Shown: in pieces, positions 1 through 64,000 of the stretch | Position numbering within the stretch: the stretch's first letter is position 1 | Layout of the letters: every line of letters begins with the position of its first letter | Assembly: GCA_965263355.1 (NCBI GenBank) | Contig: CBDHHL010000032.1 | Location: 2,912,001-2,976,000 of the forward strand | Source of the DNA: Leptolyngbyaceae cyanobacterium | GTDB lineage: Bacteria; Cyanobacteriota; Cyanobacteriia; Phormidesmidales; Phormidesmidaceae | DNA: 64,000 nt | Reading direction: 5' to 3' | Position numbers and translations under genes: made by a program | The notes under the pieces: model-generated | Told to the model about the DNA's origin: nothing | The model's database searches: none | Seen by the model: the letters and a program-made list of their open reading frames with translations, nothing else

Positions 1-5
1 GTAAT

Positions 6-59
6 GGAGGTGTGGGTGAGGTGTGATTGATATTGGTGGAGGGGTTACCCACCCTACGG
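6..59. repeat. 54-bp direct repeat, copy 1 (REP-like GTAGGGTGGG...CCACC on the minus strand)
   Basis: ggaggtgtgggtgaggtgtgattgatattggtggaggggttacccaccctacgg is identical to 684-737; lies just past the Uma2 stop codon. Confidence 0.95.
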
Positions 60-64
60 TTTAA

Positions 65-601
65 TTACCGTTGGTGGGTCATGGCGATGACTGTAGCTAC
101 CGTGAAGGCAGGGATATCACTTATCGTAGGTAGGGCATCTTCACTTGCATAGATCATTGGTAACTCTTGTGCTTGCCATACCCAAACCTGCTGACGCTGG
201 ATATCGATCAGCCAGGCTAGCTGAGTACCATTGCCCAGACAATGCAGAATCTTGTTTTGTAAACCAAGGGTACTTTGGTCTGGAGAACGGATTTCAATTA
301 GCCAATCCGGTGGGCCTTCAAGGGGGCCATCTTCATCCGAAAATCGGTCAATCGCTACGACTGCAATATCAGGAACGGGGGATAACGGTGGCACAATACA
401 GCGTAGTTCCTGAGTCGCTTCGTAAGCCTCTGTACGAGCATTAATTGCATTCACCAAATTGCGCTGTAGGCGAGAGTGAAACAGCGTTGGCATAATTTTT
501 TGCTGTGCTTGACCGTTAATAAACTCCCAGGCAGGAGATGCTTCGATATTGGGCTGTTTGAGAAACTCGGCTAAACGGTCGGTGATGGTGGAAGGCTGCA
601 T
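65..601 (-). CDS. Uma2 family (DUF820) PD-(D/E)xK endonuclease
   Basis: Motifs WEFING, PTLFHSRLQ, VPDIAV, PDWLIEIRSP, LAWLID. Confidence 0.9.
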   Translation of the reverse strand: MQPSTITDRLAEFLKQPNIEASPAWEFINGQAQQKIMPTLFHSRLQRNLVNAINARTEAYEATQELRCIVPPLSPVPDIAVVAIDRFSDEDGPLEGPPDWLIEIRSPDQSTLGLQNKILHCLGNGTQLAWLIDIQRQQVWVWQAQELPMIYASEDALPTISDIPAFTVATVIAMTHQR

Positions 602-683
602 TGTGGTCTCCGGTTATCCACATAATGATGATGCCTGAAAAAATTGGCGGTGCCAATGGTTGTCTTTGGGGATGGTGGGTAAG

Positions 684-737
684 GGAGGTGTGGGTGAGGT
701 GTGATTGATATTGGTGGAGGGGTTACCCACCCTACGG
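684..737. repeat. 54-bp direct repeat, copy 2
   Basis: Identical to 6-59; lies just past the stop codon of the second Uma2 gene. Confidence 0.95.
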
Positions 738-744
738 GGCATCC

Positions 745-1395
745 CTATTCTAATGAACCGAATCGTTCTTGGTATTTGGCTAATAATGCTTCTGCGTCAT
801 CTGCTCGCTGCTTTTCCTGGGCTGTCTGCTGCTCCATGTCTACCATGGTCAAAAACTTACGACCATCGGGACGATAAATTTCTAAGCCATCATCTTTCAT
901 GACAAACCGAATATTGAGCCGTGGACTGACCCATCCATCCATCTCATCAATGCAAACAAGCTTCCCCTGTCGTTCCCAGCCTGCTAGCTCTAGCTCATCC
1001 GGATCGTAGATGTAATACTCTTCTACGCCGTAACGCTCATAAAATTTGAACTTTCGCAGCATTTCAGCTGGACGATTACCAGGGGATAAAATCTCAAAGA
1101 CTATTTGAGGAGGAATATTATCTTCTTTCCATTGTTGGTAAGAGCCCCGATCTCCCTTAGGACGCCCAAATACAACCAATGTGTCAGGCGCTTGTCGCGT
1201 TTTGTTATCCCCTTCTACTGGATACCAGAAAAGATCGCCAGCCACAAACACATCTGCTTGTTCAGCAAACAGCAGCTCCAGATTTTCCTTGATGGTGACG
1301 ATCCAACGAAACTGTTTGGTATTGTCAGCCATAGGTTGGCCGTCGCTGTCTGGATAGCTGATGTCAGTTTTAAGATTGGGAAGTGTTGATGTCAC
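745..1395 (-). CDS. Uma2 family (DUF820) endonuclease with short C-terminal coiled coil
   Basis: YPDSDGQPMADNTKQF, APDTLVVFGRPKG, VFEILSP, YGVEEYYIYDP. GTG at 1395 follows GGAGGA (ORF track starts at 1503). Confidence 0.9.
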   Translation of the reverse strand: MTSTLPNLKTDISYPDSDGQPMADNTKQFRWIVTIKENLELLFAEQADVFVAGDLFWYPVEGDNKTRQAPDTLVVFGRPKGDRGSYQQWKEDNIPPQIVFEILSPGNRPAEMLRKFKFYERYGVEEYYIYDPDELELAGWERQGKLVCIDEMDGWVSPRLNIRFVMKDDGLEIYRPDGRKFLTMVDMEQQTAQEKQRADDAEALLAKYQERFGSLE

Positions 1396-1475
1396 TGGGC
1401 TCAATCCTCCAAAGAACTCGCTGCTGGTTGGTGGCAAGTAGTTCAAATATACCAAATTTGGAAAGAGGCTTCCTT

Positions 1476-2366
1476 TTATGCCAGAACGGTTTTCAGTACC
1501 CAATCCCTAATCAATGGATTCACCAGCTCGGGGCGATCATCATGGGGACAATGGCCCGCTTCTAAAAAGTGTTCCTCAATGTCGGTGTAATACTTCCTAA
1601 ATAGCTCACTGCGTTCCTCACAGTTCATCCAAGGATCTTTTGTACCCCACAGCAACAATAAAGGCCGCTCTAACTGGGATAACAACACATCTACCCGCTC
1701 ACCCCTTGGAGCCTTAAACAAGGCGGCAAAGGCAGCTGGTGCCTCTGGCTCAGTGGCTGGCCGATAGATATTCTCGATCAATTCATCAGTTACCGCATCC
1801 TGATTTACATAGACCTGTTTCAGGGTCTTGCGAATATAAGACTTCTTTTTTACAAATTGGAAAACAAACCAGCTGGGAATCGGACTGAGAATAATGTTTT
1901 TAATCAGTGTGCCAATTGTCTTCTTAAACGAGCTGGGTTCCTGTGTCGGCATTTGATCGGTAAATGAACCTACCCCATTGAGCAATACCGCACCTTTTAC
2001 CCACTGGGGCCGAGTGGCTGCTGTAAACAAACAGCTGTAGCCCCCGATGGAGTTGCCCGCAATCACTGCTGGACGACCGATCACCTGCTCGATAAAGTCG
2101 CTGAGCTGATCGCGCCATAGGTCAGAACTGTAACCACCAGACGGCTTTGATGACCGCCCAAAGCCAATCAGGTCGATGGCCCACACTTCAAAATCCTGCT
2201 GTAGCTCGGCGATATTTTTGGTCCAATGGTCGGTCGAGGCACCAAATCCATGCACTAGCAGCAACGGTGGCCGCTCGGTACGTGGCTCACCTGAGCGGAC
2301 GTAGTAAACGGTGAAGTTGCGCCAGGTCCAGGTTTTGCCGGTAGTGGGTGCAGCTGCGATGGTCAT
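1476..2366 (-). CDS. Alpha/beta fold hydrolase
   Basis: HGFGAS, DLIGFGRS, nucleophile elbow GNSIGG, GHCPHDD; ATG 2366 preferred. Confidence 0.9.
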   Translation of the reverse strand: MTIAAAPTTGKTWTWRNFTVYYVRSGEPRTERPPLLLVHGFGASTDHWTKNIAELQQDFEVWAIDLIGFGRSSKPSGGYSSDLWRDQLSDFIEQVIGRPAVIAGNSIGGYSCLFTAATRPQWVKGAVLLNGVGSFTDQMPTQEPSSFKKTIGTLIKNIILSPIPSWFVFQFVKKKSYIRKTLKQVYVNQDAVTDELIENIYRPATEPEAPAAFAALFKAPRGERVDVLLSQLERPLLLLWGTKDPWMNCEERSELFRKYYTDIEEHFLEAGHCPHDDRPELVNPLIRDWVLKTVLA

Positions 2367-2428
2367 AGGTCGATTGGGGTTGAGCAATTTAGTAGGATTC
2401 AAAAATTGATGCTGTAGGGGCGTTGCCG

Positions 2429-2472
2429 ATCCCCTTGTAGAGGCATTGCATGCAACGCTTCTACAAGGGGAT
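2429..2472. repeat. REP-like palindrome (GTAGAGGCATTGCATGCAACGCTTCTAC core)
   Basis: Imperfect 44-bp inverted repeat in an intergenic gap; related to 18635-18668. Confidence 0.7.
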
Positions 2473-2573
2473 GTGTTAAGTAATATTTCGTTACTTGTTT
2501 AAGTCTATCGTGGGTTCTGCCTGCTTGTCGCAATCGACCGCTAGGCTGGAAAAAATGCTGTTTTGCCTCTGTT

Positions 2574-4019
2574 ATGGCTTTTTCTCGATCTTCCCGTCGT
2601 CGTACGTTTCAGTTGTGGTTTGAGCGGTTGATGGTTGCGATCGCAATTATCAACCTCCTGCTTGTCGCCGTTGACATCAGTTATATTCGCTTCCGTGATC
2701 TATACCTAAAAACCGTGCCAGAGCTGACCACCTGGTACGGCGTAACCTTTAAGGGGATTCAACCGCAGCGCGATACCCAGGCTTACTTAGACCGAGTTGA
2801 GGCGCTCAAAAAGACCCTAGAAACCGAGGGGCCTGAGTCAAACAAAGCCAAGCGAGAAATAGCCTACCTGCGTCGGAGTAGTATCGACCTGATTGATGAA
2901 AATCCCTTTGAGGTGGCCAATAAGTCGGGCACATTGGAACGGATTAAGCAGTTAGTGCGCGATCGCACCGAAATCAACGGTTCCTCCAAGGACGCATTTG
3001 AAACCTTTTGGAGTCCAGAATATTTAGAAAAGGGCTGGGTGGACGAAATCGCCTTTTTTGATGATAAAGTCGTTCCCTTGATGGAAACTAACTATTGGCG
3101 GAGCATTGGTTTCAACGGTTTACCCACCGATCGCTTTTGGATCATTGATATTCCCTTTATTGCCCTCTTTGCCATTGAATTTCTAGCCCGGACGTTCTAC
3201 CTGAGCCGTCGCCATACCAATACCACCTGGTTCGATGCCATGCTGTGGCGAATATATGATTTACCCCTATTTTTTCCCTTTTGGCGTTGGTTGCGAGTAG
3301 TGCCCGTGGTGATTCGGTCCAATCAGGCTCAGTTATCACAACTCGACAACATCCAGAGTCGCTTGAATCGCATTTTAATTAGTCAGTTTGCAGTGGAATT
3401 GACGGAAGTCGTTTTTCTACGCATGATCGATCAAATTCAAAACCTGGTTCAGGCTGGTCAGATTAGCCGTTGGTTCTTTGAAATCACAGCGGGAAAAGAA
3501 AACTACATTGATCTAAATGACGTCGATGAAGTCCAAGTCATTTCTCAACGCCTCACCGATATTGTGGTGAATAAGGTACTGCCTGAAATCAAGCCCGAAG
3601 TGGATGCTATTCTTGGCCATGCCGTTACGGGAGCCATCTCCCAGGCTCCTGCCTATCAGGGCCTGACTATCTTCCCAGGCTTTACCAGCATTTCTGAGCA
3701 AATTACCCAGCAAATTTCAGCAGAGGTCACCAAGAACCTTTATAGCAGTTTGAAACAGGCCTTAGCTGATGATAAAGGGGCTGAACTCATGGGCAAATTG
3801 GTGGAAAGCTTTGGTCAACATTTACGGGATGAGCTGCGGCAGGGAAATACCCTGACTGAGTTGCAAGAGTTGATCAATGCCTTCCTAGAAGAAATGAAGG
3901 TCAATTACGTAGAACGTCTTGCGGTTGATGACTTAGAAACTCGTCAAGCCAATACCTATCGTCTCTATGGAACGACCCAAAAATCACGGCCTGCCCCGGC
4001 CAAAATAGTAGGACGATAG
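2574..4019 (+). CDS. Conserved hypothetical membrane protein with a segment resembling an ion-transport S2-S4 region
   Basis: 481 aa; N-terminal TM helix; FIALFAIEFLAR...YDLPLFFPFWRWLRVVPVVIR. Confidence 0.75.
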   Translation: MAFSRSSRRRTFQLWFERLMVAIAIINLLLVAVDISYIRFRDLYLKTVPELTTWYGVTFKGIQPQRDTQAYLDRVEALKKTLETEGPESNKAKREIAYLRRSSIDLIDENPFEVANKSGTLERIKQLVRDRTEINGSSKDAFETFWSPEYLEKGWVDEIAFFDDKVVPLMETNYWRSIGFNGLPTDRFWIIDIPFIALFAIEFLARTFYLSRRHTNTTWFDAMLWRIYDLPLFFPFWRWLRVVPVVIRSNQAQLSQLDNIQSRLNRILISQFAVELTEVVFLRMIDQIQNLVQAGQISRWFFEITAGKENYIDLNDVDEVQVISQRLTDIVVNKVLPEIKPEVDAILGHAVTGAISQAPAYQGLTIFPGFTSISEQITQQISAEVTKNLYSSLKQALADDKGAELMGKLVESFGQHLRDELRQGNTLTELQELINAFLEEMKVNYVERLAVDDLETRQANTYRLYGTTQKSRPAPAKIVGR

Positions 4020-4239
4020 TCAGGATTATCGCTAGTTCAAAAGAACTATATAGTAAGGGAATAATCCTAGGAAAGTGAATTTAGTAGGAAGCGCTTAGAC
4101 ATCAAGGATCGGCTGTGAGCCAAATAATTGATTGATTCAAGACTAACTAAACTTGCTATTTCCAGTATTTGTCTTAACCTAGGACTAATTTCTTTTCTGT
4201 ACCCAACCTACTTACTTGACCAAACCCACTGCTACCTCC

Positions 4240-7200
4240 ATGGCTACGCAACGATCTGCTGCTAAGTTTCCCCAACAGCGGTGGCAGATTTTTCCGCCCC
4301 AGGTGCAGCAGGCGCAGCGGATGGCGACAGTGACGCAGCTATCACCTTTACTGGCTCAAGTCTTGATTAATCGGGGGGTACAAACACCAGAGCAGGCGTG
4401 GCTATATCTAGATCCCGAGACGCAACAACTGCCGTCGCCACTAGATGAATTTCCAGATTTACTCCGCAGTGTAGATTTATTGGCAACGGCCATTGAGCAA
4501 GGGCATAAAATTGCTATTTGTGGTGATTACGATGCGGATGGCATGACCAGCACGGCCTTGTTGCTGAGGGCACTGTGGCATTTAGGGGCAGAGGCCCACT
4601 ATGCAATTCCCAGCCGCATGCAAGAAGGCTATGGTATCAACAGTCGCATTGTGGATGATTTTCATGCAGAAGGGGTGAGACTAATTCTCACGGTCGACAA
4701 TGGCATTGCCGCCTATGAGCCCATTGCCCATGCCGTAGAGCTAGGTCTTACGGTGATTATTACCGATCACCACGATTTGCCAGAACAGCTGCCACCGGCC
4801 CAGGCGATTTTAAACCCTAAACTGTTGCCGATGGGGTCTCCTTACTATGGGGTGGCTGGTGTAGGCGTGGCTTATATTCTTGCGGTGTGCCTTGCCCAGG
4901 CGCTAAATCGTACCCAAGATCTGACGGCGTCATCGTTAGAGTTATTTACCTTAGGCACCATTGCTGATCTGGCTCCTTTGGTGGGGGTAAATCGTCGCTG
5001 GGTGCGGCGGGGGCTCCAGCTATTACCTAGGTCTCGCATTCCTGGCATTCAAGCACTGATTGAGGTAGCGGGCTTAGACCAAGGAAAAAAAGCCTTAAAA
5101 CCCGAAGCAATTGGCTTTCGCTTAGGGCCACGTATTAATGCGGTGGGCCGTATTGCTGATCCGCAGATTGTGATTGATATGCTTACCACTGACGATGTGG
5201 GGGTGGCATTGCAGCGAGCCATGCAGTGTGAAGAGACCAATACGCTGCGCCAGCGCATGTGTGAGCTGATTGAAACTCAGGCGGTAACCTGGTGTGAGGA
5301 GCAACAGGCCCAGGGTAAGCTCAATTTGCAACAAGAACGGGTACTGGTTGTTGTGCAGCCGGATTGGCATCATGGTGTGATCGGGATTGTTGCCTCCCGT
5401 CTGGTGGAACGTTATGGGGTTCCTGTTTTTATTGGCACCTACGAAGATAAAGCGCAAAAAGAGATTCGTGGCTCTGCCCGAGGTATTCCTGAATTTAATG
5501 TGTTTGAGGCCCTGCAAGCCTGTGAGGATCTGTTGGATAAGTACGGTGGCCACCGAGCGGCAGGGGGATTCACCTTTGCTGCGAAAAAACTGCGTCAGGT
5601 AAAATCGCGGCTGAGTCATTTTGCCTGTCAACATCTGCAGCCAGACTATTTAAAGCCTTTGGTGGCAGTGGATGTAAAGGCTAATTTGGCAGACATCACG
5701 TTAGATCTTTACGAACAAATTGATTATCTCCATCCCTGTGGTATTCAAAATAATGAGCCAGTGTTTTGGACACCTATGGTCAATGTGGTGGAACAACAAA
5801 TCATCGGTAAGGATCGCAAACATCTAAAACTTACGTTGGCCCAGACCCATCCAGATACTGAGCATGTAACTTCTATAAAGGCGCTTGCCTGGCGTTGGGC
5901 TGAGTATCATCCGTTGCCCCATCAGGTGGATATTGCTTACAAAGTTCGTCTCAATGAGTGGCAGGGACGGCAATCGGTTGAATTAGAACTTTTAGGTGTA
6001 AAGCTAGCGCAGCCTGATCTTTTATCTAGCTCAATTCCGCCTTGGTCTGAGGAGTCGAGTCCGTTGGTAGAGCCTGAGAGTCTTTTGCCTGAAACAAGTC
6101 CCCAAGCTAACGCTGTCAATGTACCAAGTGTGGATGCGCCAACATTGGCAGAAAAATTGGCGGTGACACCTAGGCGGTCGGCTGTGTCCTCAGGGCTACC
6201 GCAGGGCAATCATGGCCAGACTCCTAAGGTGCAAGAGTCGTCTCTGACAACGGCAGTTGACTCTCTGCCTAATTCTCCATTAGATAATGGGTCGTCGCTG
6301 CCAGCAGGCGCGACCCATGCTGAATTTTTCTATGGTAAGCGTCGCTATGTGAGTACTATTCAACAGGATAATGCTCAGGAGCTTCAGATTCGTAATGATG
6401 AAGGACATGTATTAGTGGTGCAATTGGTCCAGCGTCGTGGTGTCTTGTATGTATCTGGCGAGAGCCCCGAAGTAGTGGACCTGTCGGATATTTACTATTT
6501 TAATCTGTTGCGAGCTGGTCTAAATACGCTAGAACTCAAGCAAAAAACGAGCTTGTTGATTTACAAGGATGAGCTGCTGGCTGAAAAGGATGAACTTTTA
6601 AAGGAGAAGGATAGCCAAATTGCTACCCTGAACCAACAAATTCAGATTCTAGAAGAGAAAATCACGCAGTTATCGGATGAAAAACAGACGGCGTTTCAGG
6701 ACCTGCAAACTGCGTTGCAACAGCAGCAGGCTGCGATCGCAGACCAAGAAGCCCACATTGTGCAGTTACAGACTGATCAACCTCGACGCACGACTGTACC
6801 ACCGCCAGATCCAAACGTAATTAAGCAAGACGTTCGTAAGGCCTTGGGCGATAGCGTTTGGTTTTGTATTCAGCCAGATTCCCAAAAAGATTTTTGTGCG
6901 GCGTATCGTCACCATCACATGCTCCAATCTGATGGGGCTGACCCTGACATAGCAGATTACTCTGAAGCCGGTATTCGACTGAGTTTTGCGGTAGAGCGTG
7001 AAGTGATGCAACCGTTTTTTACGGATTTGTATGATTTTGTGCGTTTAGAAGGACGGTCAAAAATTGGCAGCATTGAGCTAGGCCAAAACCGGAAATATAG
7101 TCTGGGGCTGCTGCCGCCATTGCTCGCAGAACAATGGCGCACCTTTAAACCAGATGCCTTAACTCAGCAGCAGAAACTGCCGGACAAGCAACTCTACCGT

Positions 7201-7464
7201 ACGCTGACAAATCCCAATAGTCTGAGCGACCGCGACAGTGACCTATTGATGGAGTTTTTTGAACAGTGGGAGCATCCCATGGCAAGTTGTTTTGGCCAAA
7301 AGGGTAAGCAGGCAGCAGCCAGTTTAGATCAGATTAGTCGATTGCAAACGATTGCTTCCCATGGTGAACGTTTTCTGTACGAGTGGCACTACAAACTACT
7401 ACGACAGCTGATTGTGGGTGGCTCAAATCGACGCGGTTTATTTAGGCAGATTTACGGAGGATAA
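4240..7464 (+). CDS. recJ: Single-stranded-DNA exonuclease RecJ with a long C-terminal extension
   Basis: DHH motifs GDYDADG, TVDNG, TDHH, GTIADL, GPRINAVGR, GSAR, GGH; OB fold; about 480 extra C-terminal residues. Confidence 0.95.
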   Translation: MATQRSAAKFPQQRWQIFPPQVQQAQRMATVTQLSPLLAQVLINRGVQTPEQAWLYLDPETQQLPSPLDEFPDLLRSVDLLATAIEQGHKIAICGDYDADGMTSTALLLRALWHLGAEAHYAIPSRMQEGYGINSRIVDDFHAEGVRLILTVDNGIAAYEPIAHAVELGLTVIITDHHDLPEQLPPAQAILNPKLLPMGSPYYGVAGVGVAYILAVCLAQALNRTQDLTASSLELFTLGTIADLAPLVGVNRRWVRRGLQLLPRSRIPGIQALIEVAGLDQGKKALKPEAIGFRLGPRINAVGRIADPQIVIDMLTTDDVGVALQRAMQCEETNTLRQRMCELIETQAVTWCEEQQAQGKLNLQQERVLVVVQPDWHHGVIGIVASRLVERYGVPVFIGTYEDKAQKEIRGSARGIPEFNVFEALQACEDLLDKYGGHRAAGGFTFAAKKLRQVKSRLSHFACQHLQPDYLKPLVAVDVKANLADITLDLYEQIDYLHPCGIQNNEPVFWTPMVNVVEQQIIGKDRKHLKLTLAQTHPDTEHVTSIKALAWRWAEYHPLPHQVDIAYKVRLNEWQGRQSVELELLGVKLAQPDLLSSSIPPWSEESSPLVEPESLLPETSPQANAVNVPSVDAPTLAEKLAVTPRRSAVSSGLPQGNHGQTPKVQESSLTTAVDSLPNSPLDNGSSLPAGATHAEFFYGKRRYVSTIQQDNAQELQIRNDEGHVLVVQLVQRRGVLYVSGESPEVVDLSDIYYFNLLRAGLNTLELKQKTSLLIYKDELLAEKDELLKEKDSQIATLNQQIQILEEKITQLSDEKQTAFQDLQTALQQQQAAIADQEAHIVQLQTDQPRRTTVPPPDPNVIKQDVRKALGDSVWFCIQPDSQKDFCAAYRHHHMLQSDGADPDIADYSEAGIRLSFAVEREVMQPFFTDLYDFVRLEGRSKIGSIELGQNRKYSLGLLPPLLAEQWRTFKPDALTQQQKLPDKQLYRTLTNPNSLSDRDSDLLMEFFEQWEHPMASCFGQKGKQAAASLDQISRLQTIASHGERFLYEWHYKLLRQLIVGGSNRRGLFRQIYGG

Positions 7465-7495
7465 CCTGCGATTGATAGATATCTCTGTTAAGACC

Positions 7496-7779
7496 TGTGG
7501 ATAACTTAAAAAGGGCAAATAGCCGGAAATAGACATATTTTTATTGAAATTTAAAGATGGCTAAAATGTTTCCATGCCAATATCTTGAGTGCTTTCAGCT
7601 ATTTCAATACTTTAGGTTTGCTACAGTGAAGCGCTGCGAATCATTAGGGACTTGGTGGCATCTCCTAACTTTTCCACATGTTTTCCACAGAGTTTTCCAC
7701 AGCCTCGAAATGTTTTCCACAGGTCTTTTAACATACTCCCCAGTCCGTAATTTAGTAAAGGCAGACTATATCTGGATAA
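7496..7779. promoter_or_regulatory. DnaA-box cluster
   Basis: TGTGGATAA 7496-7504; TTTTCCACA at 7670, 7681, 7693, 7713; TCTGGATAA 7771. Confidence 0.7.
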
Positions 7780-8136
7780 CCAACCATAATTAGTTAATAA
7801 GGGTTCGGTTATTTAGTTTTAGCGGACGTACTGGGAAAACCTTGGGGAATCCATACTTTACGAAGCCAACCGGTAATATTCCGGCAACTTTAGTTAACTA
7901 AATATTTAGTTGTGTTGGTAAGTGGTATCAAAGTGGGGACCCTGAACCTGCGTGTCAATATACACATATTGATGTATTGGTACGCACATGTGTTATGTAG
8001 TCTCCATATCAATGTATAGCTGAATCTTGAAGGCTGTGATTGTCATCAATCCTAATTACTTTTCCGGCGTATATCCTTAAGTTTTGTATAACTAAGTGAT
8101 GCTATCCCAGTGCGCTTCTGCCGTATAAATACATAG

Positions 8137-9291
8137 ATGATAATGAGTGGTCAAGTTATTGATACTGATGTCAGCTACCTATCTCATGAGCAAGATACTT
8201 GTTATAGGCATGAGCTCAAGATTTGCGATCGCGTCATTCAACGCTACCCGTATCATTATCCGGCCTGGAATTATCGCAGCTATTTATTAGCCAGTATCGG
8301 TCAATATAAAGACGCCGCCGCAAGCTATCGGCACACATTGTCTTTGAAGTCCACAGAACATCGCGTATGGTGTAATTACGGTGCTGTTCTTGAAAAACTG
8401 GATGCATTAGACGAAGCGGCTAAATGCTACGGCCATGCGCTGAAGCAATCTCCATCTTATTTCAAAGCCCAGTATCGTAAAAGTAAAAATCTGCATCGAA
8501 GGGCCTTATATGGCGAAGCAGTTGTGAGTTATGAGCAAGCAATTCAGTTGAGACCTGATTTTTATAAAGTTTGGTATTATCGCGGCAAGGCCCTGCTCCA
8601 ACTTGATCGGACCGATCAGGCCATTGCCAGTTTTAATAAAGCATCCGAACTCTACGATGGTGATAGCAAACTCTGGTTAATTTTGGGGCGTACCCTATTG
8701 CAAGTACAAAATTACCCAGATGCCTTGAGGGCTCTAAATCATGCCATTCGCCTTGAATCAGATAATGCCATTGCCTGGAGCTATCATGCGGCAGTCCTTA
8801 AGGCTCAAGGGTCTTTAGAAGATGCGCTGGTTAGCATGGAAAGATCTGTAACCCTAGAGCCGGGTGAATCGCGATTCTGGCATTTGCGAGGGTTAGTGCT
8901 GCTAGAGCTGGATCAGCTTGCTGCTGCTGAAGAAAGTTTTACGACATCCTTGAAGTTACAGGCTTATAACCATCAAGGCTGGTTGGCAATGGGATGGGCA
9001 TTGCAAAAGATGGGCAACTTTAGCCGAGCGATTGAAGCCTACGATAAGTCGCTTGCTATTGAGCCTGATCAACCATTTGCGTTTTATAACCAGGCACGTT
9101 GTCATGCTCGTTTAGGTGAAGATACCTGGGCCATTGAGCATTTACGTCGAGCCATGTCACTGGATCCTAAAATTTATTCGGAACGAGCCTACGCGGATCC
9201 ATTGCTACAAAATATTTTGCAAGATATGGAAGACAATGACAGCGGCGAAGACTTAAAAGAAATAGAGATGTTCGCCATTGATTCCCATTAA
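8137..9291 (+). CDS. Tetratricopeptide repeat protein
   Basis: Repeated 34-aa units (AW..RG..L..LG...EA...Y..A). Confidence 0.9.
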   Translation: MIMSGQVIDTDVSYLSHEQDTCYRHELKICDRVIQRYPYHYPAWNYRSYLLASIGQYKDAAASYRHTLSLKSTEHRVWCNYGAVLEKLDALDEAAKCYGHALKQSPSYFKAQYRKSKNLHRRALYGEAVVSYEQAIQLRPDFYKVWYYRGKALLQLDRTDQAIASFNKASELYDGDSKLWLILGRTLLQVQNYPDALRALNHAIRLESDNAIAWSYHAAVLKAQGSLEDALVSMERSVTLEPGESRFWHLRGLVLLELDQLAAAEESFTTSLKLQAYNHQGWLAMGWALQKMGNFSRAIEAYDKSLAIEPDQPFAFYNQARCHARLGEDTWAIEHLRRAMSLDPKIYSERAYADPLLQNILQDMEDNDSGEDLKEIEMFAIDSH

Positions 9292-9332
9292 CATAGGGAG
9301 ACCCTCTATGGAAGGTCTCCACATATTTGTAA

Positions 9333-9405
9333 TGGAGCTAAGCGGACTCGAACCGCTGACTCCCTGCATGCCATGCAGGTGCTCTACCAGCTGAGCTATA
9401 GCCCC
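9333..9405 (-). tRNA. trnA: tRNA-Ala(GGC)
   Basis: Reverse complement GGGGCTATAGCTCAG...CCTGC-ATGGCAT-GCAGG...GGTTCGAGTCC...AGCTCCA. Confidence 0.95.
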
Positions 9406-9636
9406 TCGGACTTATTACACAATAATCTCTTGCTAGGAGCCTAGCGTCAAGGGATAACAGCACTCTTTTTCGAGTTCTAAAGTAATCTGGGGCAAGCCCT
9501 CACTGATCGTTGCTCAGTTGTAAAACTTGTAGCTGTCTGATAAACCGGGTGGATTTTGGCTTCGCTCAGTCAACTTAATGGCCAAGCCTGCGTTACTGAC
9601 TAATCGAAATCCTGGGTAGTAGCCGTCGATATCCCA

Positions 9637-9663
9637 GGGCATCCACAAGGGAGTGTCCCTACA
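9637..9663 (-). repeat. REP-like element TGTAGGGACACTCCCTTGTGGATGCCC
   Basis: GTAG-initiated, similar to 15611-15637. Confidence 0.5.
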
Positions 9664-9733
9664 GAGTTGCCCATTTTAATCGGGTTTAATGAATTCGGAT
9701 TTGGTATAAGTTTGGTTTGGCGGTTCGGTTGCT

Positions 9734-9934
9734 CTAAACGTTGCCTTCTGTTTGCTGGCAACGCTCTAATTCAAGACTTATGGCTTGTAGTCGCTCCCTG
9801 TAGTGATCAACAGCACATCTAAATGATGCCAAGATCACCAAAATTGCATCGGAATTGATGGGGCGTACATCGTTTCTATAGATAGAACGAACAAGCTCGT
9901 TCTTCCCCACCATTCTTTCGGAGTCTTGAACCAT
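9734..9934 (-). CDS. Small hypothetical protein (helical)
   Basis: 66-aa ATG ORF at the islet edge; no recognised motif. Confidence 0.3.
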   Translation of the reverse strand: MVQDSERMVGKNELVRSIYRNDVRPINSDAILVILASFRCAVDHYRERLQAISLELERCQQTEGNV

Positions 9935-10314
9935 GACACCCGCTCAAATCGAAGGTCTTCAAGTTTGCTTCTGTTTTACGGTGTCCATGGTGATTTTGGT
10001 TCCGCTGTTTTGCTGGGTTTTGCCTAACCGTCAGCACGTCCTCTAAAGCCGTCCATGTTTGCCATCCTTAACCTTAGTCCCTCAGGCATCTACCTATGCA
10101 ACTCACTTATCTCAGTACACTTTAAACTCATGCTACATAAGCTTGAGAAATCATCAAAACCGATTTCTAGCTTTGCCTTAGAGGCCTTAACTGCAGAATA
10201 AGGATACTCACAGAGTTCCTGCCAAATTCACTGCACATAACGTTACTTCGCAGGTGTATTACAGCGCATAGGTTCAAGTTTTCAATGTTGAATCCAGTAG
10301 AGTAGACGTCATAT

Positions 10315-10344
10315 AGCCCTTGACTACTGTCAAGGGCTTTTTTT
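10315..10344 (+). terminator. Rho-independent terminator-like hairpin
   Basis: agcccttgac-tact-gtcaagggct followed by a T run on the + strand. Confidence 0.7.
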
Positions 10345-10414
10345 GCTCTGATTGGCGGACACGTTTGTATGGACCCTTTTCTCAATCTGGACTGACTTTA
10401 AACACAATCTGTTT

Positions 10415-12769
10415 TTAGATTTTATCCATGGGTAATAGGGTGCTCATATTGATCTCTTCACGCACCTCACGACTTACGTAGCAGTCTTCCTTAAGGCATT
10501 TAGCTAATAGTTTATTGACGTCATAGTATTCTTTAAGAGCGTTTATTTCAGATTTTGTGAAGTTCCAGTCATGGCCTATATTTCGGGTCTCCAGAATAAT
10601 AGTTCTAAAATGTTCGGTCCATGGCTTTAAATTTTCCATCCACCACCGTTCAGAAATTTCTAGTTCATTCGGTAGTTTTACCTTTAAGTCTGCTAATTGC
10701 TCTTGTAGTTGGGTGTCGATTGAATCATTAATACATCGATCTACAGATGGGATAATACTCTTGTAATTCTTTTCTAGCCTCACTCTTATTTGCTTCTTTT
10801 TTGTCTTTGAGCTTAGATTATTAAATTTAAGAATGCTTTTCTGAATTTCTAAGCAGTAGTTTAAAACTTTGATTAGGTCTGAATCCAATAAAAGATCTTT
10901 GCTAACTTTTCGTTGTTTAGCGATCGCACTTTCCTTGACTATCAAATTAAAATAAAATACTTGCCCGATCGCTTTAAGGTTAGAAATGTCTTGCTTACTC
11001 TTGATTGAGGCTGATTTATCGTTAAGCCAAGCAAGAAAAAGGCTGATATTTTCATTTTTTTCAACGATTTTATCGATCTCATTTTTGATGAGTTTAATTA
11101 AATAGTCGGCTTGTGGTAGCATACATGCAACTAATAGTAAAACCTCTTGCCATCTGTAGTCGTTGATATGAGTGACGAGTAAATTGAGCAGTTTATTTTG
11201 CTCTTTTGGATCTAGCGTCTTAACGATTTTAAGGCTGACAAAATATTCATGAAATGTTCTATGGGAGAATGAATAAATTCCCTTAGCTACCTCAACAATT
11301 AAACCATGCTGAGCGATCATCGACTTTAGTACTGAGTTACAAGCGGTTTCAATGTCGTCTGGTGCGTAGGTAGACTCGGGTAAATTAGAGATATATTCCC
11401 TGATTTCATATTCAACGGTTTCTTTTTTGAATAAGCCTTCATTTTTTTCAAAGGTAGCGTAGGCTATTTTACTGAGTAAATCTTCTTTTTTATGTTTAGA
11501 GAGCTTTCTATAGGTTTCAGGGCGTTCCACAGCTCGGCTAATATCCCACTTCCGCAATAAAACATCCAGACCTTCTTGATAGAGTTCGGCTTGATTTTTA
11601 GGAAACTCTTCCGATTCCTCAAAGACAATACATAATAATGTTAGTAGTAACGGATTAGTGGCAAGTTCACTAATTTCTTGGTCATCCTTAAGTCGGTTGA
11701 TAAACTTTTTAGTTTTTCGAGGAGACTGTTTAGTAGCAAACCAGTTGCTGACAAAGATAGCAATTTGCTCTTTGGTAAAGTCACATACTTCGACTTCTAA
11801 AAAACGTTCAAATCTATATTCACTTGCGGCTAATCTACAGGTGATAATAAATCTGTTGTGACTAAAAAAATGTGATAATTCTTTTATCTGTCTGATAACA
11901 CGATGAAAATTTTCTTTTCTAACTTCATCTAAGCCATCAAAAAGAAATATGACCCTGGCTTCTTTCAACAGCCTTGCCAAGATTTCTGGATTAACTTTGT
12001 AATGACTTAACTCATTTTCGATATGCGTTTTTAGGTCAACGTCATGGGCTTGATCTTGAAAATCCTTAAGGGATACAAAAATAGGGACATGACCCGGTAG
12101 AAGTTCTGATCGATTTGTAAACGTTGCAATATATTTAAGGAAGGTAGTTTTTCCGGCTCCTGGTTTCCCTAAAATCATCAGTTTTGAGCAATTTTGTAGC
12201 AGCTCAATGCCTGATATTTTTGTTCCCTCAAATAGTCTGGATATATTAAATTTTGGATCGTTCTTCTTGGTACGCTGTTTGATTTTTTCAACTAGATCCG
12301 ATAGCTCTATCCGTCTTTGCGATGGAATCTGGTTAGTAATCTTGACTTCTGTAAAAATATCTTCCACTTCAATGGGCTTGCTCATGTCAAGAATTTGTAT
12401 CTTGCCGCATCTTGCATCAATGAGTTCTTGAGTATCCTGTTGAACTGTTTTGACTAAATCATCAATTGCTGTGTCGATAAGTTGAGCCGTTTGTATCGTA
12501 TCTGAATGTGCTTTTTGGTACATGTCAAGCACCTCTAAAAAGAGGAGCTTAGCCTTTCCCGGAAAATTCCCAGAAGGCATCTTGAACTTTTTATACACCT
12601 GAGTCATCCGAGAGCTGTATCGGTCTCTGGAGATGTTTAATTCTTTGGCAATGACTAAATCTGTCAGTTTAATCTTGGTGAGACGTGCTATAAATGCCTC
12701 TTTCTCAAATGAGTTTAGGCCTTTTTGATCGGCTACCATCTCAAGATATTTTTCAGGGATAGAAGGCAT
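10415..12769 (-). CDS. NACHT-family STAND NTPase with N-terminal HTH and C-terminal helical (NCH2-like) domain
   Basis: Walker A GKPGAGKTT, Walker B FLFDGLDEV, IITCR, NPLLL, FSHRTFHEYF; C-terminus WW..W..RNIGHDWNF..YY..N.LL..CL..CYVS..VR..LLP; AT-rich. Confidence 0.9.
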   Translation of the reverse strand: MPSIPEKYLEMVADQKGLNSFEKEAFIARLTKIKLTDLVIAKELNISRDRYSSRMTQVYKKFKMPSGNFPGKAKLLFLEVLDMYQKAHSDTIQTAQLIDTAIDDLVKTVQQDTQELIDARCGKIQILDMSKPIEVEDIFTEVKITNQIPSQRRIELSDLVEKIKQRTKKNDPKFNISRLFEGTKISGIELLQNCSKLMILGKPGAGKTTFLKYIATFTNRSELLPGHVPIFVSLKDFQDQAHDVDLKTHIENELSHYKVNPEILARLLKEARVIFLFDGLDEVRKENFHRVIRQIKELSHFFSHNRFIITCRLAASEYRFERFLEVEVCDFTKEQIAIFVSNWFATKQSPRKTKKFINRLKDDQEISELATNPLLLTLLCIVFEESEEFPKNQAELYQEGLDVLLRKWDISRAVERPETYRKLSKHKKEDLLSKIAYATFEKNEGLFKKETVEYEIREYISNLPESTYAPDDIETACNSVLKSMIAQHGLIVEVAKGIYSFSHRTFHEYFVSLKIVKTLDPKEQNKLLNLLVTHINDYRWQEVLLLVACMLPQADYLIKLIKNEIDKIVEKNENISLFLAWLNDKSASIKSKQDISNLKAIGQVFYFNLIVKESAIAKQRKVSKDLLLDSDLIKVLNYCLEIQKSILKFNNLSSKTKKKQIRVRLEKNYKSIIPSVDRCINDSIDTQLQEQLADLKVKLPNELEISERWWMENLKPWTEHFRTIILETRNIGHDWNFTKSEINALKEYYDVNKLLAKCLKEDCYVSREVREEINMSTLLPMDKI

Positions 12770-13011
12770 ATTCAGGAACTTAGAAGACTTCCATCTGTTA
12801 TAACATCATATTTCGTTGATATAACATTATGTATAGTCGAGTGATATGACTCTTATAGAAATAGACCGAACAGTGTTGAAAATAAAATGCTGTTGCTAGA
12901 ATTGACATGGGCTGGAATGCATGATCCTCTGATAGCGTTCATTCCGTTTCTAGGATGTCAATCTGTGTAAATGACTTTTGAGTTATTGATTTCAGACGTT
13001 TCCGGAAAAGA

Positions 13012-13060
13012 TCAGCGAAGTCAACAGGTATGTCAATGAAGTCAACAGATATGTCAGCGA
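13012..13060. promoter_or_regulatory. Phased direct repeats (putative operator)
   Basis: GAAGTCAACAG(G/A)TATGTCA at 13017 and 13038 (21-bp period). Confidence 0.55.
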
Positions 13061-13235
13061 CAAATATGCGATTCTTGATATCAATGAGTTCCTGATGTCG
13101 TTGCAATAGTTGAGAGTAAGATCAACGCATATGTTTATGTAAGTTGATTGTTGACATTGTTTAAATCCTGTAGAGATTTTTTGTTGGCTAGAAGAGTTGT
13201 TCGCTGCATTTATTAGTCTAGACTGGTTTAGAGGT

Positions 13236-13568
13236 ATGACTCATTTAATAGAACAGGATTGGTGTGATGATGCGATTCATACACACCGAGAGTTTCTGGC
13301 GTTAGCGATGCATGGAACGTTCAACACAAAGGATGACTTGCATGAATGTCACAAGCCCTGTTTTTTGCCTGCTGATGTTTGTTTGGGAGGGATTGGCATG
13401 GTTTACACCGAAATTACTGCCTTTAAGAAAGGGGTGGTTAGATTAGATGATCATTGGTGGTGGTTTGCTCTCTCTAATGGTGGTATGACTATTTCTCCAG
13501 GGCAACAAATCCATGTTACAGGCCTACAAGGCTACACGTTATTGGTTGAAAGCATTCTGTGTAAGTAG
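13236..13568 (+). CDS. Stand-alone NfeD-like C-terminal OB-fold protein
   Basis: G.V...I...KKGVVRLDDHWWWFA.....ISPGQQIHVTGLQGYTLLVE; GAGGT directly before ATG 13236. Confidence 0.7.
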   Translation: MTHLIEQDWCDDAIHTHREFLALAMHGTFNTKDDLHECHKPCFLPADVCLGGIGMVYTEITAFKKGVVRLDDHWWWFALSNGGMTISPGQQIHVTGLQGYTLLVESILCK

Positions 13569-13612
13569 ACGATTGTGTCGTGTGAATCTTGTTGTGTACA
13601 GGGTGTAGGATA

Positions 13613-13825
13613 ATGGGAGAAAAGAGTTCAAGGATTGGATATACGTTGTATCACTGTCCAAAGTGTTTGAAGCCGTCTTTACTGGAGGTGGATTTCAGTC
13701 TTTATCGGTGTATTGCATGCAGTTCTTTAAAGACTGAATCTAGCCATCAACAAGATAGTGATGATAATCCTCCTTTTTGGTCAATGTTGTTAACGATGTT
13801 CTTTCTGTTAATTATCTTGTTGTAA
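13613..13825 (+). CDS. Small Zn-ribbon protein with a C-terminal transmembrane anchor
   Basis: CPKC...CIAC, then hydrophobic FWSMLLTMFFLLIILL; AGGA before ATG. Confidence 0.6.
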   Translation: MGEKSSRIGYTLYHCPKCLKPSLLEVDFSLYRCIACSSLKTESSHQQDSDDNPPFWSMLLTMFFLLIILL

Positions 13826-14150
13826 GGGCTTCAATGCCCTCTTTGTGATTGTGGTGTGTGTTCTTAAGGAAGACTGCTTGGTTGGCGTGCTTAGTATTTT
13901 GTCAGGTCTAAGATGTTGGGTAAAAGAACGATAGACTAAACTGTGGAATAGATCTGTTATGAACTATTCCGCCTTATTCTTAGACTTGGCATTGTACTAG
14001 GCTAGAGTTTTGATCTGTTATCCAATTGGGTGTGTACCTAAAAATCTAGCCCTGTTTCCATGGCTAGGGTGTAAAAAAAATTAGTGACTCTTGTGTCGTT
14101 GTTAACTATCCGCGATAGAGTCGAAAGACACTTCTCGTCTAACGACTACG

Positions 14151-15224
14151 ATGACCACCCCTGCTAACAATTCACCGACTGTGGATACTGAGGCCTTAAT
14201 CCTGCAATTGCGGCGTAAGCAAGGCAACTGGGTTGCTTGGGCAACTGCCTGTCAAACCCTGCAAAAGTCTGGCATGTCACCCCAAGTAATTTTTGAAGGG
14301 ACTGGCTTTGAGCCAATTCAGCAGAATCAGATTGTTGTGGCGGGGCAGGTCTATCAGTCGATTGTAGACGGAGCTGTCTCAGAATCTGCGTTGGAGCACT
14401 TTACAGCTCGTGGTAGTGACTCCTTGTATGAGCTGCGGATTCTGTCCAAGGAAGATCGGGCAAAAGCCGTACAGTTTATCTACGACCAGGGTTTAGATTC
14501 AGAGCAAGTGCGCGATGTGGCCAAAGCTCTGAAGGAATTTTCATACCGTAGTGATCTGCCCACTGGTTTTACCGATCATCCTGGAGATGCAGTTGCGTTT
14601 TCCTATTGGACCTTTGCCCGCCAGACGTCTGATTTGCAAGCAAGATCACGGCTGATTGCTCAAGGTTTACGGTTTGCCCATAGTGCTGGAGCCCGTGAGG
14701 CCATTGAAAAGTTGCTCACTGACTTTGCTGTTATCAAAGCTAAGTCGGCCCCACGGTTACCCCTATTTCGCTTTGAGACTGATACCGATGTGCCCTATGT
14801 GGTGCCGATGGTGGGCCAATGGCCGATCTCAACAGCTGATTTCCAGGCGGTGCCTAAAATGGAGCCAGACGGGGCGTTTGGCGTTGTGCAATCTACTGGT
14901 GGCCATGCCTGGGTGCCGATGCCGGGATGGCAGGTGGTGCTGACGGCGCAGGATGCGATCGCATTCCTCATGCCATTTAATGCCTTGCCTAGCCAAACCG
15001 ATAGCACTGTGTCTGAGATCGTCTTGGTGTTGGTCGATCGACAGCAGCACACCTGGACTGATGACAGTTACTTCATTATTAATGACGATAGCGGTCAGCT
15101 CGCTATACGCTGGTTTGACAAAGAGCCTGGTATATCCCTGTTAGGTCGAGTAATTGTGATTGTGCGTCCTAAGAAAGTGTTGGATGAAGCCTACACTCAG
15201 GAACTCTGGCAGATTGACGAATAG
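14151..15224 (+). CDS. raf1: RuBisCO accumulation factor 1
   Basis: LRRKQGNWVAW, IFEGTGFEPIQQNQ, GFTDHPGDAVA, APRLP, RPKKVLDE...WQIDE. Confidence 0.93.
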   Translation: MTTPANNSPTVDTEALILQLRRKQGNWVAWATACQTLQKSGMSPQVIFEGTGFEPIQQNQIVVAGQVYQSIVDGAVSESALEHFTARGSDSLYELRILSKEDRAKAVQFIYDQGLDSEQVRDVAKALKEFSYRSDLPTGFTDHPGDAVAFSYWTFARQTSDLQARSRLIAQGLRFAHSAGAREAIEKLLTDFAVIKAKSAPRLPLFRFETDTDVPYVVPMVGQWPISTADFQAVPKMEPDGAFGVVQSTGGHAWVPMPGWQVVLTAQDAIAFLMPFNALPSQTDSTVSEIVLVLVDRQQHTWTDDSYFIINDDSGQLAIRWFDKEPGISLLGRVIVIVRPKKVLDEAYTQELWQIDE

Positions 15225-15256
15225 ACCTATAAAACACCCACAGGTAGGAAAAAACG

Positions 15257-15487
15257 ATGGCCTTAGAACGTCGACTATCGCGAGCAATGTTTGAAGCCAC
15301 TGAACTGGTAGAACTGCGTCAAATTTGCTTTACCCCAGGTCGTGTATTTGAACCCGGCAAGTACATTACCGGCGATTTACCCGATGTGGCATTTACCATG
15401 GGGCTGGTAGAAAAACTCCCACCCGTTCGCGGTAAGAGTGAAGCAATCGCTGATGCAGAAGACGGTGCTGAGAACACCGAAGCATAG
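15257..15487 (+). CDS. Small hypothetical protein downstream of raf1
   Basis: 76 aa, AGGA upstream, host-like composition. Confidence 0.65.
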   Translation: MALERRLSRAMFEATELVELRQICFTPGRVFEPGKYITGDLPDVAFTMGLVEKLPPVRGKSEAIADAEDGAENTEA

Positions 15488-15534
15488 CGGTTGCTGGCCA
15501 AATACGAATTCACTAACCCTGATTCAAAGTAAAC

Positions 15535-15604
15535 CTTGTCCACGTCCAGAACTGGAGTTTTTTCGTAGAATAACCTGCAGGTTTCAACTTGGACGTGGTT
15601 TAGA
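15535..15604 (+). mobile_element. ~70-bp dispersed repeat (MITE-like), copy A
   Basis: Subterminal inverted repeat CCACGTCCA/TGGACGTGG; similar to 16921, 60194, 61434. Confidence 0.65.
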
Positions 15605-15651
15605 TAATTTTGTAGGGGCTGTACCTTGTGCTAGCCCAAGGAGCTATATCT

Positions 15652-16245
15652 ATCTATACTCGTCCGTTAGCGAAATTAATTGAGGAGTTTCAGAGATTGC
15701 CCGGTGTGGGTCCAAAAACTGCCCAGCGACTGGCATTGCACATTTTAAAGCGACCTGAAACTGAAGTGCGGGCATTGGCCCAGGCACTTGTGGATGCCAA
15801 GCAACAAGTGGGGCAATGCTCAATTTGCTTTCACCTGTCGGCAGACCCTGTTTGTGATATCTGTCGCTCCAAACGTCGGGATAATCAAACCCTCTGTGTA
15901 GTGGCAGATTCCCGCGATGTGATTGCGATTGAGCGGACTCGGGAGTTTAAGGGCAAGTACCATGTACTAGGTGGCCTGATTTCCCCCATGGATGGCATTG
16001 GCCCAGAGCAGTTAAATATTGGTCAATTGGTGCATCGGGTCAATAAAGACGACATTACCGAAGTGATTTTGGCCATCAGCCCCAGTATTGAGGGAGATAC
16101 TACGACGCTCTATGTGGGGCAGTTGGTTAAACCCTTTACCAAAGTGACCCGTATTGCCTTTGGTTTACCTATGGGGGGCGATTTGGAGTACGCGGATGAG
16201 GTTACATTGGCTAGAGCGCTGGAAGGACGTCAGGCACTCAGTTAA
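15652..16245 (+). CDS. recR: Recombination mediator RecR
   Basis: [14 protein letters not shown]4 zinc finger, Toprim [21 protein letters not shown]; start uncertain (GTG 15628 or ATC 15652). Confidence 0.95.
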
Positions 16246-16252
16246 AGATGTC

Positions 16253-16273
16253 GTAGGGTGGGCTTTGCCCACC
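16253..16273 (+). repeat. REP-like hairpin GTAGGGTGGGCTTTGCCCACC
   Basis: Between convergent genes; related copy at 55406-55427. Confidence 0.65.
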
Positions 16274-16289
16274 TGACTCAAGGTAATCG

Positions 16290-16844
16290 CTATCGCAGCT
16301 TTTGCTTGATAAAAGCCAAAATCTTGGCAGTCTGATTTTTGAGCGCAGCTACTTCTTTTTTCAGGGTGGCAACCTCCTGTTTCAACGCTGCAATTTCAGC
16401 CGCACTTTCATCATTGGTCGCAGCGTTAGCCGGTGCAGCAGTAGTCTTGCTGGTGGGACGTACCTTACGCGCCTTAACCATTGATGCCTTAATGGCTTCA
16501 ATTAGTTCTTTTTGCTCAAAGGGTTTCTGAATAAACTCAAAATATTCAAAGGGGCCTGGAATTTTTTCTGTCACTTCTTCCCGCCGACCAGACATAAGGA
16601 CGAGGGGAATTTTTTGGAGTTCTGAGGAAGCTTGAATTTCTTGGAAGACTTCCCACCCGCTCATGCGTGGTAGCAAAAAATCCAGCATGATCAGGTTAGG
16701 CTTTTCGTTGCGAATAGCATCCAACCCTTCAACGCCGTCGGTGGCTTCAAGCACCTCAAAGTTACCCTGGGGCAACATTTCCCGTACGCGCATGCGGATG
16801 ACCCGGCTATCATCGATAACTAAAATCTTATGACTGGCTGCCAC
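16290..16844 (-). CDS. Response regulator (receiver domain plus C-terminal coiled coil)
   Basis: ILVIDDS, LIMLDFLLPRMSG, KPF. Confidence 0.9.
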   Translation of the reverse strand: MAASHKILVIDDSRVIRMRVREMLPQGNFEVLEATDGVEGLDAIRNEKPNLIMLDFLLPRMSGWEVFQEIQASSELQKIPLVLMSGRREEVTEKIPGPFEYFEFIQKPFEQKELIEAIKASMVKARKVRPTSKTTAAPANAATNDESAAEIAALKQEVATLKKEVAALKNQTAKILAFIKQKLR

Positions 16845-16920
16845 GACTGACTCCTGATAATAGATAGCTACAGTTAAAAAGAGAGGCTACTGATTTTGCT
16901 CTGGTTCAGTAACGGTATTC

Positions 16921-16985
16921 ACCACATCCAAGGGAAACCCTATAGATTTTTCCACAGAAAAACTCAAGTTCTGGACGTGGACAAG
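16921..16985 (-). mobile_element. ~70-bp dispersed repeat, copy B
   Basis: accacatccaag...aaaaactcaagttctggacgtggacaag matches the reverse complement of copy A. Confidence 0.65.
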
Positions 16986-17159
16986 TTATATAGCAATGTT
17001 GCCCATGTGAGCAATGATGGTAAGTCTGCCCCTGACTAGTTTCTAAGAATCATATAGGATCAAAAAGGCTAAGGAACGCTGCTGTAAAGTCACTACTGTG
17101 GCTATGCTCGCGTCATGCTGAAGGCTATTCAGCCTACTGTAGAACAAACTGATTGTGTC

Positions 17160-18071
17160 ATGGAAAGTTTATCTCAAATACGTTCTAGCGGTGTTGTCAG
17201 GCCTGAAATTGTGCAGCTGCCTGATTGGCTGAGACGCCCCATTGGTCGGGCTAGCGAGCTATCAACAGTACAAAAAATCATTAAGCAGCGTCAGATTCAT
17301 ACGATTTGTGAGGAAGGACGATGTCCCAATCGTAGTGAGTGCTACGCCAATAAAACGGCCTCATTTTTGTTAATGGGTCCCACCTGTACCCGTGCCTGTG
17401 CATTTTGCCAGGTGGATAAGGGGCATGCCCCTATGCCCTTGGACCCTGAAGAGCCTCAAAAGGTGGCTGAATCAGTGAAATTACTGGGCTTAAAGTACGT
17501 GGTGCTGACATCGGTGGCACGGGATGATTTGCCGGATCAGGGGGCAAGTTGGTTTGTGGCGACTATGGCAGCCATTCGTACCATCAGCCCAGATACCCAA
17601 ATTGAGTTGCTTACCCCTGATTTTTGGGGTGGCCCTAAGCCTGAGCACCAGCAAAAGCAACGGCTAAGGACGGTAGTGGCAGCTAAGCCCGCTTGCTTTA
17701 ATCACAATGTGGAGACGGTTGAGCGTTTACAGGACCCAGTGCGTCGTGGTGCTAAGTATCGCCGTTCGTTGGCGGTATTACGCTATGTCAAGGAATTAGA
17801 TGCGTCTATTCCCACGAAGTCTGGGTTGATGCTAGGCCATGGTGAAACTGAAGAGGAGTTGGTCATAGCTATGAAGGATTTACGGGCGGTTGGTTGCGAT
17901 CGCATCACCCTGGGGCAATACATGCGTCCCTCTTTAGCCCATCTCCCTGTTCAACGCTATTGGACTCCCGAAGAATTTGATCATCTGGGGGAGATTGCCC
18001 GCGACCTTGGGTTTTCCCAGGTGCGTTCAGGTCCCCTGGTGCGTAGCTCGTACCATGCAGGCGAGGAATAA
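17160..18071 (+). CDS. lipA: Lipoyl synthase
   Basis: [26 protein letters not shown]. Confidence 0.95.
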
Positions 18072-18102
18072 CCCTGAGGGTGACCACCGGGTACGCCGCC
18101 GC

Positions 18103-18606
18103 CTAGTCAACAACTGTTTGTGCTGCTAATTCCCGCCATTCTTGAACCGCATAGGGGGGCACAATAATTTCGCTAACGGCCTTTCCCTGGAGCGGCACTG
18201 CCAAGGTTAACGGAATTGCTTTTTGTAAGTCAGCAATGACAGCAGCAACATTATATTGATTAGTGTTGCTAGGCAGGGCTGGAGTGGATTGATCCAGCTG
18301 TGGAATTGCTTGCCAGTTGAGCGCTGTGCCTGTGTTGATGGATAAGGGCTTGTGCGGTTCCACCTCGACAACGCCAGGAAAACCCACCAGACGCAAATAT
18401 ATGCCTTCTAAACCATCGGCTTGATAGCGTTTGAATAAAATAGCTTGCCAGGAACGGCCTGTGCGATCGCGTAAGCTTTGTTGCGATCGCACTGTTGTTT
18501 GACCTGGACGTTCATGATAAACGTGCACCGATGCCAATACAGGGGGAGTGGCGAAAACGCAGTGTAGACACAAACAAACAAAAATGCCAATCAGCTGCCG
18601 AACCAT
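18103..18606 (-). CDS. DUF3122 family protein
   Basis: Signal peptide; RSQQSLRD..G.SWQAILFKR; LRLVGFPG. Confidence 0.75.
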   Translation of the reverse strand: MVRQLIGIFVCLCLHCVFATPPVLASVHVYHERPGQTTVRSQQSLRDRTGRSWQAILFKRYQADGLEGIYLRLVGFPGVVEVEPHKPLSINTGTALNWQAIPQLDQSTPALPSNTNQYNVAAVIADLQKAIPLTLAVPLQGKAVSEIIVPPYAVQEWRELAAQTVVD

Positions 18607-18634
18607 GGAATGCCCCCACCTCGAAATTACACCC

Positions 18635-18668
18635 GTTGTCGGGGCGTTGCATGCAATACCCCGACAAC
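18635..18668. repeat. REP-like palindrome
   Basis: gttgtcggggcgttgcatgcaataccccgacaac. Confidence 0.65.
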
Positions 18669-18702
18669 AGGATCTATCTAACCATTCGCATAGACGATTT
18701 AC

Positions 18703-20316
18703 CTAAAATTTGCTCAAGGCATCCAGCACAATGCGATAGCGAGTGGCTTCGTTGTTACTCAGATATAAACTGCCTGCTTGTTCCAGGTCAGTCCTTGCCG
18801 CTTGTCTATTACCCAGGTGGGCATTGCTAATGCCCCGATAATAAAAAACGTCTGCATCCAAAATATTGGCTGCAATCACCGTGGAAAAATCGGCGTAAGC
18901 GTTTTGATAGTCTCCTGTTTCGTAGTGCATACGTCCACGGCTAGAATATGCGCTCCAGTAAGCACTATCGAGATCAATGGCTGTACCGTAATCGCTCACG
19001 GCACTAAAACTATCCCCCAGGTTGGCAAATGCATCGCCACGGCCCTTGAAAGCAGCTGCATGCTCAGGGGCCAGGGCCAGGGCGGCTGTAAAGTCGGCAA
19101 TGGCTGCCTGCTGCCTACCTGTTTCTAAATGGACTTTGCCCCGTTTGTAGTAAGCTTCAGCGGTATCTGGAGACAGCTCTAATACCTTATCAAAGTCACT
19201 AATAGCAGCCGTAGAATTGCCTGATGACGCGTACACTTGTCCACGAATCAAATAGGCATCAGCATTCTCTGGAGCCAGGGTAAGTACATAGTTGAGATCC
19301 TCCAGAGCTGCTTTGGGGCGATCTTGGGCAAGCAGTGCAAAGCTCCGGTTATAGTAGGCTTCTATATTGGTGTCATCTAGTTCGATGGCACGATTGAAAT
19401 CCTGCAGGGCGTCGTCGATTTGCCCCAAGCTATAGTGGGCGGCACCACGATTCAAAAATGCCTCTGGATAATCGTCCTGGAGTTCAATGGCCTGGGTGAA
19501 ATCGCTCACCGCACTTTCTGGATTGTTGAGTGCTTTGGCAACTAATCCCCGGTGAAAGTAAGCGGATGCATTATCGGGTTCTAGTCGAATGGCGTCATTC
19601 AAGTATTCTAAAGCGGTTTGATGATTGCCCTGCTCTGTGGCAATCAGCCCCCGATAGATGTAGGCAGTGGCAAGGTTAGGCTCAGTGGCAATGGCGCGAT
19701 CAAAGTCTTCTATGGCCAAATCGATCGCCTTGAGGTCATAGTGGAGAATGCCTCGATTAAGATAGGCAGCGCCATAGCTGGGGTTAATGGTGAGGGCCTG
19801 ATTATAGCTATTGAAGGCGGCGGTTGTATTCTCTAAGCGAGCAAAGGCCGCCCCCCGAAATAGGTAGGCGGGGGCATAGTCAGAATGAATGGCGATGGCG
19901 GCATTGAATTCTGTGATCGCCGCTTCATCGTTGCCCTCTCGATAGGCGTTTACGCCCGCATTAAAGCGCTCAATATAGTTTTCTGGCTCTGTTGGTTCTT
20001 CTGCAGTAGGGAGATCGATATCGTCTGGTTCCTCTACCGCTGGTTCCTCATCCGGAAGAATGTCGTCATCCAGGATAATACCTTCATCCCGAAGAATGTC
20101 TTCTGGCAAAACAGGTTCTATAAATGTTGGCTGGGCTGTAGGTGGGGCGTCTGTCCCAGGCGATGCCTCTGTGTCAGGTTCTAGAAAACCGTCATCGTCT
20201 TGCTCGAATTCTTCGTTTGCAGTAGTACCCACGACTTGGGCCATGCTGACAGTCGTGGTAATGCCTAAAAAAGCGACTGTGCTCAGAAATATCAGAGCAA
20301 ATCGGTTGATTTTCAT
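18703..20316 (-). CDS. Secreted TPR repeat protein with acidic N-terminal linker
   Basis: Signal peptide (..SMA/Q); about 11 TPRs (AY.NRG..). Confidence 0.9.
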   Translation of the reverse strand: MKINRFALIFLSTVAFLGITTTVSMAQVVGTTANEEFEQDDDGFLEPDTEASPGTDAPPTAQPTFIEPVLPEDILRDEGIILDDDILPDEEPAVEEPDDIDLPTAEEPTEPENYIERFNAGVNAYREGNDEAAITEFNAAIAIHSDYAPAYLFRGAAFARLENTTAAFNSYNQALTINPSYGAAYLNRGILHYDLKAIDLAIEDFDRAIATEPNLATAYIYRGLIATEQGNHQTALEYLNDAIRLEPDNASAYFHRGLVAKALNNPESAVSDFTQAIELQDDYPEAFLNRGAAHYSLGQIDDALQDFNRAIELDDTNIEAYYNRSFALLAQDRPKAALEDLNYVLTLAPENADAYLIRGQVYASSGNSTAAISDFDKVLELSPDTAEAYYKRGKVHLETGRQQAAIADFTAALALAPEHAAAFKGRGDAFANLGDSFSAVSDYGTAIDLDSAYWSAYSSRGRMHYETGDYQNAYADFSTVIAANILDADVFYYRGISNAHLGNRQAARTDLEQAGSLYLSNNEATRYRIVLDALSKF

Positions 20317-20421
20317 TCCTCTCCCCCTGTATCTTTCGTGTTTACTAAAACTTACCCAGAGTCAAAGCTAGAGTTTCTATTGAACCAATTAACATTGATA
20401 TAAAAGGTGTACGGGGTGCTG

Positions 20422-21741
20422 ATGAAGCCTGCTTGGATAGGGGATTTTGGACGACTTGCGATCGCAAATATTACCGCTAATTTGATGGTCCCCCTGGCGG
20501 GCTTAATCGACACAGCCTTTCTTGGACACCTGAGCGATATTCGTCATCTAGCGGGAGTCGCCCTGGCAACAGTCCTGTTTAACAGTATTTACTGGAGCTT
20601 TGGCTTTTTACGCATGGGCACCACTGGACTGATGGCCCAAGCGCTAGGTCGGGATGACCAGACTGAGCAGTGGCAAGTGGGTGTGCGGGGGCTGATCATT
20701 GCGCTAATTCTAGGGCTGATGATTTTAATGTTGCAAACTCCCCTGCGGTTAGTTGGGTTTGCCATTCTGCGGGCCGATGTTGATGTGATCGAAGCGGGTA
20801 TCGCTTTTTATCACGGGCGTATTTGGGGCGCGCCAGCGGTGCTGATGAACTACGTACTGCTCGGCTGGTTGTTGGGCGTGGGGCAGGGGCGACGAGTATT
20901 TGTTTTAGCCGTTGTTGGTAATGGGGTTAACATCCTGCTCGACTATTGGCTGATTGTACGCTTAGGGTGGGAGAGTTACGGAGCGGGTGTGGCTACTGCC
21001 CTGAGTCAGTATGCCATGCTGCTGGTGGGCTGCTTGCTGTTATGGCGGTCGGTTCCCTGGGGCCAGGTTTGGCAGCAGCGCCTACGCTTATGGAGCCGTC
21101 AGGCAATGGCAGCATTATTTCGGCTGAATCGCGACATTATGGTGCGGACCTGGGCGTTATTGTTGAGTTTTGGTTTGTTTACTAATCTCAGTGGCGTTAT
21201 GGGTACGGATACCCTGGCGGTGAATACGCTGCTGCTGCAGTCGCTGATGCTGGTCAGTTATTTTCTGGATGGGATTGCGTTTGCCACTGAGACCTATGCA
21301 GGGCAGTTTTATGGTCAAGGAAACTATGGTGAGCTATGGCGGTTGGCCCAACTTGGCAGTGGTGTGAGTTTGGGGTTGGGGTTGGGCAGTGCGATCGCAT
21401 TTATCGCCTTTCCCCACACATTCTTTGGGGTACTCACCGATCATCAAATGGTATTAACTCAGCTCAACCAATATGTTTTCTGGTTATTGCCTGTGTTTGG
21501 CTTTGGAGCCATTGCCTTTATGTTAGATGGTTACTTTCTTGGCCTCACGGCTGGCATCATCCTACGTAACTCTACGGCGTTAGCGACGGGGTTAGGCTTT
21601 TTGCCATTGGCGCTGGCGGCCTATTTTCAAAAAAGCCCCAGTTTGCTGTGGTTAGCCATGACTTGCTTTATGGCCATCCGAGCCCTTACCCTAATCTGGG
21701 CCGTTCCAGCTAGTTTGAAATCCAAAGAGAGCCTAAGTTAG
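20422..21741 (+). CDS. MATE family efflux transporter (DinF-like)
   Basis: NLMVPLAGLIDTAFLGHL, FGFLRMGTTG, about 12 TM helices. Confidence 0.9.
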   Translation: MKPAWIGDFGRLAIANITANLMVPLAGLIDTAFLGHLSDIRHLAGVALATVLFNSIYWSFGFLRMGTTGLMAQALGRDDQTEQWQVGVRGLIIALILGLMILMLQTPLRLVGFAILRADVDVIEAGIAFYHGRIWGAPAVLMNYVLLGWLLGVGQGRRVFVLAVVGNGVNILLDYWLIVRLGWESYGAGVATALSQYAMLLVGCLLLWRSVPWGQVWQQRLRLWSRQAMAALFRLNRDIMVRTWALLLSFGLFTNLSGVMGTDTLAVNTLLLQSLMLVSYFLDGIAFATETYAGQFYGQGNYGELWRLAQLGSGVSLGLGLGSAIAFIAFPHTFFGVLTDHQMVLTQLNQYVFWLLPVFGFGAIAFMLDGYFLGLTAGIILRNSTALATGLGFLPLALAAYFQKSPSLLWLAMTCFMAIRALTLIWAVPASLKSKESLS

Positions 21742-21753
21742 TCAAGATTAAGT

Positions 21754-22212
21754 CTACGGATCACAGCGAATTTCCAATAAGAACCCATCCGGATCGTAAA
21801 AATAAACGCCCCGTCCAGTGGGCCGACTAACCGGGCCATGGTCAATAGCCACTTGATTTTGCTTGAGGACATCAACTGCCTGGTCAAACATGGCTGGGTC
21901 AATATCAAACGCCAGATGATTGGCTCGCGTAAATTGTTGAGTTGGATCAGGACTTGGAGGGCCTAGGTCTGGTTCGCCAAAAAGATCCAAGATCGTGCCA
22001 TCGGGTAAACGAAAGTTAGACACTTTACCCTGGCTCACAAGTTCCACCAGGGTTGTAGGCACCTCATCACCCGTGAGTTCATGCAAGCCCAGGATCGACC
22101 CATAGAAAGAGCGAGAGGCTGCCATATCTTTAACGTTGAGGGCAATATGGTGAACTCCGCGTAGGGTATTGGCGCTCAGTCCTAGGTTTGGCCCATTAAT
22201 TGATAACGTCAT
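21754..22212 (-). CDS. VOC/glyoxalase family protein
   Basis: VHHIALNV, NHLAF, VYFYDPDGFLLEI. Confidence 0.88.
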   Translation of the reverse strand: MTLSINGPNLGLSANTLRGVHHIALNVKDMAASRSFYGSILGLHELTGDEVPTTLVELVSQGKVSNFRLPDGTILDLFGEPDLGPPSPDPTQQFTRANHLAFDIDPAMFDQAVDVLKQNQVAIDHGPVSRPTGRGVYFYDPDGFLLEIRCDP

Positions 22213-22286
22213 CGCAATCTAGTATCAAGAAGGTTGATAATAATTAAGACATATCGTCTTTGCTGCTTTAAACCGCTGAAATTTCT

Positions 22287-25200
22287 ATGAAAAGCAATTT
22301 TCTCGAACGTCTGCATAGTCCTGAACGACCAGTGATTGTATTTGATGGAGCCATGGGCACCAATCTGCAGGTCCAGGAATTAACTGCTGATGATTTTGGT
22401 GGTTTAGAGTACGAGGGCTGTAATGAATATCTGGTGATGACTAAGCCGGACGCGGTGGCTAAGGTGCATCGCGACTTTTTGGCGGCAGGGGCTGATGTGA
22501 TTGAGACCGATACCTTTGGGGGCAGCACCTTTGTTCTGGCTGAGTATGGTCTTCAAGATCAGGCCTATGAGATGAATAAGGTGGCAGCAGAACTAGCCAA
22601 ACGCTGCACCGCAGAGTTTTCCACACCGGAGCACCCCCGCTTTGTGGCAGGTTCCATGGGGCCAGGGACAAAGCTACCTACCCTGGGCCACATTACCTAC
22701 GATGAGCTATTAGAGGCGTTTACGGTACAGGCTGAAGGTCTTTACGACGGTGGTGTGGATCTATTTATCGTCGAGACGTGTCAAGATGTGTTGCAAATTA
22801 AAGCGGCACTGAATGCGATTGAGGCGATCTTTGAGAAAAAAGGAGCACGTCTGCCCCTGATGGTGTCGGTGACCATGGAGACCACTGGAACCATGCTGGT
22901 GGGTTCTGATATTACTGCGGTCGTGAGTATTCTAGAGCCCTACCCCATTGATGTTTTGGGGTTGAACTGTGCGACAGGGCCTGACTTGATGACTGAGCAT
23001 ATCAAGTATCTGTCGGAAACATCGCCTTTTGTTGTTTCATGTGTTCCCAATGCCGGTTTGCCAGAGAATATTGGCGGCCATGCCCATTACAAGCTAACGC
23101 CGATGGAGTTACGGATGGCGTTGCATCGGTTTGTGGAAGATTTAGGGGTACAGGTGATTGGTGGCTGCTGTGGGACACGACCGGATCACATTGCGGCACT
23201 GGCACAAATTTCCCAAGAGTTGTCTCCGAAGCTGCGTGAGATCAGAGTCTCGCCTTACCTGAATGGTACAGTTAGTACTGCCATTGATGCTGCCAAGTCA
23301 GAGGAACCGCAACAGGTTCGTCCGGCATTGAACTATGTGCCTGCGGCAGCCTCTATTTATGGAGCGCAGCCCTATGAGCAAGATAATTCGTTCTTGATTG
23401 TAGGAGAGCGGTTGAATGCAAGTGGTTCGCGGAAGGTAAGAGAGCTACTGAATGAGGATGATTGGGATGGGCTGATTGCGATCGCAAAACGCCAAGTCAA
23501 AGAAGGCGCCCACATTCTCGATGTCAACGTAGACTACGTCGGTCGAAACGGCGAAGCAGACATGCATGAAATGGTGTCCCGACTGGTCACCAACGTCACC
23601 CTGCCGCTGATGCTCGACTCCACCGAATGGACCAAAATGGAAGCCGGTCTCAAAGTGGCAGGTGGTAAATGCATCCTCAACTCCACCAATTACGAAGACG
23701 GCGACGAAAGATTTTTCAAAGTACTCGAACTCGCCAAAACCTACGGTGCAGGCGTTGTCGTCGGCTGTATTGACGAAGACGGCATGGCCCGTACCGCCGA
23801 GAAAAAATTCCAGATTGCCCAGCGTGCCTATCGTGATGCCCTAGAGTATGGCCTGCCACCCCATGAGTTGTTCTTTGATACCCTGGCACTCCCCATCTCC
23901 ACCGGTATTGAAGAAGACCGAGAGAACGCCAAAGCCACCATTGACGCCATCAAAAAAATCAACGAGGATCTTCCCGGTGTCCACTTTATGCTGGGCGTCT
24001 CCAATATCTCCTTTGGTCTCAGTCCAGCGGCCCGCATTACCCTCAACTCCATGTTCCTGCATGAAGCCACCCAGGTGGGCATGGATGGAGCCATTGTCTC
24101 AGCAGCTAAGATTTTACCCCTGATCAAGATCGACCCAGACCATCAAAAAGTTTGCAAAGACCTAATCTATGACAACCGAGAGTTTGACGGCGACATTTGT
24201 ACCTATGATCCCTTAGGAGAGTTAACAACTCTCTTTGAAGGAGTGACCACCAAAGATGCCCGTTCGTCAGCATCCCTGGCAGATTTGCCCATTGAAGAAC
24301 GTCTCAAGCAACACATCATTGATGGCGAACGCATTGGCCTTGATGATGCATTGCAGGTTGCCTTGGATGCTTCCTATGAGCCATTACAGATCATCAATAC
24401 CTTCTTGCTCGATGGCATGAAAGTTGTGGGTGAACTCTTTGGCTCGGGTCAGATGCAATTGCCATTTGTATTGCAGTCAGCCCAGACTATGAAGGCGGCA
24501 GTGGCATTTCTGGAGCCCCTGATGGAGAAAGAAGACGGTGAGGAAGATGCTGGTAAAGGTAAATTCCTGATTGCCACCGTCAAAGGCGATGTCCATGACA
24601 TCGGCAAAAACCTGGTAGATATTATTCTCACCAACAACGGTTATAAAGTGATTAACCTGGGTATTAAACAAACCGTTGATGCCATTGTGTCAGCCTATGA
24701 AGAACACAAACCTGACTGTATTGCCATGAGTGGCTTGTTGGTGAAGTCCACAGCCTTTATGAAAGAGAATCTGGCAGTCTTTAATGACAAGGGGATTTCC
24801 GTTCCAGTGATTCTCGGGGGGGCTGCTTTAACTCCGAAGTTTGTCTATGGCGATTGTCAAGATACCTATAATGGCCAGGTAATTTACGGTAAAGATGCCT
24901 TTGCTGACCTTACCTTTATGGATCGGCTCATGCCTGCCAAGAAAAAAGAATGCTGGCAAGACGGTGAAGGCTTCAAAGGTGACTATGCTCAATACAATCA
25001 GAAGGGGCGTAAGGCGATTGAGCGGGCTGAAGCTGAGTTAAATGGTGGTACCAAAAAGGAAAAGAAAAAAGAACCTGACGTTATTGATACTAAACGCTCT
25101 GAGGCGGTTGACATTGATATTTCTCGGCCTACTCCACCATTCTGGGGCACCAAGGTTCTCATGCCTGAGGACTTTGATCTGGATGAACTGTACTGGCATC

Positions 25201-25952
25201 TTGATTTGCAGGCGTTGTTTGTGGGGCAATGGCAGTTTCGTAAGCCCAAAAATCAAACCCGTGAGGAGTATGATGCGTTTCTAGTTGAAACGGTTCATCC
25301 CATTCTGGCTGAGTGGAAGCAAAAGATTAAGGCTGATAATCTACTCCATCCTCAGCTTGTTTATGGTTACTTCCCCTGCACGGCTGAGGGTAACTCTGTT
25401 CATGTTTATGATCCTTCTGTCATTGATCAGGGGCTCACTCCCCAAGAGGCTGAGCCTTTATTTACCTGGGAGTTTCCTCGCCAGAGGTCTATGCGCCGTC
25501 TATGTATTGCCGACTTTTTCTTACCTAAAGAACAGAATCAATTCGATGTTTTTCCGATGCAGGCGGTGACGGTGGGGCAGGTTTCGGCAGACTATGCCCG
25601 TCAGCTATTTGCTGAGGACAAATATACTGACTATCTCTATTTCCATGGTCTAGCGGTGCAGGTGGCTGAGGCCATGGCGGAATGGTGTCATGCTCTAATC
25701 CGTAAGGAGTTGGGCTATGGTGATCAGGAGCCTGATAATATCCGCGATATGCTGGCCCAGCGCTATCAGGGTAGCCGCTATAGCTTTGGTTATCCCGCTT
25801 GTCCGAATGTGCCCGATCAGGCCAAGCAGTTGGAGATTTTAGGCTCAGACCGTATTGGTATGACGATGGATGAAAGCGATCAGCTCTATCCTGAAGAGTC
25901 CACTACAGCGATTATTACCTATCACCCCACTGCCAAATACTTCAGTGCATAA
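22287..25952 (+). CDS. metH: Cobalamin-dependent methionine synthase
   Basis: [40 protein letters not shown]. Confidence 0.97.
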
Positions 25953-25989
25953 TCTGAGCAGCCATAATTGTAATTATTAGGGGCTGTGC

Positions 25990-26180
25990 TACCCCTGATC
26001 AAATTCAATTCGAGGTAGGTGCGATCGCGGTTACTGTCGGCGATGAGTTGGTCGACAGTGATGCGATCTCCTTCCGTGACTTTGATGTCGTTGGGGTCGG
26101 TGACAGAGACATTGATAGTGAGGCGATGAGGAGCTTTGCTAAGGTGTTCTGCAGGAAGGGAGGACGTGATAAAGCTGGGC
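25990..26180 (-). pseudogene. Possible fragment of a plasmid/ICE-type cyanobacterial protein
   Basis: PHRLTINVSVTDPNDIKVTEGDRITVDQLIAD..RDR resembles a hairpin motif recalled from cyanobacterial mobile-region proteins; truncated, no good start. Confidence 0.3.
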
Positions 26181-26213
26181 TGTTGGGCGCTTAAAAATAA
26201 AATTTGTATAGAT

Positions 26214-26849
26214 ATGAAATTTATAAAGTCTTTTTCCCTGATTTTCATCTTAGGAATAACTTTATTAAGTTGCCAAAATCAACAAAATAAAGAGCCAAAA
26301 GAAATCGTTATAAGTATCGTCACATCTTTTAATAGTAGTGATTTAGAAACTGCTCAAAAAATTTCTTGTTATCGAGAAGGCTTATATGCTGACGCATTGA
26401 TTGAATTAACCGCGTTTATTCGAAATTCCAACCTAGATGACATTGAGATTTCTGCAAGTAATCAAAATTATTGGCGAGAAAGATATGATTCAGAAGAAGC
26501 GTTTCTGAAAGCCCAGGAAGGAGCCTCAGAATCCATCCCCAAAGAGACTCCTTATGACCTGTTATATAGTGTTTTCGCAGTTAAATCAGTTGTATCTGAG
26601 GATGAGATCCCTCTGCAAGTCTGGCAAACTCAAGACATATTTAGTAGAGATTCTGAAAGATATAAGTCTGTGATGTCAGACATAGATGCTCAATTAAACA
26701 ATCTCGATGACTCTGACCCTATACGAGGAATCCTCGTTAGCCAAAAAGAAAGAGCACAGGATCTAAAACCAAGGAAAAATCAATATTCCAAAAGAAATCA
26801 ATGCGTATTGTGGCATACGATCGATATGGAATTAGTAGAAAGACAATAA
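26214..26849 (+). CDS. Hypothetical lipoprotein (AT-rich)
   Basis: MKFIKSFSLIFILGITLLSC: lipobox LLSC. Confidence 0.7.
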   Translation: MKFIKSFSLIFILGITLLSCQNQQNKEPKEIVISIVTSFNSSDLETAQKISCYREGLYADALIELTAFIRNSNLDDIEISASNQNYWRERYDSEEAFLKAQEGASESIPKETPYDLLYSVFAVKSVVSEDEIPLQVWQTQDIFSRDSERYKSVMSDIDAQLNNLDDSDPIRGILVSQKERAQDLKPRKNQYSKRNQCVLWHTIDMELVERQ

Positions 26850-26947
26850 GCACCTACCGTTTGTTTACGCATAGAATCCTCTTAGCAATAATCACGGTTA
26901 ACTCCACCATACCGACTGATTACGCCTTTCGACTTCTTGATGACTCC

Positions 26948-27275
26948 ATGATTGATAACATCATTGTTTCAGCCCCTGAAACAATGCCTTCAGATTTAAT
27001 ATCGGCCCGTTACGAGGTAGACACCCAGTCAATCGTGGTATGTTTCAGAGATGGCAAAGTAGCCCTGACTGTTTTCCTTGGCTTCAATTATGGCAATGCC
27101 GAGCAACCCAAGTTCTTCCAAACCATATGCTTTAGAACCAGATTTCCAGGGAAAACATAGATATTCTGGCACATGGCAGCGGGCTGGCTTAGCGCATCAT
27201 GGCAAAGTTTCCTGTACCCAAGGGCTGCCAATCGTAAAAACTGGGAACGTCGTAGGCAGAAGGTTGTTTTTCTAA
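26948..27275 (+). pseudogene. Degraded/frameshifted gene remnant
   Basis: Two overlapping frames appear to continue one protein: TVFLGFNYGNAEQPKFFQTICF then RYSGTWQRAGLAH. Confidence 0.3.
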
Positions 27276-27501
27276 TGCGTCCTGGAAAATAGCTGTATGG
27301 ACAAGAGGGGACAGATTGCGATCGCACCAGCAACCAAGTTAAACGTTCAAACGCACAAATAATCTATGTCCTTGCTAGTAGTACATTACAAAAACCTAAG
27401 ATGTACGCTGGTGCCCTTCCTCAGGTCAACCCCCTATTTATAGTGGTTAAAGCGCTGGTCTTTTACCCAGATAGTCTAATTTCTTGAGAGACGTAATCAG
27501 A

Positions 27502-27864
27502 ATGAGAGCAATTTTGACTGCAATCCTGGCAATCGTTGCCAGTGTACTGTTTACAATGCCTTCCTATGCAGATGGTGCCTATGTAGGTGATGTGGCCGCA
27601 GGGGCAAAAGTATTTGAAAAGCACTGCGCCACATGCCACGCTGGCGGCAATAACGCTATCATTTCCTCACAGACACTAAAGCAAGAAGCCCTGGAGCAGT
27701 ATCTATTTAACTATCGCCTTGAGCATAATGTTGAAGCGATTGAGTATCAAGTAGCTAATGGCAGAGGGGCAATGCCTGCGTTTCAAGGGCGTATAAGGGA
27801 TCAGGATATTGCTAACGTTGCAGCCTATGTAAAAGAACAATCTGAAAATGATTGGCCTGAATAA
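27502..27864 (+). CDS. petJ: Cytochrome c6
   Basis: Signal peptide, CATCH heme motif, GGNN, YQV.NGRGAMPAF, DIANVAAYV. Confidence 0.9.
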   Translation: MRAILTAILAIVASVLFTMPSYADGAYVGDVAAGAKVFEKHCATCHAGGNNAIISSQTLKQEALEQYLFNYRLEHNVEAIEYQVANGRGAMPAFQGRIRDQDIANVAAYVKEQSENDWPE

Positions 27865-27885
27865 AGGCAGGTCACTGAAAACAAA

Positions 27886-27921
27886 AATCGGGTCGAGACT
27901 GACATCAGCCTCGACCCGATT
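27886..27921. terminator. Hairpin terminator between convergent petJ and ndhE
   Basis: aatcgggtcgag...ctcgacccgatt with a flanking A run. Confidence 0.75.
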
Positions 27922-27942
27922 ACTATTGTATAAAGCAAAAAG

Positions 27943-28251
27943 TTACCATTTCAGCAAATTAAACTGTTCCATATCCACCGTGTCACGATTACGGTAAATC
28001 GATAGCACAATAGCGAGGCCGACAGCTGCTTCTGCCGCAGCAATTGTAATTACAAAGACGGCAAATACTTGACCTTTAATCTCAGCCGGATCTAGATAAT
28101 TGGAAAAAGCCATCAAGTTCAGGTTTACAGCATTGAGCATCAGCTCAATGGACATCAGAACTCGAATCACATTACGACTGGTCACCAATCCATAAATGCC
28201 CACACAAAAAAGCGCAGCGGCAAGAATCAAAAAGTACTCTAGTTGCATCAT
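27943..28251 (-). CDS. ndhE: NDH-1 subunit E (NuoK)
   Basis: [33 protein letters not shown]. Confidence 0.97.
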
Positions 28252-28302
28252 GGATTAACTAAGTTCCTCTTAATCGATAATTTGATGTGCTTGAAATTAA
28301 CG

Positions 28303-28911
28303 TTAACTGTCTTGAGTATCGCTTCCAGCAGCAACTAACTCTCTAGGCCGCTCTCGTAACGTAAGCACCTTTTGCTCGTCTTCAGGCTCGTAATCTGGAA
28401 CGTATTCACGACGGGCCAAAATAATGGCTCCGACTAACGCCATAAGCAGAAGAACAGACGCTAACTCGAACGGTAATAAAAAGTCGCTAAAAAAGTGCAA
28501 GCCGATAACTTCTATAGCACTTTCACCAGCAGGAGTTGCCGTAGATATCTGCCAGGGGGTAGCCAACACCATTGAGCTAAGCAGTGTAAATAAGCCTATA
28601 CAAACCACACCTGTTGCAGCTTTACCAATCCAAGCATTAGAAACAGGCTGGAAATCTTCTCGCTTATTTACCAGCATGATGCCGAACAAAATGAGAATAT
28701 TGACGGCACCTACGTAAACTAAGACTTGAGCAGCTGCCACAAATCCTGCATTCAGTAAAATGTAAAGACCGGAAATGCTAACAAACACCATACCCAGCAA
28801 AAATGCTGAGTAAACGATATTAGAAAGCAAAACTACACCCAGGGCTGCTATCAACATCAAGGCACCAAGGATGCCTAAGGAAACAAATTGTACGCCTTCT
28901 GCTAAGTTCAC
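28303..28911 (-). CDS. ndhG: NDH-1 subunit G (NuoJ)
   Basis: NIVYSAFLL, AAAQVLVYVGA, DFLLPFELAS. Confidence 0.96.
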   Translation of the reverse strand: MNLAEGVQFVSLGILGALMLIAALGVVLLSNIVYSAFLLGMVFVSISGLYILLNAGFVAAAQVLVYVGAVNILILFGIMLVNKREDFQPVSNAWIGKAATGVVCIGLFTLLSSMVLATPWQISTATPAGESAIEVIGLHFFSDFLLPFELASVLLLMALVGAIILARREYVPDYEPEDEQKVLTLRERPRELVAAGSDTQDS

Positions 28912-28973
28912 TGCTACTCCAATTGTGTGGGCTGCTATTGGTTTGGCTCTCAGGAGATATCCAAATCTGATGA

Positions 28974-29591
28974 CTAATCAGCCTGCTGGTCAGTCGTAGC
29001 AGGTTTGGACGCTTCCAATTCTTCCAAGATCTCTTGAGGTAGTTTACCAGCGCGACGAGACCCTTCAGGTAACTCATGGGGATCCATAACACCCTTGGGC
29101 AAATAAGCCAGCTCCCGCATAGGTGTCACCATAGGATCATCAGTGACCTTGTAGGGCAAACGGCCTAAGGCAACGCTGTCATAATTAAGTTCGTGGCGGT
29201 CGTAAGCGGCTAGTTCATACTCTTCGGTCATAGAGAGACAGTTGGTAGGGCAGTACTCTACGCAGTTGCCACAAAAAATACAAACACCAAAGTCAATACT
29301 GTAGTGGTCTAGGGTCTTTTTCTTAGTTGTTTTATCAAAAGTCCAATCAACCACAGGTAAGTTAATTGGGCATACCCGAACACATACTTCGCAAGCAATA
29401 CACTTATCAAACTCAAAGTGAATGCGACCGCGATAACGTTCAGACGGAATCAGCTTTTCATAGGGATATTGCACCGTCACTGGGCGGCGTTTCATATGGT
29501 CAAAGGTTACGGATAACCCCTGGCCGATATATTTAGCCGATTGGACGGTTTCCTTGGCGTAGTCACCAACCTGCTTGAGAAAGTTGAGCAT
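28974..29591 (-). CDS. ndhI: NDH-1 subunit I
   Basis: [12 protein letters not shown] and [12 protein letters not shown]. Confidence 0.97.
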
Positions 29592-29594
29592 TGT

Positions 29595-30713
29595 TTACCC
29601 TCCAAACGCAAATGGGAATGCGAGCTTGAGTGCTGCTGTTAGCAATAGATTCACCAGAGCAACTGGTAGTAAAAACTTCCAACCCAAATCTAGGAGTTGG
29701 TCAATGCGAACACGGGGTACGGTCCATCGTAAGAGTACAGCCAAGAACACTAGAAAATAGGCCTTGATTAGGGTCATCATGATGCCCAGTGCTGCGGTAA
29801 TCACTTGCAACCATGGGGTGGTTTCGCTAATGCCTAGACCACTTGCAATGACTTCAACCGGAATGGGAAAACTCCATCCGCCTAGATATAGCACCGACAC
29901 CAACATAGCCGACAACACTAAGTTAACGTAGGAGCCAACATAAAACAGTCCAAACTTCATACCGCCGTATTCTGTTTGATATCCGGCTACAATTTCTTCT
30001 TCAGCTTCTGGCAAGTCAAAGGGTAATCGCTCGCATTCTGCTAAGGCTGCAATCCAGAAAAGGACAAACCCCACTGGCTGTCGCCAGATATTCCAACTGA
30101 GAATGCCGTAGCCTGCTTGCTGATTGACAATGTCAATGGTGCTCAGACTATTGGACATCATCACTACAGCCAGGACTGCTAGCGCTAAGGGAATTTCATA
30201 ACTAATAGATTGGGCAGTCGCTCTTAACCCCCCTAGTAGGGAGTACTTATTGTTTGAGGCATACCCTGACATTAATAGGCCTATCGGGGTAACACTCGAA
30301 AGTGCAATCCATAAAAAGATGCCTATACCCAAGTCAGTAATGACCATATTTTGCCCAAAGGGCACCACCAGGTAAGACACAAATACTGGAATAACGACCA
30401 GGGCAGGTCCCAACGTAAAGAGTATGGGATCTGCCTGAGCTGGATTAATGTCTTCTTTGAAGATTAATTTGATACCGTCAGCGGTGGCCTGAAGTGCCCC
30501 TAATGGGCCAACATATTCAGGTCCAATTCGTTGTTGGGCAGCAGCTGATACTTTACGTTCAAGCCAAACAGCAATGAAAATGCTGACCGTTGCGGCTATG
30601 AGAATTAGCAACATGGGCAGTGGCATCCAAACCACTTTGGCGAATGAGGGGGGTAACCCCAGGGATACTAATATTTGAATAAAGCTCTCTTGCAGGTCGA
30701 TTCCAGAACTCAT
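29595..30713 (-). CDS. ndhA: NDH-1 subunit A (NuoH)
   Basis: [41 protein letters not shown]. Confidence 0.97.
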
Positions 30714-30870
30714 ACCCGGCGTATATAAATGAATTGGATGGCCATAGGCCCAATTTCCCTAATGATTCTAGCGCTTAATATGTCTTCAAAGGTGAAATTA
30801 CTCTTGCAACACCAATAGGAATTATTACTTATGGCCATAGATGAACCATAGTATGCAAAATTCGAGATAC

Positions 30871-30901
30871 AAAAACCCCCTCTGACACTCGTCAGAGGGG
30901 G
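30871..30901 (-). terminator. Rho-independent terminator after gltA
   Basis: Reverse complement ccccctctgac-gagt-gtcagaggggg-ttttt. Confidence 0.8.
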
Positions 30902-30996
30902 CTGGAGTTCCTGAAAATCGTCACTGACATTAGTCTCGTTGGATTTCTCGGTATTGACAAGAGGGGTGATGCCCATCACACCCCATCAATCAGAAT

Positions 30997-32190
30997 TTAT
31001 ACGGATCCGTTCCGTATCGCAGTGGTTGCTTGAGCCTTTTTATCCCAAAGGTGTAGACGTTCTGAAACACTTGTATAGGACTGGTTGTGGGGGCCAGTAT
31101 AAATTTGCGTAGGCCGGAAAATTCGATTTTCTGCGAGTTGTTCTTTCCAGTGGGCTAACCAACCGGCGACACGGGCGATCGCAAATATCGGTGTAAACAA
31201 ATCCGTTGGAATTCCTAGCTTTCGATAAACTAACCCTGAGTAAAAGTCCACGTTGGGATAAACACCTTTAGGTCCTAGACGCTCAGTGACAGCTGTTTCA
31301 AGCTCTAGAGCGATGTCATAGTATTCATCCCGGCCAAACTTATCAAATAGCTGTTCTGCGAGCCTTTGCAAAATGGCTGCTCGAGGATCTTTAACCTTAT
31401 AAACCCGATGGCCAAAGCCCATGATTTTTGCTTTACGAGCCATTCGATCTTCTACAAAGGGGCGAACATTTTCCACTGTTCCAATGTCTTGGAGCATTGC
31501 AATGACTTCTTCATTTGCACCACCGTGCAGGGGACCTGCTAAGGTGCCAACGGCTGATGCAACCACTGCATAAGGATCTGTCAACGTTGAAGCAGTTACC
31601 ATTGCCGAGAAGGTAGATGCGTTGATGGTATGCTCTGCATGCAGTGTGAGACATACATCAAAAATGCGAGCAGACAGAGGGTCAGGCACCTCCTCATTCA
31701 GCATATATAAGAAATTGGCTGCATAATCGAGATCATCGCGCGGCTGAACCGGATCATTACCCTTGCGAATCAGCTTAAAAGCAGCCACCATGGTCGGAAT
31801 TTTGGCTAACAATCGCACTACAGCTGCCTGGATATAAGCTGGATTTTCCAAAGCGCGACGGGAATAAAATAATCCTAAAGCAGCAGCACAGGCTTGCAAG
31901 GCATCCATGGGATGACCACTTTCAGGAAAGCATTTCATCATGTCGCGGATGCGATATTTCAACCGACGATGATGTTTGATTTCATCCTTAAAGGCTTCGA
32001 ACTCTTGTTTTGTGGGCAACCCACCCCAAATCAGTAAATAAGCCGTCTCTAAGAAAGTGCTTTTTTGGGCTAACTCTTCAATACGAATACCTCGGTATTC
32101 TAAAATTCCTTCCTGACCGTTGACATAACTAATGCTTGATTCTGTGGCGGGAATCCCCTCTAAACCAGGGCGATATTCGCATAGGTTCAT
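30997..32190 (-). CDS. gltA: Citrate synthase
   Basis: HAEHTINAST, GPLHGGANE, GFGHRVYK, YPNVDFYSG. Confidence 0.97.
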   Translation of the reverse strand: MNLCEYRPGLEGIPATESSISYVNGQEGILEYRGIRIEELAQKSTFLETAYLLIWGGLPTKQEFEAFKDEIKHHRRLKYRIRDMMKCFPESGHPMDALQACAAALGLFYSRRALENPAYIQAAVVRLLAKIPTMVAAFKLIRKGNDPVQPRDDLDYAANFLYMLNEEVPDPLSARIFDVCLTLHAEHTINASTFSAMVTASTLTDPYAVVASAVGTLAGPLHGGANEEVIAMLQDIGTVENVRPFVEDRMARKAKIMGFGHRVYKVKDPRAAILQRLAEQLFDKFGRDEYYDIALELETAVTERLGPKGVYPNVDFYSGLVYRKLGIPTDLFTPIFAIARVAGWLAHWKEQLAENRIFRPTQIYTGPHNQSYTSVSERLHLWDKKAQATTAIRNGSV

Positions 32191-32306
32191 CTTTAATCGT
32201 CCTACCGCTACTCTCTTTTGTTCTTTAAGGATATCGAGAACTGGCCTATTCCGATATTTTCCATGGATGCAACTAAGCTTTTCTCAAAGAAAAATTAGTC
32301 TATTCG

Positions 32307-32825
32307 CTAGAGGATGAGGCGAGGGGGAGCTAGCCAAAAAAGCTCACTTTGACCAATGGCATAGTTTGCCTTGGGAACGGTTATGCCAATGATGCCAGCT
32401 TTTTTCAAAATCCATCGGTTGGTTCTGCTGCCGTGGACCAATTGTTGTGCCCAGTGGCTTAAGTCGGGTTCATGACCTACTAAAGCAAGGGTTTTATGGT
32501 CGGTTGACTGCCAAGTGGTCAGCCAATCTAGCCAGGTCTTTAAACTGCCATCAGGGGCCAAAGGTTGGAATACTTGGTAGTCCGGCGCTAAATTCGTTTG
32601 ACACAAAATTTCAGTAGTTTGAACCGCTCGCACTAATGGACTAGTGAGCAATGTATCAAATTCTAATCCTAGATTTACTAGTCGCTGAGCGATTTTTTCG
32701 GTTTTATGAATTCCTTTTGTAGTCAGAGGACGCTGATTATTATCTGAGGAATTGTCCCGCTCAGCAGCAATGCCGTGTCGAATAAAATAAACCTGAGTAT
32801 TGTGTATGTTGCTAGTAAGCGTCAT
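32307..32825 (-). CDS. sixA: Phosphohistidine phosphatase SixA
   Basis: IRHGIA, TSPLVRA, LVGHEP; upstream of gltA. Confidence 0.9.
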   Translation of the reverse strand: MTLTSNIHNTQVYFIRHGIAAERDNSSDNNQRPLTTKGIHKTEKIAQRLVNLGLEFDTLLTSPLVRAVQTTEILCQTNLAPDYQVFQPLAPDGSLKTWLDWLTTWQSTDHKTLALVGHEPDLSHWAQQLVHGSRTNRWILKKAGIIGITVPKANYAIGQSELFWLAPPRLIL

Positions 32826-33008
32826 CGATCTTGCTCAATCCTAGTTGGTCTGTCAAGCCTAAGATTTAGGATGAGGCTAGTAAAGAGTCAAACGGGATGA
32901 ATCGTAACGCTTTAACCTTTACTCTCTTCTACTAATACAGAATACTAATTTTTAGCGTTGATGCTGCACTAGTCTGTGTTACTTATGTCCTCGATGAGGA
33001 CAGGTAAT

Positions 33009-33512
33009 TTAACTAGGTAGACCGATTACGTACTTACGCCATTCCTTATGAGCATCTCCACGCGTGTGGCGAGCAATTTCAAAATAAAGACTACTGTGGG
33101 GCTGACGCGGTGTAATCCGCAACGGCATTCTAGCTTCTTTTGGTGTGCGGTTGCCCTTCTTTACGTTGCAACGTACGCAGGCAGAAACCATATTTTCCCA
33201 AACCTCTTTCCCACCGCGAGAACGGGGAATCACATGATCTAGAGTAAGACCGTCCCCGACATAACCACAGTACTGACAGGTATGATTATCACGATAGAGC
33301 AGGTTGCGTCGCGTCAAAGGAATTTCCTTGTATGGAATGCGAACGTAGTGACGTAGACGAATAACTGTGGGCAGAGGAAAATTTGCGTATACTGATCGAC
33401 TGTTGTGCTCCACAGTCTCTGCCTTTCCCTTAATAATCAACACAATGGCTCGTCGCCAGCTTGTGATGTTCAAGGGTTCATAGGAAGCATTTAGGACTAG
33501 AACCTTACTCAT
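33009..33512 (-). CDS. HNH endonuclease
   Basis: VLVLNASYEPL, CQYCG, DHVIPRSRGG, CVRCN. Confidence 0.92.
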   Translation of the reverse strand: MSKVLVLNASYEPLNITSWRRAIVLIIKGKAETVEHNSRSVYANFPLPTVIRLRHYVRIPYKEIPLTRRNLLYRDNHTCQYCGYVGDGLTLDHVIPRSRGGKEVWENMVSACVRCNVKKGNRTPKEARMPLRITPRQPHSSLYFEIARHTRGDAHKEWRKYVIGLPS

Positions 33513-33621
33513 TGAGGTTCATCTAAAAGTTGTGATTTGATACTAACACAGGTCGTTTGAATGCTTTGATAATTGCGATACTGCGGCTCTGGTGTGGTGT
33601 TTTCAGTTAGGGAGATCCAAG

Positions 33622-34824
33622 ATGCTGAGGTGGGAAGATACGCCAAGTGTGTCGGCAATGCGATGCTCACGTGCTTGGGTGGAGATTAATTTGGATGCCG
33701 TCCGTCATAATGTACGACAGTTTCGTAATTTACTGCGACCGACCACCGATTTAATGGCGGTGGTCAAGGCTGATGCCTATGGCCATGGTGCAGTAGCTAT
33801 TGCCCAGACTGCCTTAGAGGCTGGGGCCACATGGCTAGGGGTGGCGACGGTTCCGGAGGGGATCGAATTGCGTCAGGCTGGCTTAAACGCACCTATTTTG
33901 GTGATGGGGGCGTTGCACCATGCAGAAGAAGTGCGGGCGTTAGCTCGTTGGCAGTTGCAACCCACCATTGTTACTCCCAAGCAAGCGTTAGTGTTTGCTG
34001 AAGCCCTCAGTGATGCCTGTTTGCCGTTGCCGGTACATATCAAGCTTGATACAGGAATGTCTCGGTTGGGATTTGATTGGCGGCGGGCTTTAGAGTTTGT
34101 GGAGTTTGTAGGGCGGTTGCCTGCTTTGCAAATCACTCACTTATATTCTCACTTTGCAACGGCGGATGAACCGGATGATAGAGAAATGCGACGTCAGCAT
34201 GATCGATTTGAACGTGCGATCGCAATTCTCAAAAGCCATAACCAACTACCCCATCATCTCCATCTGGCGAATACAGCAGCCACTCTTAGTGACGCTGATG
34301 CACTCCAATACGACATGGTACGTGTGGGGTTGGGACTATACGGCTTATCTCCTGCACCGCATCTGAAATCTTTGCTCAACTTGCAACCCGCTTTGGAAGT
34401 CAAAGCACGCATTACGCACATCAAAAAGATTCCTGCTGGTGCTGGTGTGAGCTATGGACATCGATTTATTGCCAAACAACCGCTCACCATTGCCGTGGTG
34501 GGCATTGGTTATGCCGATGGTATCCCTCGTCAGTTATCAAATAAATTGACTGTCTTGATTGGCGATCAGTGCATTTGCCAGATTGGCGCGATCACTATGG
34601 ATCAGCTGATGCTAAATGTGTCTGAAGTTCATGGTCTGACAGAGGGCGATATTGTCACTTTGCTCGGGAGTTCCAACTCACATCAGATCACCGCCGATGA
34701 CTGGGCGAATACTATCGGGACAATTTCCTGGGAAATTTTATGTGGCTTTAAGCATCGGCTACCAAGAATTATGACAAGAAATAGTTCCAGAAAGCTTTAC
34801 CATGCTAAAGATACCTTGTTATAA
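33622..34824 (+). CDS. alr: Alanine racemase
   Basis: AVVKADAYGHG, DTGMSRLG, SHFATAD, GYADG. Confidence 0.96.
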   Translation: MLRWEDTPSVSAMRCSRAWVEINLDAVRHNVRQFRNLLRPTTDLMAVVKADAYGHGAVAIAQTALEAGATWLGVATVPEGIELRQAGLNAPILVMGALHHAEEVRALARWQLQPTIVTPKQALVFAEALSDACLPLPVHIKLDTGMSRLGFDWRRALEFVEFVGRLPALQITHLYSHFATADEPDDREMRRQHDRFERAIAILKSHNQLPHHLHLANTAATLSDADALQYDMVRVGLGLYGLSPAPHLKSLLNLQPALEVKARITHIKKIPAGAGVSYGHRFIAKQPLTIAVVGIGYADGIPRQLSNKLTVLIGDQCICQIGAITMDQLMLNVSEVHGLTEGDIVTLLGSSNSHQITADDWANTIGTISWEILCGFKHRLPRIMTRNSSRKLYHAKDTLL

Positions 34825-34839
34825 TGCAGCTCTGACCTT

Positions 34840-34928
34840 GGAGAAGTGGCTGAGTGGTTGAAAGCGGCTCCCTGCTAAGGAGTTATAGGGCGTAAGCTTT
34901 ATCGAGGGTTCGAATCCCTCCTTCTCCG
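34840..34928 (+). tRNA. trnS: tRNA-Ser(GCT)
   Basis: GGAGAAGTGGCTGAGTGG, anticodon loop CTGCTAA, long variable arm, GGTTCGAATCC; TATAAT at 34820. Confidence 0.95.
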
Positions 34929-34942
34929 TTTTCAAGCATTTT

Positions 34943-35512
34943 TTAGGTTGACCGACTCGCATTATGTACCGCCCAGAGTAAGCGTTCTGGACTAGCATTT
35001 GTATGGGCAAATGAAAACAAGTGTTGGAACACAAGTTTACCTGAACGACTTACTACAAACTGGGCTGGCAAAGGAGCACCTAATGCTTGTCCTGTCCCAT
35101 ATTGACGAAAGCTTGTACAACTAGGATCGACTAATAGAGGCATTGCTAGCCCTAAATCTCTTTGGATGAGCTTGCTTTGATCCATATCAGTACTCGTCAC
35201 CATAAGTACTTCTGCACCCAGCTGCTCAAATTTCTTGTAAGCTTCCACCATCGACAGGATATGTGGATAACAAAATGGGCAATACTGCTTTTCAGTAAAA
35301 ATGCGAGTAAAAGCAATCACTACAACCGCTTTATGCCGATAGTTTGATAGCCTAATCGGCGCTCTTTGCTCCACCACTGGGAGTTCAAAATCAGGTAAAG
35401 CTTGACCGATTTGAAATTTGCTTAATGCAGGTAGTGGTAGAAAATTTCTAACAAATCGCTGACTAATGACCCCGCGAAAATCCATCGAGGTCAGCTTAAA
35501 AGCTATAGTCAT
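34943..35512 (-). CDS. AhpC/TSA (redoxin) family protein
   Basis: PDFEL, YCPFC, thioredoxin-like fold; downstream of the 2-Cys peroxiredoxin. Confidence 0.85.
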   Translation of the reverse strand: MTIAFKLTSMDFRGVISQRFVRNFLPLPALSKFQIGQALPDFELPVVEQRAPIRLSNYRHKAVVVIAFTRIFTEKQYCPFCYPHILSMVEAYKKFEQLGAEVLMVTSTDMDQSKLIQRDLGLAMPLLVDPSCTSFRQYGTGQALGAPLPAQFVVSRSGKLVFQHLFSFAHTNASPERLLWAVHNASRST

Positions 35513-35565
35513 TTACACCTGAACTATAAAACTAATTTAATTATGGAGCCCAGTTTGTCCAGTCA

Positions 35566-36171
35566 CTAGATTGAAGCAAAAAATTCTTTAGATTTCACAG
35601 GATCAGGGGTCATTGTTTTCTCTCCAGGCGTCCATCCTGCGGGACAGACCTCATCAGGATGAGACTGTACATGCTGTACGGCCTGTAAAATCCGTAACGT
35701 TTCATCTACGCTGCGACCAAACGATAAATTATTGATAGTTGAGTACTGTACGATGCCATCTTTATCAATTAAAAATAAGCCACGGAGCGCCACACCTACC
35801 TCAGGTTCCAAGACATTATAGGCAGAGCTGATTTCCTTTTTAATATCAGACACTAGTGGATAGGCTAAATCACCTAACCCCCCTTCCTTACGCTCTGTCT
35901 GAATCCAAGCTAAGTGGGAAAATTCACTGTCAACAGAAACACCCAGGATCTCAGTTTTAAGACCAGTAAACTCCTCATATCGGTCACTAAAAGCTATTAT
36001 TTCGGTTGGACAAACAAATGTAAAATCTAGCGGGTAGAAAAAAAGAACAACATATTGACCACGATAGTCTGAGAGCTTGATAGTCTTAAACTCTTGATCA
36101 ACAACGGCTGTTGCCGTGAAATCAGGAGCAGGTTGACCAACACGCAGATATGCTTCCGCTGGACTACTCAT
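35566..36171 (-). CDS. 2-Cys peroxiredoxin
   Basis: [25 protein letters not shown]. Confidence 0.96.
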
Positions 36172-36387
36172 GCGTTTGTCTCCCACCAACTGAACTAATT
36201 ATTATGCACATCTAATGCTGTCTTAACCTAATTGTCTAATTCTCAAACGATGTAGCAAAGCCAAACAGCATAACTACATCGAAAACTGACATGTGGCTAC
36301 TTGGTGAGCGATATTCAAAGGCTCTACTTGCTAATCAAACTAACATAGTCACTCAAACAGCGTGACACGTGTAATGGAAAAGTAGAA

Positions 36388-36459
36388 TGGCTCAGACGTG
36401 ATTTGAACACGTGACCAAGGGCTTATGAGTCCCCTGCTCTACCACTGAGCTACTGAGCC
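36388..36459 (-). tRNA. trnM: tRNA-Met(CAT), probably elongator
   Basis: Reverse complement GGCTCAGTAGCTCAG...CTCATAA...GTTCAAATC...CTGAGCCA; paired 1-72, so not initiator; Ile2 not fully excluded. Confidence 0.9.
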
Positions 36460-36626
36460 GCTATTGGTTGCCTCATACTCAGCAACTATCCTAATTTATC
36501 ACGAAATCTCAAGGGCAAAAAACTACATAGAGAATTAGCTGACTATTCAGCTTCCCTGACAGAAGCTATCAAAAAAGTTTCAAGATAAGCCTCATATTTA
36601 GACATGCCATTAGATTCATGCTCTAA

Positions 36627-36661
36627 AGAGACGGCCTATCATCGTAACAATAGGCCGTCTC
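36627..36661. terminator. Hairpin downstream of the LysM/M23 gene
   Basis: gagacggcctat...ataggccgtctc. Confidence 0.6.
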
Positions 36662-36685
36662 AGGTTTTAATCAGTTACCAGTAGA

Positions 36686-38635
36686 TTAATTACTAGGTAG
36701 CATTGCCATCGGATTCACTGTTCCACGATCAGGTAAATGAACCTCAAAGTGTAGGTGAGGGCCAGTACTATAACCAGTACTTCCCATGTCAGCAATGTGC
36801 TGGCCTTGAGAGACCCGCTGACCAGGCCTGACTGTTATACGGCTATTGTGAGCATAACGGGTCATACTACCATCCGCATGACGAACCTCAACGAGGTTAC
36901 CATAGCCACCCGAGTTCCAGCCTGCCCTCTCGACAACACCAGCAGCAGCAGAAACGATTGGGGTACCTACAGGACCAGCAACATCGATACCTCGGTGCAT
37001 ACGACCCCATCGCCAACCATAACCAGAGGTCAACGTACCACGGGTAGGCCATATGTAGCCATTAAAATAGTCGGGGGCTTCTGGCAAATACTCATCAGCC
37101 GATGGCATGATTGGCATTTCAGGCGAGACAACCTGGCCTGCTGCTGAAGTAGGTGAAGACACATAAACACTTGGATCGAGTGGAGCAGCAGCTAGCAACT
37201 CAGAATCCTGTGTAGATTGATTATCGGAGATAGCCCGAGCCTCTAATCGATCGCCCTGGAATTCGGGGTTAACTACAGCACCTTCAGTGATTGACGTAGG
37301 CTGTTTTAATGCAATGTCTCTATCCGATTCAAGAGAAGGTTGGAGCCCCTGAGCAGAATTAACTTCCGCTAATAAACTTGCTGTATATGGATCATCAACA
37401 GTGACAGATTCAGTCTCAGCATCCAGGGCAACAGTTGTGTTCTCAGCTTGAGAAGCAATTAATCCACTCTGCCCACGCTGTAGACGCTGTAAAGTTGAGG
37501 ACGCGTTAATACGATTTTCAACAGTTGACTGCAATCGAGTCAATCGAGTGTCATCAAGATGGTTGATAGATGAAGAGGCAGTTAGTTCAGATGAAGAAGA
37601 GTTAGCTGAGGTGTCTGATGCATCAGCTAAAACTAACTCATCAGTGCCCTTCTCTCCTGGGACGGCTAATGTTTCACCTGCAACAATAAAGTCAGGATTG
37701 TCTAATTCATTGACATCAGCAAGTTCCTCAGATGTAGTGCCCAATGTCAGAGCAATATCCTCAACGGTGTCTCCGGGACGGACCTCATATCCTGGCAAAC
37801 TTGCTTCAGTGGATTCTTCAGGCAATGAGGAGGTTGTGGCATCCTCTGGAACAGCTTCTTGCGACTCAGCTTTTAAGGTAGCAGCTGTATCAATCCGTAG
37901 GCTGGCAACCTGATGACCTTCTGATTCAAGCTGTTGCAAATCAGCTTGAAATCCATCCGATTGGGATACTAGACCTGCTGAGCGCAGAGAAACATCTCCA
38001 GTTAGTTCTTCAGTAGCAACAACAACCGGCGCATCAGCAGTATTTGACGACAATTCAGACTGCTCTAAATTCTTGACGGTGCTGTCGGCATTAGGAATTC
38101 CTGCAACCAGGTGCTCAAGATTAGGTACCTGTTGCTGCTGACTTATATCACTTTGGGTACCTGGTAAAAGTGATACTAGAGTTGGCTTAGCTAGTTCTTC
38201 ACTAGGAACTTTGATTACCTGGCCAACCTGCAGTTTTGTATCTGGCGATATTCGGTTCGCAACCTTAATGTCTTGAACTTCAACCCGATGTTCCTGAGCA
38301 ATTTGCCAAAGGCTATCACCTTGCTCAACGGTGTGATAAACAGCTTGACCATTTACCGAAGGCTGCTCCAAATGATTATGAAGCACAGATGGTAACTGGG
38401 GTGATTCGCTTGAATTTGCCTGTGTTGTAACCGAAAACGATCCAACAGCTGCAGTTGCTTCACTATCAGCGAATAAAACTCCAGATGCACCAAACGAAAG
38501 TGCAAGTCCCAGCATAGCGACAGACTTTGATCTGCCACCGTTTACAGACGGAGCTTGCTCAGCAACAGCATTCGTATCGGAAAAACATGAATGACTTGCT
38601 TCAGACTTGGGCTCCTGAAAATTTGCTCGTTTCAA
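36686..38635 (-). CDS. LysM plus M23 peptidoglycan peptidase (NlpD-like)
   Basis: Two LysM domains (YHTVEQGDSLW, YEVRPGDTV); M23 HRGID, YAH, GPHLHFE; TTG after GGAGG. Confidence 0.92.
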   Translation of the reverse strand: MKRANFQEPKSEASHSCFSDTNAVAEQAPSVNGGRSKSVAMLGLALSFGASGVLFADSEATAAVGSFSVTTQANSSESPQLPSVLHNHLEQPSVNGQAVYHTVEQGDSLWQIAQEHRVEVQDIKVANRISPDTKLQVGQVIKVPSEELAKPTLVSLLPGTQSDISQQQQVPNLEHLVAGIPNADSTVKNLEQSELSSNTADAPVVVATEELTGDVSLRSAGLVSQSDGFQADLQQLESEGHQVASLRIDTAATLKAESQEAVPEDATTSSLPEESTEASLPGYEVRPGDTVEDIALTLGTTSEELADVNELDNPDFIVAGETLAVPGEKGTDELVLADASDTSANSSSSELTASSSINHLDDTRLTRLQSTVENRINASSTLQRLQRGQSGLIASQAENTTVALDAETESVTVDDPYTASLLAEVNSAQGLQPSLESDRDIALKQPTSITEGAVVNPEFQGDRLEARAISDNQSTQDSELLAAAPLDPSVYVSSPTSAAGQVVSPEMPIMPSADEYLPEAPDYFNGYIWPTRGTLTSGYGWRWGRMHRGIDVAGPVGTPIVSAAAGVVERAGWNSGGYGNLVEVRHADGSMTRYAHNSRITVRPGQRVSQGQHIADMGSTGYSTGPHLHFEVHLPDRGTVNPMAMLPSN

Positions 38636-39363
38636 GGAATAACCTCCTAAATGACCAGCGTTCAACTGTTCGAAACCAACTTGTCCCTATGCAGTTGCCC
38701 GATAGCAGGCCGTTGACTACAAGTTGAATCAGGTAGATAAGGCGTGAACCAAAGGCAAAAGAAAACCTTTGGCAGAGGAATACCTTTCGTACCCAACTTA
38801 GGCAAGTTTACACGACTTAATCAAAAGATCAATCCTGTGCAAAACAAGTTCCATTGGATTCTCAAAAATCAATACAAAATTGAATTTGCCATGGATTTTT
38901 ATCTCGACAGGATGTTTCAAATGCTTGTCCGAAATCCTTTGGATCCCTTTTGTAGTCAACTGTTTACGCTATTTGGTTGAGACCCTTTAAGAAGCTAGCT
39001 GTGGACAAAAAAACACACTTCCTTTTCAACGGCTGATTTGCCATGGTGGATAACCCAAATAGTCTTATTTCCTAGGTTTCCCAGTCGTTTTGCAAAATTA
39101 ATTGTGATTGCTCGCTGACTAGCCCTTGATCGATATAGAAAATTTTTATCGCAAGAACCATTGATTTGTATCTCAGGTGACTGTCTTGCTGAGATTGATA
39201 GGAGCCCGAAACCCTGCTTTTGCGCTTAACTTAACTGCTTATTAGTACATTCTTATCAAGGCGCTGGTGGATAGCGCCTGAGGACAAGCGGTGCGATATA
39301 TCTATAGGTTCATAGATATATAGTCTGATCGACTGTCAGGGTTGGATGCTCAGATATCTAGAA

Positions 39364-39855
39364 TTATTGATCTGGGCTTAGGGTGCATGAGGATAGATAG
39401 TTGAGCTGTCGTAGAGCTTCAAATAGTCCAATAGCGGCACTTACTGAAAGATTTAAACTACGTACACTGCTATGTAGCATAGGGATTTTAGCCGTATAGT
39501 CACAGGTGTCCAGGAGTCTCTTGGGGAGACCTTGACTTTCGCTGCCAAATAACAGCCAATCGTTTGTCTGATACTTAATTTCTATATAGCTATATGTGCT
39601 TTTTGTGGTGAAGCCTATTAGTCTGCCTCCGATACTTTGCTGATATTGGCAGAAGCTGTCTATATCTGGATGAACTTGTAGACTAACGTGTGGCCAGTAA
39701 TCTAAGCCTGCTCTCTTGAGATAGCGATCGCTCAGTTCAAAGCCAAGAGGCTCTATCAGATGCAGTTCTGTAGCAGTGGCGGCGCATGTGCGAGCAATAT
39801 TGCCAGTGTTAGGGGGGATCTCCGGATTAACAAGGACGATTCTGGGGATTGGCAT
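39364..39855 (-). CDS. trmL: tRNA (cytidine34-2'-O)-methyltransferase
   Basis: PEIPPNTGNIARTC, RAGLDYW, FGSESQGL, RSLNLS. Confidence 0.93.
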   Translation of the reverse strand: MPIPRIVLVNPEIPPNTGNIARTCAATATELHLIEPLGFELSDRYLKRAGLDYWPHVSLQVHPDIDSFCQYQQSIGGRLIGFTTKSTYSYIEIKYQTNDWLLFGSESQGLPKRLLDTCDYTAKIPMLHSSVRSLNLSVSAAIGLFEALRQLNYLSSCTLSPDQ

Positions 39856-40093
39856 AGTTGTGAATATCGTGATCTTTGTATCTTGGTTGGCCTTTTTCGA
39901 TGTTTTGCCCCTGCGTTTAACCGTTTTTATATAGGAGTTACTAATCAATCGATCTGAATGATGGGTCTTAGCCGTTTTTTTTATGTCCTGATCTCTGAAA
40001 AGGGCTATCGCACTGCCGATCTATATCATTGACCAATCGATGACTTGTAAATATATAAACGTAGGTTTTCATAGGAAAACTGAGCGGAGGATC

Positions 40094-41242
40094 TTATGCA
40101 GGTTGGCATAAATCGCTTTGTAAGGCTTGTTCTTGTCGTTCCATGATTTGGATGGTTTGAGCAATTACCTGAGATACTTCCAATCCGTTCTCCACTTGCT
40201 TTAGCCAGTTTTGTGACTGGTTGCCTTCTCTGAGAATTTGTTTGATAGGAGTTAGAAAGCAAGCAATGCCATGGGCTTTTGCAATGGGCAGGACTTCGTT
40301 ATAAAGCTGGGTGATCCAATCGGTGGCATTGATCAACTCACCGTCATGCCAATGGCGTAACTGTGCATTGAGACTAGTGTGGGCAACTTCTTGTTCATTG
40401 GCATGAATTATTGCCAATAAGTCATCATGGCGATTATTGATCGGCAATTGGCTAGAGGTGAGAGGATCTAAGCTTGGATCTTGCTGAAGTTGCAGAATGC
40501 GTGATTCTAAGAGGGCAGTAATTGCCAATAAGTGAATTGGATCGGTCACCAAGTCTGAAATTCTGATTTCAATGCGGTTCAAATTGTAAGGGCGACAGTC
40601 GCCGTTGGGGCGTACAGATATCCAGAGATGGCGCACATTTTGCATGGTGCCTAGTTTGAGCTGGGCTTCTGTCCACTGAATAAAATGCTTATGACTTTCA
40701 AATAAGGGAACATTTTTTGGGGTCTGGGGAAAGACATGCCAGCGCGTAGAATGATAACCGGTCACTTGGTTGTCAATAAACGGTGATGATGCACTTAAAG
40801 CCAGGATTAAAGGAGCTTCAGCCCTTACCAATCGACAGGCACGCATCAACATCTCTGGGTCACTAATACCTATATTGATGTGAATACTAGCGGTGACTAC
40901 ATTGGTCCCATAGGTATTCTCAATGTAGGCATGATATGGATTTTGCGGATCGGAGCGATAAAATACTTGGCTATTACCTGTAGATAGGGTGCTGCCTGGA
41001 ATTAAGGTGTAGTTTGAGTCAAGATTTTTCAGGAATTGTCTTAGTCGACGGCGAGGGGTCACTAACTCACAAAGTAATTGCTCGTATTGCTGTAATGGTG
41101 GTGTTGTGTATTCAACATTTCGATTGTCGGGTTCTCGCACAAATCCGCTCAGAGATTTAACAATTTTGTCTGACAGACCGATAATTTCTCCGTCGGTTTT
41201 GCCAGTGTACATTTCGACTTCAAACCCTTTTGACAGCAGCAC
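40094..41242 (-). CDS. gshA: Glutamate--cysteine ligase, cyanobacterial type
   Basis: LLSKGFEVEMYTG, REPDNRNVEY, TASIHINIG, MQNVRHLW. Confidence 0.92.
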   Translation of the reverse strand: MLLSKGFEVEMYTGKTDGEIIGLSDKIVKSLSGFVREPDNRNVEYTTPPLQQYEQLLCELVTPRRRLRQFLKNLDSNYTLIPGSTLSTGNSQVFYRSDPQNPYHAYIENTYGTNVVTASIHINIGISDPEMLMRACRLVRAEAPLILALSASSPFIDNQVTGYHSTRWHVFPQTPKNVPLFESHKHFIQWTEAQLKLGTMQNVRHLWISVRPNGDCRPYNLNRIEIRISDLVTDPIHLLAITALLESRILQLQQDPSLDPLTSSQLPINNRHDDLLAIIHANEQEVAHTSLNAQLRHWHDGELINATDWITQLYNEVLPIAKAHGIACFLTPIKQILREGNQSQNWLKQVENGLEVSQVIAQTIQIMERQEQALQSDLCQPA

Positions 41243-41668
41243 AATGTTACTCCGATGTAGGCTTTCCGTTTTTAAAAAGCGTGGCACCTGTCCATATTAA
41301 ATGTTGAAGAGTGGACTGGAACGGTCGCTGTTTGATGGGTTTATTCAGATATGCATCAAGGTGTCAGGTCGGTCTCAAAGGGGTTGGTGTAGATGGAACC
41401 AAGGCTGTAGTTAAGAACGTAGACTTTTGATTAAAGTGATGCTGGTGTGTCATCTTGATGACTGGGCATTTTATGTAAGATAAAGCTACTAAGGGCTTCT
41501 GCCTAGAAATTAGCGATTAGCTTAAAGAATAAAGCTAGTTTTCTCAGTGGCATGTCTATAAGGAAAATAAGAATAATTTTTCTCTTATGGATGCGATTAT
41601 CGAAGGTAGATAGGTTAAGCTACTAGGAATACATACCTAGTAACACGTCTGCTGTCTTATAGGTTTGG

Positions 41669-42250
41669 TTGACTGTGAATCAGGATATTTTAGGTTTTAC
41701 TACTTCTAATACAGTCATAAGTGGCAGTTCTATCGTCCAACTGAGTGCTGATGACTGCCAACGAGTGAGTGTCAGAACTGAGAAGTTGACATCGCGGCAG
41801 CGTCAAATTGTTGCGTCTGTAGCTATTCCACGGTCATTGGAGCAAGTGTGGAAGATTCTGACAGATTATGAAAGTTTGGCAGATTTTATCCCAAACTTAA
41901 CAAGTAGTCGGCTATTAACTCATCCTGATGGGGGTATCCGGTTAGAACAAATCGGTGCTCAGTGTTTTTTGAACTTTAAATTTTGTGCACGCGTCATTTT
42001 GGATATGACGGAAGTCTTTCCTAGGGAAATTGGATTTTCCATGGTGGAAGGTGATTTTAAGAAGTTTATCGGTAGGTGGACGTTACAGCCTGCGCTTTTA
42101 GATGAACAGGCTGCAACAATATTGGCTTATGAACTGATGGTGCAGCCACCACTAGCGATGCCTGTTCAGTTGATTGAGCATCATATTTGCCGCAATCTGA
42201 CTCAAAATTTGATAGCAATTTGCGATCGCACCACAGAGCAATTTGCCTAG
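41669..42250 (+). CDS. SRPBCC / polyketide cyclase family protein
   Basis: VWKILTDYESLADFIPNL, EGDFKKFIGRW. Confidence 0.85.
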   Translation: MTVNQDILGFTTSNTVISGSSIVQLSADDCQRVSVRTEKLTSRQRQIVASVAIPRSLEQVWKILTDYESLADFIPNLTSSRLLTHPDGGIRLEQIGAQCFLNFKFCARVILDMTEVFPREIGFSMVEGDFKKFIGRWTLQPALLDEQAATILAYELMVQPPLAMPVQLIEHHICRNLTQNLIAICDRTTEQFA

Positions 42251-42328
42251 AGCAAGGGGCGTGAAATGCCATCACGTAACTACCAAATGCTCTTAATAGA
42301 TATATCTGGTTTTTGTTAGAGCGCTTAG

Positions 42329-42624
42329 CAATAACAATTCATTTGCCTACAGCTATAGGGGCTGGTGCATCCCACATTCCGCCATGAAATTGGCACATCG
42401 GATAATTAATAGCGAAGCCAATGGATCACAGCCTCTAAAGAGACATGAATTCTCAATAAAGCCTAACTATTGAGAATGATCTGGAAGTAGTTCAAATGAA
42501 TTGTCTGGATACTCAAAGTCTCTATGCAAAAGGCTTTCAGATTTAATATCTGATTGTGGCAGTTGCGAGTGCGGAATATCGCCAATAACAATTCGTTTGC
42601 CTATAGCTATAGGGGCTGGTGCAT
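42329..42624. repeat. Pair of 42-bp direct repeats (42329-42370, 42583-42624)
   Basis: caataacaattc(a/g)tttgccta(c/t)agctataggggctggtgcat, two mismatches. Confidence 0.85.
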
Positions 42625-42661
42625 AGCAGACTGATAATGAATGAGTAAGAAAGAATTCATC

Positions 42662-42696
42662 AAAAAGCGCTGTTGGAAGTTTCCAACAGCGCTCTT
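42662..42696 (-). terminator. Terminator of tRNA-Glu
   Basis: agcgctgttggaa/ttccaacagcgct stem with a T run on the minus strand. Confidence 0.8.
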
Positions 42697-42699
42697 AAA

Positions 42700-42772
42700 T
42701 ACCCCCAGGGGAATTCGAATCCCCGTCGCCTCCGTGAAAGGGAGGTGTCCTAGGCCTCTAGACGATGGGGGC
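42700..42772 (-). tRNA. trnE: tRNA-Glu(TTC)
   Basis: Reverse complement GCCCCCATCGTCTAGAGGCCTAGGACACCTCCCTTTCACGGAGGCGACGGGGATTCGAATTCCCCTGGGGGTA. Confidence 0.97.
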
Positions 42773-42908
42773 ATGGTTTGCCCTTGCGTTATTGCGTTGG
42801 CATTTATAAATATACAAATTTGAGGGAATTAATGTCAAACCTTAATGGGTAATTTTTTCTATGACGATTATGCCTGTTGGCAATTTCGCTACTACAGTTT
42901 TGCATTCA

Positions 42909-43190
42909 TCAAGCTAGTTTGCGCGAGTTGCGTAGGCGGATAAGCTGTCGTCGCATTTCTGGAGATGCTTCTAATGCTTGGATTTCATGAATATTGATTT
43001 GAGATTCAAGGGATTCAAGGTATTCGTCATCACCATATGTGTAAGCATCGACTAAGGCTTCTAATAACGCACTATTGTCAACCTCGTCGATAGTGAGCTG
43101 ATCCTCAATAATGCGAAACTTTAGACGAACTTCGCATTCGTAGATATTGACATTGTTGTTTTGGGCGGATAGGTCAAAGGACATTCCCAT
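42909..43190 (-). CDS. Npun_R1517 family small protein
   Basis: IYECEVRLKFRIIE, YGDDEYLE, ASPEMRRQLIRLRNS. Confidence 0.75.
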   Translation of the reverse strand: MGMSFDLSAQNNNVNIYECEVRLKFRIIEDQLTIDEVDNSALLEALVDAYTYGDDEYLESLESQINIHEIQALEASPEMRRQLIRLRNSRKLA

Positions 43191-43720
43191 AAGGTAGGTG
43201 AAGTATAAGTGTTCAAAACAAAAAATGAGAACAGAGAACCAGGTGATGATAACTATGACTCGTGCTTAGGGTCTTAATAAGTATGGTTAATACTTGAGGA
43301 GTTGGTATTTTAATAAATCCCGGTTTTTATTGTGCTATAACATTGGGTTTGATTGTTTTTTAATGAATTTAAATATTAAAAAATAATCATAAATATTGAA
43401 CCTAGCTAGCCAAGTTCAATATTTCTTTTGAGGTTTTATTTGTTTTTAATTTTTTGTGAATCCTTTTTTTGATGGGAATTCGAGTTGTAACTCGCTCGTT
43501 TTTATTTTTTGATTTTGGCTATAGATTCAATGGAATTAGATTGTGATATTGATCGAGAACTATTTTAGAAATGACGATTATTTCAAGGTTTGTCAATGTA
43601 GATCTTTTAAATAAACTATATAATTTATTGAAAAAATATTTGTGATATTTTTAAATTCAAAAAAAATATATGTCTGGGATTGAAAAGTTGTTGGGATTGA
43701 AAATTTAAGTCATTGAAATT

Positions 43721-43754
43721 GATGCTTATGGCTATGATGCTTATGGCTATGATG
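43721..43754. repeat. 15-bp tandem repeat (gatgcttatggctat) x2.3
   Basis: Read directly from the sequence. Confidence 0.9.
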
Positions 43755-43815
43755 ACTAGTGATATAAGTTTCTACCCATAGGCTAGCGGCCTAGGACAGC
43801 GTAAAATAGTATCGT

Positions 43816-44451
43816 TTGTCAGTACGGCATATTTTGCCGCTTCGCTTTTTGAATCAGAATCAGCCTGCCCCGCCTAATTCGAGTATGGAACCGTTGACAC
43901 GCACCCAGGTACTGGTTGCGATCGCGGCAACGGCTCTTGTATTGTTTCTCATTACTCGCCTATGGCTATTGTTTGATGCAGTAGAGCAATGGCCGAGCCA
44001 GTTTGATGTTTATCCCGTAGGTATTGGTTTGCTAATTGGGATGGGCATTACCTTGGTGAGCGGCATACTCTACAGGGTATGGCCTCGATATCGCTGCAGT
44101 GCTGAAGTCTATTTAGACTATATTTTAAAGCCTTTAGTTTTGCCGGATGTAGTGTGGTTAGGATTATTGCCTGGGATTAGCGAAGAATTACTTTTCCGTG
44201 GGGTTATGTTGCCTGCTTTGGGGGCAAATTTTGTGGCGTTGGGGCTATCTAGTTTGTGTTTTGGTTTGCTACATATGAGTGATTTACGACAGTGGCCCTA
44301 CATGTTGTGGGCAACCTGTGTTGGCGGATTACTGGGTTACAGTGCTATGGCAAGTCAAAATCTACTAGTTCCAGTAGTGGCTCATGTATTTACTAATATG
44401 TTATCTAGTTTAGTCTGGAAGCTGAAAGCGTCTGATCTAGCCGCGCATTAA
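43816..44451 (+). CDS. CPBP (Abi/CAAX) family intramembrane metalloprotease
   Basis: GISEELLFRG, FGLLH, AHVFTN; start may be later (ATG 43885). Confidence 0.9.
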   Translation: MSVRHILPLRFLNQNQPAPPNSSMEPLTRTQVLVAIAATALVLFLITRLWLLFDAVEQWPSQFDVYPVGIGLLIGMGITLVSGILYRVWPRYRCSAEVYLDYILKPLVLPDVVWLGLLPGISEELLFRGVMLPALGANFVALGLSSLCFGLLHMSDLRQWPYMLWATCVGGLLGYSAMASQNLLVPVVAHVFTNMLSSLVWKLKASDLAAH

Positions 44452-44463
44452 AGATGCTTTATT

Positions 44464-44862
44464 TTGACGTCTACTTCAAAGTCACATCCCTTGAAACCCG
44501 CTAGTTTACCTGATGATGAGCAGATACTGGGATTAGCTGTTTTTGATCGAGTAGGATTGCCACGCGACTATTTTATTACGCTACAGCATGAAGATACAGA
44601 ATGGATTCAGCTGGCTTTTCAGCTGTTAGGACTGCAACAATTAATAGTCACTACCTTAGAGTTACCCAGGTTGAGCAATGCCATGATTCGTACCAAGGTT
44701 GGTAACATTGTAATGGTTTGTTATGACCAGGGATATATTGCGATATTGCTTAAACGGGTTCTGCCCCAAGAGCGGCCCCACGTAGATAAGGCATGGGTGG
44801 CGTGGATTTGTGAGTTTGAAGCTAATGTTGTGAGAAATCACCCTAATTTTAGAGCAGTTTAA
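44464..44862 (+). CDS. Hypothetical protein, possibly roadblock/LC7-like
   Basis: ILGLAVFDRVGLP beta-hairpin pattern; 12 bp after the CPBP gene. Confidence 0.55.
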   Translation: MTSTSKSHPLKPASLPDDEQILGLAVFDRVGLPRDYFITLQHEDTEWIQLAFQLLGLQQLIVTTLELPRLSNAMIRTKVGNIVMVCYDQGYIAILLKRVLPQERPHVDKAWVAWICEFEANVVRNHPNFRAV

Positions 44863-45683
44863 TGTCTCACATAGGTTAAACGCCCATCTTGAATTTGAAC
44901 CACAGGATGGCTAGATGAGCGCACCAGTTGCTCATCATGAGTCGTAATCATGACTGTGATACCAATAGAATTAAGCTTCTCTAGAATCTTGATCACCTGG
45001 CGAGAGTTATCCACATCCAAATTGCCGGTAGGTTCGTCTGCTAAGAGTAGGGGAGGCGTGCTCACCACTGCACGGGCAATGCTTACTCGTTGTTGTTCAC
45101 CGCCTGATAGCTGATCGGGAAAGCAATTAGCTTTATGTTGCAGGCCAACCATACGTAAAGTAGGACGCAATCGACGATTAATTTCTCGGCGGCTATAACC
45201 TTGGGCCCAAAGTACAAATGATACGTTTTCTGCAACGGTGCGTTTGGGGATAAGTTTGTAGTCTTGGAAGACAATGCCAATCCGCCGTCGTAGCATGGCT
45301 AAGCGATTGCCGCGTAGTTTGGCTAGAGTTTGGCCAGCGACAATAATATCCCCAGATGTGGCTCGTTCTTGGCCATAGAGTAATTTGAGTAGTGTAGATT
45401 TACCTGCGCCGGAAGGCCCTGTCACAAACAAAAAGTCACCACGCTTGACCTGTAGATTAATATCGCGTAATGCTTGACTGCCGTTATTGTAGGTTTTGTT
45501 GACCTTCATCAACGTGACCAGGGGCGCTGTCGTGCTGTCGGCTTTGGGTTGATGTTGGTTTTGAATCTGTTGGGCTTGTAACGTCGTCGGAACTGTCTGA
45601 AACGTTGCAGTGCTCCTGAATTGTCCGTCCTGATGGCGGCGACGAGAGGGATAAGTCTTAGGCGGAGTCACGGCGTATGTCAT
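44859..45683 (-). CDS. ftsE: Cell division ATP-binding protein FtsE
   Basis: [45 protein letters not shown]; start uncertain. Confidence 0.92.
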
Positions 45684-45813
45684 GGGGCGTAGCTGTGCAA
45701 TGGTGAGAAGCGGAATAGAAATTAAAGGAGAAGCATTTTTGTCTCTGTACAAGGATATAGGTAATGGGACGAATGTCCAGCCCCTTGACAATTTTTATTG
45801 GATGTCAGCGACT

Positions 45814-45853
45814 AATTTTATCGGGACATTCCATGGAATGTCCCGATAAAATT
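45814..45853. repeat. Perfect 40-bp palindrome (REP-like or terminator)
   Basis: aattttatcgggacattcca|tggaatgtcccgataaaatt. Confidence 0.85.
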
Positions 45854-45869
45854 TTGGCTTTGTTGTACG

Positions 45870-46628
45870 TCAAGTACGCCAGCCTAGGTCGTAACCGATA
45901 GAACGAAAGACAAATTTAGGCAATGCTAACATGCGTCGCCAACGCCAGGGTTCTTGATAAAGCCGATACAGCCATTCCAGGTGGTTGTTGCACATCCAAC
46001 GAGGAGCTCGCTGCTTTTTCCCTGCCCAAATATCGAAACTACCTCCTACGCCGACCCAAATCGCTTTGGGGCAGAGCTGACGGTTAGCTGCAATCCATAA
46101 TTCTTGGCGGGGTACCCCAAGGCCGACAAAAATTATGCTTGGCTCTAGTGCGTTTAATTTTTGTTGAAAATCTAATTGCTCTGTCTCGGATAGATAGCCA
46201 TGTTGTGCGATCGCAACGTTTAGGTTGGGAAATTGCTGTTGCCAATGATTTGCCGCTGCTGCTGCCATACCTGGGGCTCCACCATAAAACACCACAGGCT
46301 CTGTAGGCTTGAGCTGTTGCAGAATATCCACAGCAAATTCAATGCCAGGATATCGCTTGATATCTTGACGCTGAACCCACTGAAAATAAAGCTGTATCCC
46401 AGCTCCGTCAGGAATGACTAATGTGGCCTTCTGAATAATTTGCTTAAGTTCAACATTAGTTTCTGCCTGGACGCACATTTCAGCATTGAGGGTGACTACG
46501 TGACCACTACAACCGGAGCGCATAGTTTCCAGTAACCAACCCACATAATTGGTACTTTGGTGTACCGGTAAGCCCATAACAAAGAGCTGATTTGGGGGAG
46601 TATTAACAGGTACGAATGTAGATATCAT
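45870..46628 (-). CDS. WecB/TagA/CpsF family glycosyltransferase
   Basis: VTLNAEM, PDGAG, VGLGVPRQE, GVGGSFD, LEWLYRLYQEPWR. Confidence 0.92.
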   Translation of the reverse strand: MISTFVPVNTPPNQLFVMGLPVHQSTNYVGWLLETMRSGCSGHVVTLNAEMCVQAETNVELKQIIQKATLVIPDGAGIQLYFQWVQRQDIKRYPGIEFAVDILQQLKPTEPVVFYGGAPGMAAAAANHWQQQFPNLNVAIAQHGYLSETEQLDFQQKLNALEPSIIFVGLGVPRQELWIAANRQLCPKAIWVGVGGSFDIWAGKKQRAPRWMCNNHLEWLYRLYQEPWRWRRMLALPKFVFRSIGYDLGWRT

Positions 46629-46700
46629 GAGCCGCAAAAAACAATTGGACGGTTGGAGGAACTCTGCTACACACACCGTAATAAATATCTTTGCACACCC

Positions 46701-47513
46701 CTAGAAATCTTCTTCTTCGTATTCGATAACTTTTTTCTTTTGAGGAATATTCAATGGCTGAGCTTGGTAAGGTTCTTCCTCGGGGATAGCTTGTTCTACC
46801 GGTGGTCGGGAGGGTTGTTCGAGTTCTAGCCGTTGGGGGGGAGCAGCTTCACGACGTGGTGCTGGAGCAGTTTGCTTTATGCCTGAGGGCAGTTGATTGC
46901 TGGCAGAGGTGGGCATGATGTAGCCATCATCTTCCCGTTCCCAAGGGGCTGAACCCAGGCCAAGGCGTTCTAATAAACCAACACTAATCTGTTTGAGTTT
47001 TTCTTCTGACCCTTCAAACACAATAATCCGGTCTGGTCCGGTGCTGACAATTTCATCAACTGGTAGTTCATAAGAACTAATTACCTGATCTGGAATTTGG
47101 GGTAGGCCCATGGAGGCAATTACAAGGGATTGCAGCTTGCCGCTAACCACATCAAATTTGAAGCCTCGTACGCGACCTAACCCTTCGCCTGACTCCGTGA
47201 TTACTTCACTTTTGACCAGGTTAGTATAGTTGGCTGTGCTGAGGTCATCTTCGATTACTGAGTCGTCATCCACCAAAATGACATCCCCAATTTGGCGAAT
47301 ACTGCTCAGCAGTATGATTTGCTCTGGCCCCGATACGACCTTGGAGAGAATGTTATCCCGTAGACCTAAAGCGACGACTTCACCGCCTTCACCTCGACCT
47401 CGATCTATGTCGACCCACAGTTGACTGACCACGCCCAGGCGACGGCCTGTAGAACGGGTAATAACTTGGGTGCCAATCATGTCGGAACGAAGCCGACTTT
47501 GCTCAAAACTCAT
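46701..47513 (-). CDS. PRC-barrel domain protein
   Basis: Two PRC barrels (GTQVITRSTGRRLG; VITESGEGLGRV). Confidence 0.85.
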   Translation of the reverse strand: MSFEQSRLRSDMIGTQVITRSTGRRLGVVSQLWVDIDRGRGEGGEVVALGLRDNILSKVVSGPEQIILLSSIRQIGDVILVDDDSVIEDDLSTANYTNLVKSEVITESGEGLGRVRGFKFDVVSGKLQSLVIASMGLPQIPDQVISSYELPVDEIVSTGPDRIIVFEGSEEKLKQISVGLLERLGLGSAPWEREDDGYIMPTSASNQLPSGIKQTAPAPRREAAPPQRLELEQPSRPPVEQAIPEEEPYQAQPLNIPQKKKVIEYEEEDF

Positions 47514-47654
47514 CGCTTGGGGTCTACTGTTGGGGTCTAATTGGTTGTCTTAACCAGAAAGGATGTTTCTTAACCGAAGGAAACATGCTTCCCCACATTA
47601 CACCTTATCCCTCAATTTTTTGACAGTGTGTGAAACCGTATTAAAACGGACGAA

Positions 47655-50600
47655 TTAACCGCCTGCTGTTGCTCGCTGTAAATTAATGCCCAAAACTTGT
47701 GTGTAGGCTCCCCGAGCCTGAGTGACGCCGATAGTTCGTTCGGCAGATTCAATCATAGGACGTCGCAGGCTGACAACGATAAACTGCGCTTGCTTGGCCT
47801 GGTGACGAATCATTTTGGATAGGCGTTCCACGTTAGCACCGTCCAGGAACATATCGACTTCGTCAAAAGCATAGAAAGGTGATGGGCGATAGCGTTGGAG
47901 AGCAAATATGAAGCTTAAGGCTGTCAAAGATTTTTCGCCACCGGACATGGAGGCTAGGCGACGCACAGGTTTCCCTTTGGGATGAGCGACCAGATTGAGA
48001 CCACCGTTGAAAGGATCTTGAGGATCATCCAGTTGGAGATAACCATCACCGTCGGAGAGTTCGGCAAAAATAGATTGAAAGTTTTGGTTGACGGCTGCAA
48101 AGGCTTCTTGAAAGGCTTGACGACGCAATGTGGTGAAGTTTTCAATCCGCAGTAATAGCTCAGTACGTTCTTCTTCTAGGGTGGTTAGTTTATCAGTGAG
48201 TTCTTCTAGTCGTTCCTGAGTACGTTCATACTCTTCGAGAGCTAGCATATTGACTGGTTCCATGGCCTCTAGGCGACGCTGTAAGGATTTGAGCTGTTTT
48301 TGTAAGGCCTCTAATGTTAAATCTTCGGGGATTTCGGGGATGGGATCAGGTAGTTCAGCTTGTTTGGTTTCAATAACTGTCTGCAGTTCGCTTAACTGGT
48401 GTTGCCGCGCTTGCTGGGTTTCGCTGAGTTTTTGTTGTTGCCACTCTAATTGTTGCAGTTGGTTTCGCTGATCACGGAGCTGGTACTCTTTGCGATCGCG
48501 TTCTACCTTCTCACTTGCTAAGGTTTTATCCAACTCCCCTAGAGCTGCTTGGGTAGCAATAATGTCTTGCTTTAGAGCAACCTGTTGCTTGTTAATCTCG
48601 GTCTGCTGGTTGATTTGGATTTGCTGCTGTTGACGATCGGCTGCCGCACCTTGCTGACCGATTTGGATTTTTTCCTCCAGTCTCTGGCCTTGGGCTTCCA
48701 GTTCATTCTGTCGCTGTAGGGCTGTTTGTAGGGCCTGCTGTCGGGCTGTCAGTTCAGCTTCTAACGCCCGGACATTATCCTGGGCCTGTTGCCACTCGCT
48801 ATGGGTTTGGGAGTCTTCTAGAGCTGTTAGTGCCTGCCGCTTTTGCTGGAGTTGTGTTTCCTGGGTAGGCAGAGTCGTTTCGAGGGATTGTAGACGGGCT
48901 TGGGCTGCAGTGTATTCAGCTTGGTATTGCTGCAGCTGCTTTTGAGTCTGTGCTAGTCGCTGTTGTAGCTGTTGTAGCTGTTGTTGGGCCTGGGTGTTTT
49001 GTAACTGTTGTTCTCGGTAGCGTTGACGGGCTTCAATTAGAGCTTTTGATTGGGTTTTGACGGTGGTATCGGTCTGTGCTAAGGCGCGATCGCAACTGGC
49101 CAAAATTTGCTCAATGTCCTGGAGTCGTTCTCGTAGGGCTTTAGCCTCGGCGGATTCACCCGCTTCAACTGTGCCAAAGTGTAGCCGACCCTGACGGCGC
49201 AGGCTGCCTCCGGTCATGGCTCCACTGCTTTCTAGCACCTCACCATCCAGGGTGACCATGCGAAATTTACCAAGGTGGCGGCGGGCATCGTTAATCTGCT
49301 CAAATACGACTGTATTGCCAAAAACAAAAGCAAACACCTGACGGTAAATATCGTCACACTCAATCAGATCAACGGCATAGTCTATGAACCCATCGGGGCG
49401 TTCCCAGCGGCCTAATTTTTGAATCCGGGGTGCACGAATAGCATTGAGCGGTAAAAATGTAGCCCGACCTGCCCGTTTCTGCTTGAGGATGTCGATTCCT
49501 CTGGCAGCAACACCATCATTTTCAACCACTAAGTAGCCCAGTCTGGCACCAGCAGCAATTTCAAGGGCAGTTTGATATTTGGGGTCTACCCGCCCCAACT
49601 GAGCAACTAGGCCACAGATGCCAGTGAGACCGCTCTTAATTAATACTTCGGTGGCCTGGGTGCCTCGGGTTTCTTGCAGAGCTTGTTCTTGGGCCTCAAG
49701 TTTGTCTAATTCCCGCTGCTTTTCTCGCTGTTCCCTGAGTAGGCGGTCTCGGGTTTCTCGTTGGGTTTTGAGGTCTTGCTCAGCGGTGGCAACGGCTTGG
49801 GCTAAGGTTTGGATGATGCCTTCCGTCTCCGAAAGTTCGGTGTCAGTCGTTTGAGGGGCATCAGCCAGTTCGGTTTCCAGATTTTGAATCGCTGTGGTTT
49901 GAGCTGTAATTTGGCTTTGCAACTGATGGCGGCGTTCCTGTAGCCGTACTTGTTCCGTGCGCTGGGGCTCCAGGGCTTTGAGTAAAGCTTCTACTTCATG
50001 CCTGAGGTTGGTTTGGGTTTCGATCCAGGCTTGAGAGGCGGTTGCGATCTCACTCGTCGCTTCTCGACCGTCCTCCACAGCCTGAGCAGCCCGTTCTCGC
50101 TCTGTCTGCAGCTGAACTATATTCTCATCGCTCAAGGTAATTAACTGTAGTTTCAGCTCTGCAAGTGCCTGAGTTTGGGTTTGTAGTTCGCCTTGGATGG
50201 TCTGAAGTTTAGCGGCTAGCTCCCGTGTGGATTGACTGAGTGCTTTTGCCTGGCGTTCTAACTGTCGTAACTCAGCTTCTTGGGTGGCTAGTTTTGCCTG
50301 CAAGGCTAGGTGCTCGTCTTCACCTAGCGCTTTCACCTTGGTATTGAGTGAGTCTAACTCGGACGTAGTGGTTTCAATCAGTTTGACCAGTGCTTCCCGC
50401 TGTTCCACAAGCTTAATGGCCTGCCCCTTACCCTGGTGAATCTGGCCTTCTAATTGCTTAGCTTTTTCCTGTTGCTGCCGCCATTCTAGAACCGCCTGCC
50501 ATTGGATTTTACTTTGTAGGGTTGCTTTAAGTTGCTTATACTTTTCAGCTTTTTTGCGATCCTGATCAAGACGTTCTAGCTGGTCAATTAATTCTCGCTC

Positions 50601-51473
50601 CACAATGCGAAAGCGTTCTTCTCGCTCACGCACCATATCGAGCTTTAGTTTCGCCTGGTTAATTTTTCGATCAAAGGATGCGACACCAGCCAACTCATCA
50701 ATAATTTCCCGACGTTCGCGCCCCTTCATCGAGATAATGCTGGTGACGTCCCCCTGCAGCACAACATTGTAGCCTTCAGGATAGATACGAAACCGCTGCA
50801 GTTGGTCATGTAACTCACTCAGAGTACAGGGTTTGCCATCAATGAAATAATTAGAGGTATAGGTTCCTTGAGCCGTAATCCTGAGCCGACGAGTGACACT
50901 CCATTCTCGTGGTAGAGGAACCACATTATCGGGGGTAGCGGTATCTAGTTGACCATTATTGCCAGCCTCATTATTCGAGTTAGAGTCTGAATCCTTGGCT
51001 AGGTTAGTGGCTGTAGGGGAGGCGATGGCATGAGCGGCGTTGTCTGCTGGATCAATTTGTCTGTTAGGGGCTTGGGCTACAGTGCCGTGAGGATCTGTGT
51101 CATTAGCCGCTACATTATCTTCTGTAATAATTTCTGAGGCATGGGTGGCAGAGTCATTCTTAGTAGATTCATCACCGTCAGAGTCTTCGCTAAGGAGTTC
51201 TGGAGCGACATCACTAATATCGAATGTCACAGTAACACTTGCTTCTGCGGTGGAACGTCGACTGGCGTGATTTTGATTAACCAAATCTGGCAAACGTTCT
51301 GCCCGCATGCCTTTAGAGCTGGCTAATCCTAAACAAAACAAAAGGGCATCCAGGATGTTCGATTTTCCTGAACCATTGGGGCCAGAAATAACGGTGAATC
51401 CTGTTAACAGAGGAACCTGCGTCGTACCTCCAAAGGATTTAAAGTGAGAGAGTTCAACTCGCTTTACATGCAC
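47655..51473 (-). CDS. smc: Chromosome segregation protein SMC
   Basis: FKSF, GPNGSGKSN, hinge GRATFLPL, MSGGEKS, FDEVD. Confidence 0.97.
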   Translation of the reverse strand: MHVKRVELSHFKSFGGTTQVPLLTGFTVISGPNGSGKSNILDALLFCLGLASSKGMRAERLPDLVNQNHASRRSTAEASVTVTFDISDVAPELLSEDSDGDESTKNDSATHASEIITEDNVAANDTDPHGTVAQAPNRQIDPADNAAHAIASPTATNLAKDSDSNSNNEAGNNGQLDTATPDNVVPLPREWSVTRRLRITAQGTYTSNYFIDGKPCTLSELHDQLQRFRIYPEGYNVVLQGDVTSIISMKGRERREIIDELAGVASFDRKINQAKLKLDMVREREERFRIVERELIDQLERLDQDRKKAEKYKQLKATLQSKIQWQAVLEWRQQQEKAKQLEGQIHQGKGQAIKLVEQREALVKLIETTTSELDSLNTKVKALGEDEHLALQAKLATQEAELRQLERQAKALSQSTRELAAKLQTIQGELQTQTQALAELKLQLITLSDENIVQLQTERERAAQAVEDGREATSEIATASQAWIETQTNLRHEVEALLKALEPQRTEQVRLQERRHQLQSQITAQTTAIQNLETELADAPQTTDTELSETEGIIQTLAQAVATAEQDLKTQRETRDRLLREQREKQRELDKLEAQEQALQETRGTQATEVLIKSGLTGICGLVAQLGRVDPKYQTALEIAAGARLGYLVVENDGVAARGIDILKQKRAGRATFLPLNAIRAPRIQKLGRWERPDGFIDYAVDLIECDDIYRQVFAFVFGNTVVFEQINDARRHLGKFRMVTLDGEVLESSGAMTGGSLRRQGRLHFGTVEAGESAEAKALRERLQDIEQILASCDRALAQTDTTVKTQSKALIEARQRYREQQLQNTQAQQQLQQLQQRLAQTQKQLQQYQAEYTAAQARLQSLETTLPTQETQLQQKRQALTALEDSQTHSEWQQAQDNVRALEAELTARQQALQTALQRQNELEAQGQRLEEKIQIGQQGAAADRQQQQIQINQQTEINKQQVALKQDIIATQAALGELDKTLASEKVERDRKEYQLRDQRNQLQQLEWQQQKLSETQQARQHQLSELQTVIETKQAELPDPIPEIPEDLTLEALQKQLKSLQRRLEAMEPVNMLALEEYERTQERLEELTDKLTTLEEERTELLLRIENFTTLRRQAFQEAFAAVNQNFQSIFAELSDGDGYLQLDDPQDPFNGGLNLVAHPKGKPVRRLASMSGGEKSLTALSFIFALQRYRPSPFYAFDEVDMFLDGANVERLSKMIRHQAKQAQFIVVSLRRPMIESAERTIGVTQARGAYTQVLGINLQRATAGG

Positions 51474-51497
51474 AAAGCAAACGCACCCGAACTAGTG

Positions 51498-51511
51498 CGT
51501 ACAAGTGTACT
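51498..51511 (-). promoter_or_regulatory. Putative cyanobacterial LexA box upstream of smc
   Basis: AGTACACTTGTACG fits RGTACNNNDGTWCB; 3 nt downstream of an extended -10 TGCTATGGT. Confidence 0.55.
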
Positions 51512-51850
51512 TAGACCATAGCATTTGCATCCCATGTGCAACCAGCTCAATGGTGAGCGACAGTGGCTGAAGCAGCTGTACTCCAAATGACACCGGGTAG
51601 ATCGAACCGGTAACGTCGCCAGACTACAGTTTGCCAGATTTTGTTGAAAGCGCAACCGCAGCTTAGGCAATCTCTAGAATTCAGGTCCTGAGTGGAGGCT
51701 TCTTGGGTATAGCTCTAATATAGAAATAGGAAGACAAAGGCCCTATTCGTCTAGGCTACATCCTAGTTGAAATTTGACGTTGCCTAAACGTTTAGTTCTG
51801 GATGTGAGCCCTTTGAATTCCAGTTTTTTAGAGTGCCTTGCCCTAACTCC

Positions 51851-52297
51851 GTGACCTCTACTGTTTTTTCTCAACTGTCGCAGCCCGTTATTCTAGGCTT
51901 TGATCCTGGCCGTTACAAGTGTGGCTTAGCCATAGTTAGGTTAGATCGTTCCCTGTGTTATCACGAGGTCATCTTGGCAGAAGCTGTGCTCGAGCATATT
52001 GAAACGCTACGTCAGACGTATCCTATTTCTCTGATTGTGATGGGCGATCAGACGGGGGCAAAACTTTGGAAACAGGAACTGTCTCAGCGACTTCAGGAAG
52101 CACCCAATGTCATTCTGGTAGATGAACGTTATAGCAGTTTGGAAGCACGCGATCGCTACTGGGAAATGTTTCCCCCAAAAGGTCTCAATCGCCTTTTGCC
52201 CCAGAGTATGCGTAGCATTCCTCGCCCCATTGATGACATTGTGGCAATTTTGCTAATTGAGCGTTACCTAAACAAGCTGACTGAAGTCGAAATATAG
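51851..52297 (+). CDS. yqgF: YqgF/RuvX-like pre-16S rRNA processing nuclease
   Basis: ILGFDPG, VMGDQT, VDERYSSLEAR, DDIVA. Confidence 0.85.
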   Translation: MTSTVFSQLSQPVILGFDPGRYKCGLAIVRLDRSLCYHEVILAEAVLEHIETLRQTYPISLIVMGDQTGAKLWKQELSQRLQEAPNVILVDERYSSLEARDRYWEMFPPKGLNRLLPQSMRSIPRPIDDIVAILLIERYLNKLTEVEI

Positions 52298-52340
52298 TGA
52301 GCCATACCTACTGCGCATATCGGCTCTAGCTTCTGAACTC

Positions 52341-53126
52341 TCAGAAGTTCAATGCTGAACTTTGAAACATCAGCCACGACAGAAAAAAGTTGCTGATGAA
52401 AATAGACAGCAGAGCTGTGACTACGGCAGTGGTTGTGGACTGTCCCACACCCTTCGCTCCACCAGTTGTGGTTAATCCCCAGCTAGAACCAATAATGGCA
52501 ATCAAGCCACCAAATACAAGGGATTTAATAAGCGCAGCGATAAGATCCTTTACATCTAGAAACACACGCGCTGAGTCTAGAAAGACGGTTTGAGAAATGT
52601 TGAACATTGTGCTTGAAATCAGCAGCCCTCCTGTCATGCCTGTAATGAAGGATAAGATGGTGAGTAGTGGTAGCATCAAGGCACAAGCAACGAACCTAGG
52701 CAAGACCAAGTAATCAACCGGGTCAGTCTTCAGCAACTGTAATGCATCGATCTGTTCGGTTACTTGCATGGTGCCAATTTCAGCAGCAAAGGCTGAGCCA
52801 ACTCGACCAGCAATAATCACGGCGGTTAGCACTGGAGCCAATTCACGGGCCAGAGTCAATGCCAGCACTCCACCGACTGCTGTGCTGGCTCCAAAGTTAA
52901 TAAATTCTCGTGTCACCTGGATTGTGAACACCATGCCCACAAAGCTGGCAGTCACCAAGGTAATGAGCAATGATTCTGGGCCAACGGCAGCCATTTGCTC
53001 AATAGTGTTACGCCGATGAAGTGGACGAGTCGTCAGGTGCACAATCACCTGACCACCGAGGAGGATGGCAGCCAGTAAACGCTGCCCCCATTTAGCTAGG
53101 CTCGACGTAGGAAATACAGCGGACAC
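52341..53126 (-). CDS. mlaE: MlaE/TGD1 family lipid ABC transporter permease
   Basis: RELAPVLTA, GRVGSAFAAEIGTMQVTEQIDAL, GVGQSTTTAVV. Confidence 0.93.
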   Translation of the reverse strand: MSAVFPTSSLAKWGQRLLAAILLGGQVIVHLTTRPLHRRNTIEQMAAVGPESLLITLVTASFVGMVFTIQVTREFINFGASTAVGGVLALTLARELAPVLTAVIIAGRVGSAFAAEIGTMQVTEQIDALQLLKTDPVDYLVLPRFVACALMLPLLTILSFITGMTGGLLISSTMFNISQTVFLDSARVFLDVKDLIAALIKSLVFGGLIAIIGSSWGLTTTGGAKGVGQSTTTAVVTALLSIFISNFFLSWLMFQSSALNF

Positions 53127-53335
53127 CGGACATGACTCCTTAGGGTTGGGGCAGATACAAAACAGCCCAATTATTTTAATAGGTTAAGCAAAGGGTTAAG
53201 GCAAGACTCTAAATGCTCTGTAATTTTATGAAAATTTAAGATTCCTCAAGTTGACGTTTATAGCTAGTTATTCCTCGTATGTTTGGGGTGGTTATTCCTT
53301 ATGCCCATGCGGCCAAAAAATGGCAAGGGGGAGAG

Positions 53336-53614
53336 ATGGGCTTACAGTTAGTTAGTTCTTTATTGCTAACGTTGTTTTTTTGCTTTTTGTTGCCCGCCGT
53401 TGGTATAGGGATGGCGTTAGGCGTTTTGACGTTGGGTGTGTGGTCGCCGCTATCGGCCATCAGTACTGTGGCTAAAGATGGTCTGATGAATTTTCTAATC
53501 ACGTTTGGGGCCGGTGATATGGGCCATGGTTTCATGATCATCTGTTTGACCATCAGTATTGTAGGTGGTCTATTTGATGTGTTTACGTTCTACAAATATT
53601 TATATTTAAAGTAA
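53336..53614 (+). CDS. Small hypothetical membrane protein
   Basis: Two or three hydrophobic segments; GGAG before ATG. Confidence 0.65.
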   Translation: MGLQLVSSLLLTLFFCFLLPAVGIGMALGVLTLGVWSPLSAISTVAKDGLMNFLITFGAGDMGHGFMIICLTISIVGGLFDVFTFYKYLYLK

Positions 53615-53786
53615 TGTTAGACGCTGAACATTGGTGTTTGATGGACCGATCAAATGAGCAGTTGTTTGCGACTGCGGCATGAGAGCAAATACCGGTAGTT
53701 TTGCGGAAATGTCACTATTTTTTGCCACAATATAAAGAAAAATATTTATGCTTTATGCTGGTAACGGTATTTTGCGCTGAGGTGAT

Positions 53787-55367
53787 ATGGGCGTAACTCC
53801 GGTGGCTAGGCTACAGGTACGGTTGCTGTGGGCAGCAATCTTAACAGGTTTGATTTGGCTAGGATTAGGGTCTCCAGCTTGGGCTCAGGTTCCTGGTGCA
53901 GCTTTTCAGGAACAACTGGCTGTTGAGATAGAGAATTCTATTCAACCTTACCTTGACCGGGTGACTAACGAAGTCAGTGAGTTCACCCTTGATAATGGCA
54001 TGACGTTTATTGTGCTGGAGCGTCATCAGGCTCCAGTTGTGTCAATGATGCTCTATGCCAAGGTTGGGGCAGTGAATGAAGAAGATGGTCATACGGGGGT
54101 AGCCCATTATCTAGAGCATTTAGCGTTTAAGGGGACAACCCAAATTGGAACTCGAGACTATAGGGCAGAGGCACCCCTGTTGCAAGAGATAGATGGGGTG
54201 TTTGATCAGCTGATGGCGGCTGAGGAGGCGGGAGATGAAGCGCAGGTGACGGCGTTGCGATCGCGGTTCGATACTCTCCAAGCCCAAGCATCAGAATACG
54301 TCGAACAAAACAAGTTTGGCCAAATTATTGAACAGTCTGGTGGACGGGGGCTGAATGCGACCACATCTGCTGATGCCACCCGCTACTTCTACAGCTTGCC
54401 ATCCAATAAGTTAGAGCTGTGGATGTCCCTGGAATCCGAGCGCTTTATCGACCCAGTATTTCGCGAATTTTACAAAGAAAAACAGGTCATTCTTGAAGAG
54501 CGTCGGATGCGGGTAGACAATTCACCCATCGGCAAAATCGTTGAAAAATTCCTAGAAGTTTCCTTTGACGAACATCCCTATCGTCGTCCGGTAATTGGTT
54601 ATCAAGATGATTTACGGTTGGCTACTCGCGAGGATGTCACCAAATTTTTTGACGCTTACTACGGACCCAGCAATCTGATTGCTGCCGTGGTGGGTGATGT
54701 TGATCCAGATAATGTCAAAGCGTTAGCGACCGCATATTTTGGCCGTATTCAGTCCCGTAGTCTGCCTCCCGAAGTCACTGTACAAGAGCCGCCCCAGACA
54801 GATCCCAAATACTTTGAGCTAACCCTGCCGAGTCAGCCCTGGTATCTGGAAGGGTTCCATCGTCCGGGCATCAATCATCCTGACCATGTGGTTTACTCTA
54901 TGATTGAGAGCATTTTGGTCGGTGGTCGTACATCTCGCATGTACCAAGACCTGGTGGAACAATCTCAAGTCGCTCTCAATATTGGTAGCGCCAATGGCTT
55001 CCCTGGCGATCTCTATGACAATATTTTGTTGCTCTACGGTTTGACTGCCCCTGGTCATACCGTTGATGATCTGGCTGAGCGGATGGATGGTTTACTCACG
55101 CAGCTAAAGCAAGAACCCGTGACACCTGAAGAGTTAGAGCGAGTCAAAACCCAGGCCAGGGCATCCATGTTGCGTAGCCTGGATTCGAATTCAGGTATGG
55201 CGAGTTTGCTGACAGAATACCAAGCAAAAACCGGTGACTGGCGTAACGTGTTCGAAGAACTAAAAGCGATTGAAGCGGTGACGGCTGGAGATGTCCAGCG
55301 GGTGGCTCAGGCAACCTTTGTGCCTAGTAATCGGACCGTTGGTAAGCTGCTATCGGCGGAGTCGTAA
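53787..55367 (+). CDS. M16 family zinc peptidase, catalytic subunit
   Basis: HYLEHLAFKGT (HxxEH), LNATTS, EERRMR. Confidence 0.93.
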   Translation: MGVTPVARLQVRLLWAAILTGLIWLGLGSPAWAQVPGAAFQEQLAVEIENSIQPYLDRVTNEVSEFTLDNGMTFIVLERHQAPVVSMMLYAKVGAVNEEDGHTGVAHYLEHLAFKGTTQIGTRDYRAEAPLLQEIDGVFDQLMAAEEAGDEAQVTALRSRFDTLQAQASEYVEQNKFGQIIEQSGGRGLNATTSADATRYFYSLPSNKLELWMSLESERFIDPVFREFYKEKQVILEERRMRVDNSPIGKIVEKFLEVSFDEHPYRRPVIGYQDDLRLATREDVTKFFDAYYGPSNLIAAVVGDVDPDNVKALATAYFGRIQSRSLPPEVTVQEPPQTDPKYFELTLPSQPWYLEGFHRPGINHPDHVVYSMIESILVGGRTSRMYQDLVEQSQVALNIGSANGFPGDLYDNILLLYGLTAPGHTVDDLAERMDGLLTQLKQEPVTPEELERVKTQARASMLRSLDSNSGMASLLTEYQAKTGDWRNVFEELKAIEAVTAGDVQRVAQATFVPSNRTVGKLLSAES

Positions 55368-55405
55368 CTGTCCTTTCCTACATAGTCTTAAGGGCTGATT
55401 TTTTT

Positions 55406-55427
55406 GGTGGGCATTGCCCATCCTAAC
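55406..55427 (-). repeat. REP-like hairpin
   Basis: Reverse complement gttaggatgggcaatgcccacc. Confidence 0.55.
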
Positions 55428-55452
55428 TATTCTCTATTCCCCACTTAACCCT

Positions 55453-56934
55453 ATGTTTTGGTTTTCCAAGCGTCGTTTGATCACAAGCTTCTTTCTAGCC
55501 ATGGCTGCCTTTAGCTTGATGCTTACCTTGGGGTGGAGCAAGCCAGCGAATGCGGTAACGGCACGTCACTATACTGATTTAGAATTTGAGCCCCTGAGCG
55601 AAATTCAAATTCCCGACTTTGAGCGCTATGAGCTGCCCAATGGTATAGTCGTGTACCTCATGGAGAACCATGACCTGCCGTTGGTGAGTGGTTCCGCTAC
55701 GTTTAAGGCAGGAGAATTTATGGAGCCCGAAGGCAAGGTTGGCTTGGCTGGCATGATGGGGCAATCCATGCGTAGGGGGGGGACGGTTAGCTACACTCCT
55801 GAGCAGCTGAATCAATTTCTAGAGCAGCGGGCCGCATCGGTAGAGACTAGTCTGGGGGTGACTACGGGGAGTGCTAGTTTTAGTGCGTTGAGTGAAGATC
55901 TGACTGATGTATTTTCGGTGTTTGCAGAGGTGATTCAGAAGCCTGCCTTTGCCCCAGAAAAACTTGACCTGCTTAAGAGTCAGTATCGTGGCAGTATTGC
56001 CCGGCGTAATGATGACCCGGATGATGTCACCACCCGTGAGTTTCGCAAGTTGATCTACGGTGCTCAGAGCCCGTTCGCTCGCATGGTGGAGTACAGTGAT
56101 GTTGATAATATTTCGCGAGATGACATTGTTGACTTTTATCAAACTGCCATTCAGCCGAGGGGTACGATTTTAGGCATTAGCGGTGATTTTGATGCGAGTC
56201 AGATGAAGTCGCTGATTGCAGAATTTTTTGCGGACTGGTCACCGTCAGCCAGGGCCAAAATCAATGTGGAGTTGCCCCAGGTAGAGCAGCAAACTAATGG
56301 TTTATATGTGGTCAATCAGCCCCAGCTCACCCAGAGTTATATTCACATCGGTCATTTAGGGGGGCGTTTAGATAGTCCTGATCATGCTCCGATGGTGATT
56401 CTTAATGAAGTGCTGAATGGTTTTGGCGGCCGACTTTTTAACGATATTCGCTCGCGTCAGGGTCTAGCTTATGTGGTTTATGCATTCTGGAGCCCTCGCT
56501 ATGACCATCCTGGTTTGTTTATCGGTGGTGGTCAAACCCGATCGGAAGCGACGGTGCCCTTTATTAAAACCATGTATGAGGAAATCCAGCGGGTGCGCCA
56601 TGAACCAATTACAGCTGCAGAATTGCAATATGCCAAGGATGCTGTACTTAATAGCTTTGTGTTTAACTTTGCGACGCCAGAGCAAACGCTGTCACGGCTG
56701 ATTCGCTATGAGTATTATGGCTATCCGTCCGATTTTGTATTTAAGTTTCAAAAAGCAGTGGAGGCCACCACCATTCAGCAGGTGTTAGATGCTGCCCAGC
56801 GCAATCTCAAGCCGAGGGATTTGGTCACCATTGTGGTGGGGAATATCGACGCGATTGACCCAGCGCTAGGAACTCTGGCGGAAGAGGTTAAAATTACACC
56901 TATCGATATCACCATTCCAGAGCCAACAGTTTAA
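55453..56934 (+). CDS. M16 family peptidase, non-catalytic partner subunit
   Basis: No HxxEH; RLFNDIRSRQGLAY (R/Y pair); signal peptide. Confidence 0.9.
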   Translation: MFWFSKRRLITSFFLAMAAFSLMLTLGWSKPANAVTARHYTDLEFEPLSEIQIPDFERYELPNGIVVYLMENHDLPLVSGSATFKAGEFMEPEGKVGLAGMMGQSMRRGGTVSYTPEQLNQFLEQRAASVETSLGVTTGSASFSALSEDLTDVFSVFAEVIQKPAFAPEKLDLLKSQYRGSIARRNDDPDDVTTREFRKLIYGAQSPFARMVEYSDVDNISRDDIVDFYQTAIQPRGTILGISGDFDASQMKSLIAEFFADWSPSARAKINVELPQVEQQTNGLYVVNQPQLTQSYIHIGHLGGRLDSPDHAPMVILNEVLNGFGGRLFNDIRSRQGLAYVVYAFWSPRYDHPGLFIGGGQTRSEATVPFIKTMYEEIQRVRHEPITAAELQYAKDAVLNSFVFNFATPEQTLSRLIRYEYYGYPSDFVFKFQKAVEATTIQQVLDAAQRNLKPRDLVTIVVGNIDAIDPALGTLAEEVKITPIDITIPEPTV

Positions 56935-57104
56935 TGGGTAATGGCTTACAGCGACTTTACCCTACCTTGCAGGTGGTCGGTTTTGCCACCTACTTTACCT
57001 CTAGAGCCAAGCGATATACTGCGGAAGCTAATTGATTCGTACTTTACCCTGGGCAATCGCAGTCGGTTCTGAAATGGTCATTTTGTCATTTTGATCGCAC
57101 CTGA

Positions 57105-58439
57105 TTAGCCGACTAATAAATCTTCCTCTGGATAGTGAATTGTGCTAGGTTTTGGGTCTCCTAAAAGGGCAGCCATCAGCAACAAGATGCCCACTCGACC
57201 GATGTACATAGTGACGATAATTACGCACTGACCCAGGGTTGATAGATCTGGAGTTATCCCTGTGGAGAGTCCGACCGTGGCAAAGGCAGAGACGGTTTCA
57301 AACAGCAGATATATAAATTCAATACCTGGGTCCGTTAGCGATAGCAGAATAGTTACCATGACGACTGTCATGCCGGATGCAACCACCACGCCAACGGCTT
57401 TTAGAACACGTTTATCGGGAATTTCCCTCTGATAGGCTAGAACCTCATCCTCGCCTTTGAGGACGGTGCGGGTGCAGTTGAGTAAAATTCTGACGGTGGT
57501 GGTTTTGATGCCGCCACCGGTACTGCCAGGGCTAGCACCGATAAACATGAGGGCGATCGCAATAAATAGCGAACTGGTTTCCATCGCCCCAATATCAATG
57601 GAGTTAAACCCGGCGGTGCGCATAATCACAGACTGAAACCCAGCCTCCATGAGTTTCATGTTGACTGGTTCAGCTGCCAGGGTAGCGGGATTGAAAAATT
57701 CGACGGCAAAAAAGGCAATGGTCCCCAGGGTGAGGAGAACTAGGGATGTACTGGTGACCACCTTAAAGTGAAGCGAAAACACTTGATGCTTGCGTTGGCG
57801 ACGAATGCGATCGCGAATCCAAATAAATAGCTCCATAATCACCTGATAACCAATGCCCCCAATAATCACCAGCGCTGCAATTACAGCATTAATCCAGGGG
57901 GAACGCGCATACTGAACCAAGCTATCGGCAAAGAGACTAAAGCCTGCATTATTAAAAGCGCTGATGCTATGAAAAACCGATAACCATAGACTGCGACCTG
58001 CACCATAATCATCAGCAAAGCGTGGCATTAACAAAAACACACCGCTTAGCTCAAAAATCAGGGTCATCGCAATAATGGACTTAATCAGAGACGCCGCAGA
58101 CGACAGTTCAGCCGTATCTAACGATTGCTGAATGGCCAGCCGATCCTTGAGGCCCAGTCGCCTACCTAATAGCAGCAGCAATACTGTCGTTGCTGTCATG
58201 TAACCTAGCCCGCCCAGCTGGATCAGCAACAAAATAATCCCCTGGCCCAGGGGTGAAAAATAGGAACCCGTATCTACCACAATCAGCCCGGTGACACAGA
58301 CTGCTGATGTGGCTGTAAACAGAGCCACAATGGGATGATTCCAGTCACCACTTGCCGTTGCAAAGGGCAGCATCAGTAATAGTGTGCCGATGGTAATTAC
58401 CGTTAAAAAGCCAACACACACAGTCCTCGAAACGGTCAT
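57105..58439 (-). CDS. trkH: TrkH/KtrB potassium uptake membrane subunit
   Basis: ATSAVCVTGL, FNNAGF, RTAGF, SAFATVGLS, GRVG. Confidence 0.93.
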   Translation of the reverse strand: MTVSRTVCVGFLTVITIGTLLLMLPFATASGDWNHPIVALFTATSAVCVTGLIVVDTGSYFSPLGQGIILLLIQLGGLGYMTATTVLLLLLGRRLGLKDRLAIQQSLDTAELSSAASLIKSIIAMTLIFELSGVFLLMPRFADDYGAGRSLWLSVFHSISAFNNAGFSLFADSLVQYARSPWINAVIAALVIIGGIGYQVIMELFIWIRDRIRRQRKHQVFSLHFKVVTSTSLVLLTLGTIAFFAVEFFNPATLAAEPVNMKLMEAGFQSVIMRTAGFNSIDIGAMETSSLFIAIALMFIGASPGSTGGGIKTTTVRILLNCTRTVLKGEDEVLAYQREIPDKRVLKAVGVVVASGMTVVMVTILLSLTDPGIEFIYLLFETVSAFATVGLSTGITPDLSTLGQCVIIVTMYIGRVGILLLMAALLGDPKPSTIHYPEEDLLVG

Positions 58440-58600
58440 TGGGGAGTACTCGCATAGTCTTAATTCAGGATGGTCCCTGTATTGCTCAGATCAATCGGTG
58501 GATTGGCCCAATCTGTCCAGTGTCCATAGTACTTATCGGTTAATTTTATGATGTTGTCTTGCCCTACTAAGGGTGATTTTTCTACGCATTGTTGGGAATG

Positions 58601-58645
58601 AATAAGCAAGGGACTATCCTCAACGAGAAAAGTCCCTTGCTTGTT
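58601..58645 (-). terminator. Hairpin terminator after the SLH gene
   Basis: aagcaagggact...agtcccttgctt. Confidence 0.65.
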
Positions 58646-58693
58646 TATATTTACTTAAGGGATAGTGCCAAATAGCACCAAAGTAGCTTTCCC

Positions 58694-59947
58694 CTAGTTA
58701 GGGCAATCCACCAGACGTACTACCGCAGTGGCTGCATAGTTCCTCAGGGCATCACTGTTGGGTACAAAGGCAGTACCAGACTCATTTACAGGGCTAGCAA
58801 TGCCGCAGTAAGCCGAGAGGCTAGAAATCACATCAGCTGCCCAATGACCTTGAGTATCGGAAAAGGCAAAGGCCTGTTGAGTTGGTGTTAAAGCGGTTCC
58901 TTGACCAAGAACACGCTTACGATACTCAGCTGCCCGACGGACCACAGCCATCATTTCAGCCCGAGTTACTTCTTGAGCGGGGCGGAAATCGCCTTCAGGG
59001 TAACCACTGACAATACCGCTTTGGCTGGCGAACTGAATCTTGGCAGCACTCCAGCGATTGCTAGCAACATCTGTAAAAGGGGCAGTCGTGACTGCGCTGG
59101 GTAGGGCAATGGAGATATTGTCCTGGGCGTCCAGAGCTTCAATCACCATAGATACCAACTGCTCACGGGTTAGGGCAGTACGAGGACGGAATGTCCCATC
59201 CTGGAACCCAGCAATAAAGCCAATTTCTACAGCCCGACTAATCTGTGTGGCATAGACATCATTGGTGACATCGCGAAACTCCGTGTTGTTTGTCGGAGGT
59301 GTGGGTGTGGGCGTAGGATTGGTAACCACCGGAGGATTTTTAATCGTAGGTCCACCACTTTGCTCGACTAAAGCCGCAAGCGGAGCATCGTGGGTGAGAT
59401 AGAGATGTCCAAGGGTGCGTCCGTCTAAGGTACGGCGAGTCAAACGCCAACCAGGGTTGAGGAAAATTTTCGTAAACCCATTACTGGCTTGGCCAAAAGT
59501 ACGGCCTAAGTTCATTGGGGGGGCGGACCGATACGGGTTAGTAGGGAAAGAACTGGGCTTAGCGATGAGAAGATATTCGCCGTCTTCTTCCTTAATCTCG
59601 AGATTGAAACGACTACCGGCGTCGCCATCACCCGCTCGAATAGAATAGCCATTACTATCGGTGGCCCGTCCGCAGATCCCAGAAAAGTCAAAATTTAGCA
59701 ATAGAGGTTCAATTTGGACTGGGTTAGACCCTGATTCACCCCAGCATAGCTGCGCATTACTTTTTTGCTCAATGATCATAAATTGAGGACGACCGAGAAG
59801 GCCACCACCGGGAGCGGCGAGGAGCACAAAATTCTCTTGGTTGACTTCAGCATTACCAAAAGCTTGAGCATCTACGCGGGTAGTTGCTCCAAAAATTGCC
59901 AGTGTAGCTGCGGTAGCAGCAGCGATGCCTAAGCGTAATGGATTCAT
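58694..59947 (-). CDS. DUF3747 plus S-layer homology domain protein
   Basis: Signal peptide; PLLLNFDFSGICGRATDSNGYSIR; three SLH repeats (GFQDGTFRP, GYPEGDFRP). Confidence 0.88.
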   Translation of the reverse strand: MNPLRLGIAAATAATLAIFGATTRVDAQAFGNAEVNQENFVLLAAPGGGLLGRPQFMIIEQKSNAQLCWGESGSNPVQIEPLLLNFDFSGICGRATDSNGYSIRAGDGDAGSRFNLEIKEEDGEYLLIAKPSSFPTNPYRSAPPMNLGRTFGQASNGFTKIFLNPGWRLTRRTLDGRTLGHLYLTHDAPLAALVEQSGGPTIKNPPVVTNPTPTPTPPTNNTEFRDVTNDVYATQISRAVEIGFIAGFQDGTFRPRTALTREQLVSMVIEALDAQDNISIALPSAVTTAPFTDVASNRWSAAKIQFASQSGIVSGYPEGDFRPAQEVTRAEMMAVVRRAAEYRKRVLGQGTALTPTQQAFAFSDTQGHWAADVISSLSAYCGIASPVNESGTAFVPNSDALRNYAATAVVRLVDCPN

Positions 59948-60193
59948 TGTGTTGTTTTTAAGTGGAACTATGAAGCAGGACTCGAGTGAAGGTTGCCCGA
60001 TGGGCATCTGGACGTGACGTTCCAGTAATTTTTCTTGATGGAAGTTGTAGTCTGAATAACGTTAGGGATTAGCCGAGTGTTTTTACCTTACGAATTAACG
60101 CACATCCCAGGGGCGTTATTTTGGCTTTTTTTAGAGTTAGCGATGGGATTCAGAGATTTGTCGTTGTTTTTTTGATTGAAATCACCTAGCTAC

Positions 60194-60275
60194 TCTAAAC
60201 CGCTTCCAAGGTAAAACCTTTAGGTTCTTCTATGGAAAAACGACTGTTCTGGACACTGTTCTGGACGTGGGCAAG
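60194..60275 (-). mobile_element. ~70-bp dispersed repeat, copy C (with a 12-bp internal duplication)
   Basis: tctaaaccgcttccaag...(actgttctggac)x2 gtgggcaag. Confidence 0.6.
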
Positions 60276-60395
60276 GGTTAGTTTTTCTTGCAGATAGAAC
60301 TGTGAGGATGGAATGTGACCCATAGACTTGCGGTGGTTAAGGTGAATTTGACACGATATAGGTGTTGTGAATGGAGCCCCTAGAGGAAGCAACCG

Positions 60396-61025
60396 ATGGT
60401 TCAAGGAATAACCCAATTGCTATGGCAGCATGGCAGTCACTCGGTCGCTTTAGCGGGCGTCACATTGTTGACTTGGAGCTTAGCCGTTAGCTCTGCCGCT
60501 GAGGCTTTGGATGAAGTCGCTCTCAAACGCTTGATTGAAACCAATGAGTGTCCTGGATGTGACCTAGAAGGAGCTGATTTACGCCGTTTAGATCTCTCTG
60601 GTGCCAATTTACAAGGTGCCAACCTGAGAGAAGCTAATTTTTTCTACGCGATTTTAGATGGTGTTAACCTGTCAGGCGCGGATCTACGCTCAACTAATTT
60701 GTCTTATGTTACGGCTCTGACATTAGTGGGTGATAATGCTGGTGAGCTGGTAGAATTTCCAGCCCAGTTTATTGGCGCGGATATGGCAGGGGCGTTAATG
60801 CAATATGCTAATTTCTCAGGTGCTGAGATGATGGAGGCCAACTTTCAAGAGGCTTACATTGATAAGGCTCAGTTTGTGGGGACTCAACTGCAGGACTCGA
60901 ATTTTACGGTTACCTATGTCCATGACATCGATCTGACTGGTGCCAATCTTTGTGGGTCTACTTACTGGGCTGGAAATGACTACAGACGAGCTTGTAATGT
61001 CCCCTTTCCTGATTTGGGACAGTAG
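60396..61025 (+). CDS. Pentapeptide repeat protein, exported
   Basis: Signal peptide, CPGCDL, A(D/N)LXX repeats. Confidence 0.9.
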   Translation: MVQGITQLLWQHGSHSVALAGVTLLTWSLAVSSAAEALDEVALKRLIETNECPGCDLEGADLRRLDLSGANLQGANLREANFFYAILDGVNLSGADLRSTNLSYVTALTLVGDNAGELVEFPAQFIGADMAGALMQYANFSGAEMMEANFQEAYIDKAQFVGTQLQDSNFTVTYVHDIDLTGANLCGSTYWAGNDYRRACNVPFPDLGQ

Positions 61026-61098
61026 GTGTAAGAGTTTAGAGTTTTATAGAGCTTGGCTTTTCTCAGCTGGCTGAATATTTTGGTGTTGAGTTCTGAAC

Positions 61099-61377
61099 TT
61101 AGTCTTGCTTGACCTGCTTTAGCATCTCCACCAGTACATGGTGAGCGTCTTTTGCATCGGTTAAGGGGCGCTCAAAACTAACGCGAACGGGAGTGCTTTG
61201 GCCGTCTATGGTGGCGTCTAAGTCCATACCTGTGGCGTCAATGGCTTTCATGATAGCTGCTGTGGCTGTTGTGGCATCACCGAACTTTTGAGCGTAGAGC
61301 AGTACAGCATCGGCATGATCGTCATTCATGTGTTTACAGATGCGATCGCTAACGGGGGACGTGATTGCTTCAGACAT
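61099..61377 (-). CDS. DUF2470 domain protein
   Basis: RICKHMNDDHADA, IDATGMDL. Confidence 0.88.
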   Translation of the reverse strand: MSEAITSPVSDRICKHMNDDHADAVLLYAQKFGDATTATAAIMKAIDATGMDLDATIDGQSTPVRVSFERPLTDAKDAHHVLVEMLKQVKQD

Positions 61378-61433
61378 AGAATTGTTCTACGAAATTTCGT
61401 ACACTACTGTTCTAAATCATAGGTTGCACTTTG

Positions 61434-61476
61434 ATATAAACCACGTTCAAGTTGAAACCTGTAGATTTTTCTATGG
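61434..61476 (-). mobile_element. Partial ~70-bp dispersed repeat, copy D
   Basis: tataaaccacgttcaagttgaaacctgtagatttttctatgg. Confidence 0.6.
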
Positions 61477-61506
61477 TTCTACACGAGTTCCTTTTCGGTC
61501 AGTCAG

Positions 61507-61932
61507 TTGATCATATCTTCCCAACCCCCGCCCGATGAGCATCCCTGGCCAACGGGGCATATTTTTCAGAGCCCAGGGGCGAACTTAACGTATCGTGTCA
61601 TCGGTCCCTGTTGTCGCCTTTTTGATCGTGAACAGCTACCATGGCCCTGTTGCCGTTTGCAGTGGCGAGGAAAAGAGCCAAGCTGGCGACGAATTGGCCG
61701 ACGATTCATTGTCGATTTGGCCACCAGACGCCATCCATCCTATTGTGTTGAAATTATTGGTCAGGGATATCGTGCCCAGCCGATTGTGGTCACGTTATAC
61801 ATGATTCAGTTTTCCAGTGAAATGCAGAATTGGTGGCATACTAAGCGTCGCTACTTGGCCACAGCAATCAATGCTTTAGTAACTGAAACAACAACATCTG
61901 AACCTGTTTCACTGGAGCAAGCGGCTCCATAA
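61507..61932 (+). CDS. Conserved hypothetical protein
   Basis: CCRLFDREQLPWPCCRLQWRGKEPSWRRIG. Confidence 0.7.
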   Translation: MIISSQPPPDEHPWPTGHIFQSPGANLTYRVIGPCCRLFDREQLPWPCCRLQWRGKEPSWRRIGRRFIVDLATRRHPSYCVEIIGQGYRAQPIVVTLYMIQFSSEMQNWWHTKRRYLATAINALVTETTTSEPVSLEQAAP

Positions 61933-61985
61933 ATCTTGCGATAGGATTATTAATGTCTCTTAGCAATTCATACTGACGGACATTT

Positions 61986-62228
61986 ATGAGTGTTGAGGTT
62001 CGTTTTCTTCCCGATAATATAACTGTTTCAGCCACTCCAGGGGAACCTATTTTGCAAGTGGCTGAGCGTGCAGGGGTGAACATTCCAACGGGGTGCCTGA
62101 TGGGGTCCTGTCATGCCTGTGAGGTTGATATCGAAGGTCAAGAAGAGCCCATCTGTGCTTGCATTTCAGCGATTCCGGCTACCCAGTCGCCCTATATCGT
62201 TAATCTTTATGTTGATCCAACTTGGTAA
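61986..62228 (+). CDS. 2Fe-2S ferredoxin-like protein
   Basis: GCLMGSCHAC...C. Confidence 0.9.
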   Translation: MSVEVRFLPDNITVSATPGEPILQVAERAGVNIPTGCLMGSCHACEVDIEGQEEPICACISAIPATQSPYIVNLYVDPTW

Positions 62229-62257
62229 TCGAAGTGCAAAACCTATCAATTACCTTG

Positions 62258-63484
62258 CTACTCACTTGTTGTCTGTTCCAAAATTACCGCTTCATAGGGA
62301 ATGATACCGATGGTTTCGCTGCCTAAGCATTGGGCTGCTGCTTTGGATAAATCTAGAGAACGTTGGCCAATGTAAGGACCTCGATCATTAATCCTTACGA
62401 CAACTGTCCGATGATTATTCAAATTCCGGACATGTAGCATGGTATTGAATGGCAGCGTTTTGTGGGCCGCAGTCAAAGTGTTTTGGTCAAATGTCTCACC
62501 GTTTGCTGTTTGCCGGCCATGGAAATAGGGGCCATACCAAGATGCAATCCCATTGAGCGTTTGCTCAGAAGGCTTTAATGATGCCAGCATTACCTGAATA
62601 TCGCCAGCATCCAGTGGAGTTGCTCCCATTTTTTGTCTTAATTGGTCACTCCAGACAATGGCCGCCCATTCTTTATCTAAGATTGTTTTGTCATCTACGA
62701 CGTCGGCCTCACTGTTAGTCTCCTGAGGTAAAATATAAACGATAACATCGCTACTTAGACGAATGGCTGGTTGCCCATTCTCTGAGACTGGCATAACGTC
62801 ATTAGAATCTATTGGCTCATTACCCAATAGATTTTGCAGAGAGTGAATGGCAGCTGCCGTGCCATCAAGGGTACTCACCTCCCCAATCAGGTTACCTCGC
62901 AAGAACACTTTCAAGGCTGTGATATTTTCAGGCTTGGCCTTGTAGGGGGTATCGATACACTGTCTTAAGGCATGGCTAGGCATTATAGGCAGTGGCTTTT
63001 TAGGTTTTGCGATCGCTGGCTCCAGCGCAATATGGTTTGAAGTCTGATCTGCAACCTCTGTTTTGATATCTGAGACTTGTGGTGTCGGTGATGCTGTTGT
63101 TGTTGTTTTAGCTGTGGGGAATTGATTGGAAATTTTAGATTCAGCGGGAATTTTTTCCAGAGATTGCTCAAAAACCTGCTTTAAAGATCTGGTTGCATCC
63201 GCCAGGTTGAGTGGCTGTAATAGTTGAAATGACCCATTGAGAAACAATTCTTGAGATTGGAATTTGTTGGTTGGAATACTCCATACGGTCGGTAACGACG
63301 CATCTTTGTTCGATAACAAAACTGGCCATGCATTCAGCAAAGCTGAGGAGAATGGAGATTTAGGTAAAGTAGTTTGATTCGCTTGTCCTATACCACTTAT
63401 AAGCGCGGGTGCTGAAGATACGGTTACTTCAAAAACCGGTACATCAAACATAAAAGAGCTTACAGATGAACACGTTATTAACAA
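62258..63484 (-). CDS. rlpA: Septal ring lytic transglycosylase RlpA family protein
   Basis: GIASWYG, TANGE, TAAHKTLPF, RINDRGPY, LDLS; start uncertain. Confidence 0.9.
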   Translation of the reverse strand: MLITCSSVSSFMFDVPVFEVTVSSAPALISGIGQANQTTLPKSPFSSALLNAWPVLLSNKDASLPTVWSIPTNKFQSQELFLNGSFQLLQPLNLADATRSLKQVFEQSLEKIPAESKISNQFPTAKTTTTASPTPQVSDIKTEVADQTSNHIALEPAIAKPKKPLPIMPSHALRQCIDTPYKAKPENITALKVFLRGNLIGEVSTLDGTAAAIHSLQNLLGNEPIDSNDVMPVSENGQPAIRLSSDVIVYILPQETNSEADVVDDKTILDKEWAAIVWSDQLRQKMGATPLDAGDIQVMLASLKPSEQTLNGIASWYGPYFHGRQTANGETFDQNTLTAAHKTLPFNTMLHVRNLNNHRTVVVRINDRGPYIGQRSLDLSKAAAQCLGSETIGIIPYEAVILEQTTSE

Positions 63485-63594
63485 AGCAGTTCCAAAAACA
63501 AATGGGAAACCATAATTTCAACGATGTCAAGGTTAACTGCTGCCAGAAAATAAGGAATCAATCAAGAAATAACGCTAGCCTTTGGCTCAGGCAC

Positions 63595-63610
63595 TGTATC
63601 TAAAACTACA
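63595..63610. promoter_or_regulatory. NtcA-like site TGTA-N8-TACA
   Basis: TGTATCTAAAACTACA between divergent genes; no -10 at the canonical activator distance. Confidence 0.35.
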
Positions 63611-63859
63611 ATTTTATTAGTATACAGTCTGTTCTAAGACTTAATACTGTCTGTCATCAACTCCTTAACTCCAAAAAAATAATGGTATTTAGAGTTAATT
63701 GGTTAAAAACAGTGTCTATAGGCAATTGCTCTGTTAGTAGTTAACTATTTCGTCCAGTTGTTGATAAGTAACTTTAATCTTTCAAGATAATGCAATAGTT
63801 GATCGTCATACTGCCTAGTGTTGGATGCAAGTGGAGGGTTGAAGCTACTCGGGATATCT

Positions 63860-64000
63860 ATGGTTAATGATGATGTCAAAAACCGTTTAGTTGGTCATCT
63901 AAAAGAATTAATACGTGAACGCGACCCCTATCTAGCTACCCAGGGACATTATTATGCACGGCATTATATTCATAGCCAGTTAGAGCAGTGGGGAAATGTC
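63860..64000 (+). CDS. Partial CDS, probable M28 family peptidase N-terminus
   Basis: MVNDDVKNRLVGHLKELIRERDPYLATQGHYYARHYIHSQLEQWGNV runs off the window end. Confidence 0.6.
   Translation, partial: MVNDDVKNRLVGHLKELIRERDPYLATQGHYYARHYIHSQLEQWGNV

Follow-up and report, generated by a model that had tools for sequence, protein, structure and literature searches.

The three genes analyzed here are best explained, with a probability of roughly 0.68, as a predicted transcription switch resembling XssQ, in which an oligomer-forming STAND NTPase (10415-12769, minus strand, 784 aa) would control a divergent two-gene unit, consisting of a stand-alone, soluble NfeD-like OB-fold gene (13236-13568, plus strand, 110 aa) and a gene for a microprotein with a Zn-ribbon (CxxC..CxxC) and a C-terminal TM segment (13613-13825, plus strand, 70 aa). 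All three ORFs are real and, within the window (i.e., the whole 64 kb stretch of DNA analyzed), have the coordinates that an earlier note on this DNA had given them, and the NLR-like transcriptional switch proposed there is retained on the grounds of the HTH head, the XssQ homology and a candidate operator array, except that the NfeD-like product is soluble rather than membrane-anchored. The sequence shows a NACHT protein with an N-terminal HTH, intact NACHT motifs and an NCH2 domain, and its gene looks across the divergent promoter onto a phased array and a two-gene unit.

The NACHT domain (PF05729, E 9e-15, 55 bits against a cut-off of 26.7) spans residues 197-345 (11735-12181, minus strand), and the motifs that could be located include Walker A (201) and Walker B (275), both intact, the sensor Arg (ITCR, 309), a GxP-like Pro (370-376) and the WHD His (501-509), which gives the protein the Walker A/B, sensor Arg, HD1 and WHD of a NACHT STAND NTPase; its fold matches NLRC4/NOD2 in Foldseek (NLRC4, E 1.5e-12). 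The C-terminus, formerly described just as helical, is indeed helical and can now be named NCH2 (PF22727, residues 688-780, E 2e-29; 10430-10708, minus strand), a domain common to XssQ, and the domain search found no WD40, TPR or LRR domains in the protein, in line with the sensor-less architecture noted before. The N-terminal region (residues 1-88, recognition helix 48-61; 12506-12769, minus strand), previously called HTH-like, is a GerE/LuxR-type HTH by both profile (GerE 1fse, E 8.8e-6) and modelled structure (pLDDT 89; NarL match with Z 7.8, rmsd 2.2 and 64 aligned residues), the structural matches ranked 1-13 being LuxR/NarL-type throughout. Behind this head, residues 116-783 of the protein align with XssQ at 30% identity (E 9e-92), and XssQ residues 1-115 give no alignment with it; it is an XssQ-type body, homologous along its length, bearing an HTH of another family. 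XssQ is a STAND transcription activator of the synechan (exopolysaccharide) genes (PMC8205485), and the statement that no characterised precedent exists does not hold. XssQ and XssR have also functioned in Synechococcus elongatus PCC 7942 (bioRxiv 10.64898/2025.12.18.694786).

The intergenic region of 466 bp between the NACHT gene start and nfeD, close to the ~460 bp estimated earlier, contains four direct repeats (13018-13057, plus strand, toward nfeD), which are absent from the earlier note. These boxes (AAGTCAA at 13018, ATGTCAA at 13030, AAGTCAA at 13039 and ATGTCAG at 13051) have a mean spacing of 11 bp, lie one helical turn apart in front of nfeD and constitute a candidate operator: neither strand of the 64 kb has a second chain of this kind, none of 5000 shuffled sequences reaches even three boxes, and the array is kept in 6/7 orthologous loci, while in L006 it was lost together with nfeD. 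The boxes also resemble the AAGTTxxAC sites that XssQ binds, single or in tandem, by EMSA (PMC8205485). On the 3' side of the array, a conserved, promoter-like block (13086-13108, plus strand) comprises GAGTTCC (13086-13092) and TTGCAATA (13101-13108), and 21/54 related loci have a box with a TTGC[GA]A-type element behind it (at a distance of 27-28 nt in 10 cases); the role of the block would be that of a promoter, and a sigma-70 promoter scan remained at chance level (10 hits versus 12.1 expected).

Arrays of this kind are also present in front of many related genes, and the array sequence follows the recognition helix. In-sample, the four helix classes had their arrays in 16/19, 3/4, 8/15 and 4/4 loci, as against 0/17 for the remaining class and 0 or 1 of 480 control regions, with no cross-matches between helix classes and box types. 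A fixed motif set beforehand was, however, found in just 5/20 new loci (vs 4/32 in the "other" class) in a test containing no members of helix classes II-IV, most of the failing loci having variant arrays. With a relaxed box, at least three phased copies were present in 34/54 loci with this helix type, compared to 0/57 other LuxR-HTH loci, 8/610 controls and 1/54 when the opposite strand was scanned (the arrays are, hence, strand-specific), figures to be read with the relaxed box and the helix classes having been defined after the data were seen and with many of the loci being close kin. The A[AT]GT core itself also occurs with heads of unrelated type (XRE, LuxR and others), and therefore the array could be read by a different protein or by the STAND core; a generic three-box chain was present in just 5/38 STAND-linked NfeD regions. 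This leads to an alternative in which the repeats would be read by some other host factor, or would merely serve autoregulation of the NACHT gene, leaving nfeD and the Zn-ribbon gene as passengers sharing a promoter. The shared core beneath different head families speaks for it, whereas the variation of the box sequence with the recognition helix and the confinement of the arrays to one strand speak against it.

The neighbors of nfeD-like genes bear on the same issue. The Pfam NfeD match of the window's protein (E 8e-5) is under the gathering cut-off; PF01957 is nevertheless found in 4/4 of its relatives, the orthologues in G002 and G003 being over the cut-off, and the Atlas agrees (0.90, PF01957 in 92%). 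Differences from the L001 gene are distributed by codon position as 25/16/45, and the protein has no TM segment (maximum 19-residue hydropathy 1.3). The lack of the usual SPFH partner pointed out earlier was borne out, as neither the window nor the seven orthologous loci contain a Band_7 neighbor. Among the non-SPFH NfeD loci sampled in this order, a divergent STAND gene is the first large upstream gene in 30/88, far above the background (1/87 for the first downstream gene and 3/193 for distal genes), and the pairing is seen in 12 clusters of STAND proteins (clustered at 35% identity) and on scattered branches of the NfeD tree (a quick tree of 60 columns, in which the window's protein is not placed). 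Both this asymmetry and this breadth argue against mere passengers; on the other side of the scales are the 58/88 loci with other upstream genes (CHASE2 in 10, SpoIID in six, NAPRTase in four) and the Zn-ribbon family, for which NfeD is found within 1.5 kb in just 6/30 loci, five of which are the search seeds. Taken together, passengers of somebody else's operator seem improbable.

NfeD is an optional, exchangeable cargo of such regulators: in a second order, it is near just 1/53 of them. The Zn-ribbon-TM family, whose four Cys are invariant, is unnamed (no Pfam or NCBIfam family over the cut-off, and a word-indexed protein search returned only the self-match), occurs in 46/61 genomes of the order, where its neighbors are mostly housekeeping genes; at the orthologous loci, the gene is interrupted by a stop in L001 and missing from L005 and L006. 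The ~70-aa CxxC..CxxC gene is thus as had been described, and the expectation of recurring neighbors came true for the divergent stand-alone NfeD and not for its mostly unlinked companion; an obligate three-gene system, as the fixed module had been imagined, was rejected.

The small NfeD domain is found again and again next to NACHT, NB-ARC and AAA_35 proteins whose heads differ, and some loci (L003, L005, L054 and L056) have two to six copies in tandem; this could also be taken to mean that it is a feedback partner, which would be induced by the STAND protein, bind it (or promoter DNA/RNA), damp or license its activation and thereby stand in for a sensor domain. The absence of a repeat sensor from the NACHT protein would fit, as would the precedent of MalT, which is controlled by partner proteins. 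Most such regulators, however, have no NfeD neighbor, and NfeD is also found opposite regulators other than STAND proteins (PadR, XRE and LuxR response regulators), so that in a feedback scheme a single ligand would have to serve proteins unrelated to each other; moreover, it is flotillin that has been characterised as a partner of NfeD OB domains (PMC11222466). The complex prediction for the NACHT and NfeD proteins (score 0.00) counts neither for nor against it, and such feedback is considered to have a slim chance of being correct.

As to the genomic setting, the module is surrounded by a TPR gene, tRNA-Ala(GGC) (9333-9405, minus strand; the sole match of an Rfam scan of the window), raf1 (14151-15224, plus strand) and recR, the tRNA and raf1 being conserved left and right landmarks outside of the module. 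The TPR gene and raf1 were dismissed as module members, being conserved at this site only, and neither was noticed as a recurring neighbor in related loci (without a systematic count). The module genes are AT-rich, lie beside a tRNA and evolve faster than raf1, and their cargo turns over. The "AT-rich islet" of the earlier note is AT-rich (GC of the NACHT gene 0.36 vs 0.46 for the whole window, and 0.34-0.40 in the seven relatives), yet is no recent islet, because all seven relatives hold the NACHT gene at the identical site between TPR-tRNA-Ala and raf1; no duplication of the tRNA end is among the repeats listed for the window.

The AT-richness, the tRNA neighbor, the faster evolution and the cargo turnover would also fit an anti-phage NLR, with the NACHT protein sensing infection and inducing the NfeD-like protein and the Zn-ribbon peptide as toxic or abortive effectors, and bacterial NACHT proteins, whose listed effector types include HTH adaptors, can protect against phage (bioRxiv 10.1101/2022.07.19.500537). 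Nonetheless, the only PADLOC match is a 21-residue P-loop (E 0.003), the NCBIfam EruA score is 51 bits versus a cut-off of 1000, the core-genome site is fixed in 7/7 relatives, the NACHT protein has neither enzymatic effector nor repeat sensor, its closest characterised relative controls exopolysaccharide synthesis, and the Zn-ribbon family resides mainly beside housekeeping genes. A role in immunity, as initially suggested, is consequently deemed unlikely.

Under the XssQ-like switch, a signal would trigger ADP/ATP exchange and oligomerisation of the NACHT protein, the oligomer would line up several LuxR-type heads on one DNA face, and these would occupy the four turn-spaced boxes, activating the rightward promoter (repression being less likely) and possibly also setting the level of the NACHT gene itself. 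As output, the cell would obtain the soluble NfeD-like OB protein together with the Zn-ribbon peptide of the membrane, and, since flotillin is a binding partner of NfeD OB domains and the NfeD-SPFH operons of related genomes are distinct from this locus, this cargo might most plausibly tune membrane scaffolds in trans, leading to an envelope, biofilm or filament-level response, which is the weakest step of the scheme. Cyanobacteria are rich in NACHT paralogues (bioRxiv 10.1101/2022.07.19.500537; paralogue counts were taken here from the relatives' genomes), and these and their NB-ARC counterparts are often read as immune receptors; one of them, XssQ, is a proven activator. As this layout is found again in many cyanobacteria, it suggests that many such immune-like proteins are gene regulators, for dozens of which predicted operators, with natural helix-box pairs, can be taken from this locus and those related to it, which makes it testable whether an NLR oligomer sits on one-turn-phased repeats and which genes it targets. 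More tentatively, and with the odds against it, NLR-type STAND proteins (NACHT, NB-ARC and AAA_35) may have turned into a large, modular transcription factor family in filamentous cyanobacteria, whose oligomers would read turn-phased direct repeats with a box code dictated by the recognition helix and whose preferred output would be a lineage-specific family of soluble NfeD OB proteins, tying NLR-like sensing to the remodelling of flotillin/stomatin membrane domains. Stand-alone cyanobacterial NfeD proteins, otherwise unexplained, gain a regulatory context from this locus. Literature searches found no relevant work linking NfeD to NACHT, NB-ARC or cyanobacterial STAND proteins and no NLR-like transcription factor on direct repeats in cyanobacteria with NB-ARC, and NCH2 plus NACHT returned chemistry only.

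Among known systems, the MalT/LAL STAND activators likewise combine a STAND NTPase with a LuxR-type HTH and act as an oligomer on several boxes, as proposed here, although their HTH is C-terminal, their NTPase is not a NACHT and their sensor is TPR-like. NfeD-SPFH operons (PMC2636767, PMC11222466) share with the NfeD-like protein a C-terminal OB-like barrel with a W-x-A motif, whereas the latter lacks the N-terminal TM helices (present in 8/8 SPFH-linked NfeD copies vs 5/91 others) and an adjacent SPFH gene; the relatives keep separate canonical NfeD-SPFH pairs. The bNACHT proteins (bioRxiv 10.1101/2022.07.19.500537) have in common with this locus the NACHT module, the NLRC4/NOD2 fold match and HTH and NCH in the domain list; NfeD is, however, absent from that paper's main text, and this locus has no enzymatic effector, repeat sensor or substantial defence match. 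XssQ (Slr5058, Synechocystis sp. PCC 6803) differs in its XRE head (versus the LuxR/GerE-type), in its box (AAGTTxxAC versus the candidate box A[AT]GTCA[AG]), in its altered Walker B (NAFDE versus the canonical DGLDE) and in the cargo, which is here the NfeD OB domain and the Zn-ribbon-TM peptide, there being nearby neither polysaccharide genes nor an XssR/XssS-type pair of hybrid kinase and REC-GAF regulator (the window's response regulator at 16290-16844 is REC only, without a GAF domain). The likeness, nevertheless, extends to the N-terminal HTH, NACHT and NCH2 order, to the length (783 vs 784 aa), to a position divergent from an adjacent gene (for XssQ, from a target) and, by our own reading of two xss promoters, to AAGT-core boxes in tandem, with distances of 12 and 23 bp.

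We read the locus, with a probability of roughly two in three, as a switch resembling XssQ, the Synechocystis STAND transcription activator of the synechan genes. The three reading frames that an earlier note had described are present as it had them, the largest being a 784-aa minus-strand protein (10415-12769) in which the domain search placed NACHT (PF05729) at residues 197-345 and NCH2 (PF22727) at residues 688-780, and found no repeat sensor, just as had been claimed. Its catalytic motifs are intact, and its AlphaFold2 model, built from 38 sequences (mean pLDDT 86), has NLRC4 and NOD2 as structural matches. The “HTH-like” N-terminal region of that note is a LuxR/GerE-type head: a profile of 25 N-terminal domains matched GerE (E 8.8e-6), VpsT and VraR in the PDB, and a model of residues 1-100, for which ranks 1-13 were LuxR/NarL-type throughout, aligned best with NarL (Z 7.8, rmsd 2.2, 64 residues), although, because Z below 8 is frequent among small helical domains, the weight for the head rests on the sequence profile.

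The NACHT gene occupies the same site, TPR-tRNA-Ala to raf1, in seven Leptothoe/Leptolyngbya-group genomes (63-79% identity), and the site is AT-rich in all seven, so that of the “AT-rich islet” proposed earlier the AT-richness stands and the islet does not. A divergent NfeD gene faces it at 6 of these 7 orthologous loci, with two copies in L003 and L005, while in L006 an unrelated 139-aa gene takes the place of nfeD and the repeat array treated below is gone. Zn-TM, the gene of the 70-aa Zn-ribbon and TM microprotein (13613-13825, plus strand), is intact in 4 of the 7; in L001 a stop codon interrupts it, and L005 and L006 yielded no copy. Around the NACHT gene, an unannotated 37-aa hydrophobic ORF (9933-10046, plus strand) matches its counterparts in L002 and L004 end to end at 84% identity, the longer minus-strand ORF at 9734-9934 probably being its shadow. 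A strong terminator-like hairpin (10315-10345, plus strand; 10 pairs and a T run), within a block 86% identical in L001, may be the end of a small RNA or of the 37-aa ORF's transcript. A perfect 16-bp inverted pair (10480-10495 and 13863-13878) surrounds most of the module and may be due to chance, and the raf1-recR gap holds a 76-aa ORF (15257-15487, plus strand), 89-98% identical in 7 of 7 relatives, for which the domain search gave no family match.

Between the divergent NACHT and nfeD starts lies a candidate operator of four A[AT]GTCA[AG] boxes (at 13018, 13030, 13039 and 13051), the sole phased chain of this motif in the 64 kb on both strands; none of 5000 shuffled versions of the intergenic region reached three boxes, the motif having been derived from these loci, and 6 of 7 orthologues keep two to four. 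Before other LuxR-HTH STAND genes, the arrays change as the recognition helix does: each of four motif classes matched one of four helix classes, at 16/19, 3/4, 8/15 and 4/4 loci, with no cross-matches, 0/17 in the rest, and 0, 1, 0 and 0 of 480 control regions. With these classes fixed beforehand and checked on 53 new loci (52 long enough), the class I motif held in 5 of 20 and the “other” class gave 4 of 32, the remaining classes having no members; as most misses have variant arrays that again track the helix, the fixed class I motif was too narrow. Such variant pairs are the helix AFR[TI]RMS[GH]VY with the box ATGTTAG, R[ST]RM[TS]EIY with ATGTC[CT]GG, and FENRMSGVY with TATCTCCC. A relaxed box, picked after seeing the data and with many of its loci close kin, formed at least three phased copies at 34 of 54 same-helix-type loci versus 0 of 57 other LuxR-HTH loci (opposite strand 1/54; controls 8/610), and a TTGC[GA]A-type element lies downstream of a box in 21 of the 54. 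XRE-like NB-ARC STAND genes have the array GGAACTT, and TIR-AAA_35 STAND genes (L060, L063) have AAAGTCGATG before NfeD-SPFH operons; a generic test for three-box chains, however, was positive in no more than 5 of 38 NfeD regions linked to STAND genes, compared with 5 of 337 controls. At both of these loci, three perfect 10-bp repeats separate the HTH-TIR-AAA_35 gene from the operon that it faces. In L218-L232, a clade of LuxR-HTH NB-ARC proteins about 1380 aa long, the recognition helix hardly varies, the repeats read A[AT]GTGAG, and the gene opposite evolves fast, encodes 180-340 aa and has no Pfam match. In one family (L333-L336), repetitive elements have apparently inserted between the NACHT start and the array and so displaced the latter.

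Beyond the architecture, synteny, array and statistical links observed, STAND biology as established, and XssQ, point to oligomerisation driven by nucleotide, which presents the N-terminal heads. At this locus the heads would then bind all four boxes from the same side of the DNA and activate a rightward promoter, from which nfeD (13236-13568, plus strand) and Zn-TM, 44 bp apart, would be co-transcribed. More speculatively, a signal would set this off, and the OB protein might act on SPFH scaffolds. This protein is 110 aa long, is predicted to be soluble, and its gene shows a coding substitution pattern; that it serves as a feedback partner instead seems rather improbable.

Each of five relatives has NfeD-SPFH pairs of the canonical kind (PMC2636767, PMC11222466) and, in addition, several short NfeD genes. 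With a profile built on these short genes, 61 genomes of the order yielded 207 matches, 150 of them listed, from which 100 regions were taken (the top-ranked 60, without relative G002 and most of G001, then 40 mainly short reading frames), a sample biased toward STAND-linked genes because the profile contained such genes. NfeD was called in 99, 8 of them SPFH-linked (one, L152, also faces a weak NACHT match), and among the 91 others the upstream gene was in view in 88. The first upstream gene of at least 140 aa was a divergent NACHT, NB-ARC or AAA_35 gene in 30 of these 88, its head mostly HTH-type as judged by N-terminal sequence, and of another kind in 58; the same tags fell on the first gene downstream at 1 of 87 loci and on 3 of 193 distal genes, and in five genomes of the order (30 Mb) at least 84 NACHT, 54 NB-ARC and 31 AAA_35 overlapping matches amount to well under 2% of genes. 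Clustered together with the window's protein and eight more from other genomes, the 30 STAND proteins give 26 groups at 60% identity and 12 at 35%, and their flanks differ; the pairing is therefore not one ancestral locus. The converse link is weak: in the same order, 9 of 13 LuxR-HTH-NACHT loci (several being search seeds) have NfeD upstream, but in a second order it is close to only 1 of 53 new loci of such regulators, with NfeD facing STAND genes there at L054, L056, L058, L062, L373 and L383, once in six tandem copies.

Members of the Zn-TM family, which has no name yet, turn up in 46 of the 61 genomes searched in the order; in the phylum, 12 of 151 genomes have one, a few of these matches being doubtful. 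All three genes occur together again at two non-orthologous loci (L115, and L124 with one gene between), Zn-TM faces NACHT without NfeD at L281, and at 24 of 30 loci NfeD is absent within 1.5 kb of Zn-TM. The recurring NfeD/Zn-ribbon neighbourhood anticipated earlier thus holds for NfeD at 30 of 88 loci, but for the most part neither for Zn-TM as its companion nor for NfeD in the second order; the two are exchangeable cargo, and that they are mere passengers is improbable. Elsewhere, two to six tandem minimal NfeD OB genes of about 60 aa occur at L054 (4966-6974), L055 and L056, and at the first and the last of these loci an HTH-NB-ARC gene runs divergently from the array; CHASE2-domain genes lie upstream of stand-alone NfeD at L108, L111, L112, L114, L116, L125, L131, L154, L183 and L199, and at 6 other loci stand-alone NfeD comes after SpoIID, while at 4 it faces NAPRTase. 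Beside Zn-TM or NfeD genes there also recurs a family of 76-aa microproteins, predicted to have two TM segments and lacking a Pfam match, at L266, L268, L269, L271, L273, L274, L279, L009 (4330-4566), L018 (319-552) and L212.

As for published systems, the available part of Kibby et al. (bioRxiv 10.1101/2022.07.19.500537) lists HTH adaptors and NCH domains and not NfeD. A defence role for the locus is unlikely, if slightly less so than the other alternatives. “NfeD” does not occur in the main text, as far as available, of Kaur et al. 2020 and 2021, nor in 12 supplements of Maeda et al. 2021 (PMC8205485), and no paper on a stand-alone NfeD-STAND link or a helix-box code was found in a search mostly outside subscription journals. 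The earlier view that no characterised system has this combination needs amending, since XssQ is a characterised relative with HTH, NACHT and NCH2, its cargo differing from NfeD/Zn-TM. Taken to be the pSYSM NACHT protein SGL_RS00265, as gene order and the account in the paper indicate, it is 30% identical to the window's protein across residues 116-783, shares NACHT and NCH2, and its gene is divergent from a sugar-transferase gene as the window's is from nfeD. According to the available text of Maeda et al., XssQ carries a head of the XRE type, acts below XssS/XssR as an activator of xss genes, and in EMSA binds AAGTTxxAC sites, single or tandem; the accessible parts of a 2025 preprint (bioRxiv 10.64898/2025.12.18.694786) and of PMC12267927 describe, respectively, XssQ/XssR functional in another cyanobacterium and four uncharacterised Anabaena homologues. 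A precedent thus exists for the protein type and for tandem sites, and the family-wide layout and helix-box covariation make cheap, decisive tests possible. By analogy, the window's protein may act like XssQ, yet it is not its orthologue and the locus is not an XssSRQ system, as head, boxes, neighbours and cargo differ: the locus is real and belongs to the XssQ kind, its features being a LuxR-type head, a predicted operator and NfeD as a cargo that recurs.
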